NCBI GenBank assembly: GCA_965220345.1
Contig: OZ244822.1
Span: forward strand, 1,222,669 to 1,286,668
Length of the DNA: 64,000 bases
Direction of reading: 5' to 3'
Source: Candidatus Aldehydirespirator sp.
Lineage (GTDB): Bacteria > Actinomycetota > Acidimicrobiia > Acidimicrobiales > Aldehydirespiratoraceae
The notes under the pieces are model-generated. The model was not told the origin of the DNA. It did not search any database and saw only the letters and a program-made list of their open reading frames with translations. This document shows positions 1 to 64,000 of this stretch, one piece after another (the stretch's first letter is position 1; each line of letters starts with the position of its first letter). The position numbers and the translations under genes were made by a program.

Positions 1-119
1 CGGTGTTTTCCGATGCGTTGTGGCCCTTCTCGCTCGGCGTTGCGCAAGATCTGCGACAGTTTTGACTTTGCATCGGCAACCGTCCAAGGAGCCTGAGTGC
101 TGACTGATTCTGAATCCAT
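1..119 (-). CDS. Phd/YefM-type antitoxin, N-terminal part only (gene runs off the window start)
   Basis: Absent from the ORF track because it is truncated. The reverse strand from the ATG at 119 reads MDSESVSTQAPWTVADAKSKLSQILRNAEREGPQRIGKH. The W-T-V-x-x-A-K-x-x-L-S-x-I-L pattern is typical of prevent-host-death antitoxin N-termini. Confidence 0.45.
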   Translation of the reverse strand, partial: MDSESVSTQAPWTVADAKSKLSQILRNAEREGPQRIGKH

Positions 120-165
120 GGCGACTGATTCCTTTCTTCTTTGCTCGTGACTTGATGTGAGTATT

Positions 166-179
166 ATATACTAGTATAT
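166..179. promoter_or_regulatory. Perfect 14-bp palindrome ATATACTAGTATAT in an AT-rich divergent promoter region; candidate antitoxin operator
   Basis: Read directly from the sequence. It lies 47 bp upstream of the reverse-strand antitoxin start, in the only AT-rich patch of this intergenic region. Confidence 0.35.
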
Positions 180-323
180 TCTAGTCTACTTGTGGCATCA
201 AGAACCCATGGACATCAAAACGCAGGGTTGCTGTCGACTGCCGATTCGCTCGGCTCTGAAGGTCGTGCGTTCTGATAGGAAATATCTGACAGGAGGCGGG
301 GTTTGCTCCAATAGCCTGACCGT

Positions 324-770
324 GTGTCGTCGGGAACCGCTACGTGGCAACGACTGAGAGCCGAACATGGGCTCAAGGCTCTGCGCTACTGCGCCGTGTC
401 GGTGATCAATGTGGGTATCGGCAGCAGTGTCCTAGCGATCTGCCACGCCGTGTTCGGCTGGTCAGCAATAGTGGCAAACCTCGCCGCCTGGCTGGTAGGA
501 ACCGTACCTGCGTATTTGATGAGCAGAGCCTGGGTATGGCAGCGCAGCGGCCCGCACCGATTAGGCGGCGAAGTGCTTAGCTTCTGGGTGATGGCGCTTG
601 TCGGACTAACAGTATCGTCGTTGGCGGTGTCGATAATTGAGCGAATCACTGACGCAACCGCGCTGTTGGTGGCTGGCAGTCTCACCGCCTACGGGATTGT
701 TTGGGTAGCCAGATACGTTTTTTTAGATCAGGTGATTTGGGGTGCAATGGTCGAAAGCAAAGATGGATGA
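324..770 (+). CDS. GtrA-like small integral membrane protein
   Basis: 148 aa with a GTG start and four predicted hydrophobic helices. It has the YCAVSVINVGIGSSVL N-terminal and ARYVFLDQVIW C-terminal patterns typical of the GtrA family. Its end overlaps the next gene by 8 nt. Confidence 0.65.
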   Translation: MSSGTATWQRLRAEHGLKALRYCAVSVINVGIGSSVLAICHAVFGWSAIVANLAAWLVGTVPAYLMSRAWVWQRSGPHRLGGEVLSFWVMALVGLTVSSLAVSIIERITDATALLVAGSLTAYGIVWVARYVFLDQVIWGAMVESKDG

Positions 771-1398
771 GCGGCTCCTTCGGGCGGCTGAAACCGCTCG
801 GGGTTTCATGCCCGCCGCTGAAGGACTAGCCCTGTATGAGGCTGCGGCCAGCCTTGAAGTGGCAGGTCCTCTTTTGGAGGTAGGCAGCTACTGCGGCAAA
901 TCCGCTTTGTATCTCGGTGCCGCCGCGCAACAATCAGAACGAGTGCTGTTCTGCGTGGATCATCATCGCGGCTCCGAAGAGAACCAGCCCGGCTGGGAGC
1001 ATCACGACCCTGAAGTGGTTGACCCTGAACTTGGGGTGATCGACACGCTGCCGTTCTTTCGTCGAACCATCAACACGGCCAAGCTCGAAAAGACAGTGGT
1101 AGCAGTAGTGGGAGACTCGACGACCGTGGCAGCGCTATGGGGAACCCCTCTGGCAATGGTGTTCATTGACGGAGGCCACGGCAGCGTGCCAGCTCACAGC
1201 GATTATGAAAGCTGGTCACCACATGTGACGCTCGGTGGGATTTTGGCGATACACGATGTGTTCGATGATCCCGCCGACGGAGGGCGGCCACCCTATGAGA
1301 TCTGGTGTCGTGCCCTTGACAGAGGCTGTTTTCAGCAGCAGGCAGCCGTCGGTTCGCTGCGAGTTCTCAAGCGTGTCGCTGGAGCTAGTCATGGCTGA
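763..1398 (+). CDS. Class I SAM-dependent methyltransferase (O-methyltransferase-like)
   Basis: Carries the LLEVGSYCGKSALYLG glycine-rich SAM loop, then VFIDGGH and ILAIHDV strands. ATG at 763 is preferred over GTG at 742. Confidence 0.7.
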   Translation: MDERLLRAAETARGFMPAAEGLALYEAAASLEVAGPLLEVGSYCGKSALYLGAAAQQSERVLFCVDHHRGSEENQPGWEHHDPEVVDPELGVIDTLPFFRRTINTAKLEKTVVAVVGDSTTVAALWGTPLAMVFIDGGHGSVPAHSDYESWSPHVTLGGILAIHDVFDDPADGGRPPYEIWCRALDRGCFQQQAAVGSLRVLKRVAGASHG

Positions 1399-2596
1399 AC
1401 AGCCGCGGGGTCCCCGATGCTTGAGGCGGCACAGTTGGCGCTTAAGGCGACACAATTGGCGCTTGATTCTGGCTACTGCAGCGGTGTTGACCATGCTGAT
1501 AGTCGGATGCGCCGGTGGTTCCTCCACAAGCCGTGATGCTGCGTCTGGCAACGGTGCTGAAGCAGTGCCAACATCTTCCTCCTTGACATCGCCTGATTTG
1601 GCTTCCCCTGTCTCGGCTCCTCCTGCTGCGTCCTCTTCGTCCACCGTGGTTGTGACCACTACGACTGTCTCTGCGACTGACTCCCGCTCCTCACAGAGGG
1701 CTTCATCCTCAAGCGATACAGCAGCATCACCACAGGGCAAGGGCAGCATGCGCGGTATCAAAGATCACGAGAGCGGTGTGTTGGGGATTGACACACAAAA
1801 GTCAAGCGCTCAAGACGGTGAAGCCACAGTGACGGAGCCGGATGTATCAACCGACGACGAGTCCTTCTTGACGCTAATTTCAGAAGGCAATCAGACGATT
1901 GATATTGAAGAAATTGATGCAGCAGTTCCAGGGGTTGAACTCGTCGCCTCCACCACAACAACAGCACCGGCTGCTACCACAACCGCCAGCACCACTGTCC
2001 CGACCGCCACGCCAGCAAGCCCACCTCCCAAGTCGAGACCCGACGGCGAAGCGGTTTATTTCACTTTCGATGACGGCCCTAACCCCGTTTACACCCCGCA
2101 AGTGCTTGATATTCTGTCCCGTTACGGTGTGCGGGCGACGTTTTTTGTGATCGGGAGATTGGTGGAGGTCTATCCCGAGATTATCGAGCGCATCATCGCT
2201 GAAGGGCACACAGTCGCCAATCACACATGGAACCATGAATCGCTGGCAGGTCTGTCTCGAGCGGAGTTTGATCAGACCGTCGGCGCGGCTCAAGCTGCCC
2301 TCGGCGAGCACGCCACGCCCTGCATACGCCCCCCCTACGCCGCAACGGATGCCTTTACCAGAGAATGGTCTGCTGACCATGGGCTGGTTTTGCATATGTG
2401 GTCAGTGTCGCCTAGCGACTGGTTGCAGACACCAGCCGAAGAGATGGCTGAATACATGTTGAAGCGGATCCGACCCGGTTCGGTGGTGCTGCTGCATGAC
2501 GGCGGCGGCCCCCGCACCGAAACCGTGAAAGCTTTGGAACTGACCCTAGAGCAGCTCGAGGAACACAACTTCCGCTACGAGCCTCTCTGTATTTGA
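1391..2596 (+). CDS. Lipoprotein polysaccharide deacetylase (NodB homology domain)
   Basis: The internal ATG at 1391 gives a lipobox (LIVGCAGG) and forms an ATGGCTGA overlap with the upstream stop. A Ser/Thr/Pro linker is followed by FTFDDGP, HTVANHTWNH and LLHDGGG, the NodB catalytic motifs. Confidence 0.85.
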   Translation: MAEQPRGPRCLRRHSWRLRRHNWRLILATAAVLTMLIVGCAGGSSTSRDAASGNGAEAVPTSSSLTSPDLASPVSAPPAASSSSTVVVTTTTVSATDSRSSQRASSSSDTAASPQGKGSMRGIKDHESGVLGIDTQKSSAQDGEATVTEPDVSTDDESFLTLISEGNQTIDIEEIDAAVPGVELVASTTTTAPAATTTASTTVPTATPASPPPKSRPDGEAVYFTFDDGPNPVYTPQVLDILSRYGVRATFFVIGRLVEVYPEIIERIIAEGHTVANHTWNHESLAGLSRAEFDQTVGAAQAALGEHATPCIRPPYAATDAFTREWSADHGLVLHMWSVSPSDWLQTPAEEMAEYMLKRIRPGSVVLLHDGGGPRTETVKALELTLEQLEEHNFRYEPLCI

Positions 2597-2624
2597 GCGA
2601 TCTGGCCTCTCTGGCTGCTGTCGG

Positions 2625-2800
2625 ATCGGCTTGGCGTGCTACGATGCTGCCCGCCGACAGGCAGCGAAGCCGGTTAGAACCCGGGACTGTCCCGCAGCGG
2701 TGATGCTTGCCAGCTTCAGGCTGGTGAGACGAGTCCGATCGCCTGGCTGCCGGTTTTAAGGACCGACCCTCGAGGCAAGGGAAGGCCTGTGCGGTGGCGA
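2625..2800 (+). promoter_or_regulatory. Cobalamin (B12) riboswitch
   Basis: GCGAAGCCGGTTAGAACCCGGGACTGTCCCGCAGCGGTGA matches the conserved core (GAAnCCGGTgaGAAtCCGGnnCnGnCCCGCnaCnGT). A B12-box-like AGTCCGATCGCCTGGC lies downstream. The element sits directly 5' of a B12-type ABC importer and cob salvage genes. Boundaries are approximate. Confidence 0.7.
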
Positions 2801-2845
2801 TCCCGCTGCTCGGCCCTGAACTCGAGCAGAAGGGAGACCCCACAC

Positions 2846-4051
2846 ATGACTTTCAATCCTGACCGCAACAAAACGAACCGTTTTGCGGGACTCTTGGCGA
2901 GCCGCGTTGCGAGCCGCCAGAGAGTTCGATTCTCTAGAAAAGCGCTTGCACTGTTCGCGTTTTTGGCTGTGCTGTCACTAGCTGCGGGTTGCGGCGACGA
3001 CGACGGCAGCGACACGAGCGATCAAGCTTCTGTCACTACTACCACAACCTCAGCGACTGCCGCGCCAGCCGCAGACGAAAACGAAGGCGGAACCGCAGAA
3101 ACAACCACTTCAACCACAACAACAGTAGCAGCAACTTCTTCAACCACTACAACAGAGGCTTCGACACTTACCACAACGACGGCAGCGGCGACACCAACAA
3201 CCACAACAACACCAGCAACCACCACAACACCAGCAACCACCACAACCTCTGCGGCTGTCGATGCTGCTGATCCGATGGTCAAGCGGATTGTCTCGATCTC
3301 GCCGACAGCAACCGAAATGGCTTTCGCAATCGGGGCAGGCGACTTCATTGTGGCGGTCGACCAGTATTCGTATTATCCCGATGAAGCCCCTGTCACCGAC
3401 CTTGACGGTTGGAGCCCCAATATCGAAGCCATTGCCTCCTATGAGCCGGATCTAGTGCTAATGCAAACCAGCCCTGAAGTTGGTGAGAGCCTTGAAGCCT
3501 TAGGCATTGAGGTTTGGGCTCACAACGCGCCGGTCACCTTTGAAGACGTATATCAGCAGATTGAACAACTCGGAGAAACAGTCGGTTTGACAGACGAAGC
3601 TGTATCGCTGAACGCAGAGATCAGATCACAGATCAACGAACTAGTTGCAGCCGCCCCTGATGCTTCGGGGCTTAGTTATTACCACGAACTAGACAACACG
3701 CTTTATACGGTAACTAGCGGCACTTTCGTGGGCGAGGTTTACAAACTGTTTGGCCTTGAGAATGTGGCTGATCCGGCCGACTCTGACGGTAGTTCTTTCG
3801 GGTATCCGCAGCTCAGTGACGAGTATCTGGTCAACGCCAATCCTGATCTGATCTTTTTGGCTGACACTGTGTGCTGCGGTCAGAACGCTCAGACAGTCGC
3901 CGCAAGGCCCGGCTGGGACCAGCTCACAGCAGTTCAGAACGGTCGCATTGTGGAACTCAACGACGACATCGCCTCACGCTGGGGGCCTCGCCTAGTGGAG
4001 TTCATTGCAGCCATATCCGAAGCTCTGGTGTCTCTTGATGCCGCCGCCTGA
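2846..4051 (+). CDS. ABC transporter substrate-binding lipoprotein, BtuF/FecB (cobalamin/siderophore) class
   Basis: ATG at 2846, lipobox LSLAAGCGDDD and a ~90-aa Thr-rich linker. The periplasmic-binding fold follows (RIVSISPTATEMAFAIGAGD, PDLVL, PDLIFLAD). It is under the B12 riboswitch. Confidence 0.8.
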   Translation: MTFNPDRNKTNRFAGLLASRVASRQRVRFSRKALALFAFLAVLSLAAGCGDDDGSDTSDQASVTTTTTSATAAPAADENEGGTAETTTSTTTTVAATSSTTTTEASTLTTTTAAATPTTTTTPATTTTPATTTTSAAVDAADPMVKRIVSISPTATEMAFAIGAGDFIVAVDQYSYYPDEAPVTDLDGWSPNIEAIASYEPDLVLMQTSPEVGESLEALGIEVWAHNAPVTFEDVYQQIEQLGETVGLTDEAVSLNAEIRSQINELVAAAPDASGLSYYHELDNTLYTVTSGTFVGEVYKLFGLENVADPADSDGSSFGYPQLSDEYLVNANPDLIFLADTVCCGQNAQTVAARPGWDQLTAVQNGRIVELNDDIASRWGPRLVEFIAAISEALVSLDAAA

Positions 4052-4133
4052 ATCATCTCACATCCAAACGAGTCATCTCGCATATAAGCGTTGCCGGTTT
4101 GACCATTCTTGAACGAGACACTGGAGCGCTGAT

Positions 4134-5237
4134 TTGAGCACCCGTTTGAGTACTGCTGAGGCTGCTGGGACTGCCACGCCTGACCCACCTGTTGCGGCAG
4201 CGAACCTGCATTCGTCAGGTCTAACACTTGGCGCTGTCGTGACCGCAGTAGCGGCAGTCGTGGTTGCTGCTGGCGCTGGCTTGGCTGTCGGTCCCGTAGA
4301 TATTGCGCCTCATCGGGTGGGATTGCAGCTACTTGACGCTTTGCCCGTAGTTTCGCTCGACTCAGGACTCAGCAGCATCCACATTGCTATTGTCGAACAG
4401 ATTCGGTTGCCTCGGGTTGCACTCGGTTTGCTGGTCGGGGCCACCCTGTCGATGAGCGGGGCTGCCTATCAAGGGGCTTTCCGCAACCCTCTGGCTGATC
4501 CCTACCTGCTCGGGATTGCCGCTGGTGCCGGACTCGGTGCCACTATCGCCATCACTAGCAATCTCGGTGACGGTGCCGGAGTGCTCGATCCGGTACCTAT
4601 GGCCGCTTTTGCGGGTGCGCTGGTGTCGGTTGCAGTGTCGTATCTGGTGGGTCACATCGGTGGACGATCAACAGCTTCGCTGATCCTGGCAGGCATAGCA
4701 GTTGCCAGCTTCCTGACGGCTTGCCAGACCTATGTGCTACAAGCCAACAGCGATGCTTTCCGGCAGATCTTCTCATGGATTCTGGGCCGTATCGCTACTT
4801 CGGGATGGTCCGAGTCAGCGTTGCTGTTGCCGTATTTCGTGGTTACTGCAGCGGTGCTGCTGCGTTATCGTCGGGCGCTTGACGTGCTGTCGGTAGGAGA
4901 CGAAGAAGCCGCAGCGCTGGGAATCGCACCCAGGCGAGTGAGGCTGATAGTGGTGCTGGCTGCTTCGCTGGGGGCGGCTGCGGCAGTGTCGGTGAGTGGC
5001 CTGATTGGCTTTGTAGGCATCATCGTTCCTCATGGCGTGCGGCTCGCTTTTGGTGCCAGCAATCGGGTAGTGCTGCCGCTGTCGATGCTCTTTGGAGCAG
5101 CTTTCATGGTGCTGGCTGATCTGGCGGCTCGAACTGTGCTGGCACCCGCGGAACTGCCTATCGGTGTGGTGACCGCTTTTTTGGGGGCACCCTTGTTTGC
5201 TTTGGTGCTGCGAACCAGCCGACGGGAGATCTGGTGA
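4134..5237 (+). CDS. FecCD/BtuC-family ABC permease
   Basis: Polytopic membrane protein with the C-terminal IGVVTAFLGAPLFALVLR signature of the FecCD family. Its end overlaps the ATPase gene by 4 nt. Confidence 0.85.
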   Translation: MSTRLSTAEAAGTATPDPPVAAANLHSSGLTLGAVVTAVAAVVVAAGAGLAVGPVDIAPHRVGLQLLDALPVVSLDSGLSSIHIAIVEQIRLPRVALGLLVGATLSMSGAAYQGAFRNPLADPYLLGIAAGAGLGATIAITSNLGDGAGVLDPVPMAAFAGALVSVAVSYLVGHIGGRSTASLILAGIAVASFLTACQTYVLQANSDAFRQIFSWILGRIATSGWSESALLLPYFVVTAAVLLRYRRALDVLSVGDEEAAALGIAPRRVRLIVVLAASLGAAAAVSVSGLIGFVGIIVPHGVRLAFGASNRVVLPLSMLFGAAFMVLADLAARTVLAPAELPIGVVTAFLGAPLFALVLRTSRREIW

Positions 5238-6061
5238 GCCCGGCGGTGGCGCTGCAGGCGCTGGAGGTGAGCCTTGACGACACGCCGGTGCTGCGAGGAG
5301 TGAACCTTGAAGCAGCGACAGGCGAATGGGTCAACATTGTTGGCCCGAATGGCGCTGGCAAGACCACGTTGCTGCGAGCTTTGCTGGGTTTGGTGTCTTA
5401 CCGTGGCGATATCACCGTGGCCGGGCTTGCGGGCCGACGGCATCGCCAAGCCCATGCTCGCAAACTTGCATACGTGCCTCAATCACCGGTAGTTCCGCCG
5501 GGTATGAAAGTGAGCGATTATGTGCTGCTAGGTCGGGTGCCGCACCGAGGGGTTTTCGCTGGTGAAACCCCTGAAGACATACGTGTCGTGGGCGAAACCC
5601 TGGCTCGCCTCGATTTGGGCGGGTTTGCTGAGCGCACGGTTCAGTCACTTTCGGGTGGTGAACGTCAACGGGTGGTGATAGCACGGGCGTTAGCTCAGCA
5701 GGCTGACGTTTTGTTGCTAGATGAGCCTACTACAGCGCTTGATCTCGGACACCAGCAGGAGGTGCTTGATCTAGTGGACGCTTTGCGTTGTGAGCGTGAT
5801 CTGACTGTGATCGCAACCCTGCACGATCTGACTCTGGCAGCTCGTTACGGTGACCGAGTTGCCATAATTTCAAAAGGTTGTGTTGCTGTGACCGGCCCGC
5901 CCGCAGAAGTGCTGACCACTGACAATATTTCTGCTCACTTCGGGGCGACCGTGCGGATCATCAACGACCCTGAGGGTCCCGTGATCGTGCCTGCAACCCA
6001 CTCAAGGCGTGCGCTTCAAGTGCCTAACAAGCTGGAGTCTCACAATGGAGGACCACAATGA
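5234..6061 (+). CDS. ABC transporter ATP-binding protein (BtuD/FecE-like)
   Basis: Walker A GPNGAGKTT, signature LSGGERQR and Walker B LLLDEPT. Confidence 0.9.
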   Translation: MSPAVALQALEVSLDDTPVLRGVNLEAATGEWVNIVGPNGAGKTTLLRALLGLVSYRGDITVAGLAGRRHRQAHARKLAYVPQSPVVPPGMKVSDYVLLGRVPHRGVFAGETPEDIRVVGETLARLDLGGFAERTVQSLSGGERQRVVIARALAQQADVLLLDEPTTALDLGHQQEVLDLVDALRCERDLTVIATLHDLTLAARYGDRVAIISKGCVAVTGPPAEVLTTDNISAHFGATVRIINDPEGPVIVPATHSRRALQVPNKLESHNGGPQ

Positions 6062-6702
6062 CCAACACTGACAACCCGAGCGGTATTGACAGCCCGAATA
6101 ATGCTGACACTCTGAGCAACGCTGACACTCCGCCGAACAATGACAGCCCGCCGGAGTCGGATCCCCGACCTAGCGGGATGCGCAACACCAAGAGCCTGAT
6201 AGTGGTCAACACCGGCGACGGCAAAGGCAAATCTTCGGCTGCATTCGGCACAGTGATGCGTGCCAGGGCTCGAGGCTGGCCGGTGGCGGTGGTGCAGTTC
6301 CTGAAATCCCCCGACTGGGTGACCGGTGAGCAGTTGATGGCCGAGCCGCTGGGAGTCGATTTCTGGTCTTTGGGGGAGGGGTTTACTTGGGACAGCGACG
6401 ACTTGACTCGCGACGAAGCCGAAGCTCGTGAGGCCTGGAAGCACGGCAAAGCGCTGGTGGAGGCAGGGCAGCATCGGTTGGTGGTGTTTGATGAGATCAC
6501 CTACCCGTTGAACTGGGGCTGGATCGACTCGGCCGAGGTGGAAGCAACTTTTCGTGATCGTCCTGAGCAGGTGTCGCTGGTGCTTACTGGACGTGACGCG
6601 CCAGAGTGGATGATCGAACTGGCCGACACTGCCACCGAAATGGTCAAAACCAAACACGCTTACGAGGCCGGGGTCTTAGCCAAAAAAGGCATCGACTACT
6701 GA
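6058..6702 (+). CDS. cobO: Cob(I)yrinic acid a,c-diamide / cob(I)alamin adenosyltransferase
   Basis: NTGDGKGKSSAAFG P-loop followed by VVQFLKS and VVFDEITY, the CobO/BtuR pattern. A low-complexity N-terminal extension is present. Confidence 0.85.
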   Translation: MTNTDNPSGIDSPNNADTLSNADTPPNNDSPPESDPRPSGMRNTKSLIVVNTGDGKGKSSAAFGTVMRARARGWPVAVVQFLKSPDWVTGEQLMAEPLGVDFWSLGEGFTWDSDDLTRDEAEAREAWKHGKALVEAGQHRLVVFDEITYPLNWGWIDSAEVEATFRDRPEQVSLVLTGRDAPEWMIELADTATEMVKTKHAYEAGVLAKKGIDY

Positions 6703-6781
6703 GCTGGGTAAGCGCCGCAAGCCAAACCCAAGAGCAGACCAAGCACACGAGCGAAACAACAACGGGAACTAACACGCAGCG

Positions 6782-7492
6782 ATGGTGCTAACAGTGTTCA
6801 CTGGAGGGGCTCGCTCAGGCAAGTCGTCTGCCGCGGTTTCGGTGGCTGCGGCTTCGGGCGCGCCTGTGACATTCGTCGCTACCGCAGAACCCGGCGACGA
6901 AGAAATGATCGCAAGAATTGCACAACATCGAGCTCAGCGGCCATCGCATTGGGTCACCGTGGAAGCGCCTCATGATCTGGCCGCAGCCGTTGACGGGATT
7001 GATCCAGCGGACACGGTCGTGATCGACTGTTTGGCGATCTGGGCATCCAACCGGCTGCTCGCACAGCGCAGCGGTGATTCGGCTGCGGCTGCTGAACAGT
7101 CTGTGTCTGGCTGGGTTTCAGATCCCCAAGGCTCTGACAGCCAAACTTTAGATGGTCGGGGATCGGACGGGATCGTTGCAGATGCCGCTCGGTTGGCGCA
7201 GAGCCTGTCTGAGCGGCGTGGTCAGGCTGTGGTGGTCACTAATGAGGTCGGTTCGGGAATAGTGCCAGCTACGCCTCTGGGACGTGAGTTTCGTGACTTG
7301 CTGGGCGCGGTTAATCAGGCAGTGGTGAAAGCTGCTGATAGCGCTTATCTGGTGGTTGCTGGCCGCTTGCTGGCTCTGGCGGATCCCGCAGAGAGCCTGC
7401 GCTCTGATACCGCAAAGAGCTTGCGTTCTGATCTGACACAAAGACCGCATCCGACACAGGAAAAGACACAGATTAAGGAAGCAGAGCAATGA
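6782..7492 (+). CDS. cobU: Adenosylcobinamide kinase / adenosylcobinamide-phosphate guanylyltransferase
   Basis: GGARSGKSS P-loop, FVATAEPGDEEMIARIAQHRAQRP and a VVTNEVGSGIVP tail, matching the CobU/CobP pattern. It also has an internal low-complexity insert and a C-terminal extension. Confidence 0.8.
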   Translation: MVLTVFTGGARSGKSSAAVSVAAASGAPVTFVATAEPGDEEMIARIAQHRAQRPSHWVTVEAPHDLAAAVDGIDPADTVVIDCLAIWASNRLLAQRSGDSAAAAEQSVSGWVSDPQGSDSQTLDGRGSDGIVADAARLAQSLSERRGQAVVVTNEVGSGIVPATPLGREFRDLLGAVNQAVVKAADSAYLVVAGRLLALADPAESLRSDTAKSLRSDLTQRPHPTQEKTQIKEAEQ

Positions 7493-8562
7493 ACGCAACG
7501 AGTGCCACGAACGGAACGGATGGATCACAGGGACAACTATCACAGGGAAACTCCCAGTCGTTGACTCATGCGCCCGGTGAGTTATTGGCGGCGTTGCTGC
7601 AACATCAGTGCCACCCCGACGCATCGGCTAGCGCTGAAGTGACAACCCGAGCAGCCAATGTGTTGCGCCCAACAGGGGCTTTCGCTCGCCTTGATGCTGT
7701 GGCTGGATGGTTGGCGGGCTGGCAGGCCACCACCAAACCGCAAGTGCAGCAACCGCATGTGATCGTGTTCGGTGCCGACCACGGCGTGGCCTCCGAAGGG
7801 GTTAGTGCATACCCGCAGGAGGTGACCGCAGCCATCGCCGCCGCTATCGAAGCTGGTGTTGCCACAGTGTCGGTGCTGGCTCGTCATGTTGGTGCAGCTC
7901 TTGACATGGTGGATGTGGGGATCGGTCGCCCCACCGCCAATATTCGTTTCAGTGATGCCATGAGCCTCGAAGAGTTCGACGAAGCAGTGTCAGCCGGTGC
8001 CGACGCGGTTGCCGCTATCGACTCTGATTTGTTGATTGTCGGCGAGATCGGTATTGCCAACACCACCTCAGCCGCTGCGGTTGTTTCGGCAGTTCTCGGT
8101 GGTGTTGTTGATGACTGGGTAGGCCCGGGCACCGGTTTGGCAGGCAGTGCCTTGACTCATAAGCGTGATGTGGTGGCTGAAGCTCTTGATCGGGTGGGCG
8201 AAGTCACGCCGTTGCAGGCTTTGCGGTGCCTCGGGGGTCGTGAACTAGCCGCCATGGCTGGTGCCGTCGCCGCAGCCCGGTGTCGGAGTTTGCCGGTAGT
8301 GCTTGACGGCTTCATCGCTACCGCAGCGGTTGCGCCTTTGGCGGTGGCGGCACCTGGCAGTCTTGATCATTGTGTGGCCGGGCACTGCTCGGCTGAGCCG
8401 GGGCATCAACGAGCCTTGCGAGCTTTGGGGCTTGATCCGTTGATGCAACTCGATTTGCGGCTCGGTGAAGGGTCGGGGGCGTTGCTGGCTGTTCCCATGA
8501 TCGCTATGGCTGCGGCTTGCGTGACCGAAGTAGCAACCTTCGACGAATGGGGCTTGGGCTAG
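7489..8562 (+). CDS. cobT: Nicotinate-nucleotide--dimethylbenzimidazole phosphoribosyltransferase
   Basis: FGADHGV, GEIGIANTT and RLGEGSGA motifs. Its start overlaps cobU by 4 nt. Confidence 0.85.
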   Translation: MNATSATNGTDGSQGQLSQGNSQSLTHAPGELLAALLQHQCHPDASASAEVTTRAANVLRPTGAFARLDAVAGWLAGWQATTKPQVQQPHVIVFGADHGVASEGVSAYPQEVTAAIAAAIEAGVATVSVLARHVGAALDMVDVGIGRPTANIRFSDAMSLEEFDEAVSAGADAVAAIDSDLLIVGEIGIANTTSAAAVVSAVLGGVVDDWVGPGTGLAGSALTHKRDVVAEALDRVGEVTPLQALRCLGGRELAAMAGAVAAARCRSLPVVLDGFIATAAVAPLAVAAPGSLDHCVAGHCSAEPGHQRALRALGLDPLMQLDLRLGEGSGALLAVPMIAMAAACVTEVATFDEWGLG

Positions 8563-8645
8563 TGAGCCTGACTGCGCGCCTGATAGTGAACCTGACTGTG
8601 CGCTGGATTGCGCGCTTTGAACGCTGGCTGATTGCGGAGGCTTAG

Positions 8646-9392
8646 ATGGGCTTGCTTGAGGCTTGGGCGTTTCTTACCCGCCTTCCTGGAGGTCGGCATC
8701 CTAAGTCGGATCAAGAACTGGGTCGCAGCGTTGGCTGGTTCCCGCTGGTGGGTGCTGTAATCGGTGCGCTTTCAGGCGCTGTTTACTGGGGTCTGCACAG
8801 CCCGCTTGGTGCCGTGCTGGCGGCGGTGACCGCAGTTGCTGTAAGCATCATCGTTACTGGCGCTTTCCATGAGGACGGGCTTGCTGACACTGCTGATGCC
8901 CTGGGGGGCACCACCCGCGAGCAGCGCCTAGAGATAATGAAAGACTCACGGGTAGGCACTTTTGGTGTGCTTGCGCTAGTGGTATCGGTGCTAGTGCGGG
9001 TTTTTGCTGTGTCGTCGCTGAGCGCGGTTGACGGACTTCTCGCGTTGCTGCTCGCCCATATGGTCGGGCGTGCCGGGGCTGTGGCCGCGATGAGCGCAAC
9101 CCCAGCAGTTACCGGCAGCGGCTTAGGGCACAGTTATGCAGCGCATCGGCTGCCGCTGCCGAGTACGGTCGCAGTTGTAGCGGTATCAGCGTTGACTGTC
9201 AGCCTCGGGCCGACCGGTGCCGCAGCACTTGCGGTGGCGTTTCTGGCTGTGGTTGCGGTTTGGTGGAAAGCCAAGCGAGCTTTCGGAGGCATTACCGGCG
9301 ATGTCTTAGGCGCAGCCGAACAACTAGGCGAGATGTCCGTGCTAGTAGTAGCAGCCAGCTTAGTAAAAACTCAAGGCTGGCTCTGGCTCTAA
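8646..9392 (+). CDS. cobS: Adenosylcobinamide-GDP ribazoletransferase (cobalamin synthase)
   Basis: Polytopic membrane protein with FLTRLP, FHEDGLADTADALGG and GGITGDVLGA motifs. Confidence 0.8.
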   Translation: MGLLEAWAFLTRLPGGRHPKSDQELGRSVGWFPLVGAVIGALSGAVYWGLHSPLGAVLAAVTAVAVSIIVTGAFHEDGLADTADALGGTTREQRLEIMKDSRVGTFGVLALVVSVLVRVFAVSSLSAVDGLLALLLAHMVGRAGAVAAMSATPAVTGSGLGHSYAAHRLPLPSTVAVVAVSALTVSLGPTGAAALAVAFLAVVAVWWKAKRAFGGITGDVLGAAEQLGEMSVLVVAASLVKTQGWLWL

Positions 9393-9674
9393 ACACCTAG
9401 CTCGTCTGCAAGTTGACATTTAACCCCCCATCGGTCAAGAGGATTCGTCAATATTCGTGAGGTAGTCAGTGTCGTCTCAGACATACTCGAAACGCTTGTC
9501 ACGGTACCTCTAGCCTCCGACTAAAGATAAATCCCCGCCATTCCCGGCTAGCCAGGAAGGCGAGGAGCAATAGCAACAAGCTATCAGGCACACGACGTGA
9601 AAGAGCGGGCATTATGTCGGTTCGTCTATGTCTTGGCAGGGCTTGTAGGTCGGTCACGGTCTACGCTGTCGGTC

Positions 9675-10898
9675 ATGACCGACGACATGGGATACTTGCC
9701 GCGGCTGGAGAAGCGCAGCGAGTTCGTTGATTACTTGGAGGGTCATCCCGTGCCCGCTGCAGCCGATATGGAGCAGCCCGATGCAGGCCGCAAGTTGGTC
9801 AAGACCTACATGTTGGAAACCGCTGGTAGTTGCCAGAAGATGCCTGATCTGGCTAGCAGATTCGCAGGGAGTGTGAACCTTCATCGTGTTGACGACACGC
9901 TGTTTCGTGTTGAAGATGCCAAACACAACGGCCAAGTGGTTGGTTTGGTTGAGGAACTCGATGACAGGCATCCCGTCTTCTACACAAAAATGCCTGCTGA
10001 GCACAGTGACCGTTGGGTTCGTCAAACAGTGGACAGCAGTCCGTGGCTTGACCGGCTCTGGTTATCTTCGCCGATCCTGTTCGAGTTGTGGCGGCAGGTG
10101 CAGACCACAACGCCTTCTCATCGTTACGCGCGCCTAGGTTTCGAGCACGAAGCCCGCTACGAGCCGATTGATGGACTTGACACGGGTGCCGAAGATGTTG
10201 GCGCGGACGATACCAATGACGAGATGCTCAACGCTTTTGTGGAGCGCCGCCGCTCGGTGGTAACTCTTACCGAGCAACTTTCAGTGCTGAACGAGAAACT
10301 ACAGGGACTTGTTGATTCCTATGATCCGCTGCGATCACTGGTTCATTTGCAAATCCCCGCTGCTGGCCGTGGGGGCCATCGCTTCAGCTACGACGGACGT
10401 GCCACGAACCGGAGCGACTCCTTTGCCGACCATAGGGCGACAGTGCGGAAGGTGCTTGCTCTTTACCGCAGTGTCACCGAGCACGCCGAAGAGCGTCTAT
10501 GGGTAGATACCGCCGACGCTGGCCATGATGGCTACAAGATTCGCGGCACTCCGCTTGTCATTGATTTCGGTGAGCCACTGAGCGAGCCTCTGTTCAATCG
10601 TTTCGTTGAACTTGCGCTCAAGCGTCGGACGAGTCGCTTCCGTATCGGAGGTTTCGTTACACGTCGAGGTCCCACCAAGGTGCATGTAGTTGCCGTGGAC
10701 CGGCACCTATGGCAACCTTTTCTGCTAGAAGTCACAAGCCAGCACCTCTTAGCTGTGCTACCCCACGGCACCTGCGGGAACACAGTTCATCGGCTTGTAA
10801 CGAATGTGCAACGTGAGCTGGCTCCGACCGCGAAAGCCTGGCTCGGTAGTGAGCCTTACGATCAGGCGGTAGCCGAAGCCGCCAGCGTTGTTGCATGA
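9675..10898 (+). CDS. Hypothetical protein, first gene of an unassigned two-gene cassette
   Basis: Long ORF; the maximal ORF starts at GTG 9597 and ATG 9675 is preferred. I recognise no motif. Its stop overlaps the next start as ATGA. Confidence 0.55.
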   Translation: MTDDMGYLPRLEKRSEFVDYLEGHPVPAAADMEQPDAGRKLVKTYMLETAGSCQKMPDLASRFAGSVNLHRVDDTLFRVEDAKHNGQVVGLVEELDDRHPVFYTKMPAEHSDRWVRQTVDSSPWLDRLWLSSPILFELWRQVQTTTPSHRYARLGFEHEARYEPIDGLDTGAEDVGADDTNDEMLNAFVERRRSVVTLTEQLSVLNEKLQGLVDSYDPLRSLVHLQIPAAGRGGHRFSYDGRATNRSDSFADHRATVRKVLALYRSVTEHAEERLWVDTADAGHDGYKIRGTPLVIDFGEPLSEPLFNRFVELALKRRTSRFRIGGFVTRRGPTKVHVVAVDRHLWQPFLLEVTSQHLLAVLPHGTCGNTVHRLVTNVQRELAPTAKAWLGSEPYDQAVAEAASVVA

Positions 10899-11959
10899 CA
10901 TCTGACACTTTGCTCGTATCGGATACCGTATTCCAGCTCAACGTCTTGTTGTGGGCGCTAGAAGATCTCCCCAATAGCACCGATATCCAGCCGGTACTAC
11001 GCGAAGCCGGATATGAGTTGGAGTCGCTCGGCAGGCGACTGCTTGTTCCGTCTGGAGATAAGGCCGTCTCAGTTCTTCGCGAACTAGCGGGTACCGCCGA
11101 TCTTTCTCCGTGCCACCCAGACTTGTGCATTATCAATCAGAACCACCCGGTGACTCTGGTCGTTGAACTCAAATCTCACGGATTCGGCGGAAAATCATCG
11201 AACACGCGTCAGGCCGTGAAGCTGATTGTGGCTTCCCATGATCTGTCGGAGTCGTATGCCGAGACGCAGCCCCGACCGGGACATGTGGTTTACGCAACCG
11301 TCAAGCACGATGCAGCTCAGCTAGAGAAAACCCTGCAAGACTTGAGCGAGTCCATCAAGTCCAAAGGTGTGCCTGCAGCGCCAACAGACACGATTGGTAT
11401 CTCCATTGACGATGAGGGTGTGAGACTCTCAATTTCAAGCCTGTCCAATCTGCCCACACCAGCCCAAGAAGCACTTCAAGAACCTGTGGTTGTCTTGCAC
11501 CGTCGCGATGCCGATGACATACGGCCCCTCTACTTGATTCCCTGGATTCCCGGCCTACAGGCAAACCAAGATTCAGAACTTCAGGCGGACGGTTACAGGG
11601 AACTGACGGCACGCATCATCGTTCAGGCACTGGCCGTCGTGGGGCAAGCCAGTGCTCCAACGACTCTAGAAATCACTGGGGCAACAATGCTTAGTCGGGC
11701 AACTTTCGGAGTATTTGACCGATGGCTGGACACAGATCGACAAAAGTTCTCTGAGGCGGCTATAGGTGTGCTGACCAAGACCTTGACGAGTCTCAGCGGC
11801 TTTCAGAAGAAGAGCAGAGATGTCGTCTCGCTGTCGTTCTCAAGCCAAGAAGAACAAGCAGAGGTAATCAAACTTCTAGAACAGGTCAGTCCAGCCGATA
11901 CAAGCACAAACATCCAAGCTGCGGTCAACGCTCCACAGAAGCTCTTTGATGACTACTGA
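10895..11959 (+). CDS. Hypothetical protein with a PD-(D/E)xK nuclease-like motif
   Basis: HPDLCIINQNHPVTLVVELKSHGF (D76, E91, K93; nt 11120-11173) fits PD...(D/E)xK spacing. It is translationally coupled to the upstream ORF. The remaining ~250 aa are unrecognised. Confidence 0.55.
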   Translation: MTSDTLLVSDTVFQLNVLLWALEDLPNSTDIQPVLREAGYELESLGRRLLVPSGDKAVSVLRELAGTADLSPCHPDLCIINQNHPVTLVVELKSHGFGGKSSNTRQAVKLIVASHDLSESYAETQPRPGHVVYATVKHDAAQLEKTLQDLSESIKSKGVPAAPTDTIGISIDDEGVRLSISSLSNLPTPAQEALQEPVVVLHRRDADDIRPLYLIPWIPGLQANQDSELQADGYRELTARIIVQALAVVGQASAPTTLEITGATMLSRATFGVFDRWLDTDRQKFSEAAIGVLTKTLTSLSGFQKKSRDVVSLSFSSQEEQAEVIKLLEQVSPADTSTNIQAAVNAPQKLFDDY

Positions 11960-12114
11960 ATCTTGAGCACGGCTCTCAAGTAAATCTGTTCTGTGCTTTG
12001 CTCCAGCGAAGTCGACAGAGTTGATGTCGTGAAGGGGAAAGCGGAGGTGTCAGCTTGCGGTGTGGTTGGGGCGGCTAGTCTCGTGGTGGCAGGCTCAAAT
12101 ACTGGGAGGTAGCG

Positions 12115-12897
12115 ATGCGTAGCCATGAAATCGACTATCGGATTTACGGCGACGATATGCAATTCGTCGAAGTGGAGCTTGACCCTGGTGAGGTGGTCGT
12201 AGCTGAAGCTGGTGCCATGATGTATATGGAGCAGGGCATCACCTTCGAAGCCAAGATGGGTGACGGCTCTGATCCTGGTCAAGGCACTTGGGGCAAGCTG
12301 AAGTCGGCCGCCAAACGGGGGATCACTGGTGAGGGCTTGTTTATGACGCATTTCCGTAACAGCGTCCCGCAAGGCAAGCAAACGGTGGCCATGGCTGCGC
12401 CTTACCCTGGCAAAATTCTGCCGGTAGACCTCACCGAGGTTGGTGGCAATCTGCTGGCACAAAAGGACGCTTTCTTGTGCGCTGCATCAGGCACGAAGCT
12501 TGACATTGCTTTCAATCGCAAGTTCGGCACTGGGATCTTCGGCGGGGAAGGCTTCATCCTGCAATCAATATCAGGCGATGGGATGGCTTTTTTGCACGCT
12601 GGCGGCACCATCATCGAAAAGCAGCTACAAGGCGAGACTCTGCGCATAGACACAGGCTGCATCGTGGCTTTCCAGCCGCAGATCCAGTATTCCATTGAAC
12701 GTGCTGGCAACCTCAAGTCGATGGTGTTCGGCGGTGAAGGACTCTTCTTGGCGACACTCACTGGCGTAGGTCGGGTGTGGCTGCAGTCGCTTCCGTTTAA
12801 TCGAATCGCTGATCGGGTGCTCGCCAACCTGACACCGGGCGGCTCACAAGGCGAAGGCTCAATAGCGGGCGGCCTTTCCTCAATCTTCTCGCGCTGA
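12115..12897 (+). CDS. AIM24/TIGR00266-family protein (DUF124)
   Basis: The N-terminus [34 protein letters not shown] and later [22 protein letters not shown] are characteristic of this family. Confidence 0.8.
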
Positions 12898-12919
12898 GCC
12901 TCCCCAGGCATCAGGCATC

Positions 12920-13729
12920 TCAGATGATGTTGATGTTGAAAGCCCCCAGCGTGTTGAAATCAAAACGAAAGTCATCGCCGGGTGACACTGTCATCGGACG
13001 GGTGAACGAACCCGACAAAATCACCTGACCAGCTAGCAGTTTCAGACCCTGCTCGGCGTAACGCCGCGCCAGCCACACGATGCCGTTAGCTGGATGGCCG
13101 AGCACGCCAGCAGCCAGCCCGGTCTCTTCGGCTACTCCGTTGCGGTAAGCGACAGCGCCCACCCAGCGCAAATCTAGTTGCCGGGGTGGCACGGGCTCGC
13201 CGCCAGTGACGATGCCAGCATCGGCGGCATTGTCGGAAATCGTGTCAACCACGGTGCGGCTTCGGCCTGTCGTCGGGTCAATGCGAGGCGTGCGGGCCGC
13301 AATGAGTTCCACCGCAGCGGTCACATGATCAGTTGCGTCCAAGACATCGTCAATGCTCAGATCACCGCCTGCTAGATCATCGCTAAGCACGAAAGCCAGT
13401 TCCACCTCCAAACGCAAGTCGCAGAAATCGGCGGCTGCCACCGGTTGGTCATGGGCAAAAACCATTGCATCGGTCAAGAAGCCTGAATCGGGTGTGGTGA
13501 TGTTCATGGCTTGTTGCATGGCTTTGCTAGTGAGACCGATCTTGTGGCCGATCACTTTCTCACCCCGGTCGAGACGAATATCTAGCCAGGCGGCCTGCAC
13601 ACGGAAAGCCTCCTCAATCGTCATCTGCGGGTAGACGCTGGTGGTTTGACGTACTTGCCGCCGCTCGCGCTCAGCAAGATCAAGCAATTCCGCCTCACCC
13701 CGAATCTCTTTTTGAGTTATATAATGCAT
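12920..13729 (-). CDS. hpaH: 2-oxo-hept-4-ene-1,7-dioate hydratase / 2-keto-4-pentenoate hydratase family
   Basis: 269 aa with AFRVQAAWLDIRLDRGEKVIGHKIGLTSKAMQ and ELAFVL motifs of the MhpD/HpaH hydratase family. Other hpa genes lie nearby. Confidence 0.75.
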   Translation of the reverse strand: MHYITQKEIRGEAELLDLAERERRQVRQTTSVYPQMTIEEAFRVQAAWLDIRLDRGEKVIGHKIGLTSKAMQQAMNITTPDSGFLTDAMVFAHDQPVAAADFCDLRLEVELAFVLSDDLAGGDLSIDDVLDATDHVTAAVELIAARTPRIDPTTGRSRTVVDTISDNAADAGIVTGGEPVPPRQLDLRWVGAVAYRNGVAEETGLAAGVLGHPANGIVWLARRYAEQGLKLLAGQVILSGSFTRPMTVSPGDDFRFDFNTLGAFNINII

Positions 13730-13797
13730 GTTAATGCAATACTGTACATTAAATTATCGTCCTGATGTGACGAAGTGCCATCGGGTGAAGGTGACTC

Positions 13798-14067
13798 ATG
13801 GCTACAAGTAACAGGTTACGAAGCCAGCATCGGCGAACGCTGCAGAGGATGCGAGCTACACCTACTCCATCTGACATTCGATGGTTTGAAGTTGTTTCAC
13901 TTTTGAGGGCTCTTGGAGTGAGTCTGGTTGAGCGTAAGGGGTCTAGGGTGCAGTTGGTCAAAGGCAATGACACAATGGTTGTGCATCGGCCACATCCTAG
14001 ACCGGCAGTTAGCCGTGATACAATTCGAGACATCACAAAATTCATAGGTATGATGGAGGAAAACTGA
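13798..14067 (+). CDS. hicA: Type II toxin HicA family
   Basis: 89 aa. The SLLRALGVSLVERKGSRVQLVKGNDTMVVHRPHP pattern matches the HicA/YcfA fold. It abuts hicB with a 1-nt overlap. Confidence 0.75.
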   Translation: MATSNRLRSQHRRTLQRMRATPTPSDIRWFEVVSLLRALGVSLVERKGSRVQLVKGNDTMVVHRPHPRPAVSRDTIRDITKFIGMMEEN

Positions 14068-14303
14068 TGTTGGAGTACAAGGGGTATGTGGGAGAGGTCG
14101 TACATGACGTTAAATCTGGGGTGTTGCACGCCTCGGTCATCAACAGCGGTCCCTATCCTGTTGCGACTGCTGAGTCGCTTGATGAATCAGGCATCAGCAG
14201 AGAGTTCCAAATTTCGATAGATGTATATCTTGAAGGCTGTGCAGAGCTTGGCATTGATCCTGTCGTCCCCTCGGATATGCCAATGAAGACAAGTGCGACT
14301 TGA
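14067..14303 (+). CDS. hicB: Type II antitoxin HicB family
   Basis: Has the MLEYKGYVGEVVHD...G...F...IDVYLEGCAELGIDP pattern typical of HicB N-terminal domains. Confidence 0.75.
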   Translation: MLEYKGYVGEVVHDVKSGVLHASVINSGPYPVATAESLDESGISREFQISIDVYLEGCAELGIDPVVPSDMPMKTSAT

Positions 14304-14348
14304 TCGGACCGGGTACCGCCGAGCCGTGATGCCCACAACATAAGTGGG

Positions 14349-15338
14349 TTATGGGATTAGCAGTATCTTGCCTGCGAGTGTGCGGCCTTGCAGCAGGCGA
14401 TGAGCTTCGGGTGCTTCCGCCAGTGGCAAGCGAGCCGCGATCCTCACATCAAGGCGACCCTCAACAATCCAGGAGAACATCTCAGCGGCGCGCGACTCAA
14501 GCTCTTCACGGCTAGCAATAAAGTCCCAGAGTTTCGGTCGGGTCAGCCATAAAGACTTGCCCATCAGATGCAACGGAGCTTTCGGTTCAACAGCGCCTGA
14601 AGCATTACCGAAAGTCACCATGGCACCGCGCAGGCGCAGCAACTTGAGGCTGTCGTCATAGACGGCTGCACCCACCCCGTCATACACCACGTCAATAGCA
14701 TCGGTCCCGACCGCAGCTTCAACTCCGGCCACCAGGTCAGTGGTTGTGTAATTGACAACATGGTCAGCACCAGCGCCTCGAGCCAACTCAACTTTGGCAT
14801 CGGAACCGACCGCAGCCACCACTTCGGCACCACGGATTTTGGCCATCTGCACGATCAAGCGCCCCGTGCCGCCAGCACCGGCATGCACTAGGCACCGGTC
14901 ACCGGGCTTTAACGGCGGGCAGTCAGTCACCAGATAATGGGCGGTGAGACCTTGCACGCCGACCGCAGCCGCGGTTTCGAGATCCACCCCGTCGGGAACC
15001 TTGTATGCCACCGCAGCGTTCACCGTCACCCGCTGCGCGTATGAGCCCGAAGCACCAGCCCACCCCACACGGTCACCAGGCTCAAAGCCGCTAACACCCG
15101 CGCCGACTTGCAGCACTGTGCCAGCGCCTTCCTGACCGAGCACCAGCGGCAGTGCCATGTCATATAAGCCCGAGCGGTGATAAGTATCGATGAAGTTGAC
15201 CCCAGCGGCAGCTACCTGCACTGTGATCTGGCCTTCAGCTGGCATTGGGTCGTCAAGTGGCACAAGCCGCATCACTTCAGGATCACCAGGCTCGGTGATC
15301 TGTATCCCTGTGTTGGTTGTGTCTAAGTCTTCAATCAT
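14349..15338 (-). CDS. qor: NADPH:quinone oxidoreductase (zinc-type alcohol dehydrogenase superfamily)
   Basis: Medium-chain dehydrogenase/reductase fold with VHAGAGGTGRL nucleotide-binding loop and the GK(I/L)L(L/I)IP C-terminus. Confidence 0.85.
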   Translation of the reverse strand: MIEDLDTTNTGIQITEPGDPEVMRLVPLDDPMPAEGQITVQVAAAGVNFIDTYHRSGLYDMALPLVLGQEGAGTVLQVGAGVSGFEPGDRVGWAGASGSYAQRVTVNAAVAYKVPDGVDLETAAAVGVQGLTAHYLVTDCPPLKPGDRCLVHAGAGGTGRLIVQMAKIRGAEVVAAVGSDAKVELARGAGADHVVNYTTTDLVAGVEAAVGTDAIDVVYDGVGAAVYDDSLKLLRLRGAMVTFGNASGAVEPKAPLHLMGKSLWLTRPKLWDFIASREELESRAAEMFSWIVEGRLDVRIAARLPLAEAPEAHRLLQGRTLAGKILLIP

Positions 15339-15805
15339 GGCGACCTTTCTTGTGACTCTTCTGACTTCGCTGGCTCTGATGGCTCTTCTGATCCTTGTGG
15401 CTTAGCGGAGGCAACCCCAGGCGAAACAACGCTGATGCCGTGAGCTCTTGCCGATGACATCAGCCGCTCATCGTAGGTGACGACACCCTCAAGGTCGGCA
15501 CCGAGTTCCATCGCTGCTGCCAGATGAAGAGCATCAAGAGTGCTCAGTATCACTGGTTCCAGCATCGCAGCCCTCTCGAACACACTGGAGCGCAGATCAA
15601 GTATATGGGTTCGTTCAAACAGCTTTGCGGCTTTGTCGGCGCGCTCGGGATCATGTCGTCGCACAGTTCTGAGCAGCTCGGTGCGGGTCAAATCGCTGGA
15701 AAAGAGATTGCCGTCCTGGTTACGCGCGAAAGCCAGCATCGCTTCGGTTTCGGCCTCATGCACGATCAACTTCACTGCTGCCGATGTCTCAAGATAGAAG
15801 ACCAT
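15335..15805 (-). CDS. vapC: Type II toxin VapC (PIN domain)
   Basis: The true start is MVFYLETSAAVKLI at 15805 (TGATG overlap with the antitoxin stop). PIN acidic residues are present (D/E in LETS, SSDLTRTE, TLDALHLA, TYDERL). The 251-aa ORF in the track is an artefactual 5' extension. Confidence 0.8.
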   Translation of the reverse strand: MVFYLETSAAVKLIVHEAETEAMLAFARNQDGNLFSSDLTRTELLRTVRRHDPERADKAAKLFERTHILDLRSSVFERAAMLEPVILSTLDALHLAAAMELGADLEGVVTYDERLMSSARAHGISVVSPGVASAKPQGSEEPSEPAKSEESQERSP

Positions 15806-16071
15806 CAGTAACGCTCGGCTGAGCGCATTTCTTGAAGAGTCTCTGAAAGAGGCTTGTCGTGAGGCTCTGGAGGTTGGAAGCTCGCAAATGACAGAGTGGC
15901 TGATCGAAGCCGTCCCGATGTCTTCAGTTCCTCGACTTTTGAGCCGGGTATGGGGCTCAGCAGCGCAGCCGGTCGACCCCGGTCGGTTACAACGATCGTT
16001 TCGCCATGTTGCACACGAGCCACGACGGCTGAAGCGTTTTGCTTTAGTTCGCGGATACCAACCCTGTTCAT
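15805..16071 (-). CDS. Type II antitoxin Phd/YefM family
   Basis: MNRVGIRELKQNASAVVARVQHGETIVVTDRGRPAALLSPI is a canonical Phd/YefM N-terminal domain. Confidence 0.8.
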   Translation of the reverse strand: MNRVGIRELKQNASAVVARVQHGETIVVTDRGRPAALLSPIPGSKVEELKTSGRLRSATLSFASFQPPEPHDKPLSETLQEMRSAERY

Positions 16072-16176
16072 GTTCTACACAATAGCACAAAGAAGTAAGC
16101 GGCTCCTTTAGAGGGTCGGATCAGGTGACGCAAACTTGGATTCTGATCATTTCAGGGCTGCGGGACCCAGAAGCGC

Positions 16177-17097
16177 TCAGGGGGCCTGCTCGTCTCGGAT
16201 CGGATTGCGGAGGGTTCCGATCTCGGCGACGGTCACTTCCACCACATCGCCAGACTTGAGCCATTTCGGTGGATCAAAGCGGGCACCAGCACCAGTGGGG
16301 GTGCCAGTGAAGATCACATCGCCAGCTTGCAGTGTGATGAACGTGGATAGGTAATGAATCTGGTATTCGATCCCGAAAGCCATGCTGGCGACTTGATCAT
16401 CTTGGCGTAGTTCGCCGTTGACTCGTGTGCTGAGCCGCAAGCCACCGAAATCGCTGCCGTTGCTGCTGACACTGTTGTCACCGTGATTGCTGTCGCTGAT
16501 GCTGCTGATCTCGTCGAGTGTCACTAGCCATGGACCGATCGATCCGCTGCGGTACCAGTTTTTGCCTTGGGTGACGTTGAAGCGACCGTGACGCACCCAG
16601 TCTCGCACTGTGCCTTCATTGCCGAGACTCAACCCGGCAATATGGCTGCGAGCGTCATTGATGGCAATGCGGCGGCCGCCTCGTCCGATCACTACCACGA
16701 TCTCGCCTTCGTAGTCAAGCTGTTCTGATTCGGGGGGACGCAGCAGTGCCTGTTCATGGCCGACTAGTGTCTCAGGGAAACGCACAAACACGCTGGGATA
16801 AGCGTCTGCGAGACTTTCTGCGTATTCGTTTGCTCTGCCGCCGTAGTTGACACCTATACAGAAGATCTTTTGGGGTTTCGGCACTAGGCGCTCAAAGGTG
16901 ATCTCATCAAGTGTGTGATCAGCTTCAGTGGCGTTTCGTGCTGCGTCTTGGGCTTCGTCGAGACGGCCTTGAGCGAGCAGTTCGCTAAGGTCAGCAACAT
17001 CGTCAAGGCGTTTAGCCAGATCAATAACCCCAGTGCTGTCAACGTGAAGCGCCCCGAAGGATGCCATACCCGCAACGCTGTAGCTGAGCAGTCGCAC
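16177..17097 (-). CDS. Fumarylacetoacetate hydrolase family protein (HpaG/HpcE-like isomerase/decarboxylase)
   Basis: FAH fold motifs: KIFCIGVNY, DYEGEIVVVIG, GDVIFTGTPTGAG. It lies next to the CHM isomerase gene. Confidence 0.8.
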   Translation of the reverse strand: MRLLSYSVAGMASFGALHVDSTGVIDLAKRLDDVADLSELLAQGRLDEAQDAARNATEADHTLDEITFERLVPKPQKIFCIGVNYGGRANEYAESLADAYPSVFVRFPETLVGHEQALLRPPESEQLDYEGEIVVVIGRGGRRIAINDARSHIAGLSLGNEGTVRDWVRHGRFNVTQGKNWYRSGSIGPWLVTLDEISSISDSNHGDNSVSSNGSDFGGLRLSTRVNGELRQDDQVASMAFGIEYQIHYLSTFITLQAGDVIFTGTPTGAGARFDPPKWLKSGDVVEVTVAEIGTLRNPIRDEQAP

Positions 17098-17172
17098 CCG
17101 TCACCCCCAAAAGTGATTTGCCGCACTTCGCCAGATCAGCACAGATCTTACAATCAAGAATGGAGTCAAGTT

Positions 17173-17568
17173 ATGCCGCACATAATCATCGAACACTCGT
17201 CCAACTTAACTGAGCTGACCAACATGCATGCTTTGGTGGAGTCTGTGCATCAAGCCGTTCTGCGCTCTGGCTTGGCTGAAGTATCGGCGCTACGCACTCG
17301 TGCCGCCCCCCGCTTTCATTACCGCATTGCTGACGGCAACCCAAGCTACGGCTTTGTGGCGATTTATGCCCGTATGACCCCGGGCCGTGACCCCGAAGCG
17401 ATCAAGCAACTCCTCGAAATCCTCATCGACACGGTAGATGAAGTGCTGGAACCGCTTTGCGACACTCATCCTGTAGCGATCAGTGCTGAGGCTCAGATGA
17501 TTGACCCGGCCATGCGCCTCAACCGCAACCACATTCGCGCACACTCTTCGAAAAACCGCAGCGTCTGA
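17173..17568 (+). CDS. hpaF: 5-carboxymethyl-2-hydroxymuconate delta-isomerase
   Basis: MPHIIIEHSSNL starts with the catalytic Pro1 of the tautomerase-like CHMI family. The ATG at 17173 is in frame within the longer ORF of the track. Confidence 0.8.
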   Translation: MPHIIIEHSSNLTELTNMHALVESVHQAVLRSGLAEVSALRTRAAPRFHYRIADGNPSYGFVAIYARMTPGRDPEAIKQLLEILIDTVDEVLEPLCDTHPVAISAEAQMIDPAMRLNRNHIRAHSSKNRSV

Positions 17569-17661
17569 GCGCCACGCCCAACGATGATACGGCTTGGCGA
17601 GAATAACTCCTAGAAGGTGTCCTTTGCCGAGTAGATGATGCAAGCGTGTTTGTAGGTGCTG

Positions 17662-18345
17662 TTATGGTGTTGTCGATGGCACGTTGTTGACTTGGCAGTC
17701 CCAGCCACTGTCGGTTGAGCTGCACGAGACGTGCATACCGTCTCGGTCTTCATGGAACCGTGCTAACTCGGTTTCGTAGGCTGCGGACTGAGCGTTCCAA
17801 GCAGCTAGCGCTTCGTCGTATCCAGGGTGGGTGACAGTGATTTTGTTGGTTCGTGTGTCGGTGATACGTTCGCGGACTTTGATGTTGTGTGCGATGATGG
17901 CGGCTCTGTCTGCTTTGTAAGCGCGTCGTGCAGCGCTCTCGCATACATCAAGGTCACGGTAGTCGTCGCTGCCGTATGCACATGGGTTTCCGTTATCGAT
18001 CCGTACTCGTTCTTCTTTGAGGTTGACACGCTGCTGTGTGCCGTGACGACGAATGAGGGTGCCAGCAGGGATAGTGTGCGAAACCTGTGTCACTTCTTCT
18101 GGGGGTCGCCCTTCAACACCGCGCTCCCATTGAATGGTGTGTGCCGCTGCGAAGGTGCGTTGACGGCAGTTCGGTGCGTCATACGTCCAGTCGGTTGTGC
18201 CGTCACCGTTCGTATCGAAATGGTAGGCGCAGGGACCTTCGCTTGATGCAGCGTTCCAATCCGTTGATGTGGGCACGTAGTCGGTGATAAGAGAGGGATC
18301 AGCGATTTCGATGCTGTATACACCGTCAGATACGTGCTCGCCCAC
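17662..18345 (-). CDS. Hypothetical Cys-rich protein (possibly the 3' part of a gene disrupted by an in-frame stop)
   Basis: 227 aa with a GTG start, three Cys pairs and a DTNGDGTTD loop. No signal peptide is present. It shares a frame with ORF 18391..18597, separated by a single TAA. Confidence 0.4.
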   Translation of the reverse strand: MGEHVSDGVYSIEIADPSLITDYVPTSTDWNAASSEGPCAYHFDTNGDGTTDWTYDAPNCRQRTFAAAHTIQWERGVEGRPPEEVTQVSHTIPAGTLIRRHGTQQRVNLKEERVRIDNGNPCAYGSDDYRDLDVCESAARRAYKADRAAIIAHNIKVRERITDTRTNKITVTHPGYDEALAAWNAQSAAYETELARFHEDRDGMHVSCSSTDSGWDCQVNNVPSTTP

Positions 18346-18942
18346 AACGTAGTCTCTTGCGGCGCGAATCGGTGAACCGTAATTCCAGTTTTATGATCTG
18401 CCACCCGGCGCAGACGGCAGTTCAATCAGCGCATGTTGAGGCCAATTCTCGGGTGCTACGCCGTTGAGTTGCCCGATACCGGTGATAGTGGACTGCTGGG
18501 TAGGAGGCGGTTCACCAAAACGCTGCTCAGTCTCAACCTTGAAATCGTTCCGCAACGGTTGTAAAGGCGGAGCTTCAGGCTGCCAAAGCACCGGCACACT
18601 GCTAGGCCGCTGCGATTGCGATCCAGCGCTTCATGATTAACCACCTGACGTGAGTCAATATTTAAACCTGGACTCCTCCACTAGTGAAATAGCTACCACA
18701 CTCTCAGTAGCCCGTCAAATCCCTGGAAGGGTTTCCTTGAGACAGCACTGCTAAGCCCTGCCAGCCCCCAGTTTGAACCGCTTCGCAGTGTCGCGGGTTC
18801 AGTGATCGGTCCAGCCGCGCGCCTCTCCCGAAACCCTGTCCGCACTCGCCGCAGCAAGCCAAGCAACACCTGCGATCCCGCCCAAATGCCGTCTCAAGCA
18901 CCAAAATCCAGCGTTTTGCTCGCTTTTGATACCCTAGAAAGC

Positions 18943-19746
18943 ATGTTAAGGTTTGGTGTCGCACCGAGTGAGTTGGCTGACTGGCTCATCGGCCAAGGTC
19001 GTCACTTCATCACGACAGTAGATGCTGCCGAGGTGCTTGGGGTAGATGTTACGTCGGTGTCGGCCAGCCTTGAGCGTCCTCGCAGGGCTGGCAAGTTGGT
19101 ATCGGTGACTAAACAGGGGTGGGTGCCAGTGCCACCCGAGTTTCGGAGTGCTGGCGCGCCGCCTGCAAGCCACTTCATCCATCCACTGATGGAGCACCTT
19201 GGACACTTCTATTATGTCGGCTTCCTTTCTGCAGCGGCCATTCTGGGGGCCTCACATCAGGCACCGATGGTGTTCCAAGTTGTGACACCAGCCAGGCTGC
19301 GGAGCCGCAAGATCGGTCGGGGTCGGATCCACTTTATCCAGCGTGCTGCTGCGGTCAAGCGCCCTCGTCAGCATCGCAGTGTGCCGACAGGACGGGTTTG
19401 GATATCGACTCCCGAAGTGACTGTGTTCGATCTGGTTGACTCACCTGAGGATGGAGCTGGGCTCTCGAATGTAGCGACCGTTGTCGGTTGTCTGCTCATG
19501 GATGGATGCCTTGACCCTTTCTTATTGGTATCAATCGCAGCGGAGTACCCGATGGCGACAACTCAGCGGTGCGGATACGTCATTGACTTCATGGCTGCTG
19601 AGACAGGTGTCCAATTCGATACCTCATCTCTGCATGAACTAGTCGTCGACAGCCGCTACCGGGAACTGTTCCCAGGTGGGGGTGACGGCCACCGCAACTC
19701 TCGCTGGAACATTCTGGTCAACGGCGAGATTGAGCACGACCTGTGA
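18943..19746 (+). CDS. Type IV toxin-antitoxin system antitoxin AbiEi
   Basis: An N-terminal winged-helix segment (FITTVDAAEVLGVDVTSVSASLERPRRAGKLVSVTKQGW) is followed by YYVGFLSAAAILGASHQAP, the AbiEi pattern. Its end overlaps the AbiEii start by 4 nt. Confidence 0.8.
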   Translation: MLRFGVAPSELADWLIGQGRHFITTVDAAEVLGVDVTSVSASLERPRRAGKLVSVTKQGWVPVPPEFRSAGAPPASHFIHPLMEHLGHFYYVGFLSAAAILGASHQAPMVFQVVTPARLRSRKIGRGRIHFIQRAAAVKRPRQHRSVPTGRVWISTPEVTVFDLVDSPEDGAGLSNVATVVGCLLMDGCLDPFLLVSIAAEYPMATTQRCGYVIDFMAAETGVQFDTSSLHELVVDSRYRELFPGGGDGHRNSRWNILVNGEIEHDL

Positions 19747-20527
19747 TCACGCAAGCCGATATTGCCCATTGGCAGCATAAAGCCCCATGGCCGACACTTG
19801 AGCAAGTAGAACAGGATCTAGTTCTTTCCCGATTGATCGTTGAGATTTCTAGTCATCCCCTGCTTAGAGATGAACTCGTCTTTCGCGGTGGAACTTGCCT
19901 TCACAAGTTGTGGTTCGACCGACCGTGGCGCTACAGCGAGGACCTCGACTATGTCCGACGGACTTCCGGTGGGTCGGCAAGATCCTTGATGCGCTCCGCG
20001 ATATCGCTGAGATTGTGGGCTTCGACCATGTGAATACCGATGTGAGTCGTCACCCAAAAGTCAGGCTCGACTCAACTTTCGTTTCTGGTGGACGGATGCG
20101 GATCAAGATTGAGCTGAATACATATGAGCGCTCGCCAGCGCGCCCGATCATCTCTAAGCCTTTCGGTGTGGACAGCCCCTGGTTTACTGGCAACGCCAAG
20201 GTACTCACCTATGCACTTGAGGAACTAGCTGCTACGAAGATACGGGCACTATTCCAGCGAAAGAAGGGAAGAGATATGTTTGACCTGTGGCTCGCTGTTA
20301 AGCAGGGGGGCGTGTCACCCACGGGAATTGCAGCATGTTTTGGCCCATACCGGCCCGTTGGTTGGACACCCGCCCGAGCTGTTACCAATCTTGAAGCAAA
20401 GCTGGAAGATCGAGAGTTCGCGGCAGATATCGATCGGCTCGTGCTTGACAAGCCTCACGATTATTCAATGTCGGAGGCAGCTCAGTTTGCACGCGCCATC
20501 TTTGACGAGATCGAACGCCAAAGCTAA
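19743..20527 (+). pseudogene. AbiEii/AbiGii nucleotidyltransferase toxin, split by a frameshift near 19968-19975
   Basis: Frame 1 gives ...LVFRGGTCLHKLWFDRPWRYSEDLDYVRRTSGG. The family sequence continues in the -1 frame as VGKILDALRDIAEIVG...IKIELNTYE...KIRALFQRKKGRDMFDLW. The junction falls at a GGTGGG run. Confidence 0.8.
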
Positions 20528-20549
20528 GAAGTCCAGATGTGTATGCGGG

Positions 20550-23500
20550 TCATTCGCTGTTGTCAGGTATGTGTTCTTCATCTGTTGAGGTGAACTCGTA
20601 CTCAAGGCTTTGTGCTTTGCGCACACCTGACAGAGTGATTGATCCGTTGACGGTTCGCTGTAGTTGCTTGAGAGGGTCAAGAATTAATCGGACGGTTGGC
20701 TTCGTGTTGCCATTTTTTTCAACGTTGGACACCACCGCCAAGAAGAAGTGAGATTCAGAGAGCGCCCGATTCACTTCGGAGTTCGTCAGTGTCACTTGGT
20801 CGGGTTCGTTGCCAGCGTAAACTTTTAGTTCGTAGAAGCGCCCGAGTTCATCGACCGCGTCGGCACCCACACCGCGCTGGGTACGCAGGTCGATGATTTC
20901 TTCCTTGTCGCAGCCCAGCACTTGTCGCAGAAGTTCAAGTCCTACGTTCTCTCGTTCTATGTCGTTGTAAGAGGATGGGGGTGTTCTGCTTTGTGGTGCT
21001 ATTGACTTAGACCTCGGCGTGTTGAAGGCATTAACCCGTTTCGAAACACCACTGGCAGGACTACGCGTTTTATTGAGGTGTCCTACTGGATCATCAAGTT
21101 TGAGAGATTGAGGATCATGAAGAACCCGCGGAGCAACTGATCTATGAGGTTGCCTCGGCAGCGCCCGCACGTTGGTTGAAGTATCGGAGCGATGAGCAGT
21201 GTCGATTGATCGACTGGCCTGCCCTTTAGACGAGTTGTGCCTCTCAGATGTGTGCCTCTGGAACGTTTTCAGACAGTCTTCGTTTGCTGCCCTCTCGCGG
21301 GCTTCGCGTTCCTCAGCGAGTTCAAAATCTGGTTTAATAATCCCGTCCTGTGCGTCTTGGTATGCGGCTACCCAATCCTTCGCTAGTTGTCCAGGGTTTC
21401 CCTCAAACAGTGCTACTAGCGCCCTGCCTCCCTTTTCTATTCGTCCCAGAAAATCGGGATCTTTTACATAGATCGTGTCAGTATCAATGTCAACCCTGGC
21501 ATCAACCTTGCAGCTGTAGGACTGGTCTGCGGCAATTTCAACCTTGAGTTCGAGAGACGAATGCACCTTGACTGAGTAGGTTGCCAACCGGTCCCACTTA
21601 GGTTTCAATTTCTTGGCTACTGAGTTGTCTCTGGCCATGAGTTCTTTACGAAACAAGCCAACAGCTTGTTGAAAGACTTTCGTGAGATTGTCATCTTTCT
21701 CTGCTAGGTTGGGATAAATCACATGGGCATTGTCGGCAAGATGCTCGTCAATCCGCAAGGGCTTCAGCAGAACTCGAAACTGTTCAAGGTCTCCACCTGG
21801 ACACCAGATCGCGAGGCGATCCCCTAGCCCCTTTGTGAGAGCCCGATCATCGGTGGCGTAGACCGGTCGTTGGCGCTTCCATCCTTTGGTCGTCCAGAGG
21901 GCCAACTTCCCTAATTTTGATTTCTCGGATGTGTCACCGTTCTCCCAATGCTCAGCCAGCTTGAGAAAAGTCTCAAGGATGATGGCTCGCTCGGCAGCTT
22001 CAGGGTCATGCTTGCGCCCTTTGGCAACCTCTTGGAGCACCTTGACACAATCGCTGGGAGATGGGGTCCTCAACTGGAGCGCATCCCACAGTGGTTCGCA
22101 ATCCTTAATGGCAGGGGTGAATGGGCGGAGATCTCCGAAGATGGGCTTTCCTCCAAACACTTCCTGAGGAGACAGCCAGCCTTGCTTCGTGCATAAAAGT
22201 TGGTGCTGCTCAAACTCGTTTCGCAGTTGATTTGCAGTCAGGTCGGAACTGTCTTCGTGGCCGGAGAGGCTTTGTGCCAGAGCCCGGTAAACGAGGTCTG
22301 TCTCAATCTGATGGTTGCCGTTTGCCATCTCTTGCGTGCAAGTGACGCTTCGGAGTTCTTGAAGTCGCTTAACGAGTTCGGATCGGCTGGGATTAATTGA
22401 GACCCCGAGAGCCGCCAAAAGCGCTCGGCGACCCGGTTGGCTGGTCTGAATGAGGTCTTTATGCAGATAGTCTCGTGAGTTGGTGCCGTATATGGCCTCG
22501 TTACCTGGTGTGCGGATTTTCAAGTCAGCTGGCTTACGTGGAGTGCCGTTCTCATCGTCAAGCCAAGCGACCTCCTTGGCCTGTGCCAGCCAGAAGGCAT
22601 TCATCCTGCCTCTTTCACGCCATTTGCGGTAGCGGTCATTAGCTGCCACGACCTCGGCCAAATCACTGAAGCTTCTATCCCATGCCCGGGCGAGCGTCCC
22701 CAGCAGTGCATCAGCCCGTATTCGACGCTGTTTCGGCTTTCTCTCGCTAGCGATGCCTGCGATCACAGCGTGCAGGTCAGGGCTGTCATGGTCATCCAGT
22801 GTGAAAGCGGCACCCAGTTTGCTCATAGCTTTTCTACGAGTCTTTAGCCTGGTGCCGACTGCTTTGGATAGTCCAAGACGCGAGTCATTGTCGAAACGCT
22901 TCCTTGCTGCTGGGTGCGGTTGGAGTCGCGGCGCGGTTTCAGCCCCTAGCAGTCCAAGAAACTTTCGGGCACCTATCCCTTCGCTCCCTTGCGGTAAGCG
23001 GAGGGCTCGTGCGTAGTGTTTACTCAGCCACACCGGCCCCTCGGACTTATCAGCAGCGACAGCAAAGCTCTGCTTGTCCGAAATGATCGCTGCTGGCAGA
23101 TAGGCATCGCTAGGCCGAGCCGAATCCGTTTTCTTGTCACCCGAGGCATCGTATGTGTACGACTCAAGGCGAATAGCATGACCAACCTGTGGCCCGAGAT
23201 TGTCTTGGTCTTTGCGGGGCAATAGTTCGAAAGCGTCTCTGAGCGCACTTACCTGCTCGTCTGAGAGCGGCTCTTCAATGCACTTGTTGGATTGTCCGGC
23301 TTCGGCAAGACGACGCACTACAGCTTCTTCATTAGAACCTTTGAGCAGGGCACCGCATTCTCGTAGCCACTTGAGAACTTCGGGAGCGCTGGTGGTTTCA
23401 GCTAAGTGGGCCGGGTGCAACAGAATGGCGATACCGAGTTGGTCGGCCAACGGCACTGTCTTGGTGGTTAGCACTGTCGGAGATTTAGCAGCTGGAGGAG

Positions 23501-25214
23501 ATATCCGTCGACCGTCCCGAGTGATTACACAGGGCAAGTCGCGCAGTTCTTTGTCGAGGTCTTCTTGGAGTGCAACAGCGACGAGCGCGATGCTGGAGTT
23601 GACCGACCGGCCCTCATCGCGCAACAAATCGAGTGCTTTGTAGACGCTGACCGGCTCGGGGAGTTCGGCACCGTGACTTCTCCAGTCGTCAAGAACTAAG
23701 CGCCACCTCCCCGCTGAATCTCTTACGTTAAGAGGCAATGTCGCGTTGAGTTCGGCAAGTTGCGCTATCTCGGTCTCGTCCAGCAGCCCTTCCAGTGGCT
23801 CCACCTCAACTGCAAACTTTGAGAGAGCGACACGTTCCTGACCAGCCAACGGGAATGTCAGCCGGGAAGCCACCTCCTGTCTCGCCTGCTCAATGACGGC
23901 GGATTCCAAAGCGTCGATAATGCCCGAACTTGAAGCTGTCTCGTTCTCCGCGGATTGTGGCAGCGGCACTGCCTGCCAGGCAGTCTGAGGGTCGTGCTCA
24001 AAGAGGTCAAGCAATGCCTCTGACCAAACTTCCACGAGGAGCTTCACAAGTTCTGTGTTCCACGGTGTTTTGGCTAAGCCTTCTCGGCTTGTGAGCGTGT
24101 CGAACTGAGCATTCGCAAAGAGCGGCAACCGCGTTTGGACTACGGGCAGTCCCGCATAGAGCCATCCTGTCTTGCTTGAGCCTTTTTGGACGGCTGAAGT
24201 GTTGTCGGCGGCGATGTCAGGCTCGGACTGCTGTGTCGTCTCCTCATGACCGGTTACGGCAGCATCAAGCGGGAACGCTAACGCTACTGGAGTAGTGATG
24301 TCTTTCGCCTTGCGAACACGCTTGACACCTTCAGGAGTAGGCAGATCGCAACTGTAAACCGCCCACGAGCGCCCATCGGAGGCTTTGGCGGAACCGCGCG
24401 CCATAGTCAAAGATGCCGAGCCGGTCAGCGATACCTCGGCTTGATGCCGCGACAGTTCAATGCGGTGGATCGTGTTGCCACTCGAATCAAGCAGGATCAC
24501 TCGGTTTATATGGCGCAAGAACAGCAGCGCCGAGTCATCCCAGCGACTGAGCCACTCATCTAGATCCGATTCCTGTAGCGTCCCGTCGCCCAGCGGAATG
24601 CGAAGCGTCGTTAAGCCCGGCTGGCTGAACTCGGGAGGCAGATCGACTGGAGCAATCGGAGCAAGATTCGGATTGCCGATCTCGACGTAGTAAGGATCGC
24701 AATGCACCTCAAAAGTTTTCGACAGAGACTGCAGGGTCGAAAGCCCGATACCGAAACGGCCGATGGATTCTGAGTCGCTCTCTTTGCCAGTCAGCCAGGG
24801 CATTGCCAACGCGAGCACATCGCTCAGGCGCACTGGATCGCCGTTGTGTGCCGCCAGCAGATCGTCGCTCCTCAACTGGATGCGCAATTCAGACGCTTTG
24901 ACATCATCGGCGTTCTGGACTATCTCAGCAAGGCCTTGGAGCCGATCACTTGCAATCAAAGTCCCGCTGCTGCGTGATGCATCCATCGCCTCCCTAAATG
25001 CACCTGGGACTTCTGCGAACAAGTCGCTGAGATGCTGGACGGCTGCTTGGGCTTCTTCAGCGTTCGCGGGCTCAAGGTCTTTAGGTACAGGCTTGTTGTC
25101 CCAAACCAACTCGGCAGCCTTACGGGCACGCGATATCGGGTCCGCGGCACTGACCGAAGGCTGCTGCCTCGAATGTTGGTCAGCTTCAAACGGCGGAGTC
25201 ATCTCTAGGTTCAT
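20550..25214 (-). CDS. NO VEIN-like giant protein: sacsin-type GHKL ATPase N-domain plus C-terminal DUF3883 (NOV_C, restriction-endonuclease-like) domain
   Basis: Bergerat-fold N-box LAEIVQNADDVKASEL (aa ~95-110) and G-box IGRFGIGLSTLQSL (aa ~150-163). The C-terminus, ERENVGLELLRQVLG...DLRTQRGVGADAVDELGRFYELKVYAG...FFLAVVSNV, matches the DUF3883 pattern. About 1200 aa of unassigned helical middle lies between them. Confidence 0.85.
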   Translation of the reverse strand: MNLEMTPPFEADQHSRQQPSVSAADPISRARKAAELVWDNKPVPKDLEPANAEEAQAAVQHLSDLFAEVPGAFREAMDASRSSGTLIASDRLQGLAEIVQNADDVKASELRIQLRSDDLLAAHNGDPVRLSDVLALAMPWLTGKESDSESIGRFGIGLSTLQSLSKTFEVHCDPYYVEIGNPNLAPIAPVDLPPEFSQPGLTTLRIPLGDGTLQESDLDEWLSRWDDSALLFLRHINRVILLDSSGNTIHRIELSRHQAEVSLTGSASLTMARGSAKASDGRSWAVYSCDLPTPEGVKRVRKAKDITTPVALAFPLDAAVTGHEETTQQSEPDIAADNTSAVQKGSSKTGWLYAGLPVVQTRLPLFANAQFDTLTSREGLAKTPWNTELVKLLVEVWSEALLDLFEHDPQTAWQAVPLPQSAENETASSSGIIDALESAVIEQARQEVASRLTFPLAGQERVALSKFAVEVEPLEGLLDETEIAQLAELNATLPLNVRDSAGRWRLVLDDWRSHGAELPEPVSVYKALDLLRDEGRSVNSSIALVAVALQEDLDKELRDLPCVITRDGRRISPPAAKSPTVLTTKTVPLADQLGIAILLHPAHLAETTSAPEVLKWLRECGALLKGSNEEAVVRRLAEAGQSNKCIEEPLSDEQVSALRDAFELLPRKDQDNLGPQVGHAIRLESYTYDASGDKKTDSARPSDAYLPAAIISDKQSFAVAADKSEGPVWLSKHYARALRLPQGSEGIGARKFLGLLGAETAPRLQPHPAARKRFDNDSRLGLSKAVGTRLKTRRKAMSKLGAAFTLDDHDSPDLHAVIAGIASERKPKQRRIRADALLGTLARAWDRSFSDLAEVVAANDRYRKWRERGRMNAFWLAQAKEVAWLDDENGTPRKPADLKIRTPGNEAIYGTNSRDYLHKDLIQTSQPGRRALLAALGVSINPSRSELVKRLQELRSVTCTQEMANGNHQIETDLVYRALAQSLSGHEDSSDLTANQLRNEFEQHQLLCTKQGWLSPQEVFGGKPIFGDLRPFTPAIKDCEPLWDALQLRTPSPSDCVKVLQEVAKGRKHDPEAAERAIILETFLKLAEHWENGDTSEKSKLGKLALWTTKGWKRQRPVYATDDRALTKGLGDRLAIWCPGGDLEQFRVLLKPLRIDEHLADNAHVIYPNLAEKDDNLTKVFQQAVGLFRKELMARDNSVAKKLKPKWDRLATYSVKVHSSLELKVEIAADQSYSCKVDARVDIDTDTIYVKDPDFLGRIEKGGRALVALFEGNPGQLAKDWVAAYQDAQDGIIKPDFELAEEREARERAANEDCLKTFQRHTSERHNSSKGQASRSIDTAHRSDTSTNVRALPRQPHRSVAPRVLHDPQSLKLDDPVGHLNKTRSPASGVSKRVNAFNTPRSKSIAPQSRTPPSSYNDIERENVGLELLRQVLGCDKEEIIDLRTQRGVGADAVDELGRFYELKVYAGNEPDQVTLTNSEVNRALSESHFFLAVVSNVEKNGNTKPTVRLILDPLKQLQRTVNGSITLSGVRKAQSLEYEFTSTDEEHIPDNSE

Positions 25215-25574
25215 TGAGAAATCAAGGCTAAGGGTGCAATCTGGAGACTCATGAATTGTCTCACCACATCAGCGTGGTCAGCTTCCTGTTGCTGGCTGTC
25301 CGCTCATGGATGGACAGTGGGACTCGGCGGACTCCTTCGTGCTGGCATCAATCGGGCTCAGTCTCTAGCTGGGCCAGCAGGCCAAGATCAGTCACAAGAC
25401 GGGATCCTCACCGGTCCGGGGTTTTGACAAGTTATGAATATCTTGCGCGTTTTCGGGTATCGACTGCGCTATTTGAACAACATATTCATAACTGCTCATA
25501 ACTCTGACGACCGCGCTTTGTGTCCAGGGTCAGTGAATAATCCATATTATGGATTGTCTGATAGTCTTTTATGC

Positions 25575-25705
25575 ATGAAATATTTGAGGCGGCACCTTGA
25601 CAGGCACCTAGCTCGACTCTTAGACGGCATCCAGCTTGCCTAGTTGCGGGTGTTCGTGGAACTGGAAAGACCAGCACGGCAGAGCGATGCACAGCGCAGG
25701 CGTAA
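25575..25705 (+). pseudogene. Remnant of an AAA_14/DUF4143-type ATPase N-terminus (frameshifted, truncated)
   Basis: MKYLRRHLDRHLARLLDGIQLA, then a frame change to CLVAGVRGTGKTSTAERCTAQA and a stop. This parallels MSTYLERIADVRLAQILAASPAVIITGARGCGKTTTALRHAAS of the intact gene at 61714. Confidence 0.45.
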
Positions 25706-25747
25706 CGAGTCGCCCTCGCTCCAGCCCAACCAAAAATCGGTAAATCG

Positions 25748-25828
25748 ATCAAAAAATGCACGCTATGTAAACCCATCAAAAAATGTATGCTATGTAAACC
25801 CATCAAGAAATGTATGCTGTGTAAGCGA
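25748..25828. repeat. Three tandem 27-bp direct repeats (ATCAAAAAATGYAYGCTATGTAAACCC)
   Basis: Units at 25748-25774, 25775-25801 and 25802-25828, read directly. They sit in an AT-rich non-coding stretch. Confidence 0.85.
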
Positions 25829-26143
25829 GCGGGCTCAGAAGTGACTAGTCAAATTAAGAGAACATGATGTCTTCTCAGTCTTCATCAAGCTATTTCCTAG
25901 CGGAGAAGGTGCCGCCAGCGCCGTTCGTGCCGTCATTCGGTGCTACACCTCCGAGTTTCGTGGGACGAGATGCCCAAATAGCCGACATTTGCGCGCAGCG
26001 GGTGGGGTGCCTGCTGGAAGCGTTGGCACGCATCGTCGTCGGTTGATTCTGTCGGGCATGATCCGCCCAGCGGGTCGAGGGCGTGTCGCCTTGGCCCATC
26101 CCCAAATCAAGCCGTGGCTGCACCGCACGACAGGAAGTTCACT

Positions 26144-27715
26144 ATGACCACCGCCACAAGCTTTGACAAGAACCTCACCGAAGCCACACAACACCTAGCC
26201 CGCTTCAAAGCCGAGCCGACACTGCATTTGATCAACGGTGAACTCACCCCGAGTGTTACCGGCGAGACTTTCGCTAACCGTTCACCAATCGACAACTCGC
26301 ATCTCGGTGATGTGGCCTCTGGCACCGTGCAAGACATCGCTGCTGCAGCAGCCGCAGCCCGTGACAGCTTCAAACAATGGCGTGACACGCCCGGTGAGCA
26401 ACGCAAACGCATCCTTCATGATGTGGCTGATGCCATTGAGGCACGCGCCGCCGAGATTGCGGTGCTGGAATCGGTTGACACCGGTCAGGCGATCCGGTTT
26501 ATGTCAGCAGCAGCGCTGCGAGGTGCCGAAAATTTCCGATTTTTTGCCGACCTAGCCCCCGCGGCCAGCGACGGTTTGGCACTGCCCTCGGTTCATCATC
26601 TCAACTACACCAGCCGTAAAGCCATCGGCCCGGTGGGGGTAATCACACCGTGGAACACGCCATTCATGTTGTCCACCTGGAAGATCGCGCCAGCGTTGGC
26701 AGCGGGATGCACGGTCGTGCATAAACCAGCCGAATGGAGTCCGATCACCGCCAATGTGCTCGCTGAAACAGCGCTCGAAGCGGGTCTGCCGCCAGGGGTT
26801 CTCAACGTGGTTCATGGCATGGGCGAAACAGCAGGACGTGCCCTGACCGAGCACCCTGACATTGCTGCTGTGGCTTTTGTAGGTGAATCCGCTACTGGAT
26901 CACTTATTCAAGCCCAGTCGGCACCCACCCTGAAACGGCTCCATTTTGAACTAGGCGGCAAGAATCCGGTGATCGTGTTCGCTGATGCTGACCTAGAGCG
27001 GGCGGCTGACGCTGTGATCTTCATGATCTACAGCCTCAACGGTGAGCGTTGCACCAGTTCAAGTCGGTTGCTTGTTGAGCGCAGCATCCACGACAACTTC
27101 ATTGGGCTGCTTACAGCGAAGCTCCGCAGAATCGTGGTGGGTCATCCGCTGGATCCCGACACCGTGATCGGCCCGCTGATCCACCCTGATCATTGCGAGA
27201 AGGTGCATAGCTATATTCAGCTAGCAGAAGCCGAAGGTGCCACGGTTGTTGCAGGAAGGCCGCCAGATGCCAGTCTGTTTGCTGGCAGTCTGGCCGATGG
27301 AAATCTGGCCAAAGGCAATCTGGCTCCACGCAACTTCGTGACACCGATGCTGTTTTGTAACGCTCGCAACGAGATGCGTATCGCCCAAGAAGAAATCTTC
27401 GGACCTGTGTTAACCGCAGTTGCGTTCGATGGTGAAGAGGAGGCAGTAGAGATCGCCAATGACACTGATTACGGACTTGCAGCCTATGTGTGGACTGGTG
27501 ATGTGGGCCGCGCGCACCGGGTGGCTGATGCATTGGCTGTGGGGATGGTGTGGGTCAACTCTCAGAACGTGCGGCATCTGCCCACCCCGTTCGGAGGCAT
27601 GAAACGCAGCGGCATAGGCCGTGACGGTGGCGACTGGAGCTTCGATTTTTATATGGAGACCAAGAACGTGGCCGTGGCCTACGGAAGCCACAAGATCCCC
27701 AAGCTTGGAGGCTGA
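26144..27715 (+). CDS. hpaE: 5-carboxymethyl-2-hydroxymuconate semialdehyde dehydrogenase-like aldehyde dehydrogenase
   Basis: Aldehyde dehydrogenase family with FELGGKNP and the catalytic-Cys region NGERCTSSSR. The N-terminus HLINGEL...F.N.SP matches the HpaE type, and the gene lies in hpa context. ATG at 26144 is preferred. Confidence 0.75.
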   Translation: MTTATSFDKNLTEATQHLARFKAEPTLHLINGELTPSVTGETFANRSPIDNSHLGDVASGTVQDIAAAAAAARDSFKQWRDTPGEQRKRILHDVADAIEARAAEIAVLESVDTGQAIRFMSAAALRGAENFRFFADLAPAASDGLALPSVHHLNYTSRKAIGPVGVITPWNTPFMLSTWKIAPALAAGCTVVHKPAEWSPITANVLAETALEAGLPPGVLNVVHGMGETAGRALTEHPDIAAVAFVGESATGSLIQAQSAPTLKRLHFELGGKNPVIVFADADLERAADAVIFMIYSLNGERCTSSSRLLVERSIHDNFIGLLTAKLRRIVVGHPLDPDTVIGPLIHPDHCEKVHSYIQLAEAEGATVVAGRPPDASLFAGSLADGNLAKGNLAPRNFVTPMLFCNARNEMRIAQEEIFGPVLTAVAFDGEEEAVEIANDTDYGLAAYVWTGDVGRAHRVADALAVGMVWVNSQNVRHLPTPFGGMKRSGIGRDGGDWSFDFYMETKNVAVAYGSHKIPKLGG

Positions 27716-27836
27716 CTCGTTGATCTGCTTGATACTCATCTGCGCTGCTTGTGATCGGATTTGCGTTGACTAGTTGACGTATGCACCTTGTAGTGTGCGC
27801 GCAGTTGCATCATGCTTCATCACGGAGGTTCAAGTA

Positions 27837-29261
27837 ATGCAAACACAAATGCTGATCGATGGTCGTTGGCGTGACGGAACCGCTGAAAGGATCGAGGTGC
27901 TTGATCCGGCGACCGGTGAGGCCATAGCCGATGTCGCTGCTGGCACCCCCGCCGACGCTTTGGCGGCATGTGACGCGGCTGAGACCGCTCAACACAAATG
28001 GGCGGCTGCGGCACCCCGAGAGCGTTCCGAGATTCTGCGTGCCTGCTACGAGATCCTGTTGGAGCACAGTTTCGAGATCGCTGAACTGATCACCCGCGAG
28101 CATGGCAAGCCTCTGGCTGACGCAGCCGGTGAAGTGGCATACTCAGCAGAGTTCTTCCGCTGGAACGCTGAAGAGGCAGTGCGTGTTCATGGCTCGCTCG
28201 GTGTTGCTCCATCTGGAGACAAGCGCATCATCGTGCGTCATCCGCCGGTGGGTGTGGTGGCCATGGTCACGCCCTGGAACTTCCCTGCGGCGATGATCGC
28301 CCGCAAAATCGCGCCTGCTCTCGCTGCGGGCAACGCGGCAGTGATCAAACCAGCGCGTGACACGCCACTTACAGCGCTGCGGGTTGCGCAACTACTTGAA
28401 GAAGCAGGTGTGCCGTCAGGTTTGGTGAACGTGGTGCCGACGACCTCCTCAGGCGACTGGTTTGATGCGGTATCGGATCATCGGGCGGTGCGGATGGTGT
28501 CATTCACCGGCTCCACCGAAGTCGGGAAAATGCTGTTGCGGCGTTGCGCCGACCGGGTGCTCAAGGTCGGCATGGAACTCGGCGGCAACGCCCCCTTCAT
28601 AGTGTTCGCCGATGCCGACATGGATGCAGCGGTAGCTGGGGCTGTCACCGCCAAGATGCGCCATTCGGCTGAAGTTTGCACAGCCGCCAACCGGTTTTTC
28701 GTGGAAGCCCCAGTGGTTGAAGAGTTCACGCAACGCCTCGCCGAGGCGATGAGTGCGATCCGAGTCGGCAACGGCTTCGACCCTAGTGTTGCCTGCGGTC
28801 CGATGATCAACGCGGGAGCAGTCACCAACATCGAGATGCTTGTTCAAGGTGCGCTCAACCATGGAGCCCGCAAAGTCAACGGCGGGGGACCGGTAGACGG
28901 GCCGGGTTTCTTCTATGAGCCTACGGTGCTCGCCGATGTGGATATGTCGTCACCGATCACAAGCCAAGAAATCTTCGGCCCGGTCGCGCCGGTGATCACC
29001 TTCAACGACACCGAGTCGATGATCGCATCAGCCAACGACACCGAGATGGGGTTGATCGGCTACGTCTACACAGATGACCTTGCGAAGGGTTTGCATGTCA
29101 GCGAGCGTATTGAGGCAGGCATGGTAGGGATCAATCGAGGTGCTATTTCGGATCCAGCGGCTCCTTTCGGCGGCATGAAACAGTCTGGTCTAGGCCGCGA
29201 GGGAGCGTCGGAGGGCATCTACGAGTTCTGCGAAACCCAATACATAGCCGCCGACTGGTAA
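27837..29261 (+). CDS. gabD: NAD(P)-dependent succinate-semialdehyde dehydrogenase
   Basis: MELGGNAP, the catalytic Cys in EVCTAANR, and EEPFGGMKQSGLGREG-type C-terminus. GGAGG lies 8 nt upstream of the ATG at 27837. Confidence 0.8.
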   Translation: MQTQMLIDGRWRDGTAERIEVLDPATGEAIADVAAGTPADALAACDAAETAQHKWAAAAPRERSEILRACYEILLEHSFEIAELITREHGKPLADAAGEVAYSAEFFRWNAEEAVRVHGSLGVAPSGDKRIIVRHPPVGVVAMVTPWNFPAAMIARKIAPALAAGNAAVIKPARDTPLTALRVAQLLEEAGVPSGLVNVVPTTSSGDWFDAVSDHRAVRMVSFTGSTEVGKMLLRRCADRVLKVGMELGGNAPFIVFADADMDAAVAGAVTAKMRHSAEVCTAANRFFVEAPVVEEFTQRLAEAMSAIRVGNGFDPSVACGPMINAGAVTNIEMLVQGALNHGARKVNGGGPVDGPGFFYEPTVLADVDMSSPITSQEIFGPVAPVITFNDTESMIASANDTEMGLIGYVYTDDLAKGLHVSERIEAGMVGINRGAISDPAAPFGGMKQSGLGREGASEGIYEFCETQYIAADW

Positions 29262-29379
29262 GTCTTACTGGGTTCAGCTGCGCAACTTTGTAGAGGTAGT
29301 GTGCCAGCTGGCATGGTCACAGGTGTGCCCGTAGTAAATCTCGGTGGGTGTGGAGCTTGTGAACCTAGATAAGTGATGG

Positions 29380-32300
29380 TTAGTCGTTGTCTTTGATGGT
29401 CAAGACGGGTTGCTTGTCGCTTATATGCACGCCTTGGGGTTCTGACAACACGATCGTGAACGTTTCATCAGGTTCTTTGACGCGATCATTCAACGCGTAA
29501 ATCAAACCAATATTGGAAGTCGCACCCGGCCTGAAACTAATAGACGAAGTCCGCACCACGAAATCTTCGCCTGCTGTCGCATACCCAGCACCGGTACCAA
29601 GCACCCCAGGAGTGTACTTAACCGTCACCCGCTCACTAGCAGGCTTACTCAGCTTGAAACGTATCAAATAAAACGGACTCCGGCCCTCAACATAAGTACT
29701 TTCTTCCACAGAAATCGTGACCGCATCCGCAGGCGGCGCGGGTGGTGGTGGGTCGTCATCGTCTGTGATGTTGACGGTTGCGGTTGATGCTGAGGAGTCC
29801 AGGGTGTAGTTGCTGCCAGTGTTGACCGTGACAGTGACCGAACCATTGGCTTCATCAGTCGTGTCGCCTGTGGTAGCGATAGTGAGCGTGGCGGTGCCGC
29901 TGGTGGGGATGGTGACTGTGCGGCTGCCGGTAGTAACACCATAATCACCAGAAGCGGTGACAGTAACGTTTACGGTGATGCTGGAGTGCGGTGCTGGGTC
30001 AGCGGTGAGTGTGAAGGTTGCGTTGCTGCCCTCGGTGACATCACTGCCTGCAGCAATACTAACCTCAGGCACATCATCGTCAGATACTGCAACGGTTGCA
30101 GTCGATGCTGAAGAGTCAAGGTCGTATGCAGCACCATCGGCCAAAGTGACAGTGACCGAGCCGTTGGCTTCATCGACTGTGTCACCGGTGGTAGCGATTG
30201 TGACCGTGGCAGTGCCGGATGTTCCGATTGTTACTATGCGGCTACCGGTATTGACACCGAAGCTGCCTGAAGCAGACACATTCACGGTCACATTAAGGTT
30301 TGACGCAGGTGCCGGGCTAGCAGTAAACGTGAACGACGCAGTGCCACCCTCGGTAATGCCATTACCAGCAGTAACACCAACCACAGGAGTCACTGCTGGT
30401 AATACGGGCGGGTCGTCATCATCGGATATGGCAACAGTTGCAGCCGATGCTGAAGAGTCAACGTTGTAGCTGTTACCAGTGTTAACCGTGACAGTCACTG
30501 AACCGTCAGCCTCGTCTGTGCTGTCTCCTGTGGTGGCGATTGTGAACGTGGCGGTGCCCGATGTGGGGATGGTGACTGTTCGGTTGCCAGTAGTAACACC
30601 ATAGGCACCGCTAGCTGACACGGTGACGGTCACATTAAGGTTTGATGCAGGTGCCGGGCTAGCAGTAAACGTAAACGATGCACTGCCACCCTCTGTGACG
30701 TTACTGCCAGCAGTAACACCAACCACAGGAGTTGCCGGTGTCGGCGGTGGTAATACGGGTGGATCATCATCGTCTGCGATGTTGACGGTTGCAGCCGATG
30801 CTGTGGAATCAATGTTGTAGCCGCTGCCGGTGTTGAGTGTGGCTGTGACTGAGCCGTTGACTTCATCAGTCGTGTCGCCGGTGGTGGCGATTGTGAGCGT
30901 TGCGGTGCCAGATGTTCCGATAGTGACTGTCTGGTTGCCTGTGGTAACGCCGTAGCTGCCTGTGGCGGTGACAGCAACGGTTACATTGAGGTTCGCTGAA
31001 GGTGCCGGGTTTGCAGTCAACGTAAACGATGCGTTGCTGCCTTCAGTGATGTTGCTGCCTGCTGTGATGCTGATTTCGGGTGTGGTCGGGGTTTGTGGGT
31101 TGTTGGCAAGGGCTTGTAATGCGATTACGACTGGATCCCAGCGAGTGCTCCAGAACTGGTTCGCGAAGCCTTGGGCTTCGATGAGGGTTATTGGTGTGCC
31201 GGTGAAACCGGGCACGTTTTCACCGAACGCGAGTAGTACTCGTTTCCAGCGGTTGACGTGATCTTCGCCGTTATCTGTTTCGGTTGCGTAACCCTGCACG
31301 TCAGTGATCAACTGTGCGGGCACCACATAAACAGCAGCAGCATCATCGTCTGCAACATTCACGGTGGCGGCTGATGCTGTGGAGTCGATGTTGTAACCGG
31401 TGCCGGTGTTGACTGTGACGGTTACTGTGCCGTTGGCTTCGTTGGTGGTGTCGCCTGTGGTAGCAACAGTGAGCGTTGCGGTGCCAGATGTTGGGATGGT
31501 GACTGTTTGGCTGCCGGTAGTGACACCATAGGCACCAGTGGCGGACACAGTGACGTTTACGGTGATGCTGCTATGCGGGGTTGGATCCGCGGTCAACGTG
31601 AACGATGCATTAGCGCCTTCAGTGATGTTGCTGCCTGCGGTGATACTGACTTCGGGCACATCATCATCAGCAATATTTACTGTTGCTGCCGATGCTGTGG
31701 AATCAATGTTGTAGCCGCTGCCGGTGTTGAGTGTGGCTGTGACTGAGCCGTTGGCTTCATCAGTCGTGTCGCCGGTGGTGGCGATTGTGAGCGTTGCGGT
31801 GCCAGATGTTGGGATGGTGACTGTTTGTGATCCTGTGGTAACGCCGTAGCTGCCTGTGGCGGTGACAGCAACGGTTACATCAAGGTTCGCTGACGGTGCC
31901 GGGTTTGCTGTGAGTGTGAACGTGGCGTTGCTGCCTTCAGTGATGTTGCTGCCTGCTGTGATGCTGATTTCGGGTGTGGTCGGGGTTTGTGGGTTGTTGG
32001 CAAGGGCTTGTAATGCGATTACGACTGGATCCCAGCGAGTGCTCCAGAACTGGCTAGCGAAACCTTGCGCTTCAACAAGGGTCATTGGTGTGCCGGTGAA
32101 ACCGGGCACGTCTTCACCAAAGGCGAGTAGTACTCGTTTCCAACGGTTGACGTGATCTTCACCGTTATCTGTTTCGGTTGCGTAACCCTGCACGTCAGTG
32201 ATCAACTGTGCAGGCACCACATAAACAGCAGCAGCATCATCGTCTGCAACATTCACGGTGGCGGCTGATGCTGTGGAGTCGATGCTGTAACCGGTGCCGG

Positions 32301-35300
32301 TGTTGACTGTGACGGTTACTGTGCCGTTGGCTTCGTTGGTGGTGTCGCCTGTGGTAGCAACAGTGAGCGTTGCGGTGCCAGATGTTGGGATGGTGACTGT
32401 TTGTGATCCTGTGGTAACGCCGTAGCTGCCTGTGGCGGTGACAGCCACGTTTACATCAAGGTTCGCTGAAGGTGCTGGGTTAGCGGTCACGGTGAACGTG
32501 GCGTTGCTGCCTTCAGTGATGTTGCTGCCAGCGGTGATACTGACTTCGGGCACATCATCATCGCTAATGTTGACAGTCGCTGCTGATGCTGTGGAATCAA
32601 TGTTGTAGCCGCTGCCGGTGTTGAGTGTGGCTGTGACTGAGCCGTTGACTTCGTCTGTGCTGTCTCCTGTGGTAGCGATTGTGAGCGTTGCGGTGCCAGA
32701 TGTTGGGATGGTGACTGTTTGTGATCCTGTGGTAACGCCGTAGCTGCCTGTGGCGGTGACAGCAACGGTTACATCAAGGTTCGCTGACGGTGCCGGGTTT
32801 GCTGTGAGTGTGAACGTGGCGTTGCTGCCTTCAGTGATGTTGCTGCCTGCGGTGATACTGACTTCGGGCACATCATCATCGCTAATGTTGACAGTCGCTG
32901 CTGATGCTGTGGAATCAATGTTGTAGCCGCTGCCGGTGTTGAGTGTGGCTGTGACTGAGCCGTTGGCTTCATCAGTTGTGTCGCCGGTGGTGGCGATTGT
33001 GAGCGTTGCGGTGCCAGACGTTCCGATGGTGATGGTTTGTGATCCTGTGGTAACGCCGTAGCTACCTGTGGCGGTGACAGCCACAGTGACATCAAGATTC
33101 GATGCGGGTGCCGGGTTAGCGGTCACGGTGAACGTGGCGTTGCTGCCCTCAGTGATGTTGCTGCCTGCTGTGATGCTGATTTCGGGTGTGGTCGGGGTTT
33201 GTGGGTTGTTGGCAAGGGCTTGTAATGCGATTACGACTGGATCCCAGCGAGTGCTCCAGAACTGGTTCGCGAAGCCTTGGGCTTCGATGAGGGTTATTGG
33301 TGTACCGGTGAAACCGGGCACGTTTTCACCGAACGCGAGTAGTACTCGTTTCCAGCGGTTGACGTGATCTTCGCCGTTATCTGTTTCGGTTGCGTAACCC
33401 TGCACGTCAGTGATCAACTGTGCGGGCACCACATAAACAGCAGCAGCATCATCGTCTGCAACATTCACGGTGGCGGTTGATGCTGTGGAGTCGATGTTGT
33501 AGCCGGTGCCGGTGTTGACTGTGACGGTTACTGTGCCGTTGGCTTCGTTGGTGGTGTCGCCTGTGGTAGCAACAGTGAGCGTTGCGGTGCCAGATGTTGG
33601 GATGGTGACTGTTTGGCTGCCGGTAGTGACACCATAGGCACCAGTGGCGGACACAGTGATGTTTACGGTGATGCTGCTATGCGGGGTTGGATCCGCGGTC
33701 AACGTGAACGATGCATTAGCGCCTTCAGTGATGTTGCTGCCTGCGGTGATACTGACTTCGGGCACATCATCATCAGCAATATTTACTGTTGCTGCTGATG
33801 CTGTGGAATCAATGTTGTAGCCGCTGCCGGTGTTGAGTGTGGCTGTGACTGAGCCGTTGGCTTCATCAGTTGTGTCGCCGGTGGTGGCGATTGTGAGCGT
33901 TGCGGTGCCAGACGTTCCGATGGTGATGGTTTGTGATCCTGTGGTAACGCCGTAGCTACCTGTGGCGGTGACAGCCACAGTGACATCAAGATTCGATGCG
34001 GGTGCCGGGTTAGCGGTCACGGTGAACGTGGCGTTGCTGCCCTCAGTGATGTTGCTGCCTGCTGTGATGCTGATTTCGGGTGTGGTCGGGGTTTGTGGGT
34101 TGTTGGCAAGGGCTTGTAATGCGATTACGACTGGATCCCAGCGAGTGCTCCAGAACTGGTTCGCGAAGCCTTGGGCTTCGATGAGGGTTATTGGTGTACC
34201 GGTGAAACCGGGCACGTTTTCACCGAACGCGAGTAGTACTCGTTTCCAGCGGTTGACGTGATCTTCGCCGTTATCTGTTTCGGTTGCGTAACCCTGCACG
34301 TCAGTGATCAACTGTGCGGGCACCACATAAACAGCAGCAGCATCATCGTCTGCAACATTCACGGTGGCGGTTGATGCTGTGGAGTCGATGTTGTAACCGG
34401 TGCCGGTGTTGAGTGTGACGGTTACTGTGCCGTTGGCTTCGTTGGTGGTGTCGCCTGTGGTAGCAACAGTGAGCGTTGCGGTGCCAGATGTTGGGATGGT
34501 GACTGTTTGGCTGCCGGTAGTGACACCATAGGCACCAGTGGCGGACACAGTGATGTTTACGGTGATGCTGCTATGCGGGGTTGGATCCGCTGTTAACGTG
34601 AACGATGCATTAGCGCCTTCAGTGATGTTGCTGCCTGCGGTGATACTGACTTCGGGCACATCATCATCAGCAATATTTACTGTTGCTGCTGATGCTGTGG
34701 AATCAATGTTGTAGCCGCTGCCGGTGTTGAGTGTGGCTGTGACTGAGCCGTTGGCTTCATCAGTCGTGTCGCCGGTGGTGGCGATTGTGAGCGTTGCGGT
34801 GCCAGACGTTCCGATGGTGATGGTTTGTGATCCTGTGGTAACGCCGTAGCTACCTGTGGCGGTGACAGCCACAGTGACATCAAGATTCGATGCGGGTGCC
34901 GGGTTAGCGGTCACGGTGAACGTGGCGTTGCTGCCCTCAGTGATATTACTGCCGGCGGTGATACTGACCTCAGGCACATCATCATCGCTAATGTTGACGG
35001 TCGCAGCCGATGCTGACGAATCCAGATCATAAGCAGCACCGTCTACGAGTGTGGCGGTGACCGATCCGTTGGCTTCATTGATTGCGTCACCTGTGGTGGC
35101 GATGGCGAGCGTTGCGGTGCCGGTGGTTCCGATGGTTACTGTTTGGTTGCCTGTGGTGACACCATAACTACCGGAAGCAGTGACGGTGACAGTGACATCC
35201 AGGTTTGCTTTGGGTGCTGGACTAGCAGTCAACGTGAATGAAGCACTACTGCCTTCAGTCACGCCGCTGCCAGCGGCGATACCAACCGTAGGCACATCGT

Positions 35301-38300
35301 TGTCGGTTATAGCAACGGTTGCTGCTGATGCCGATGAGTCCAGGGTGTAGTTGTTGCCGGTGTTAACTGTGACGGTTACTGAACCGTCAGCCTCGTCGGT
35401 GGTGTCGCCTGTAGTGGCGATTGTGAGTGTGGCAGTACCGGATGTTGGAATGGTGACGGTGCGGCTGCCGGTGGTGACACCGTAATCACCGCTGGCAGTG
35501 ACAGTCACGTTGACGGTGATGCTGCTATATGGTGCCGGGTCTGCAGCTAACGTGAATGAAGCACGGCTGCCCTCGGTGACAGTATTATTGCCAGCGGTGA
35601 TACTAACTTCTGGCACATCATCGTCAGTTACTGCAACGGTTGCGGTGGATGCCAATGAATCCAGATCATAACCAGCACCGTCTATGAGCGTGGCTGAAAC
35701 TGAACCGTTGGCTTCATCAGCGCTGTCGCCGGTAGTTGCGATTGTGAGTGTGGCGGTGCCTGATGTTGGAATGGTGACAGTTTGGTTGCCTGTGGTGACA
35801 CCGTAGTTACCTGTGGCGGTGACAGCAACGGTTACGTCAAGGTTCGCTTTGGGTACTGGGTCTGCAGTCAACGTAAAGGTTGCGTTGCTGCCTTCAGTAA
35901 CAGCATTACCAGAAGCGATACTGATTTCAGGGATGTCATCGTCAGCGATGTAGACGGCCGCAGCCGATGCTGACGAATCCAGATCATAAGCAGCACCATC
36001 AACCAAAGTGGCTGTTACCGTGCCGGTGGCTTCATCAACGCTGTCGTCTGTAGTGGCGATTGTGAGTGTGGCGGTGCCTGATGTTGGGATGGTGACTGTT
36101 TGGTTGCCTGTGGTGACACCGTAGTTACCTGTGGCGGTGACAGCAACGGTTACGTCAAGGTTCGCTTTGGGTACTGGACTGGCGGTGAGCGTGAACGATG
36201 CACTGCCGCCCTCGGTGACAGCAGTCCCAGCGGTTATACCGACCGTGGGAACATCATTATCGGTTACAGCAACGGTCGCTGCTGATGCCGATGAGTCCAA
36301 GTTGTAGGTGGCACCGTCTACCAGAGTTGCGGTGACTGAACCGTCAACTTCATCAACTGTGTCGCCTGTGGTGGCAACAGTGAGTGTGGCGGTGCCTGAC
36401 GTTGGAATGGTGACAGTTTGGTTGCCTGTGGTGACACCATAACTACCTGTGGCGGTGACTTTGACAGTTACGTCAATGCTGGTGTGTGGTGTTGGGTCTG
36501 CAGTCAACTTGAACGACGCGCTGTTGCCCTCAGTCACGTCGCTGCCTGCAGCAATACTGATCTCAGGCACATCATCATCTGCGATATTGACGGTTGCAGC
36601 TGATGCAGACGAGTCCAAGGTGTAACCATTGCCGGTGTTGAGCGTGGCAGTCACAGAACCGTCAGCCTCATCAGTGCTGTCACCTGTGGTGGCAACAGTG
36701 AACGTGACGGTGCCAGACGTTGGAATAGTGACTGTTTGTGATCCTGTGGTAACGCCGTAGCTGCCTGTGGCAGACACGGTAACGTTTACGGTGATGCTGC
36801 TATGCGGGGTTGGATCCGCGGTCAACGTGAACGATGCATTAGCGCCTTCAGTGATATTGCTGCCTGCAGCAATACTGATTTCGGGCACATCATCGTCTGT
36901 GATATTGACGGTTGCTGATGATGCAGATGAGTCCAGATCATAAGCAGCATCGTCGACAAGAGTGACGGTTACGGAACCGTCAGCTTCGTTTGTGGTGTCG
37001 CCGGTGGTAGCGATTGAAAACGTGGTCGATGCAGTGTTGGTCCCGATAGTGATTGTTTTTGTGCCAGTCGTGACACCATAGTCGCCTGAAGTGGTGACTC
37101 TGTAGTTAATTGTGAGGGGTGATTTGGGTATGGGCTTAGGCGTAATCGTAAATTGAGCATTTCCACCTTCGGTGATAGCGCTACCAGCGGTAACACTGAT
37201 TACTGATGGATCATCATCATCAACGATATTAACGGTTGCTGCTGACGCTGATGATTTCAAGTCGTAGTTGGTGCTGTCAACAAGAGTTGCTGTGACCGAG
37301 CCGTCGGCTTCGCTTGTGCTGTCACCCGTGGTGGCTAAGTCTAAGGTTGTTCTACCAGCGGTATTGCCAGCGGCAGGTATTGTTACAGTGTGTGATCCTG
37401 CGGTCACTCCATAATCACCAGACGCAGTCACTGCGACATTTACATCAAGATCGGAGTGCGGCCATGGGTCAGCCAACACTTTGAACGACGCGGGACTGCC
37501 TTCTGTTACTTTACTCTTGCTGGAAGTGATACTTATTACGGGGATGTCATCGTCAGCGATATTAACGGTTGCTGCTGACGCTGATGCTTTCAAGTCGTAG
37601 TCAGTGCCGTCAGCTAGTGTAACGGTTACGTACCCGTCGGGTTCGTTTATGAGGTCATCAATGACGGCTACACTGAAATAGGCGACACCTCTGGAACTGA
37701 TAAAGATTGTTCCTGTGGTACTACCGAAGACACCAAAGTTATTTGAGCCACTTGCATTCCAGCGAACTTTGATAGGTGATGTGGGTACAGGGTTAGCGGT
37801 GAGCTTGAATCTAGCCCAGCTAGCCTCGGTGACATCACCTTCGGAGAAGATGCTCACTCTGGGCAATGGTGCACCAGCGCCGTAGTCGGATACTGCTACC
37901 GAAGCCGATGGCTTTGAATAAACGTCGTAGGAAGTACCGTCAACGACGGTGACGGTCACGGCGCCGTCGGCACCGTCTGTTGAGTCATGATCGACGGGAA
38001 TGGTCAGAGTGGCTGTTCCATTTGTGGGGATGGTTACCGTCTGAGGGGTAGTATCAACATCGAAACTACCTTTAGAGGTGAGTGTGACATCTACTTCTAG
38101 GTCAGATGCAGGGCCTGGGAGGGCTCGCAGCGTAAAGGTAGCATCGTCGCCTTCGCTGATGTCAGGACCAGCATCAATAATCACCACAGGTGTTCTTGCC
38201 TGTGCTGCTTCAAGTTTACGAAGTTCGGCTGCGACATTAGTCCAGTCGGCGTGTAATGCATTATCAGCGTATGTTTGTGCTTCGGTAGCGGTCATAGCGC

Positions 38301-41300
38301 CACCGGTAACACCAGAAGGATTGTCACCGAATGCTAGTAATACTCGTCTCCATAGATTGATAATGTCAGGTTTGAACATGTAGACTATACTTGTTGAGTG
38401 CGCTCTTGCTTTAGCGAGTAGGGTCGCATCAACAGTGAACGCAGCGTTGTCGATATCGGTGATGTTGGCAGTAGCAGAAACACTATTCTTGCGGGGTACG
38501 GGATAGTAACTGTCGTCTGTGGAGGATTGCACTTTGACGGTGACACTACCGTCGGGTTGATTGAACCGGTGCTTCACAGTGGGTATTGTGAGTTTGGCAG
38601 TGCCGCTAGTGTCTATAGTTACTGTGCGGGTGGAGGTATCAACCCCGAAATATCCGGTTTCTTTTACAGAGACTGCCACGGTAAGAGGTGCGCTCGGTGC
38701 CGGGAATGCGGTAAGCGTGAAGGAAGCGTCTTCACCTTCCTCAATGTCACCGTCAGAGGCAACACGCACACGCGGTAGATCATCAGACATCGTGACAGTA
38801 ACAGGATTCTTGCCGCTGATCTTGTAACTGGTAGAAGAATTGATAGTTGCCCGAATCACGCGGTCTGGTTCGTCGATTTGATCCAACACAGTCTTGACAG
38901 CAACCTTGATAGGTTTGCCAGTGATAAACTTATTGGCTTGAATTAACCAGTCATGAGTCATATAGATTCGGGGACGACCTTCTTCTGTAACTTCGACCCA
39001 AACTTCGAGGGGCTTTGCAGGTTTTCTGTCCATTGTCAACTCAAAGACAATGTCCTCGCCTTCGTAAAAGAGAGTTCTGGCAGGCTTGATGGTTACTATC
39101 GGTTGGTCGTCGTCTAAGATGAATATTTGTTTAGCGATGCCGTTTGATACGTGAGGGGCTTGTAGAGCGCCGATTTTGATGTTGATTGCTTCGGTGAGTT
39201 CGTGTGTGTTGTCTTCGGTGGTGGAGATGGTGGCTGAACCTTTATTTGATCCAGCGGGGATTGTGATTGATTTGAGTTCTGTGTAGTCGGGGTTTGCTTT
39301 CCCTGGTGGGGTAGCCCCGCTGCCGGGTGTTACTACGATAGGCACGATAAGATCAGAAGTGAGGGGTGCGCCTGTGTGAGTGACGCTGATAGTAGTGTCA
39401 TCACCTTCGGTGACAGTTGACTGTGTTGACAGTGACAGCACTTCGGTGCGTGACGGGTTATGCCCATAAACTGTTACACCCCAAGAGTCTAGCCTAGCGT
39501 AGTTAGCGTCATTGATATTCTCGATTTTGAGTTTCCAAGTGCCAGTAGAGGTTTCTCCGAGATGACGCACCGAAGCGAACTTGAAATCGCCGTACAGTGA
39601 ACATAAGCAAAGTCGACCAGCAGCGAAACTAGGATTGACTAGTACTGATTCTTTGCCGCTCGGAGAAACTAGCGTAAGTTTGAGGCTACGGAAATGTGGT
39701 GTTTCCATGTCGATGTTGACATCAACATGCTCCACGAAACTAATATCAGAACTAAGGTTAAGTGTAAATTCTTTGCTGCCGTCGGCTTTGCTGATCGTAG
39801 CAGCTGGTTTTGCCGAAGCTGATGCTGAGATCATTGGAGGTAACAATTTCCAGTTCTGGGCAGCAGTTACAGCAGCAGACGCGTCAACGAGACCGAACCC
39901 GTATTTACGGCTATAAGAATATGAATCTGTGGTAGAACCATATTTGAAGGCACCAGACTGCCAACTAGAGTCGCTGCTATCATTCTTTTGTGCTGTGCCA
40001 GCAAGTATCAATTTGACATCACGCCAAGTCAGATTCTTGTTCGCGCTGCGTACTAGCGCTGCTACTCCTGAAACCATCGGCGCTGAAAAGCTAGTACCAC
40101 GCAAACCAACATGATAATGGTTTTTGCCGATCGTACTCAACAAATCATGACGCGACGCAGTCTTTTCTCCCGATGGGCCACAAACCCACAAATTTGGCCC
40201 TTCCTCAGAATAGATTGCAGAAGTACCAGCGGAGTTCACAGCACATGCGACAACCACACCATAATGACTGTTGTTTTCCTCAAGGGAAGCTTCATCACCA
40301 AAACCGCCGTCTTTGCCGTTGCCTGCGCCTTTGACATGTAGCGTGCCCTTACCACCAAAACCAGACTCAAGACTCTGCTCCAATGCAGCAGAACTCAACC
40401 TAGCCATGCGATATAAGCGGCCATTCCCCCACTGGGCGTAGCTATGATTAGCCACCGCTACGGTATTAGCGCGATGCAAAAACCTTTGCGTCTCTGAATA
40501 AGAATTCTGCCAGTGAACATAGTTGACGTTCAACAAACTCGCGCGTGGTGCTACGCCACGACCACCGATCGTGTTGTCGCGTGCGCCTATGATTCCCGCA
40601 ACAGCTGTTGCATGCCATGGTGCGTGGGTTCCGGTTTCACCTGTGAGTCCACCCCAATTAGTGCTAGCAGCACGGTTGGCGTTACCAACTAGATCCTCAT
40701 GCCCAGCCTCCCAGGTATTGTCTACTACTGACACGGTGATCCCGTCACCTTGAGTGGTTTTCCACACTTCGCCGATGTTGATGTCTACCTGCGGCTTATA
40801 CGTCTTACCGCCCGCAATAAGACCGAGAGCTTTGCTGCGGTCAAAATGCCACAAACACGCCGACAACGCATCGCTAAGCGGTGGATTATTCGACGTGCAT
40901 ACGTTTATCGTAGCAGTGTTGATCGAAGGATATGACACTGGAACCGACTCAGAAACATCAATCACGGCTGGAGTGAACATGTTAGGAGTAACCGACTCCA
41001 CACCAGGTGCCTGCGACAACAACTGCACTAACTTTAGCGACTCTGCATCAGAGGAAGTATCAATCATAAACGCGTGCGGTAAACCCTCAACCGCTGACAC
41101 ACGCCTCAAATCAATGTTGTATTGCGTCCACAAAGCGTTGATATCAGCAACGCTGAGACCAGCTTCAAACAATATCAGCACACCACCCACCGGCAAAAAC
41201 AACTGACCCGTATCAGAAACGAACCAATTATCAGCCTGCTGCTGAACCACAGCACTAGTCTCATTAGACAGCCCGTCATGGGTTGGCACGTAACTAACCG

Positions 41301-41877
41301 CAGCCATTGATTCTGCTAAATCCTGCAACTTTGTGGTTGCTGTGGTTGCCGTGGTTGCTGCATCAGAGTCCAAACCGCTGAAAGCCAACGCAGCAGCCTC
41401 ACCAGCAGGTAACAACCGCAACGACATCGTTTCGTCACCGTCTTGCCACTCAAACACGCCATCATCATCAAGCAACCCTGCGCTGCTCAGATCCAGCGGA
41501 TCGGAACCCAGTTCATGACCCTCAATCTCCTCAGGCAACAAATCGGGAGCTAAGCCTTCCGTGACATCAAAACCCTCCTCCACCTCAAACGGCAAAACCA
41601 CCTCATCGGTATCTGGTGGGATGCCATCAGAATCATCCAGATCAGCCTGCACGACAACGTCAGAGCCATCATCTGACGGGGGGACCTCTGCGTTGACATC
41701 AATGTCAAGATCATCAACCGAAGGGGCTACCACAGTCTGAAGTACCAGTGTCTCAGGCGCATCAACAAGCGGCTGAGCCCAAACCGCAGTCGAAGCCTGA
41801 ACCGTGGCTCCCGCAGTCAAAGCTACAGCCAGCAACGATGAACTAAGTAAACGACGCAAACCGGCTCGGCGGTTCAT
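29380..41877 (-). CDS. Giant secreted protein: signal peptide, acidic region, subtilisin S8 peptidase, proprotein-convertase P-domain, 27 Calx-beta-like domains with 5 interleaved unassigned modules
   Basis: Signal peptide MNRRAGLRRLLSSSLLAVALTAGATVQASTAVWA. S8 catalytic triad contexts are VSVVDNTW (Asp), HATAVAGIIGA (His) and GTSFSAPMVSGVAAL (Ser). The P-domain reads LKLTLVSPSGKESVL...GTWKLKIENI. Repeated ~106-aa units end in (A/T/S)DDD, and the last unit is a canonical Calx-beta (GEDFV...EPDETFTIVL). Confidence 0.9.
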   Translation of the reverse strand: MNRRAGLRRLLSSSLLAVALTAGATVQASTAVWAQPLVDAPETLVLQTVVAPSVDDLDIDVNAEVPPSDDGSDVVVQADLDDSDGIPPDTDEVVLPFEVEEGFDVTEGLAPDLLPEEIEGHELGSDPLDLSSAGLLDDDGVFEWQDGDETMSLRLLPAGEAAALAFSGLDSDAATTATTATTKLQDLAESMAAVSYVPTHDGLSNETSAVVQQQADNWFVSDTGQLFLPVGGVLILFEAGLSVADINALWTQYNIDLRRVSAVEGLPHAFMIDTSSDAESLKLVQLLSQAPGVESVTPNMFTPAVIDVSESVPVSYPSINTATINVCTSNNPPLSDALSACLWHFDRSKALGLIAGGKTYKPQVDINIGEVWKTTQGDGITVSVVDNTWEAGHEDLVGNANRAASTNWGGLTGETGTHAPWHATAVAGIIGARDNTIGGRGVAPRASLLNVNYVHWQNSYSETQRFLHRANTVAVANHSYAQWGNGRLYRMARLSSAALEQSLESGFGGKGTLHVKGAGNGKDGGFGDEASLEENNSHYGVVVACAVNSAGTSAIYSEEGPNLWVCGPSGEKTASRHDLLSTIGKNHYHVGLRGTSFSAPMVSGVAALVRSANKNLTWRDVKLILAGTAQKNDSSDSSWQSGAFKYGSTTDSYSYSRKYGFGLVDASAAVTAAQNWKLLPPMISASASAKPAATISKADGSKEFTLNLSSDISFVEHVDVNIDMETPHFRSLKLTLVSPSGKESVLVNPSFAAGRLCLCSLYGDFKFASVRHLGETSTGTWKLKIENINDANYARLDSWGVTVYGHNPSRTEVLSLSTQSTVTEGDDTTISVTHTGAPLTSDLIVPIVVTPGSGATPPGKANPDYTELKSITIPAGSNKGSATISTTEDNTHELTEAINIKIGALQAPHVSNGIAKQIFILDDDQPIVTIKPARTLFYEGEDIVFELTMDRKPAKPLEVWVEVTEEGRPRIYMTHDWLIQANKFITGKPIKVAVKTVLDQIDEPDRVIRATINSSTSYKISGKNPVTVTMSDDLPRVRVASDGDIEEGEDASFTLTAFPAPSAPLTVAVSVKETGYFGVDTSTRTVTIDTSGTAKLTIPTVKHRFNQPDGSVTVKVQSSTDDSYYPVPRKNSVSATANITDIDNAAFTVDATLLAKARAHSTSIVYMFKPDIINLWRRVLLAFGDNPSGVTGGAMTATEAQTYADNALHADWTNVAAELRKLEAAQARTPVVIIDAGPDISEGDDATFTLRALPGPASDLEVDVTLTSKGSFDVDTTPQTVTIPTNGTATLTIPVDHDSTDGADGAVTVTVVDGTSYDVYSKPSASVAVSDYGAGAPLPRVSIFSEGDVTEASWARFKLTANPVPTSPIKVRWNASGSNNFGVFGSTTGTIFISSRGVAYFSVAVIDDLINEPDGYVTVTLADGTDYDLKASASAATVNIADDDIPVISITSSKSKVTEGSPASFKVLADPWPHSDLDVNVAVTASGDYGVTAGSHTVTIPAAGNTAGRTTLDLATTGDSTSEADGSVTATLVDSTNYDLKSSASAATVNIVDDDDPSVISVTAGSAITEGGNAQFTITPKPIPKSPLTINYRVTTSGDYGVTTGTKTITIGTNTASTTFSIATTGDTTNEADGSVTVTLVDDAAYDLDSSASSATVNITDDDVPEISIAAGSNITEGANASFTLTADPTPHSSITVNVTVSATGSYGVTTGSQTVTIPTSGTVTFTVATTGDSTDEADGSVTATLNTGNGYTLDSSASAATVNIADDDVPEISIAAGSDVTEGNSASFKLTADPTPHTSIDVTVKVTATGSYGVTTGNQTVTIPTSGTATLTVATTGDTVDEVDGSVTATLVDGATYNLDSSASAATVAVTDNDVPTVGITAGTAVTEGGSASFTLTASPVPKANLDVTVAVTATGNYGVTTGNQTVTIPTSGTATLTIATTDDSVDEATGTVTATLVDGAAYDLDSSASAAAVYIADDDIPEISIASGNAVTEGSNATFTLTADPVPKANLDVTVAVTATGNYGVTTGNQTVTIPTSGTATLTIATTGDSADEANGSVSATLIDGAGYDLDSLASTATVAVTDDDVPEVSITAGNNTVTEGSRASFTLAADPAPYSSITVNVTVTASGDYGVTTGSRTVTIPTSGTATLTIATTGDTTDEADGSVTVTVNTGNNYTLDSSASAATVAITDNDVPTVGIAAGSGVTEGSSASFTLTASPAPKANLDVTVTVTASGSYGVTTGNQTVTIGTTGTATLAIATTGDAINEANGSVTATLVDGAAYDLDSSASAATVNISDDDVPEVSITAGSNITEGSNATFTVTANPAPASNLDVTVAVTATGSYGVTTGSQTITIGTSGTATLTIATTGDTTDEANGSVTATLNTGSGYNIDSTASAATVNIADDDVPEVSITAGSNITEGANASFTLTADPTPHSSITVNITVSATGAYGVTTGSQTVTIPTSGTATLTVATTGDTTNEANGTVTVTLNTGTGYNIDSTASTATVNVADDDAAAVYVVPAQLITDVQGYATETDNGEDHVNRWKRVLLAFGENVPGFTGTPITLIEAQGFANQFWSTRWDPVVIALQALANNPQTPTTPEISITAGSNITEGSNATFTVTANPAPASNLDVTVAVTATGSYGVTTGSQTITIGTSGTATLTIATTGDTTDEANGSVTATLNTGSGYNIDSTASAATVNIADDDVPEVSITAGSNITEGANASFTLTADPTPHSSITVNITVSATGAYGVTTGSQTVTIPTSGTATLTVATTGDTTNEANGTVTVTVNTGTGYNIDSTASTATVNVADDDAAAVYVVPAQLITDVQGYATETDNGEDHVNRWKRVLLAFGENVPGFTGTPITLIEAQGFANQFWSTRWDPVVIALQALANNPQTPTTPEISITAGSNITEGSNATFTVTANPAPASNLDVTVAVTATGSYGVTTGSQTITIGTSGTATLTIATTGDTTDEANGSVTATLNTGSGYNIDSTASAATVNISDDDVPEVSITAGSNITEGSNATFTLTANPAPSANLDVTVAVTATGSYGVTTGSQTVTIPTSGTATLTIATTGDSTDEVNGSVTATLNTGSGYNIDSTASAATVNISDDDVPEVSITAGSNITEGSNATFTVTANPAPSANLDVNVAVTATGSYGVTTGSQTVTIPTSGTATLTVATTGDTTNEANGTVTVTVNTGTGYSIDSTASAATVNVADDDAAAVYVVPAQLITDVQGYATETDNGEDHVNRWKRVLLAFGEDVPGFTGTPMTLVEAQGFASQFWSTRWDPVVIALQALANNPQTPTTPEISITAGSNITEGSNATFTLTANPAPSANLDVTVAVTATGSYGVTTGSQTVTIPTSGTATLTIATTGDTTDEANGSVTATLNTGSGYNIDSTASAATVNIADDDVPEVSITAGSNITEGANASFTLTADPTPHSSITVNVTVSATGAYGVTTGSQTVTIPTSGTATLTVATTGDTTNEANGTVTVTVNTGTGYNIDSTASAATVNVADDDAAAVYVVPAQLITDVQGYATETDNGEDHVNRWKRVLLAFGENVPGFTGTPITLIEAQGFANQFWSTRWDPVVIALQALANNPQTPTTPEISITAGSNITEGSNASFTLTANPAPSANLNVTVAVTATGSYGVTTGNQTVTIGTSGTATLTIATTGDTTDEVNGSVTATLNTGSGYNIDSTASAATVNIADDDDPPVLPPPTPATPVVGVTAGSNVTEGGSASFTFTASPAPASNLNVTVTVSASGAYGVTTGNRTVTIPTSGTATFTIATTGDSTDEADGSVTVTVNTGNSYNVDSSASAATVAISDDDDPPVLPAVTPVVGVTAGNGITEGGTASFTFTASPAPASNLNVTVNVSASGSFGVNTGSRIVTIGTSGTATVTIATTGDTVDEANGSVTVTLADGAAYDLDSSASTATVAVSDDDVPEVSIAAGSDVTEGSNATFTLTADPAPHSSITVNVTVTASGDYGVTTGSRTVTIPTSGTATLTIATTGDTTDEANGSVTVTVNTGSNYTLDSSASTATVNITDDDDPPPPAPPADAVTISVEESTYVEGRSPFYLIRFKLSKPASERVTVKYTPGVLGTGAGYATAGEDFVVRTSSISFRPGATSNIGLIYALNDRVKEPDETFTIVLSEPQGVHISDKQPVLTIKDND
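30770..34990. repeat. Near-identical higher-order tandem repeats (894, 1212, 894, 894 bp) inside the giant gene
   Basis: The landmark TGTGGTCGGGGTTTGTGGG recurs at 31081, 31975, 33187 and 34081. The antisense shadow ORFs at 33068..33367 and 33962..34261 translate identically. Confidence 0.9.
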
Positions 41878-42033
41878 ATCTCAAATATAGCCGCAGATCC
41901 GTTGCACTGCTACTTGAATCTTGCTAAGTCCGAGGTTGTCAGACAGATCGGTTCGGCTTACCAAGAAGCTGTCTGACCTGAGTCACCAGAGGCAGGTAGC
42001 CGAGGTAACCCGCTCGGGCTCAGAGTTCAGAGT

Positions 42034-43743
42034 TTAGGAAGGTTGACTGCGTCGCTTTTGGATGTTGGCCCATTCGTCGCGCAGGCCGACAGTACGATGA
42101 AAAAACATTTGCGTGTCACTGTCGCAGGCGAAGTAGCCGAGCCGCTCAAACTGCACCACCTCACCAGGTTCGGCACGGCTCAACTCGGGTTCCAGCTTGG
42201 CGTCAGTGATCAGTTCGAGCGAAGACGGGTTGTAGGACTTGAGCGGGTCGCTTTCGTTGCTGCCGGGCACGACCTCAGCAAAGAGACGGTCATACAGTGC
42301 GACAGTGGCATCTACTGCGTGATCGGCTGATACCCAATGGATCGTGGCACGAACTTTGCGCCCATCTGGGGCCTTTCCACCACTAGTCAGCGGGTCATAA
42401 CTGCAGAACAACCGCACAACCTGACCGTCTGTGCCGGTTTCAACATCTTCGCAGCGCAAAAAGTAGGCAGCCCGCAAACGCACCTCGCGCCCGGGTGCCA
42501 GCCGGTAGAACTTCCCGGGTGGTTCCATCATGAAGTCGTCACGCTCTATCCATAGCCGCGGCCCGAACGGCACTAGCCGGCTGCCAGCATTGGGATCCTC
42601 AGGATTGTTGACTGCTTGGCGCTGCTCAACCGGTTCGGGCTGATCCCAGTTGGTGATCACGACTTCCAAAGGATGCAGCACAGCCATGCGACGCTGAGCG
42701 CTGCGGTTGAGCCGGGTCCGCACGAACGACTCAAGAAGCTCAATTTCGTGAACCCCGTTAACTCGAGCCACGCCGATGTGGGCACAAAAATCTCTGATCG
42801 CTTCGGGCGGGTAACCTCGTCGGCGTAGCCCTCGAAGGGTCGGCAGTCGCGGATCATCCCACCCGTCGACCAAGCCTTCATCAACCAATGCATGCAACTG
42901 CCGCTTGGAGGTAACTGTATGGGTGAGGTTCAAACGGGCGAACTCATATTGGCGGGGCGGATCTCCAGGCAACGGCAACTGTTGCAGATACCAGTCATAG
43001 AGAGGGCGATGAGCGTCGAACTCCAGTGAGCACAACGAATGGGTGACACCCTCAATAGCATCGCTTTGACCGTGCGCCCAGTCGTAAGTGGGGTAGATAC
43101 ACCAAGCATCGCCGCTGCGGAAGTGACTCAAGTGACGGATCCTGTACATCACTGGGTCGCGCATCAACATGTTGGGATGTGCCATATCGATTTTTGCTCG
43201 TAGCACTTTGTCACCGTCGGCGAAGCGTCCGGCGCGCATCTCCTCAAACAATCTCAAGTTTTCTGAAATGCTGCGATCACGCCAAGGGCTGTTAGTGCCT
43301 GGCGTAGTGAAATCGCCTCGAGTAGCGGAGATAGTTTCTGCATCTTGATCATCCACATAAGCCAAACCTTTACGCATCAGATGCTGTGCCCAGCCGTAAA
43401 GAGTCTCGAAATAGTCCGAGGCGTAAACCACTTCACCGTCGGGTTTGAAACCCAGCCAAGCGATGTCTTGGATGATCGCCTCAGTAAAGCTGGTATCTTC
43501 GCCTTCGGGGTTGGTGTCGTCGAAGCGCAGCCGACAAATACCGCTGTTCTCGGCGGCTATCTCAAAGTTAAGACAGATCGCCTTGGCATGACCAATGTGT
43601 AGAAAGCCGTTGGGTTCCGGCGGAAAACGGGTTTGTACACGGCCACCGAAAACGCCTTCGGTGTTATCGCGGCGAACCTGTTCTCTAATGAAGTCAAGAG
43701 ATCGGGTTTCGTCGCCAGAGACGGCATCTGGCAGGCTGCTCAC
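42034..43743 (-). CDS. glnS: Glutamine--tRNA ligase
   Basis: Class I HIGH motif (PEPNGFLHIGHAK) and KMSKS-equivalent VTSKRQL. The overall GlnRS pattern DFIREQV...RFPPEPNG is present. Confidence 0.9.
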   Translation of the reverse strand: MSSLPDAVSGDETRSLDFIREQVRRDNTEGVFGGRVQTRFPPEPNGFLHIGHAKAICLNFEIAAENSGICRLRFDDTNPEGEDTSFTEAIIQDIAWLGFKPDGEVVYASDYFETLYGWAQHLMRKGLAYVDDQDAETISATRGDFTTPGTNSPWRDRSISENLRLFEEMRAGRFADGDKVLRAKIDMAHPNMLMRDPVMYRIRHLSHFRSGDAWCIYPTYDWAHGQSDAIEGVTHSLCSLEFDAHRPLYDWYLQQLPLPGDPPRQYEFARLNLTHTVTSKRQLHALVDEGLVDGWDDPRLPTLRGLRRRGYPPEAIRDFCAHIGVARVNGVHEIELLESFVRTRLNRSAQRRMAVLHPLEVVITNWDQPEPVEQRQAVNNPEDPNAGSRLVPFGPRLWIERDDFMMEPPGKFYRLAPGREVRLRAAYFLRCEDVETGTDGQVVRLFCSYDPLTSGGKAPDGRKVRATIHWVSADHAVDATVALYDRLFAEVVPGSNESDPLKSYNPSSLELITDAKLEPELSRAEPGEVVQFERLGYFACDSDTQMFFHRTVGLRDEWANIQKRRSQPS

Positions 43744-43753
43744 TGCGACTGTT

Positions 43754-44518
43754 TCAGCCGTCTGATTGACCCAAATATGAGGCTCTCAACTCGGGATGAG
43801 TTAGAAGGTTCTCAGCAGAGTCATCAAGCACCACTCTGCCGGTTTGTAGCACCCAGCCGCGGTCAGCTATCGACAGAGCCATGTTGGCGTTTTGCTCCAC
43901 CATGAAGACGGTCAGCCCAGAGGCATGGATCTGTTCGATCAGCTCAAAATTTTGTTGCACTAATGCTGGTGCCAGACCCATCGACGGTTCATCCATCAAA
44001 AGCAGTCTCGGGCGAGCCATCAAAGCTCTGCCCATAGCCACCATTTGCTGTTCGCCGCCTGACAAGGTGCCTGCTTTTTGACTGAGACGCTCTTTGACTC
44101 GGGGGAACAGTTCAAAAACTCGTTCCAAGTCTTCGGCGATGCCGTCTGAGTCAGAACGCAGGTACGCCCCCAAGTCAAGGTTCTCACGAACACTCAAACG
44201 CTTGAAGAGTCGCCGATTCTCGGGCACCATGGTTACCCCTCGGGCTACCCGATAACTGGTGGGTTTGTTGTTGACCACTTCACCGTCAAGCACTACCTCG
44301 CCCGAACTTGGTTTAAGCATTCCCAGAAGGGTCTTGAGGGTGGTGCTCTTGCCGCTAGCGTTGCCGCCAAGCAGGCAAACTAACTCGCCTGCTTTGATTG
44401 ACAGGTTCACGTCGCGCAGCGCATGAACTGCCCCGTAATGGGCGTTCACTTCGCGCATCTCCAGCAGCGGAGGAGCAGCCTCAGTCGCAGTCTCGGTTGG
44501 GGTGTTGCTGTTATTCAT
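43754..44518 (-). CDS. livF: Branched-chain amino acid ABC transporter ATP-binding protein
   Basis: Walker A GGNASGKST, signature LSGGEQQM, Walker B LLMDEPS. Confidence 0.85.
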   Translation of the reverse strand: MNNSNTPTETATEAAPPLLEMREVNAHYGAVHALRDVNLSIKAGELVCLLGGNASGKSTTLKTLLGMLKPSSGEVVLDGEVVNNKPTSYRVARGVTMVPENRRLFKRLSVRENLDLGAYLRSDSDGIAEDLERVFELFPRVKERLSQKAGTLSGGEQQMVAMGRALMARPRLLLMDEPSMGLAPALVQQNFELIEQIHASGLTVFMVEQNANMALSIADRGWVLQTGRVVLDDSAENLLTHPELRASYLGQSDG

Positions 44519-45357
44519 GAAACTTCGGTTCCGTGGCCGAGGTAAGCCTCAATCACCTTCGGGTCGTTGGATACTTCCTCGTATTCGCCTTCTGCGATCT
44601 TGGTGCCATGGTCAAGCACAACCACTCGGTCTGAGACTTCTCGCACTGCATCCATGTGATGCTCGATCATCACAATGGCGAAACCCCACTCATCACGCAG
44701 TCGCCCCACCAGTTTGGTGAGTTCGGCTGACTCAACTGGGTTCATGCCCGCGACTGGCTCATCAAGCAGTATCAGCTTGGGTTCGGTGGCCATAGCTCGA
44801 GCGATTTCTAGCCTGCGCCGGTTGGCGTAAGAAAGAGTGAAGGCGGGCTGATCAAAGCGGTAACCGAGAAGGCGAGACCCGAAGAAGCTGAGGACCTTCT
44901 CGGCTCGTTCACGGATTTCGGCTTCTTCCCGCCGGAAGGCGGGTGTGTAGAACAAGGCACCGAAAGCGTGCTGACGAGTGCGACAATGCTGTGAAACCAT
45001 CACATTTTCGAGCACAGTCATGTTGGCAAACAGTCGCACATTCTGGAAAGTGCGAGCTATGCCGCGGGCGGTGACCTTGTTAGGGTCGAGACCTGTCATT
45101 GAGTCACCCTCAAAGAGAATATCTCCCGACGACAGCGCGACAGTGGCAGTTATAGCGTTGAACAGGGTGGTTTTGCCTGCACCGTTGGGGCCGATCACCG
45201 AGACGATCTCGCCTTCATGCACTTCAAAGTCAAGTCCGTCAAGGGCGTGCAAGCCGCCGAAATCAACACTAAGCTTGCGGGTTTCTAGCAGTGGAGAAGT
45301 CCCAGTGGCTGTGTTGCCGTTCGGGGTTGAGGGAGTGGCGCTTATGGTGTCGGTCAT
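44515..45357 (-). CDS. livG: Branched-chain amino acid ABC transporter ATP-binding protein
   Basis: Walker A GPNGAGKTT, Walker B ILLDEPVAGMNP and the LivG-type C-terminal segment. Confidence 0.85.
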   Translation of the reverse strand: MTDTISATPSTPNGNTATGTSPLLETRKLSVDFGGLHALDGLDFEVHEGEIVSVIGPNGAGKTTLFNAITATVALSSGDILFEGDSMTGLDPNKVTARGIARTFQNVRLFANMTVLENVMVSQHCRTRQHAFGALFYTPAFRREEAEIRERAEKVLSFFGSRLLGYRFDQPAFTLSYANRRRLEIARAMATEPKLILLDEPVAGMNPVESAELTKLVGRLRDEWGFAIVMIEHHMDAVREVSDRVVVLDHGTKIAEGEYEEVSNDPKVIEAYLGHGTEVS

Positions 45358-45364
45358 GTCGCGG

Positions 45365-47242
45365 TTACGTCGTTGTTACAGCTGGTTTGTCACCGCTGCC
45401 ACCGTTGGTGCTGTCGGCTTCTTCGTCAAGTTGTTCTCGTAGCCAGGCATCTTGAGCTATTTCCTGTTGATGTAGTTCACGAGAACGCCGCACGCTCGGT
45501 ATCAAACCTTCGGGACGTGCCAGCATCATCCATATCAGCAACGCTCCGTAGATCAGCAACTTGTACTCGGAGAACTCCGATAACAGCCCTGGCTGTCTGG
45601 GCCCTCCCAGCACTCCGATCAAAACAGCAGAGCCAGCGATAACGCCGGGGATGCTGCCCATGCCACCAAAGATGACAACCACCAGAATAACTATCGACAC
45701 CAAGATCAGGAAGCTGTTGGGGAACACTGAACCTACTTTGGCTGAGAAGATCGCGCCGCTGAACGAACCAAGAATGGCACCCACCACAAAAGCCATAAGC
45801 TTCACGTTGACTGTGTTGATACCCATAGCTTCGGCCACGGTTTCGTCTTCACGCACCGCCATCCAAGCTCGTCCCAGCCGTGAGCGTTCCAGCCGCCAGG
45901 AGATGTAGACGGCTAACGCGCAGAAAACCAGAACCAGATAGAACACATTTCGCGGTTCGGTACCAGAAACGCTTCCCAGTCCGAAGATTCCAGCACCGGG
46001 GATCATGGTGATGCCTTGTGAGCCCCCGAAGGTGCCAGAAGCCCAGTCCGACAGGAACAGCAGTCGGATGATCTCGCCAAATCCCAGAGTCACGATCGCC
46101 AGATAGTCGCCGCGCATTCGGATCACTGGAGCGCCGATGAACAGCCCCACCAAACCGGTGATAATCACCACGAAGATCAGTGCTACCAGCCACGGCATTT
46201 CTGGGTTGATGCGCGGAGAGGTCGCCGCGGTCAGCACTGCAGCCGAGTAGCTGCCTACCGCGAAGAAGGCCACATAGCCCAAGTCCAAAATCCCGGCTAG
46301 ACCCACAACGATATTGAGCCCCAACGCCAGCAGCACGAACAGCCCGACGTTGGCTAGGAGTTCGTTGGTGAACTTGCCCAAAAACAGTGGCAAGATCACC
46401 AAGACTGCGCCGGTTAGGACAATGAGACTGAGATTCGTTCGAGTGCGACTGGCACCCTCAAGAGAAGCAATATGTGCACGGGCTTGGCGAACACGCCCCC
46501 GTGCCAGAATCGTGACCACACCCGAGAAAGCCGCAAGAATTAGAGCCCAGTTCCAGTTGAGCCCGCCACGTCGAGCGTAGATCCGTTCGGTCAGCCACTC
46601 GAAGCGTAATCCCTCGGAGAGGTCCACTATCAGGCTCTCCAACACCGAGGTGAACCCCACAGTGAGGATCATGGTCACCACCACCCGTCGAGCTTTGGGG
46701 CTTAACAGGCGCATGGCACCACCCGCCGCCCCAGCAAGTCCCCCGAGAAGCAGCCATATGAAAACCGCGAAAGTCGTTGAGTTGCCGAAGGCCAGCAACT
46801 CCGCCATCATCGGGCTCCAGTTGACCAGCGGTTCGCGTAGATCGAAATTGGCTAGCAGCACCGACAGCAGCGACACGCCACCACCGGCGATAGCACCGCA
46901 TATCGCACCACCGAAGATCTCGTGCAATCCTGCTGCGTGCATTGGTATGCCTTCGCGTTGGATCTGATGACCGACACGGTTACCGGCTAAGAAAGGCACG
47001 AACAGCAGCGACAGATAGCCGAGGCTAAGAATCGGTTTGATCAGCAGGCGATCATCAAGGCGTAGCGGCATGTTCGACAAAGCCAAAAAAATTTCTGCAC
47101 CAATGCCGACTGCACCCATGCTTATTATTCGTTTCCAGTCCTGTGCAAGCACTGGACGTGGCGGTGCCAACAGCACCTCGTTCTCGTGAGTTGAGGTGCG
47201 TGTGGCTGCTGCGCCGGGTGCTGGCTGCTCGGTGGCGGTCAT
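45365..47242 (-). CDS. livM: Branched-chain amino acid ABC permease (LivM-like) with a ~300-aa N-terminal membrane extension
   Basis: The C-terminal half has the LivM pattern (LGLNIVVGLAGILDLGYVAFFAVGSY). The N-terminal half is additional transmembrane helices. Confidence 0.8.
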   Translation of the reverse strand: MTATEQPAPGAAATRTSTHENEVLLAPPRPVLAQDWKRIISMGAVGIGAEIFLALSNMPLRLDDRLLIKPILSLGYLSLLFVPFLAGNRVGHQIQREGIPMHAAGLHEIFGGAICGAIAGGGVSLLSVLLANFDLREPLVNWSPMMAELLAFGNSTTFAVFIWLLLGGLAGAAGGAMRLLSPKARRVVVTMILTVGFTSVLESLIVDLSEGLRFEWLTERIYARRGGLNWNWALILAAFSGVVTILARGRVRQARAHIASLEGASRTRTNLSLIVLTGAVLVILPLFLGKFTNELLANVGLFVLLALGLNIVVGLAGILDLGYVAFFAVGSYSAAVLTAATSPRINPEMPWLVALIFVVIITGLVGLFIGAPVIRMRGDYLAIVTLGFGEIIRLLFLSDWASGTFGGSQGITMIPGAGIFGLGSVSGTEPRNVFYLVLVFCALAVYISWRLERSRLGRAWMAVREDETVAEAMGINTVNVKLMAFVVGAILGSFSGAIFSAKVGSVFPNSFLILVSIVILVVVIFGGMGSIPGVIAGSAVLIGVLGGPRQPGLLSEFSEYKLLIYGALLIWMMLARPEGLIPSVRRSRELHQQEIAQDAWLREQLDEEADSTNGGSGDKPAVTTT

Positions 47243-48360
47243 GTTCTGTCCTCAGCAGGCAGGCGTTCGCCAAAGATTCCTGCTGGGCGGATCAGCAGCA
47301 CACCGATAAGCATGGCAAAAGCGACTGCGTCACGAAGTTGAGACACGCCGCTTACTCCCAACGGTTCCAGAATCAGCAGCGGCCCCACTGATTCGGCTAC
47401 ACCAATAGAGACTCCACCAGCCATAGCACCACCAAGATGGCCTATGCCTCCGACCACAGCCGCGCTGAACGCTTTGATGCCTGGCAGGAAACCGGTGAGA
47501 TGTGTCACGCTGCGGAACAGGATTCCCCAGAGGATTCCGGCGAGACCGGCCATGGCACCACCAACCGCGAAGACTCGCACGATGGTGCGGTTGACATTGA
47601 TCCCCATCAGTGCCGCAATTTCTGCGTCTTCGGCCACGGCTCGCATGGCTTTGCCGCCTTTGGTGTGTTCCACTAGATACCAGAGCACAGCCATTGACAC
47701 CAGCGAAACCACCACCACCAAGATTCTGGCACCTTCGATTTGCAGGAAGGTGTGCTTGTCTTTTACCCAGTCGGGCACATCGGGGTAGGCCTTAGCTGTT
47801 GGCCCCAGCAGCACCAAGGCAGCGTTCTGGATAAAGAACGACACTCCGATGGAGGTGATGAGTGGTATCAGGCGAGGCGATCCTCGCAAAGGTCGGTAGG
47901 CGACGCGTTCCATGATTACCGCAGTGAGAGTGCAGACGATCATTGAGACGATCACGATCAACAGCAGTGACCCAACGAAGTTGCTTTCCCACCAGCCAGC
48001 GTCAGCGAGCTTGTTGGAGGTGATCATTCCGGTCATGGCACCAACCATGAACACCTCGCCGTGAGCGAAGTTAATGAATCCCAGCACCCCGTAGACCATT
48101 GAGTAGCCCAACGCGATCAGCCCATACATGCAGCCTTGCGCTACTCCTGACACGATCAACCCACGGAACTGTGCTCCCGTGAGTCCGGTGGCATCAGGGT
48201 TGACCACACGGGCGAAAGGATTGTCAGCGTCGATTTCTTGCCAAATGAAAGCCATTAAGCCGACTGCGATAACAGTCACAGCTGCCACACGCAAGAAGGT
48301 CAGAAACCAGTCAACTCCCGTGCGGGGCGCGCCGCGGCGAGGACCGGCAGTTCGGATCAT
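47239..48360 (-). CDS. livH: Branched-chain amino acid ABC permease
   Basis: LivH pattern (YGLIALGYSMVYGVLGFINFAHGE). Its end overlaps livM by 4 nt. Confidence 0.85.
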   Translation of the reverse strand: MIRTAGPRRGAPRTGVDWFLTFLRVAAVTVIAVGLMAFIWQEIDADNPFARVVNPDATGLTGAQFRGLIVSGVAQGCMYGLIALGYSMVYGVLGFINFAHGEVFMVGAMTGMITSNKLADAGWWESNFVGSLLLIVIVSMIVCTLTAVIMERVAYRPLRGSPRLIPLITSIGVSFFIQNAALVLLGPTAKAYPDVPDWVKDKHTFLQIEGARILVVVVSLVSMAVLWYLVEHTKGGKAMRAVAEDAEIAALMGINVNRTIVRVFAVGGAMAGLAGILWGILFRSVTHLTGFLPGIKAFSAAVVGGIGHLGGAMAGGVSIGVAESVGPLLILEPLGVSGVSQLRDAVAFAMLIGVLLIRPAGIFGERLPAEDRT

Positions 48361-48483
48361 TGCAGAGATGTTACGACAAAGTGAGGGCAGAGGTCAAGTT
48401 GGCGAACTTGTGGAGGTGCTGCCACAGAAAGCCGAGACGCTTGTGAGGGTGTTAGCGGCTTTGACTTGGGTCAGATTTTGAGC

Positions 48484-50133
48484 TCATTGAGGTATGCGCA
48501 GCAAAGGCCACGGGTCGGGTTCATTGGCGGTTTCCGCTACTAGAAGCGACGGGCCTGGATGTGCCAAAGCCGCCTCTAGAAGTTGAGGCAGATCTTCTGG
48601 GCTTGAGACTGCTTGGGTATGCACGCCGAAGCTCTCACCGAAAGAGATCCAGTCAGGATTGCGAAGCGAGGAGGCGATAGTGCGCTCTTCGCCGAAACGT
48701 TGCTGCTGGAAACGCCGCACGTTGCCGTAGCCAGCGTTGTCAAAGAGCAGCACGGTGGTGTTGATGTTGTGTTGCACCGCAGTGGCTAACTCGGTGGCGG
48801 TAAACAGCATTCCTCCGTCACCGACGATGGTGACCTGGGCACGGTCGGGCACAGCTGCGGCGACACCTATTCCGTGAGCCACTCCCGCGCCGAGCGTGCC
48901 TGACGCACCAGTGCTCAGAAAGCAGTGTGGTTGGCGGTGTTCGTAGCCGAGATGCGCCACCACAGCTACTTGAGTGACATCTTCAACGATGATCCCGTTG
49001 TCGGGCAGCACCGAACGAATGGCGCGCAGGTAGCTGAGCTGCGGTTCTAGGTAGGTGATCTTTTTGAAGTGTTCGGCACGTAGCGAAGCCAGCTCGGCGG
49101 TGCGGTCATGTCGCTGGCGGTTGTGGCGGCTCAAAGCATCAAGCAGCATTCGGCAAGTTTCGCCTGCGTCGCCGTGAACACCGATGGTTGCAGTGTCGTA
49201 GCGGTTGAGTTCGTCAGCGTCGAGGTTGATTTGAATGATTGTCTGGTCGGAGTGCTTGCGCCATTGCAGATTAGGAAACTCCATGCGAGTGCCGATCCCG
49301 ATCACCACATCAGCGCTCTGCCAGAGTTCATGCCCGACAGTGAAATAAGCATGCAGGCGGTGACGGGTGTCGATCACTCCGAGTCCCATACGGCGGGTAA
49401 ACACAGGTGCCTCTAAAGCTTCAGCAAGTTCACGAACCGCCTCAGAGGCATCCTGAGCCCCACCGCCCACCATAATCAAAGGTCGCTGAGCGCTGCCCAA
49501 GATGCGAGCCACTTCTTCTATGCGGTCACTGTCGATCTCGGGTCGGGTCGTTTGGGGTTGCATAAGCGTTCCGTCTGTGCTGCGACTCCAAGCATCCACC
49601 GGGACTTCAACCGCCACAGGTCGAGGCACTCCCGACACCATTTCGTTGATAGCACTCTGCCACACTGCCGTGCTCTTGTCGCCGCGCTCCACGCAGTCTG
49701 TGTGTTTGGTCAGCTGCCGCAGCACCGCAGCCGAGTCGGGAAGGTCATGCAGCACGCCGGTGCAGCGTCCACGCAGCTTTGAATGCACTCCACCGATCAG
49801 TGCCAGCACTGGAGCGCAAGTCCAGTAGGCACTGGTGAGACCCGCGGCCGCGTTGAGCATTCCCGGGCCGGGAACCACACAGAACGCCGATGGACGTGAT
49901 GTCGCCTGAGCAGCACCAAGAGCCATGTAGGACGCTCCCTGTTCGTGGCGCGTCACGATGGGGCGAATGTCGGTTGCGTCAAAAAGCACGTCGAAGAAGT
50001 CATCGTTTTGCACGCCAGGAAGGCAAAACAGCGTGTCTATGCCCAGATACCGCAGAGCTTCAATCGCCATCTGGGCATTGTTGGCGTGCTCTGGTTTGAG
50101 GTTCGCTGAGTCTTGGCGCTCTGGTTCAGTCAT
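48484..50133 (-). CDS. Thiamine pyrophosphate-binding enzyme (acetolactate synthase-like family)
   Basis: N-terminal TPP pyrimidine-binding domain (LFCLPGVQNDDFFD, RHEQGASYMALG) and C-terminal GDGGMLF TPP-binding motif. Confidence 0.8.
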   Translation of the reverse strand: MTEPERQDSANLKPEHANNAQMAIEALRYLGIDTLFCLPGVQNDDFFDVLFDATDIRPIVTRHEQGASYMALGAAQATSRPSAFCVVPGPGMLNAAAGLTSAYWTCAPVLALIGGVHSKLRGRCTGVLHDLPDSAAVLRQLTKHTDCVERGDKSTAVWQSAINEMVSGVPRPVAVEVPVDAWSRSTDGTLMQPQTTRPEIDSDRIEEVARILGSAQRPLIMVGGGAQDASEAVRELAEALEAPVFTRRMGLGVIDTRHRLHAYFTVGHELWQSADVVIGIGTRMEFPNLQWRKHSDQTIIQINLDADELNRYDTATIGVHGDAGETCRMLLDALSRHNRQRHDRTAELASLRAEHFKKITYLEPQLSYLRAIRSVLPDNGIIVEDVTQVAVVAHLGYEHRQPHCFLSTGASGTLGAGVAHGIGVAAAVPDRAQVTIVGDGGMLFTATELATAVQHNINTTVLLFDNAGYGNVRRFQQQRFGEERTIASSLRNPDWISFGESFGVHTQAVSSPEDLPQLLEAALAHPGPSLLVAETANEPDPWPLLRIPQ

Positions 50134-50221
50134 GTTGGATTAGTCATGTTGCATCAGCCATGACGTTGGGTCATGACTCTGGCGCAGCCGGTCGTGGAGT
50201 TCCATAGATGGGGTTCCCTAG

Positions 50222-51070
50222 TCATTCGATGATGCAGCGGTTCACGGTTGAGCCGATCCCTTCGATGGTGGTGTGCATAACCATGCCAGGTGCCAGCCAT
50301 TCTTGTGGATCACGAGCCCGACCCACGCCAGCGGGAGTGCCAGTGGCGATGATGTCGCCTGGGTCAAGAGTCATGATTGTGCTTAGGTCGGCTACTAGCT
50401 CAGCAGGACTGAAGATCATCTGATCAGTATTGGATGATTGTTTGATGTCGCAGTCAATGCTGCAGCTTATTTCTAGGCCGGTGCCGTCGCTGATTTCGTC
50501 TGTGGTCACCAACATCGGGCCGAGCGGTGTGGATCTCTCGAATGTTTTACCAGCAAGAAACTGCGAGGTCCGGAACTGCCAGTCGCGTATCGACACATCG
50601 TTTATCACAGTGAATCCGGCGATGGCGGCAAGAGCTTCGGCCTGGTTGGCATGGCGCACTGCACGACCGATGACGACAGCGAGTTCGGCCTCCCAGTCGG
50701 CCTGTGTGGAAACTGCCGGTGCTGGCAGCACGACAGGGTCATAAGGCCCGGTGAGAGCACGATGAAATTTGGCGAAATAGAGAGGTGTTTGAGGCAGCGA
50801 ACTGTTGGTTTCAGCAGCATGGTCGCGATAGTTGAGACCCACACAGATGATCTTGTCAGGTGCAGGAACAAGCGGTGCTAGGTCTGCTTCGTGCAGCGCT
50901 TGCGTGGCACCGTGCTCGGCTACTGCGACGCTGCCCGATGTGACTGGCCCGGCCTCTAGAACGGCTCGAACGTCAGGCGCATCAAGCAGCACTATCTCGC
51001 AGCTGTCACCTTCACCGACGACTATGCCAGCTCGGGTGCCACCATCACAGCGAACGGTTACGAGTCGCAA
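50222..51070 (-). CDS. Fumarylacetoacetate hydrolase family protein
   Basis: KIICVGLNY, DWEAELAVVIG and GDIIATGTPAGVG motifs. A TTG start at 51070, 7 nt after GGAGG, gives the family-typical MRLVTV N-terminus; the track ORF starts further upstream at 51160. Confidence 0.75.
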   Translation of the reverse strand: MRLVTVRCDGGTRAGIVVGEGDSCEIVLLDAPDVRAVLEAGPVTSGSVAVAEHGATQALHEADLAPLVPAPDKIICVGLNYRDHAAETNSSLPQTPLYFAKFHRALTGPYDPVVLPAPAVSTQADWEAELAVVIGRAVRHANQAEALAAIAGFTVINDVSIRDWQFRTSQFLAGKTFERSTPLGPMLVTTDEISDGTGLEISCSIDCDIKQSSNTDQMIFSPAELVADLSTIMTLDPGDIIATGTPAGVGRARDPQEWLAPGMVMHTTIEGIGSTVNRCIIE

Positions 51071-51236
51071 TAGAGAGCCTCCATATGGTCGGCGTGAGGG
51101 TAACCGCTGTTGGGATCGGGCTGAGTCTGACTCAGTTGGTCGTTTGTAGGAGCACAGCAAAATGCCAGACTGTCAGCGTGCCTGCGGACATTGTTGATAC
51201 GTCTGCAAGCCGCCCGAACCGAAACGAGGTAGCGCG

Positions 51237-52043
51237 ATGAGCCATTTTGACACAGAAACGGCGATTGAGCCTGCCGGTGACGGCCGTTGGCGGTGCCGTC
51301 TCTACAGCGAATGGGACATTGCTGGCACCAGCAACGGTGGTTATGCGCTCACCCCAGTGCTGCGAGCTATGCGCTCGCTGGTTGCGCATCGCGATCCGAT
51401 CACGACTACAACGCATTTCCTTCGTCCGGCCAAAGGCGACACCGACAGCGAGGTGCGAGTTTCGTTGATCCGCCAGGGTCGTACTGTGAGCACGCTGCGG
51501 GGTTCGCTTTGGCAAAAAGGCAAGCAGTGTCTTGAGGTTCTGGCCGCGTTCTCGGACTTGGCTGCTGAACCTGTTGCCGGGGATGCAACAGCGGGATTTG
51601 AGATTGCTAAGCCTCCGCCACAGCTTCCACCGATTGGCGAGTGCGTGCAGCGAGACTTCCTTGAGCAGGGCGTGGAGCCGCCGCTACTTTCTCGTGTTGA
51701 GTCGCGTGTGCATCCAGATCAAGCTCCAGCTGGCACCAGCAACAGGCCGTTGATTGACGGCTGGATCCGCTTCGTTGATGGCACAGAACCGTCTACGTTG
51801 ACGCTGCCGTTCTTTGGTGATGCCATGATCCCGTCGCTTTATCCGCTGCTCGGCTGGGTTGGCTGGGTTCCGACTATTGAGTTGACGGTGCAGGCTCGCC
51901 GGATACCTGCTGAAGGATGGCTACAGGTTCGCCAAGAGACCATCGACTTAAGCAAAGGGCGCATGATCGAGTCGGGAACGATCTGGGACTCAACCGGTGT
52001 GGTAGTGGCAACAACCCGCCAGATCGGACTGCTGCTTGCCTGA
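51237..52043 (+). CDS. Acyl-CoA thioesterase-like (double hot-dog) family protein
   Basis: Length and pattern (W....NGGY......A; C-terminal G...E.G.IWD..G.LVA...Q) resemble TesB-like thioesterases. The assignment is tentative. Confidence 0.6.
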   Translation: MSHFDTETAIEPAGDGRWRCRLYSEWDIAGTSNGGYALTPVLRAMRSLVAHRDPITTTTHFLRPAKGDTDSEVRVSLIRQGRTVSTLRGSLWQKGKQCLEVLAAFSDLAAEPVAGDATAGFEIAKPPPQLPPIGECVQRDFLEQGVEPPLLSRVESRVHPDQAPAGTSNRPLIDGWIRFVDGTEPSTLTLPFFGDAMIPSLYPLLGWVGWVPTIELTVQARRIPAEGWLQVRQETIDLSKGRMIESGTIWDSTGVVVATTRQIGLLLA

Positions 52044-52075
52044 AGGTAAAGGTAATAGCCGTCTAGCCTCGTGCC

Positions 52076-52621
52076 GTGGCACCCGAGACGAGCAACACGC
52101 CAAACAACATTGTGTTGAGCAACATTGTTTTGACCGGTTTCATGGGTACCGGCAAGACCACCGTGGGACGGATACTGGCTGAGCGGCTCGGCTATGACTT
52201 TGTTGACACCGACGAAATGATCGAGTCCCGTGCCGGTCCCGTATCAAAAATATTTGAGGAGTTTGGTGAAGAACGCTTCCGTGAGCTTGAGCGATCTGTA
52301 GCTGACGAACTTGCTGGACGTAGTGGTCTAGTGATCTCCACTGGAGGCGGGATGATGCTTGACCAAGCGTGCATTGAGAGTCTTGAGCCGGGCGCTTTCG
52401 TGGTGTGCCTCACCGCCGCCGTGGAGACCATCGTTGAACGCATCGGAGAAACTGCACACAGGCCTCTGCTGGCTTCGTTAAGTGCGTTAAGTCCGCAGGA
52501 TTTGGTGCAAAAGCTGCTGGATGAACGGGCTTGCGCTTATGGCCGTTACACACAGGTGGATACCGAAGGACGCAACCCTCAGCAGGTGGCCACTGAGGTT
52601 GTGTCGCTGCTTGGACTGTGA
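52076..52621 (+). CDS. aroK: Shikimate kinase
   Basis: LTGFMGTGKTTVGR P-loop, DTD, and FRELE...ISTGGG motifs. Confidence 0.85.
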   Translation: MAPETSNTPNNIVLSNIVLTGFMGTGKTTVGRILAERLGYDFVDTDEMIESRAGPVSKIFEEFGEERFRELERSVADELAGRSGLVISTGGGMMLDQACIESLEPGAFVVCLTAAVETIVERIGETAHRPLLASLSALSPQDLVQKLLDERACAYGRYTQVDTEGRNPQQVATEVVSLLGL

Positions 52622-52641
52622 ACTTCGGCTATAACTGAGTT

Positions 52642-53100
52642 ATGGCATTGCGAATATTGGTGATCAACGGTCCGAATCTCAACATGCTCGGACAGCGCGA
52701 GACCGACATATACGGAGATGTCACGCTGTCCGAGATGATGGCTGACTTGTCAGCGTATGTCGCTGCACAGGGAGCGGAATTGCGTTGTGTGCAGTCGAAC
52801 CTGGAAGGCGATCTGGTTGCGGCGCTTCAGGCAGCGGCTACTGGTGGCACAGAATCAGCTGACGGTGTGGTGCTCAACGCTGGTGCTTTGACTCATTATT
52901 CGATTGCTTTGCGTGACGCAGTGGCAGCAGTGGACGTGCCGGTGGTTGAGACTCATCTAACCAATGTCTATGCGCGTGAGGATTTTCGTCACAGGTCTGT
53001 GATTGCTGAGGTTTGCGTGGGCGTGGTCGCCGGTTTCGGCCCTTTGAGCTACCGCTTGGCAACCGATGCCTTGATCGAACGGTTGAGTCGAAAACCGTAG
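52642..53100 (+). CDS. aroQ: Type II 3-dehydroquinate dehydratase
   Basis: ILVINGPNLNMLGQRE...YG, LNAGALTHYS and ETHLTNVYAREDFRH motifs. Confidence 0.9.
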   Translation: MALRILVINGPNLNMLGQRETDIYGDVTLSEMMADLSAYVAAQGAELRCVQSNLEGDLVAALQAAATGGTESADGVVLNAGALTHYSIALRDAVAAVDVPVVETHLTNVYAREDFRHRSVIAEVCVGVVAGFGPLSYRLATDALIERLSRKP

Positions 53101-53115
53101 TAGGTCGCTAAATGT

Positions 53116-53499
53116 TCACATTTCGGGTGCTCCTGACTTTGTTTTTGCGGGATGCTTTTCGATAGGCAGCAGACGCTGAGTCACTGGATCGACAGCCAAG
53201 CTCAGCCCGTTCAGTGTGTAGGCACCAAGCAGTGCTGGAGACTTTTCGTCTGCGAACACCACAATCGTGATTTCCTGCTCATCGTTCACGGCGGCCCATG
53301 CTCGTCCGACATCGCGCCGCACAGTGCTTCCATCTGCCAACCGAAAGACGAAGTTGTCGAATGGTTGCACTCCGATTTTTCTCAGCATCGTGGCTGGCAC
53401 CTGCGTGTAGAACGCGCCGGTGTCAACCATTGCGTCAACGCTCACGCTCAGGTCGCTATGCATGTTCGTGAGTCGTAGTGGGCAGCTGAAGGTTCCCAT
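53116..53499 (-). CDS. Retropepsin-like (clan AA) aspartic protease, tandem copy 1
   Basis: MGTFSCPLRL... with catalytic VDTGA. The start at 53499 is homologous to the starts of copies 2 and 3. The C-terminus is extended by read-through of the ancestral stop. Confidence 0.7.
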   Translation of the reverse strand: MGTFSCPLRLTNMHSDLSVSVDAMVDTGAFYTQVPATMLRKIGVQPFDNFVFRLADGSTVRRDVGRAWAAVNDEQEITIVVFADEKSPALLGAYTLNGLSLAVDPVTQRLLPIEKHPAKTKSGAPEM

Positions 53500-53521
53500 G
53501 TTTGTTGCTCCTGACTCTGTC

Positions 53522-53878
53522 TTAAGCCGTACGTGTTGTGATGGGCAGCAGTCGCTCGGCGACTGGATCAACGGCCAGATTCAGCCCTTCTAGCGTGTAA
53601 GCACCGAGCAGCACTAGGGAATCTTCGTTTCCGAATATCACCTGTGTGGTCACGCTTTCACCGTTGATTGAGGCCAAGACTTCGCCAACGTCGTATTGAA
53701 CGGTGCGTCCGTCAGCGAACTTCAAGTTGATGCTCTTCGCGCGCTCAACTCCTAGTTCGTCAAGTAGGGAGGCTGGTGCCTGCGTGTGGAAAGCCCCGGT
53801 GTCGACTAGTGCATCTAGGTCCAAGGTTCGGGCTTTGTCGGGGCTCGTGAGTCGTAGCGGGCAGCTAAAGGTTCCCAT
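53522..53878 (-). CDS. Retropepsin-like (clan AA) aspartic protease, tandem copy 2
   Basis: 118 aa, MGTFSCPLRLTSPDKARTLDLDALVDTGAFHTQ. AGGAG lies upstream of the ATG. Confidence 0.75.
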   Translation of the reverse strand: MGTFSCPLRLTSPDKARTLDLDALVDTGAFHTQAPASLLDELGVERAKSINLKFADGRTVQYDVGEVLASINGESVTTQVIFGNEDSLVLLGAYTLEGLNLAVDPVAERLLPITTRTA

Positions 53879-53899
53879 GTTTGTTGCTCCTGACTTTGT

Positions 53900-54256
53900 T
53901 TACGCGTGATGCTTTTCGATGGGCAGCAGACGCTGGGCTACTGGATCGGCCGCCAGGCTCAGCCCTTCCAGTGTGTAGGCACCCAGCAGTGGTTTAGCTG
54001 TGTCTTCACCGAACACCACCAGCGTGGTCACGCTTTCACCGTTGATTGAGGCCAAGACTTCGCCAACGTCGTATTTGCCGGTGCGTCCGTCAGCGAACTC
54101 TAAGGTGATGCTCCTAGTGCGCCGAATTCCGAGTTCGTCAAGTAGGGAGGCTGGTGCCTGCATGTAGAGGGCACCGGTGTCGACTAGTGCATCTAGGTCC
54201 AAGGTTCGGGCTTTGTCTGGGCTGGTGAGTCGTAGCGGGCAGGTAAAGGTTCCCAT
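53900..54256 (-). CDS. Retropepsin-like (clan AA) aspartic protease, tandem copy 3
   Basis: 118 aa, MGTFTCPLRLTSPDKARTLDLDALVDTGALYMQ. Highly similar to copy 2. Confidence 0.75.
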   Translation of the reverse strand: MGTFTCPLRLTSPDKARTLDLDALVDTGALYMQAPASLLDELGIRRTRSITLEFADGRTGKYDVGEVLASINGESVTTLVVFGEDTAKPLLGAYTLEGLSLAADPVAQRLLPIEKHHA

Positions 54257-54432
54257 GTTTCATTTCCTTTCGTTTGTTTTGCAGCAGATTGTCTTCTGCT
54301 AACAGTGGTTATATTCATATATTTCATTATAACTAGGTATTCGAGTGTTCGCAACCTGCATCCGACGATCTGGTGCTTGAGTGAGGCATCTAAGATCGAA
54401 CGGCAAGAAGGGCTTCGAGCAAGGTTCCTCCA

Positions 54433-55464
54433 ATGGCGACCTCAGATACGACACAGCGTGACAGCATCACCTTGACGGTGGACGGACGTGAAGTGCGCGT
54501 CAGTAGCCCGAGCAAGGTTTTCTTCCCGGCCAGAGGCGAAACCAAACTCGACTTGATCCGCTACTACCAATCTGTGGCCCAACCGCTGATGCGTGCCATC
54601 GGTGGTCGCCCAGTAATGCTTGAGCGTTACCCCGACGGAGCGTCGGGCAAGTCGTTCTTCCAAAAGCGGGTGCCTAAAGGTGCCCCCGAGTGGCTAACAA
54701 CCACGACAGTAAGCACACCCAACGGCACCAAGTCCAATGCGATGGTAATATCTGATCTAGCTCATGTGGCTTGGGCGGTCAACATGGGTTGTCTCGGGTT
54801 TCATGTCTGGCCGTTTCGTGCCGAAACCCCCGACTTCGCTGATGAACTGCGTATTGATCTGGATCCTCAGCCAGGAGTGACTTTTGAGCAGGTGCGAGAA
54901 GCCGCGCATGAGGTCAAAGCCGCATTCGACGAACTTCAGATGCAAGCCTTCATCAAGACTTCGGGCCGTCGCGGCCTGCATGTTTATTGCCGACTGATGC
55001 CTCGCTGGGATTCTTATGAGGTGCGTGCCGCAGCGGTGGCTTTCGCCCGAGAGCTCGCGCGTCGCCGACCCGATTTGATCACCGATGCTTGGTGGAAGGA
55101 ACAGCGAGGCCCGCGAGTGTTTATTGACTTCAATCAGAACGCTCCTCACAAAACGGTGTTCGGCGCGTGGTCGGTTCGTCCTCGTGCCGGTGCCCAAGTG
55201 TCAACCCCTTTCAACTGGGATCAACTTGATGATGTGCATCCCGATGAGTTGACTATCGCCACAATCGGTGATCATCTCAAGGAGACAGGCGATGCTTGGA
55301 AATCAATCAACGATGAGGTCTCGTCGCTGACTCCATTGCTGAAATGGCACGACCGTGACATCGCAGCAGGGTTGTTTGACGCGCCGTGGCCGCCGGAGTA
55401 TCCGAAAATGCCTGACGAACCGACTCGGGTGGCACCGAGCCGCGCCAAGAAACCTAGCACCTAG
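54433..55464 (+). CDS. Stand-alone LigD-type polymerase/primase domain protein (NHEJ PolDom)
   Basis: V.VSSPSKVFFP, YPDGASGKSFFQK, DLDP and IKTSGRRGLHVY motifs of the archaeo-eukaryotic-primase-type LigD polymerase module. No ligase or nuclease domain and no ku gene is present in the window. Confidence 0.8.
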   Translation: MATSDTTQRDSITLTVDGREVRVSSPSKVFFPARGETKLDLIRYYQSVAQPLMRAIGGRPVMLERYPDGASGKSFFQKRVPKGAPEWLTTTTVSTPNGTKSNAMVISDLAHVAWAVNMGCLGFHVWPFRAETPDFADELRIDLDPQPGVTFEQVREAAHEVKAAFDELQMQAFIKTSGRRGLHVYCRLMPRWDSYEVRAAAVAFARELARRRPDLITDAWWKEQRGPRVFIDFNQNAPHKTVFGAWSVRPRAGAQVSTPFNWDQLDDVHPDELTIATIGDHLKETGDAWKSINDEVSSLTPLLKWHDRDIAAGLFDAPWPPEYPKMPDEPTRVAPSRAKKPST

Positions 55465-55533
55465 ATATTGGTTCACCTAGATGTCGGTTCCGGCGGTATA
55501 TCGATTCCAGTGGTTCTGGCGGTTTATTAAGTA

Positions 55534-56853
55534 TCAGGAGCCCAGCTTGGAGAAGATGCGCGCAATGGCTTGATGCTCAGCTACGCGGCGAGCGATCATG
55601 GTGTTGCTTGCCGCTATACGGAACTTCGCATCTGAGCTGAGACGATCCTCAAGGCTCTGCTCGAACCGCTTGGTCAAAGCCGCTTTGAGCCTCGGGTCAA
55701 GTTCCTCGTCAAGAACTCCGCCAACTCGCTCACCGACCACATCATCTAATACATAGTCAACTGTCTCATCAAGATCAAGCTCCACGCCCAAAGCCCCGCT
55801 GGCCTGCTTGGCACCTTCATAGGCTGCGAAGTTGGCTGCTGCGCCCTTGATAGCGAAGTTAGCGGCCTGCTCCCCGGCTGCTTTAGCGCCTTTGTCTCGG
55901 GCTGCTTTAGTCACATGTTGCGCCACTTTGACGGCACCACGCACTCCAGATGCCGACAACCCGGGCAGAGGCACCAAGCTCAAAGCGAAGAGTCCGGCTG
56001 TGAAGAAGTCGCCGTTGAGCGCGTAATGAACTGCTCGGGCAGCGTCAACGATGTCACCGATGACAGGGATAAAAGACACCACATCAAGAATGGTGCCGAG
56101 CTTGAGGCTGCTGCTGGGTCTGTGATAGCCACCATCGTCAAGCACTTGACGCACCGCGGCCTGCTCTTCGGCCGAGAGGTTGTAGTCGCGAAGGAATGCC
56201 TCTAAGTCGCCTCGGGTTATGAGGCCGTCTGCTTTGCCGCTGGCGGCGGAGTCGATCTTGTTTGCGTGGGTCATCAGCGTGCCGCGGGCTGCAGTTTTGT
56301 CGAGATAGGCATCAATGTCGTCAAGGCTCATCAAGCCGTCCCGATCTTTTGGATCGAACGTCAGGCCGGTCGAGTTCGATCGTGAGAAGTATTCGTTGTT
56401 GTTTTTGGCGGTTTCGACCTGGTCGAAGTAGAGGTCATGACGCAAGAGCCAGTCGGCGGCTGCGGCTGTGTTCGTATCGCTGGAGTTTGCAGCCCAGCGC
56501 AGGTCACGACGAGACAACAAGCCGTCAGCTTTAGACGGATCACCACGCGATTCGATCATGGTGAAATGCTCGCGGATCTGCTCTAGAGCTCCCAGAGCCT
56601 CGTTCATTTCGGGGCCTCCGGCCATCACTAGGCGAGTGCGTTCCTGCAGATCCTGAGCGCTTTGGCGCAGTTCTTCGGCTACTCGGCGGGTGCCGAGTTC
56701 GACTCTGGGCAACGGCGCTTGTAACAGCGTTTCGGCTTCGTTTAGAGGGGCTTGCAGTGCTTGGGCATCCCAGTCGAGTCCAGTGGCAGCGGTTTCCATG
56801 CGTTGACGTAGTTCGCTGGCGCGTTCAATGTCAAGCGCCATCAGATCTGTCAT
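55534..56853 (-). CDS. Pre-toxin TG (PT-TG) domain protein, putative polymorphic toxin with unassigned C-terminal domain
   Basis: VVSFIPVIGDIVDAARAVHYALNGDFFTAGLFALSLVPLPG matches the PT-TG signature. The N-terminus is helical. Three DG-containing loop repeats (ADGLLSRRDL, RDGLMSLDDI, ADGLITRGDL) lie upstream. Confidence 0.55.
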   Translation of the reverse strand: MTDLMALDIERASELRQRMETAATGLDWDAQALQAPLNEAETLLQAPLPRVELGTRRVAEELRQSAQDLQERTRLVMAGGPEMNEALGALEQIREHFTMIESRGDPSKADGLLSRRDLRWAANSSDTNTAAAADWLLRHDLYFDQVETAKNNNEYFSRSNSTGLTFDPKDRDGLMSLDDIDAYLDKTAARGTLMTHANKIDSAASGKADGLITRGDLEAFLRDYNLSAEEQAAVRQVLDDGGYHRPSSSLKLGTILDVVSFIPVIGDIVDAARAVHYALNGDFFTAGLFALSLVPLPGLSASGVRGAVKVAQHVTKAARDKGAKAAGEQAANFAIKGAAANFAAYEGAKQASGALGVELDLDETVDYVLDDVVGERVGGVLDEELDPRLKAALTKRFEQSLEDRLSSDAKFRIAASNTMIARRVAEHQAIARIFSKLGS

Positions 56854-56923
56854 AACCCCTTCTCCATCGCTGTTCCTCCGTCATCCTTCTTCTCGTGGCC
56901 CCTGTTCGAAAGTCAGCATACAT

Positions 56924-56939
56924 AATATTTATAAATATT
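56924..56939. promoter_or_regulatory. Perfect 16-bp palindrome AATATTTATAAATATT in a sharply AT-rich divergent promoter region
   Basis: Read directly. It lies between the divergent starts at 56853 (-) and 57025 (+). Confidence 0.3.
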
Positions 56940-57024
56940 GAAATATATCTAAATATTTATAGCTGGGTGGCTGTTGTTGGCTGGATGTTGCGCCTGCGGC
57001 TGCGGTCGCTACGGTCATGTGACG

Positions 57025-57711
57025 ATGAGCAACCGTGTGAAGGTTCCCAGTTCTCGCCGCGCGTCTTCGCCAGCCGGTGCTGCATCCGCTAGAGCCGGAT
57101 CTAATCGGCGAACGATCATCATTGTCGTTCTTGCGGTTGTGGCGATAGCAGTGTCGGTGGCTTTGCTGGCATCAAGAGACGCTGCCCGCAACGACTCAAG
57201 CGCCGCAGGCCAATTCGCTGATGTCAGCATTGAAGGTGCCTCGCTGCCGACCTATGAGGGCACTCAGCCCGACCCGGCTTTGCAGACAGTGGCACCCGCC
57301 TTCGCAGCCACTTCTTTTGATGGCATCGAGATGAGCGTGCAGCCTGGTGACGGAACTGCCAAAGTGATCGGCTTCTTTACACACTGGTGCCCGCACTGCC
57401 AGCGTGAACTACCACGGATAGCCGACTGGCTCAACAACAATCCACTCCCTGCGGGGGTGGAAGTCATTGCGGTTAGTACTTCGGTTGATGCTGGGCGCGG
57501 CAACTATCCGCCGTCTGAATGGTTTGAGACTGAGCAGTGGCCCGCAGCGGTAGCGCGTGACTCTCAAACCAATGAGATCGCTTCGGCTTACGGCTTGCGA
57601 GGCTTCCCTTACACGGTGGCTGTGAACGCTGACGGCAATGTCGTGGCCAGGGTCAGCGGCGAACTGAGCGATCAAGACTGGGAGTCGCTGCTCGCCTTTG
57701 TTGCTTCGTAG
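57025..57711 (+). CDS. Membrane-anchored TlpA/ResA-like thiol-disulfide oxidoreductase
   Basis: N-terminal TM helix (IIIVVLAVVAIAVSVALL) and the thioredoxin motif FFTHWCPHCQRE. ATG at 57025 is preferred. Confidence 0.75.
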   Translation: MSNRVKVPSSRRASSPAGAASARAGSNRRTIIIVVLAVVAIAVSVALLASRDAARNDSSAAGQFADVSIEGASLPTYEGTQPDPALQTVAPAFAATSFDGIEMSVQPGDGTAKVIGFFTHWCPHCQRELPRIADWLNNNPLPAGVEVIAVSTSVDAGRGNYPPSEWFETEQWPAAVARDSQTNEIASAYGLRGFPYTVAVNADGNVVARVSGELSDQDWESLLAFVAS

Positions 57712-57729
57712 CTGTCGTTGGCTCTCTTG

Positions 57730-64000: not shown

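Follow-up and report, generated by a model that had tools for sequence, protein, structure and literature searches.

A cassette of two overlapping genes inserted between cobS and an AIM24-family gene of Candidatus Aldehydirespirator: probably an orphaned copy of a two-protein, nuclease-type module

Two long, overlapping genes, here called A and B, lie between cobS and an AIM24-family gene in the genome of Candidatus Aldehydirespirator sp. The locus raises the question of what this pair encodes and how it came to stand between two genes that are neighbors elsewhere. The window, the whole stretch of DNA that was analysed, comprises 64,000 nucleotides, and all coordinates given below are positions in it. 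The initial annotation described two long open reading frames joined by an ATGA overlap at 10895-10898. Both frames on the plus strand, 9597..10898 (433 aa when read from a GTG) and 10895..11959 (354 aa), and their overlap were recovered, and the proposed identities of the two flanking genes were confirmed by Pfam. The locus has the following features:

8646..9392, plus strand: cobS, left flank, last gene of the B12 salvage operon, outside the module (Pfam PF02654, E 5.8e-53)
9393..9674, plus strand: non-coding leader, 282 bp
9675..10898, plus strand: gene A, 407 aa, MJECL33 family (PF25924)
10023, plus strand: polymorphic site in A, C to T, codon 117 CAA to TAA (Q117stop)
10761..10811, plus strand: A signature motif LPxGTCGNTxHRLVxNxQ, A residues 363-379, from an alignment of 25 sequences
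10895..10898, plus strand: ATGA stop/start overlap, translational coupling of A and B
10895..11959, plus strand: gene B, 354 aa, N-terminal half predicted to be a PD-(D/E)xK-type nuclease domain
11117..11212, plus strand: putative active site of B (P75-D76, 11117-11122; E91, 11165-11167; K93, 11171-11173; Q106, 11210-11212)
11720, plus strand: polymorphic site in B, C to T, codon 276 CGA to TGA (R276stop)
11960..12071, plus strand: spacer 3' of B; homology with empty sites restarts at about 12072-12076
12115..12897, plus strand: AIM24-family gene, right flank, outside the module (Pfam PF01987, E 1.6e-72)

Gene A almost certainly starts at ATG 9675. The upstream GTG at 9597 was ruled out by strain indels and by the N-termini of homologues. 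Namely, single-base indels were present among strains at 9633-9650, within the putative N-terminal extension, while none occurred within 9675-11959; the A homologues are 402-410 aa long and begin with M-x-T-D-x-G-Y-L-P. Because A begins at ATG 9675, the non-coding leader measures 282 bp; such a stretch had been noted before, at a length of about 200 bp. A further strain indel is located in the leader at 9434. The closest relative, G013, has no A-B pair yet shares leader positions 9393-9592 (blastn against G013, G007, and G011), so this segment is older than or independent of the cassette. It contains a GC-rich hairpin element (9524-9592), which is single-copy in this genome. The hairpin was rejected as a part of the cassette since G013 possesses it without A-B and the pairs in genomes G005 and G002 do not possess it. 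No convincing sigma-70 promoter was found in the leader. The RNA runs at hand, which are very small metatranscriptomes, contained no part of the sequence.

In eight relatives, cobS and the AIM24 gene are directly adjacent, so A-B in the window is an insertion. The pair does not belong to the core genome: among 25 genomes of the genus, 6 carry it, and it was detected in none of 16 other families of the order. Neither a transposase nor an integrase lies at the cassette junctions. Terminal inverted repeats and target duplications are absent there as well, and the search for terminal repeats, target duplications, and cassette remnants, which included the filler sequence of G013, was also negative. 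Taken as a whole, our preferred reading, which we hold to be somewhat more probable than all others together, is that a conserved two-gene module was acquired horizontally and that the cassette is a copy of it standing by itself. One genome of the set, G005, has a distant paralog of A beside a 443-aa open reading frame. The latter was considered as a nuclease partner and rejected, being unrelated to B and to MJECL32, the neighbor of MJECL33 described below.

Searches of Pfam (a copy without PF25924), NCBIfam, and PADLOC assigned no family to A or B of the window; the models of PADLOC-DB v2.0.0 matched neither protein at E up to 1. When the two proteins were compared with PDB chains by sequence and by profile, just designed repeat proteins and DksA were returned, the latter for a helical region of B. 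Gene A, for which the initial annotation could name no family, proved assignable via its homologues and hhalign; the PF25924 model was not in the Pfam copy searched. PF25924 is precomputed on all 120 A homologues among the matches listed, and the A family aligns with MJECL33 over 354 columns (hhalign probability 97.3%, E 2.5e-11). Judged by these comparisons, gene A is a full-length homologue of MJECL33 (Pfam PF25924, a family of no assigned function). Residues D342, H344, P363, G365, C367, G368, N369, R373, and Q379 are invariant in an alignment of 25 sequences, which includes MJECL33 and copies from Bacillus plasmids; the signature motif is thus invariant from archaea to Acidimicrobiia. The AF2 model of A (pLDDT 80.5) predicts TBP-like alpha/beta modules and, at residues 167-186, a linker that is acidic and disordered; the protein also has a polar pocket of strong conservation. 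Foldseek gave weak fold matches to CENP-L, the N-terminal domains of RnlA, and viral TBPs, and no whole-chain match at E below 1e-3 against PDB and BFVD. The sole match in PHROGs was phrog_22469 (unknown function), to the C-terminal part of A. A shows neither NTPase nor helicase motifs. Our literature search on MJECL33, MJECL32, PF25924, PF27326, and phrog_22469 yielded no paper.

For gene B, the initial annotation pointed to a motif, HPDLCII...LVVELKS, with the D76/E91/K93 spacing of restriction endonuclease-like cores. The motif is present. Residues P75, D76, E91, K93, Q106, and K109 are invariant in 42 close homologues, and among 43 members of the B family down to 21% identity E91, K93, and Q106 remain invariant and D76 is at least 90% conserved. 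The putative nuclease site (D76, E91, K93, Q106) thus comprises the most conserved residues of the family, which contains 390 clusters, and in these alignments its conservation is far above that of a chance motif match. The AF2 model of B has a pLDDT of 90.5, with values above 90 in the motif region. This region is predicted to fold as helix-strand-strand-helix-strand (H55-65, E77-81, E84-92, H103-114, E129-136), with D76 opening one strand and E91-x-K93 closing the following one. In the reference PD-(D/E)xK core, alpha-beta-beta-beta-alpha-beta, strand 2 begins with D and strand 3 carries ExK; the predicted secondary structure of B is compatible with this arrangement. Whole-chain Foldseek matches were weak and partial (BstEII, 0.28; AF1548, 0.33; Bax1; Cdn1), and no nuclease in PDB was matched significantly, nor was any chain at E below 1e-3; the fold assignment therefore rests on the motif, the topology, and sub-threshold profiles. 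The weak profile matches of divergent B members are exclusively to PD-(D/E)xK families, all below threshold: Hjc in 4 of 43 members (best E 0.0022), HSDR_N_2 in three (0.0048), and VRR_NUC and Card1 endonuclease in one of 43 each. The fold of the C-terminal half is unassigned; it carries the motif PLYxIPWxPG (residues 211-220) and W277.

Adjacency of A and B was found in every phylum sampled. B lies downstream of A and overlaps it in Acidimicrobiia, Bacillota, Acidobacteria, Nitrospirae, Armatimonadetes, Dehalococcoidia, Elusimicrobia, and CPR; the pairing also occurs on Bacillus megaplasmids and on an element of M. jannaschii. The 4-base overlap is kept in most related loci. B adjoins A in 63 of 72 informative loci and is intact in 52; in the remaining 20, B is lost or broken beside an intact A. 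A tblastn search with B against plasmids gave no match, whereas profile comparison did recover the B partner on Bacillus plasmids.

The archaeal pair MJECL33/MJECL32 (PF25924/PF27326), encoded on the large extrachromosomal element of Methanocaldococcus jannaschii, is similar to A-B in several respects. A is homologous to MJECL33 over the full length, including GxCGNTxxRLxxNxQ, and the gene order is the same, with MJECL32 overlapping downstream of MJECL33. MJECL32 and B share an N-terminal core of an LN-helix, GY, PD, ECK, and Q. They differ in size (438 aa in MJECL32 versus 354 aa in B), and the profile match between them (73% probability) covers 105 of about 350-450 columns, in the N-terminal core only. 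PF27326 is found on all four MJECL32 homologues and on none of 104 close homologues of B. B was therefore rejected as a member of PF27326, since homology is confined to the N-terminal core and no B homologue carries this domain. On these profile data, B is a member of a separate, uncatalogued, mainly bacterial partner family.

Restriction-modification (R-M) or DISARM genes were present within 10 kb in 38 of 78 loci; no such gene was detected by the probes used in about half of the loci. Genes of the N6-MTase type occur near 27 of the 78 loci (35%), compared with a background rate for the genus of about 3% per 21 kb, computed from 134 matches over 89 Mb. The partner systems include R-M systems of types I, IIG, and III, DISARM, and SNF2. 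Distant relatives of the window pair lie inside operons of type III- and type I-like organization. The type III-like arrangements are mod-A-B-res (L096) and res-A-B-mod (L029, L107); the type I-like ones are MTase-HsdS-A-B (L108, L106) and HsdR-YgjP-A-B (L084, L104, L069). In B. cereus, the pair adjoins a Hachiman system. The suggestion of the initial annotation that such an orphan pair is typical of defence or mobile modules is supported, as none of the refuting conditions named with it was borne out; a defence role is what we infer for the pair.

The subfamily of the window, with A of at least 81% identity, sits between drmMI and drmA in at least six genomes, and PADLOC confirmed DrmD, DrmMI, DrmA, DrmB, and DrmC around these pairs; at locus L035, a complete class 1 DISARM set surrounds A-B. 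In the window's genome, no DrmA homologue was found, and no methyltransferase is encoded within 500 kb of the cassette, the nearest PF02384 match being more than 500 kb away. The window copy may therefore not be self-sufficient.

The likeliest function of the module, which resides in defence islands across bacteria and archaea and very often inside R-M operons (types I, IIG, and III), would be nuclease-based defence against incoming DNA. The two proteins may form a complex with a division of labor. A, with its predicted TBP-like nucleic acid-binding modules and invariant pocket of Asp, His, Cys, Asn, and Arg, would recognize either some property of the foreign DNA or a cue given by the neighboring R-M or DISARM system, and would then recruit or license B, which would cut the DNA with its D76/E91/K93 site. 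In the window's genome, the pair would have become separated from any DISARM or methyltransferase partner; it is dispensable and is undergoing inactivation in part of the species population. Accepting this reading with the modest preference stated above, we regard the cassette as an orphan of an undescribed module in which a sensing or licensing protein (A) would be paired with a nuclease (B), and the pair as a credible, as yet unproven, immunity candidate.

We consider it unlikely that A and B are mere accessory subunits of DISARM or R-M complexes, unable to act on their own (a plug-in endonuclease for DrmAB, for example), and that the window copy, cut off from its partners, is a functionless remnant about to be lost. 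In favor of this proposal, the pair lies in all of the closest relatives (A of 81-88% identity) within a class 1 DISARM operon, 64-110 bp upstream of drmA. No drmA is present in the window's genome, and the species is polymorphic for independent nonsense alleles, in A and in B. The Q117stop allele of A was present in strains of runs X7-X10 (four runs, two samples, depth 27-127) and the R276stop allele of B in the strain of run X6 (depth 69), so that two of the three haplotypes of the species carry a nonsense mutation. The pN/pS of B (0.37-0.41) points in the same direction. In the solo lineage, however, purifying selection on A is strong (pN/pS 0.09-0.20), which speaks against this proposal. 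An accessory role is also at odds with the intact solo pairs that were found, with no adjacent R-M genes, in many phyla and on plasmids of Bacillus (L083, L087, L090-L094, L098, L101-L103), and with DISARM operons that persist with a truncated B (L030, L081); the variation of the partner system from locus to locus better suits an autonomous module.

About equally doubtful is a more specific form of the defence reading, a portable restriction module of a new kind. Here A would be more than a passive adaptor: a novel enzyme that reads or modifies DNA, with the invariant pocket of Asp, His, Cys, Asn, and Arg set on a TBP-like scaffold, would provide the self/non-self discrimination, and B would cut. 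The pair would be exchangeable among its hosts, DISARM and the R-M systems of types I, IIG, and III, and would supply the DNA cleavage of class 1 DISARM. To our knowledge, DrmC does not appear to account for the DNA-cleaving step of these systems.

Somewhat less probable is a selfish role for the pair, as a mobile or addiction element that resembles toxin-antitoxin systems or hitchhikes with R-M genes and would spread or persist while bringing the host no benefit. This explanation would account for the patchy distribution of a precisely delimited cassette, its many unrelated chromosomal sites (one of them apparently inside a pyrophosphatase gene, L029), the IS elements and DUF222-HNH genes that it often adjoins, and the frequent loss of the nuclease. 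The junctions, however, are free of mobility genes and of the repeats sought, and both proteins are far larger than typical toxin-antitoxin components. A type II toxin-antitoxin module was rejected: strains with A truncated at codon 117 keep an apparently intact B, and the 20 loci counted above keep A without an intact B. Accordingly, a host can carry either gene without the other and stay viable, and neither protein alone appears toxic. The loss of B and the stop codons in strains argue against toxin-antitoxin logic and fit dispensable defence genes of fast turnover.

A DNA repair or recombination factor, housekeeping or accessory (such as an RdgC-like binder with a resolvase-like nuclease), is very improbable: the weak fold likeness of A to TBP-like modules and to CENP-L, a protein linked to RdgC, the sub-threshold matches of B to the Hjc Holliday-junction resolvase, and one locus adjoining uvrC (L083) stand against a pair that most genomes of the genus lack, that occurs in none of the other families sampled from the order, that natural strains can do without, and that has overwhelmingly R-M and DISARM genes, not repair genes, as neighbors.

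The nuclease module that we favor was further compared with known systems. Class 1 DISARM (DrmD, DrmMI, DrmA, DrmB, DrmC) is similar in that both are methylation-associated and DNA-targeting, the latter putatively for A-B, and the A-B subfamily of the window is embedded in it, directly upstream of drmA. A and B, however, match no Drm model, some DISARM loci carry a broken B, and A-B pairs also occur alone or with type I, IIG, and III R-M systems. The window cassette was not classified as class 1 DISARM, given the missing DrmA homologue. ARMADA was rejected as the source of the DISARM-like context, since none of its four proteins resembles A or B. Type III and type I R-M systems share with B a predicted PD-(D/E)xK core, and A-B is found between mod and res or after hsdS/hsdR in several phyla. 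In contrast to these systems, the cassette encodes no methyltransferase, helicase, or specificity subunit, and none occurs within 500 kb in the window's genome; it is not an R-M system by itself, as no cognate methyltransferase is encoded with the nuclease. The PrrC anticodon nuclease is a single ATPase-RNase inside the EcoprrI type I operon. By analogy, A-B would be an extra effector within an R-M operon, perhaps, speculatively, activated when the host R-M system is challenged; it differs from PrrC in being a two-protein module of predicted DNA-nuclease type with no sequence or fold relation to it. Hachiman (HamA/HamB) and McrBC likewise combine a sensor or motor partner with a PD-(D/E)xK nuclease, but A has neither the NTPase/helicase motifs nor a PADLOC match, and its predicted TBP-like architecture is unlike those of HamB and McrB.

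If functional, A-B would be an undescribed two-protein nuclease system with a range from archaea to at least nine bacterial phyla, of which the A family has no characterized relative. As it is nested repeatedly in four different kinds of methylation-based immunity, it may have an accessory role common to all of them, one that present defence catalogues have missed. The A-B pairs directly upstream of drmA are a concrete candidate for how some DISARM systems destroy DNA. For the sponge symbiont itself, the natural A-null and B-null strains narrow the possible mechanisms, as they indicate that neither protein is toxic on its own.

Two open reading frames lie between cobS and an AIM24-family gene in the window. 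Both are real and share the annotated four-base overlap (ATGA, 10895-10898). The arrangement is as follows:

cobS, left flank of the pair
9597-10898, + strand, open reading frame containing gene A (ORF reading)
10895-11959, + strand, open reading frame of gene B (ORF reading)
AIM24-family gene, right flank of the pair

The initial annotation gave the first protein 408-433 aa. Its reading frame was retained, but not its full length from the upstream start. The most likely start of gene A is ATG 9675, for a product of 407 aa, since homologs are 402-410 aa long with the equivalent methionine as first residue, and since one-base indels among strain variants fall at 9633-9650, with none across 9675-11959. 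The GC content of the pair (~0.52-0.56) is only slightly below that of the cob genes (~0.60).

Local family libraries gave no name for protein A, which had been described as unassignable. All A homologs, however, carry the precomputed Pfam label PF25924 'MJECL33', and the A-family profile aligns over 354 columns (97.3% probability) with MJECL33 of the Methanocaldococcus jannaschii extrachromosomal element. Judged by these alignments, A is a member of PF25924. Conservation is unusually high (mean column identity of 69% in 45 Acidimicrobiia sequences), and 23 residues are invariant among 25 sequences from archaea, Bacillus plasmids and eight bacterial phyla. Many of these are polar (R14, K43, E48, R98, D126, W129, T244, D342, H344, C367, N369, R373 and Q379 are among the invariants), and they cluster in the motifs GRGGH, TNRSDSFxDHR, DxHLWQP and LPxGTCGNTxHRLVxNxQ. 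The AlphaFold model (pLDDT 80.5, pTM 0.82) shows successive alpha/beta modules, with residues 167-186 forming an acidic disordered linker; no enzyme fold was recognised in the model. The structural neighbours are all weak: CENP-L (probability 0.92, TM ~0.25), the N-terminal domains of RnlA, and giant-virus TATA-binding proteins. The modelled modules are probably TBP-like. The minus strand of genome G005 (locus L032, 14345-15400) encodes a 351-aa protein distantly paralogous to the C-terminal half of A (33% identity, residues 234-381). Its gene lies 3 kb from an A-B pair and downstream of an N6-methyltransferase/HsdS operon; the next ORF is related neither to B nor to MJECL32. Genome G012 has a similar paralog.

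Searches of Pfam, NCBIfam, PADLOC and PHROGs placed protein B in no family. An exhaustive profile search recovered 390 clusters (50% identity), almost all with a length of 340-370 aa and none fused to other domains. The proposed catalytic motif D76/E91/K93 holds across the family: Q14, N16, E91, K93 and Q106 are invariant in 43 members (down to 21% identity), and D76 is at least 90% conserved in them. In close homologs P75, D76, E91, K93, Q106 and K109 are all invariant. In the confident model of B (pLDDT 90.5), D76 begins strand 77-81 and E91-x-K93 ends strand 84-92, followed by helix 103-114 with Q106 and by strand 129-136. This predicted order around the motif fits that of a canonical restriction-endonuclease core. 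Whole-chain Foldseek matches (BstEII, AF1548, Bax1, Cdn1) are weak and partial. Divergent members give recurrent sub-threshold Pfam matches to Hjc, HSDR_N_2, VRR_NUC and Card1 endonuclease, all of one fold class, and B likely has a nuclease fold. Its C-terminal 170 residues contain the motif PLYxIPWxPG and W277.

The next gene after MJECL33 on the M. jannaschii element is MJECL32 (438 aa, PF27326), and the two overlap. B aligns with the MJECL32 profile over only 105 columns of the N-terminal core (LN helix, GY, PD, ECK, Q; 73% probability), and none of the B homologs carries PF27326; membership of B in PF27326 was ruled out. The Bacillus cereus pBFR_2 partner (342 aa) is a clear full-length B-family member (99.7% probability). 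On these profile comparisons, MJECL33-type proteins have a second branch of nuclease partners, represented by B, which is mostly bacterial and absent from the catalogues.

The A-B pair is not part of a conserved core genome. A is present in 6/25 genus genomes (a seventh has a distant paralog only) and absent from all 16 other families sampled in the order. In eight same-genus genomes cobS and AIM24 are adjacent, with an empty gap of ~70-450 bp; homology between the window and these empty sites stops just past the cobS stop codon and restarts at ~12072-12076. The closest relative, G013, retains the first 200 bp of the cobS-A leader and, within them, a GC-rich hairpin element (9524-9592). At the A-B position it has an unrelated insert of ~585 bp with an opposite-strand ORF, plus 233 bp of unrelated filler (L016, G013:C29:900-3800). 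Since the leader is kept and A-B is replaced, this comparison limits the cassette to ~9593-12071, and the different insert at the same site makes the gap look like a recurrent insertion spot. Terminal repeats, a target duplication and a recombinase gene were looked for at the cassette and not found. Three independent studies provide contigs of 21-33 kb that run from cobS through A and B into AIM24, with identities of 96-100%; the insertion is therefore genuine and fixed in this species.

The hairpin element (TCCCCGCC ATTCCCGGC .. GCCAGGAA GGCGAGGA), which in G013 occurs at the same locus without A-B, is single-copy in the window's genome, and partial copies with 88-89% identity occur elsewhere in genomes G005, G006 and G007. 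Possible identities are a REP-like element and a terminator. At 13798-16090, 2-4 kb downstream of the cassette, one ORF is HicA-like and another PIN/VapC-like, the latter preceded by a small antitoxin-like ORF; this places the cassette at the edge of a loose defence/toxin-antitoxin neighbourhood.

Among 79 genome loci with an A homolog, B is the next gene after A, in most cases overlapping it, in Acidimicrobiia, Bacillota, Acidobacteria, Nitrospirae, Armatimonadetes, Dehalococcoidia, Elusimicrobia, Stahlbacteria and CPR. An A gene adjoins B in all seven loci reached via B. In line with the initial suspicion of a defence or mobile-element module, restriction-modification (R-M) or DISARM genes, called with HMMs seeded from annotated neighbours, occur within a 10-kb radius in 38/78 loci. 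N6-adenine methyltransferase-type genes are near 27 of the 78 (35%), against a baseline of ~3% per 21-kb window (134 matches in 89 Mb of 25 genus genomes). Nested arrangements are frequent among the loci with R-M genes; gene orders at individual loci (L numbers) include:

N6_N4 methyltransferase, A, B, ResIII/endonuclease: L096
ResIII, A, B, N6_N4 methyltransferase: L029, L107
methyltransferase, A, B: L099, L100, L026
IIG-like methyltransferase, HsdS, A, B: L108, L106
HsdR, YgjP, A, B: L084, L104, L069
A, B, SNF2 helicase: L065, L057

Further loci adjoin TIR, Mrr, ParE/Phd, Schlafen/AlbA, IS or DUF222-HNH genes, and the Bacillus copy adjoins Hachiman. In roughly half of the loci the pair stands alone amid metabolic genes.

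The four-gene block of L029 (3758-11161) lies between two partial pyrophosphatase ORFs (PF00719; 125 and 111 aa) and looks as though it was inserted into a pyrophosphatase gene. The DUF222 + HNH endonuclease gene (428-457 aa) immediately adjoins the pair in seven Acidimicrobiia loci, at -1 to A in L063, L067, L068, L071, L074 and L079 and at +1 in L037, and may be a mobile homing-type companion. On Bacillus and Metabacillus megaplasmids (L110, 5049-5786; L111, 5087-5803), an unusually long 'PemK/MazF family toxin' gene (~240 aa) precedes the pair by ~200 bp in the same orientation; this may be a lineage-specific third component.

Every locus with an A 81-88% identical to that of the window has the order drmD, drmMI, variable slot, A, B, drmA, drmB, drmC, with A-B 64-110 bp upstream of drmA. 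PADLOC models confirmed all five Drm proteins in one of these loci, L035 (E 5e-70 down to 0). The drmMI-A slot also gathers defence-type genes in related Acidimicrobiia operons (L023/L030, L034 and L081), among them genes for ThsB-like TIR proteins and for an M78 peptidase accompanied by a small partner. B is truncated in two DISARM operons of this subfamily. The window's genome has no drmA, and its five N6-methyltransferase matches are all >500 kb from the cassette. With its nearest relatives embedded in DISARM, the window pair is an orphaned copy.

Seventy-two informative loci encode a full-length A: 52 of them have an intact B, 11 a B with a truncation, internal deletion or frameshift, and 9 no B at all. 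Three A-B haplotypes occur in sequencing runs carrying strains of the window species:

Haplotype 1, runs X1-X5: pair intact
Haplotype 2, run X6 (97.7% identity): C11720T, giving R276* in B
Haplotype 3, runs X7-X10 (96.2% identity, two samples): C10023T, giving Q117* in A; the conserved residues of B are all retained

Comparison of these strains gives a pN/pS of 0.09-0.20 in A and 0.37-0.41 in B. Replacements in B bunch in three variable segments (residues 47-70, 264-265 and 298-304), the nucleotide differences being tightly clustered at 11034-11116 (residues 47-74), 11684-11692 and 11783-11804; 23 substitutions inside 83 bp are common to X6 and X7. Such clustering points to recombination tracts or to hypervariable stretches of the surface.

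Each protein persists without an intact other, and the pair does not qualify as a toxin-antitoxin module. The decay patterns and null haplotypes indicate that neither A nor B has to be neutralised by the other, a point against toxin-antitoxin or addiction logic, and that the solo pair is dispensable in nature. Such dispensability suits fast-turnover defence genes as well as it suits an orphaned accessory. The pair has no methyltransferase and so is not an R-M system; it is not itself DISARM and has no match in PADLOC. In a literature search, no paper named MJECL33/MJECL32-type families.

The evidence best supports a model of a DNA-targeting module made of two proteins. B would be the effector, acting through a putative D76/E91/K93 metal site. 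A, with several TBP-like nucleic-acid-binding modules and an invariant polar pocket, would serve as recognition or licensing subunit. Translational coupling and universal adjacency point to a stoichiometric complex of A and B. Because the pair associates with four different methylation-based systems, it may exploit their self-marking or serve as a back-up alongside them; the many intact solo pairs suggest that it can also work alone. We infer all these steps, and defence is a candidate role.

The window copy, as an orphan, may be inactive. The window contributes a separate B family, a steady position upstream of drmA, a quantified association with R-M genes, preferential loss of B, and natural null alleles in each gene. 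The A-B pair falls among nuclease-centred, R-M-associated defence modules, as a credible and widely distributed candidate.
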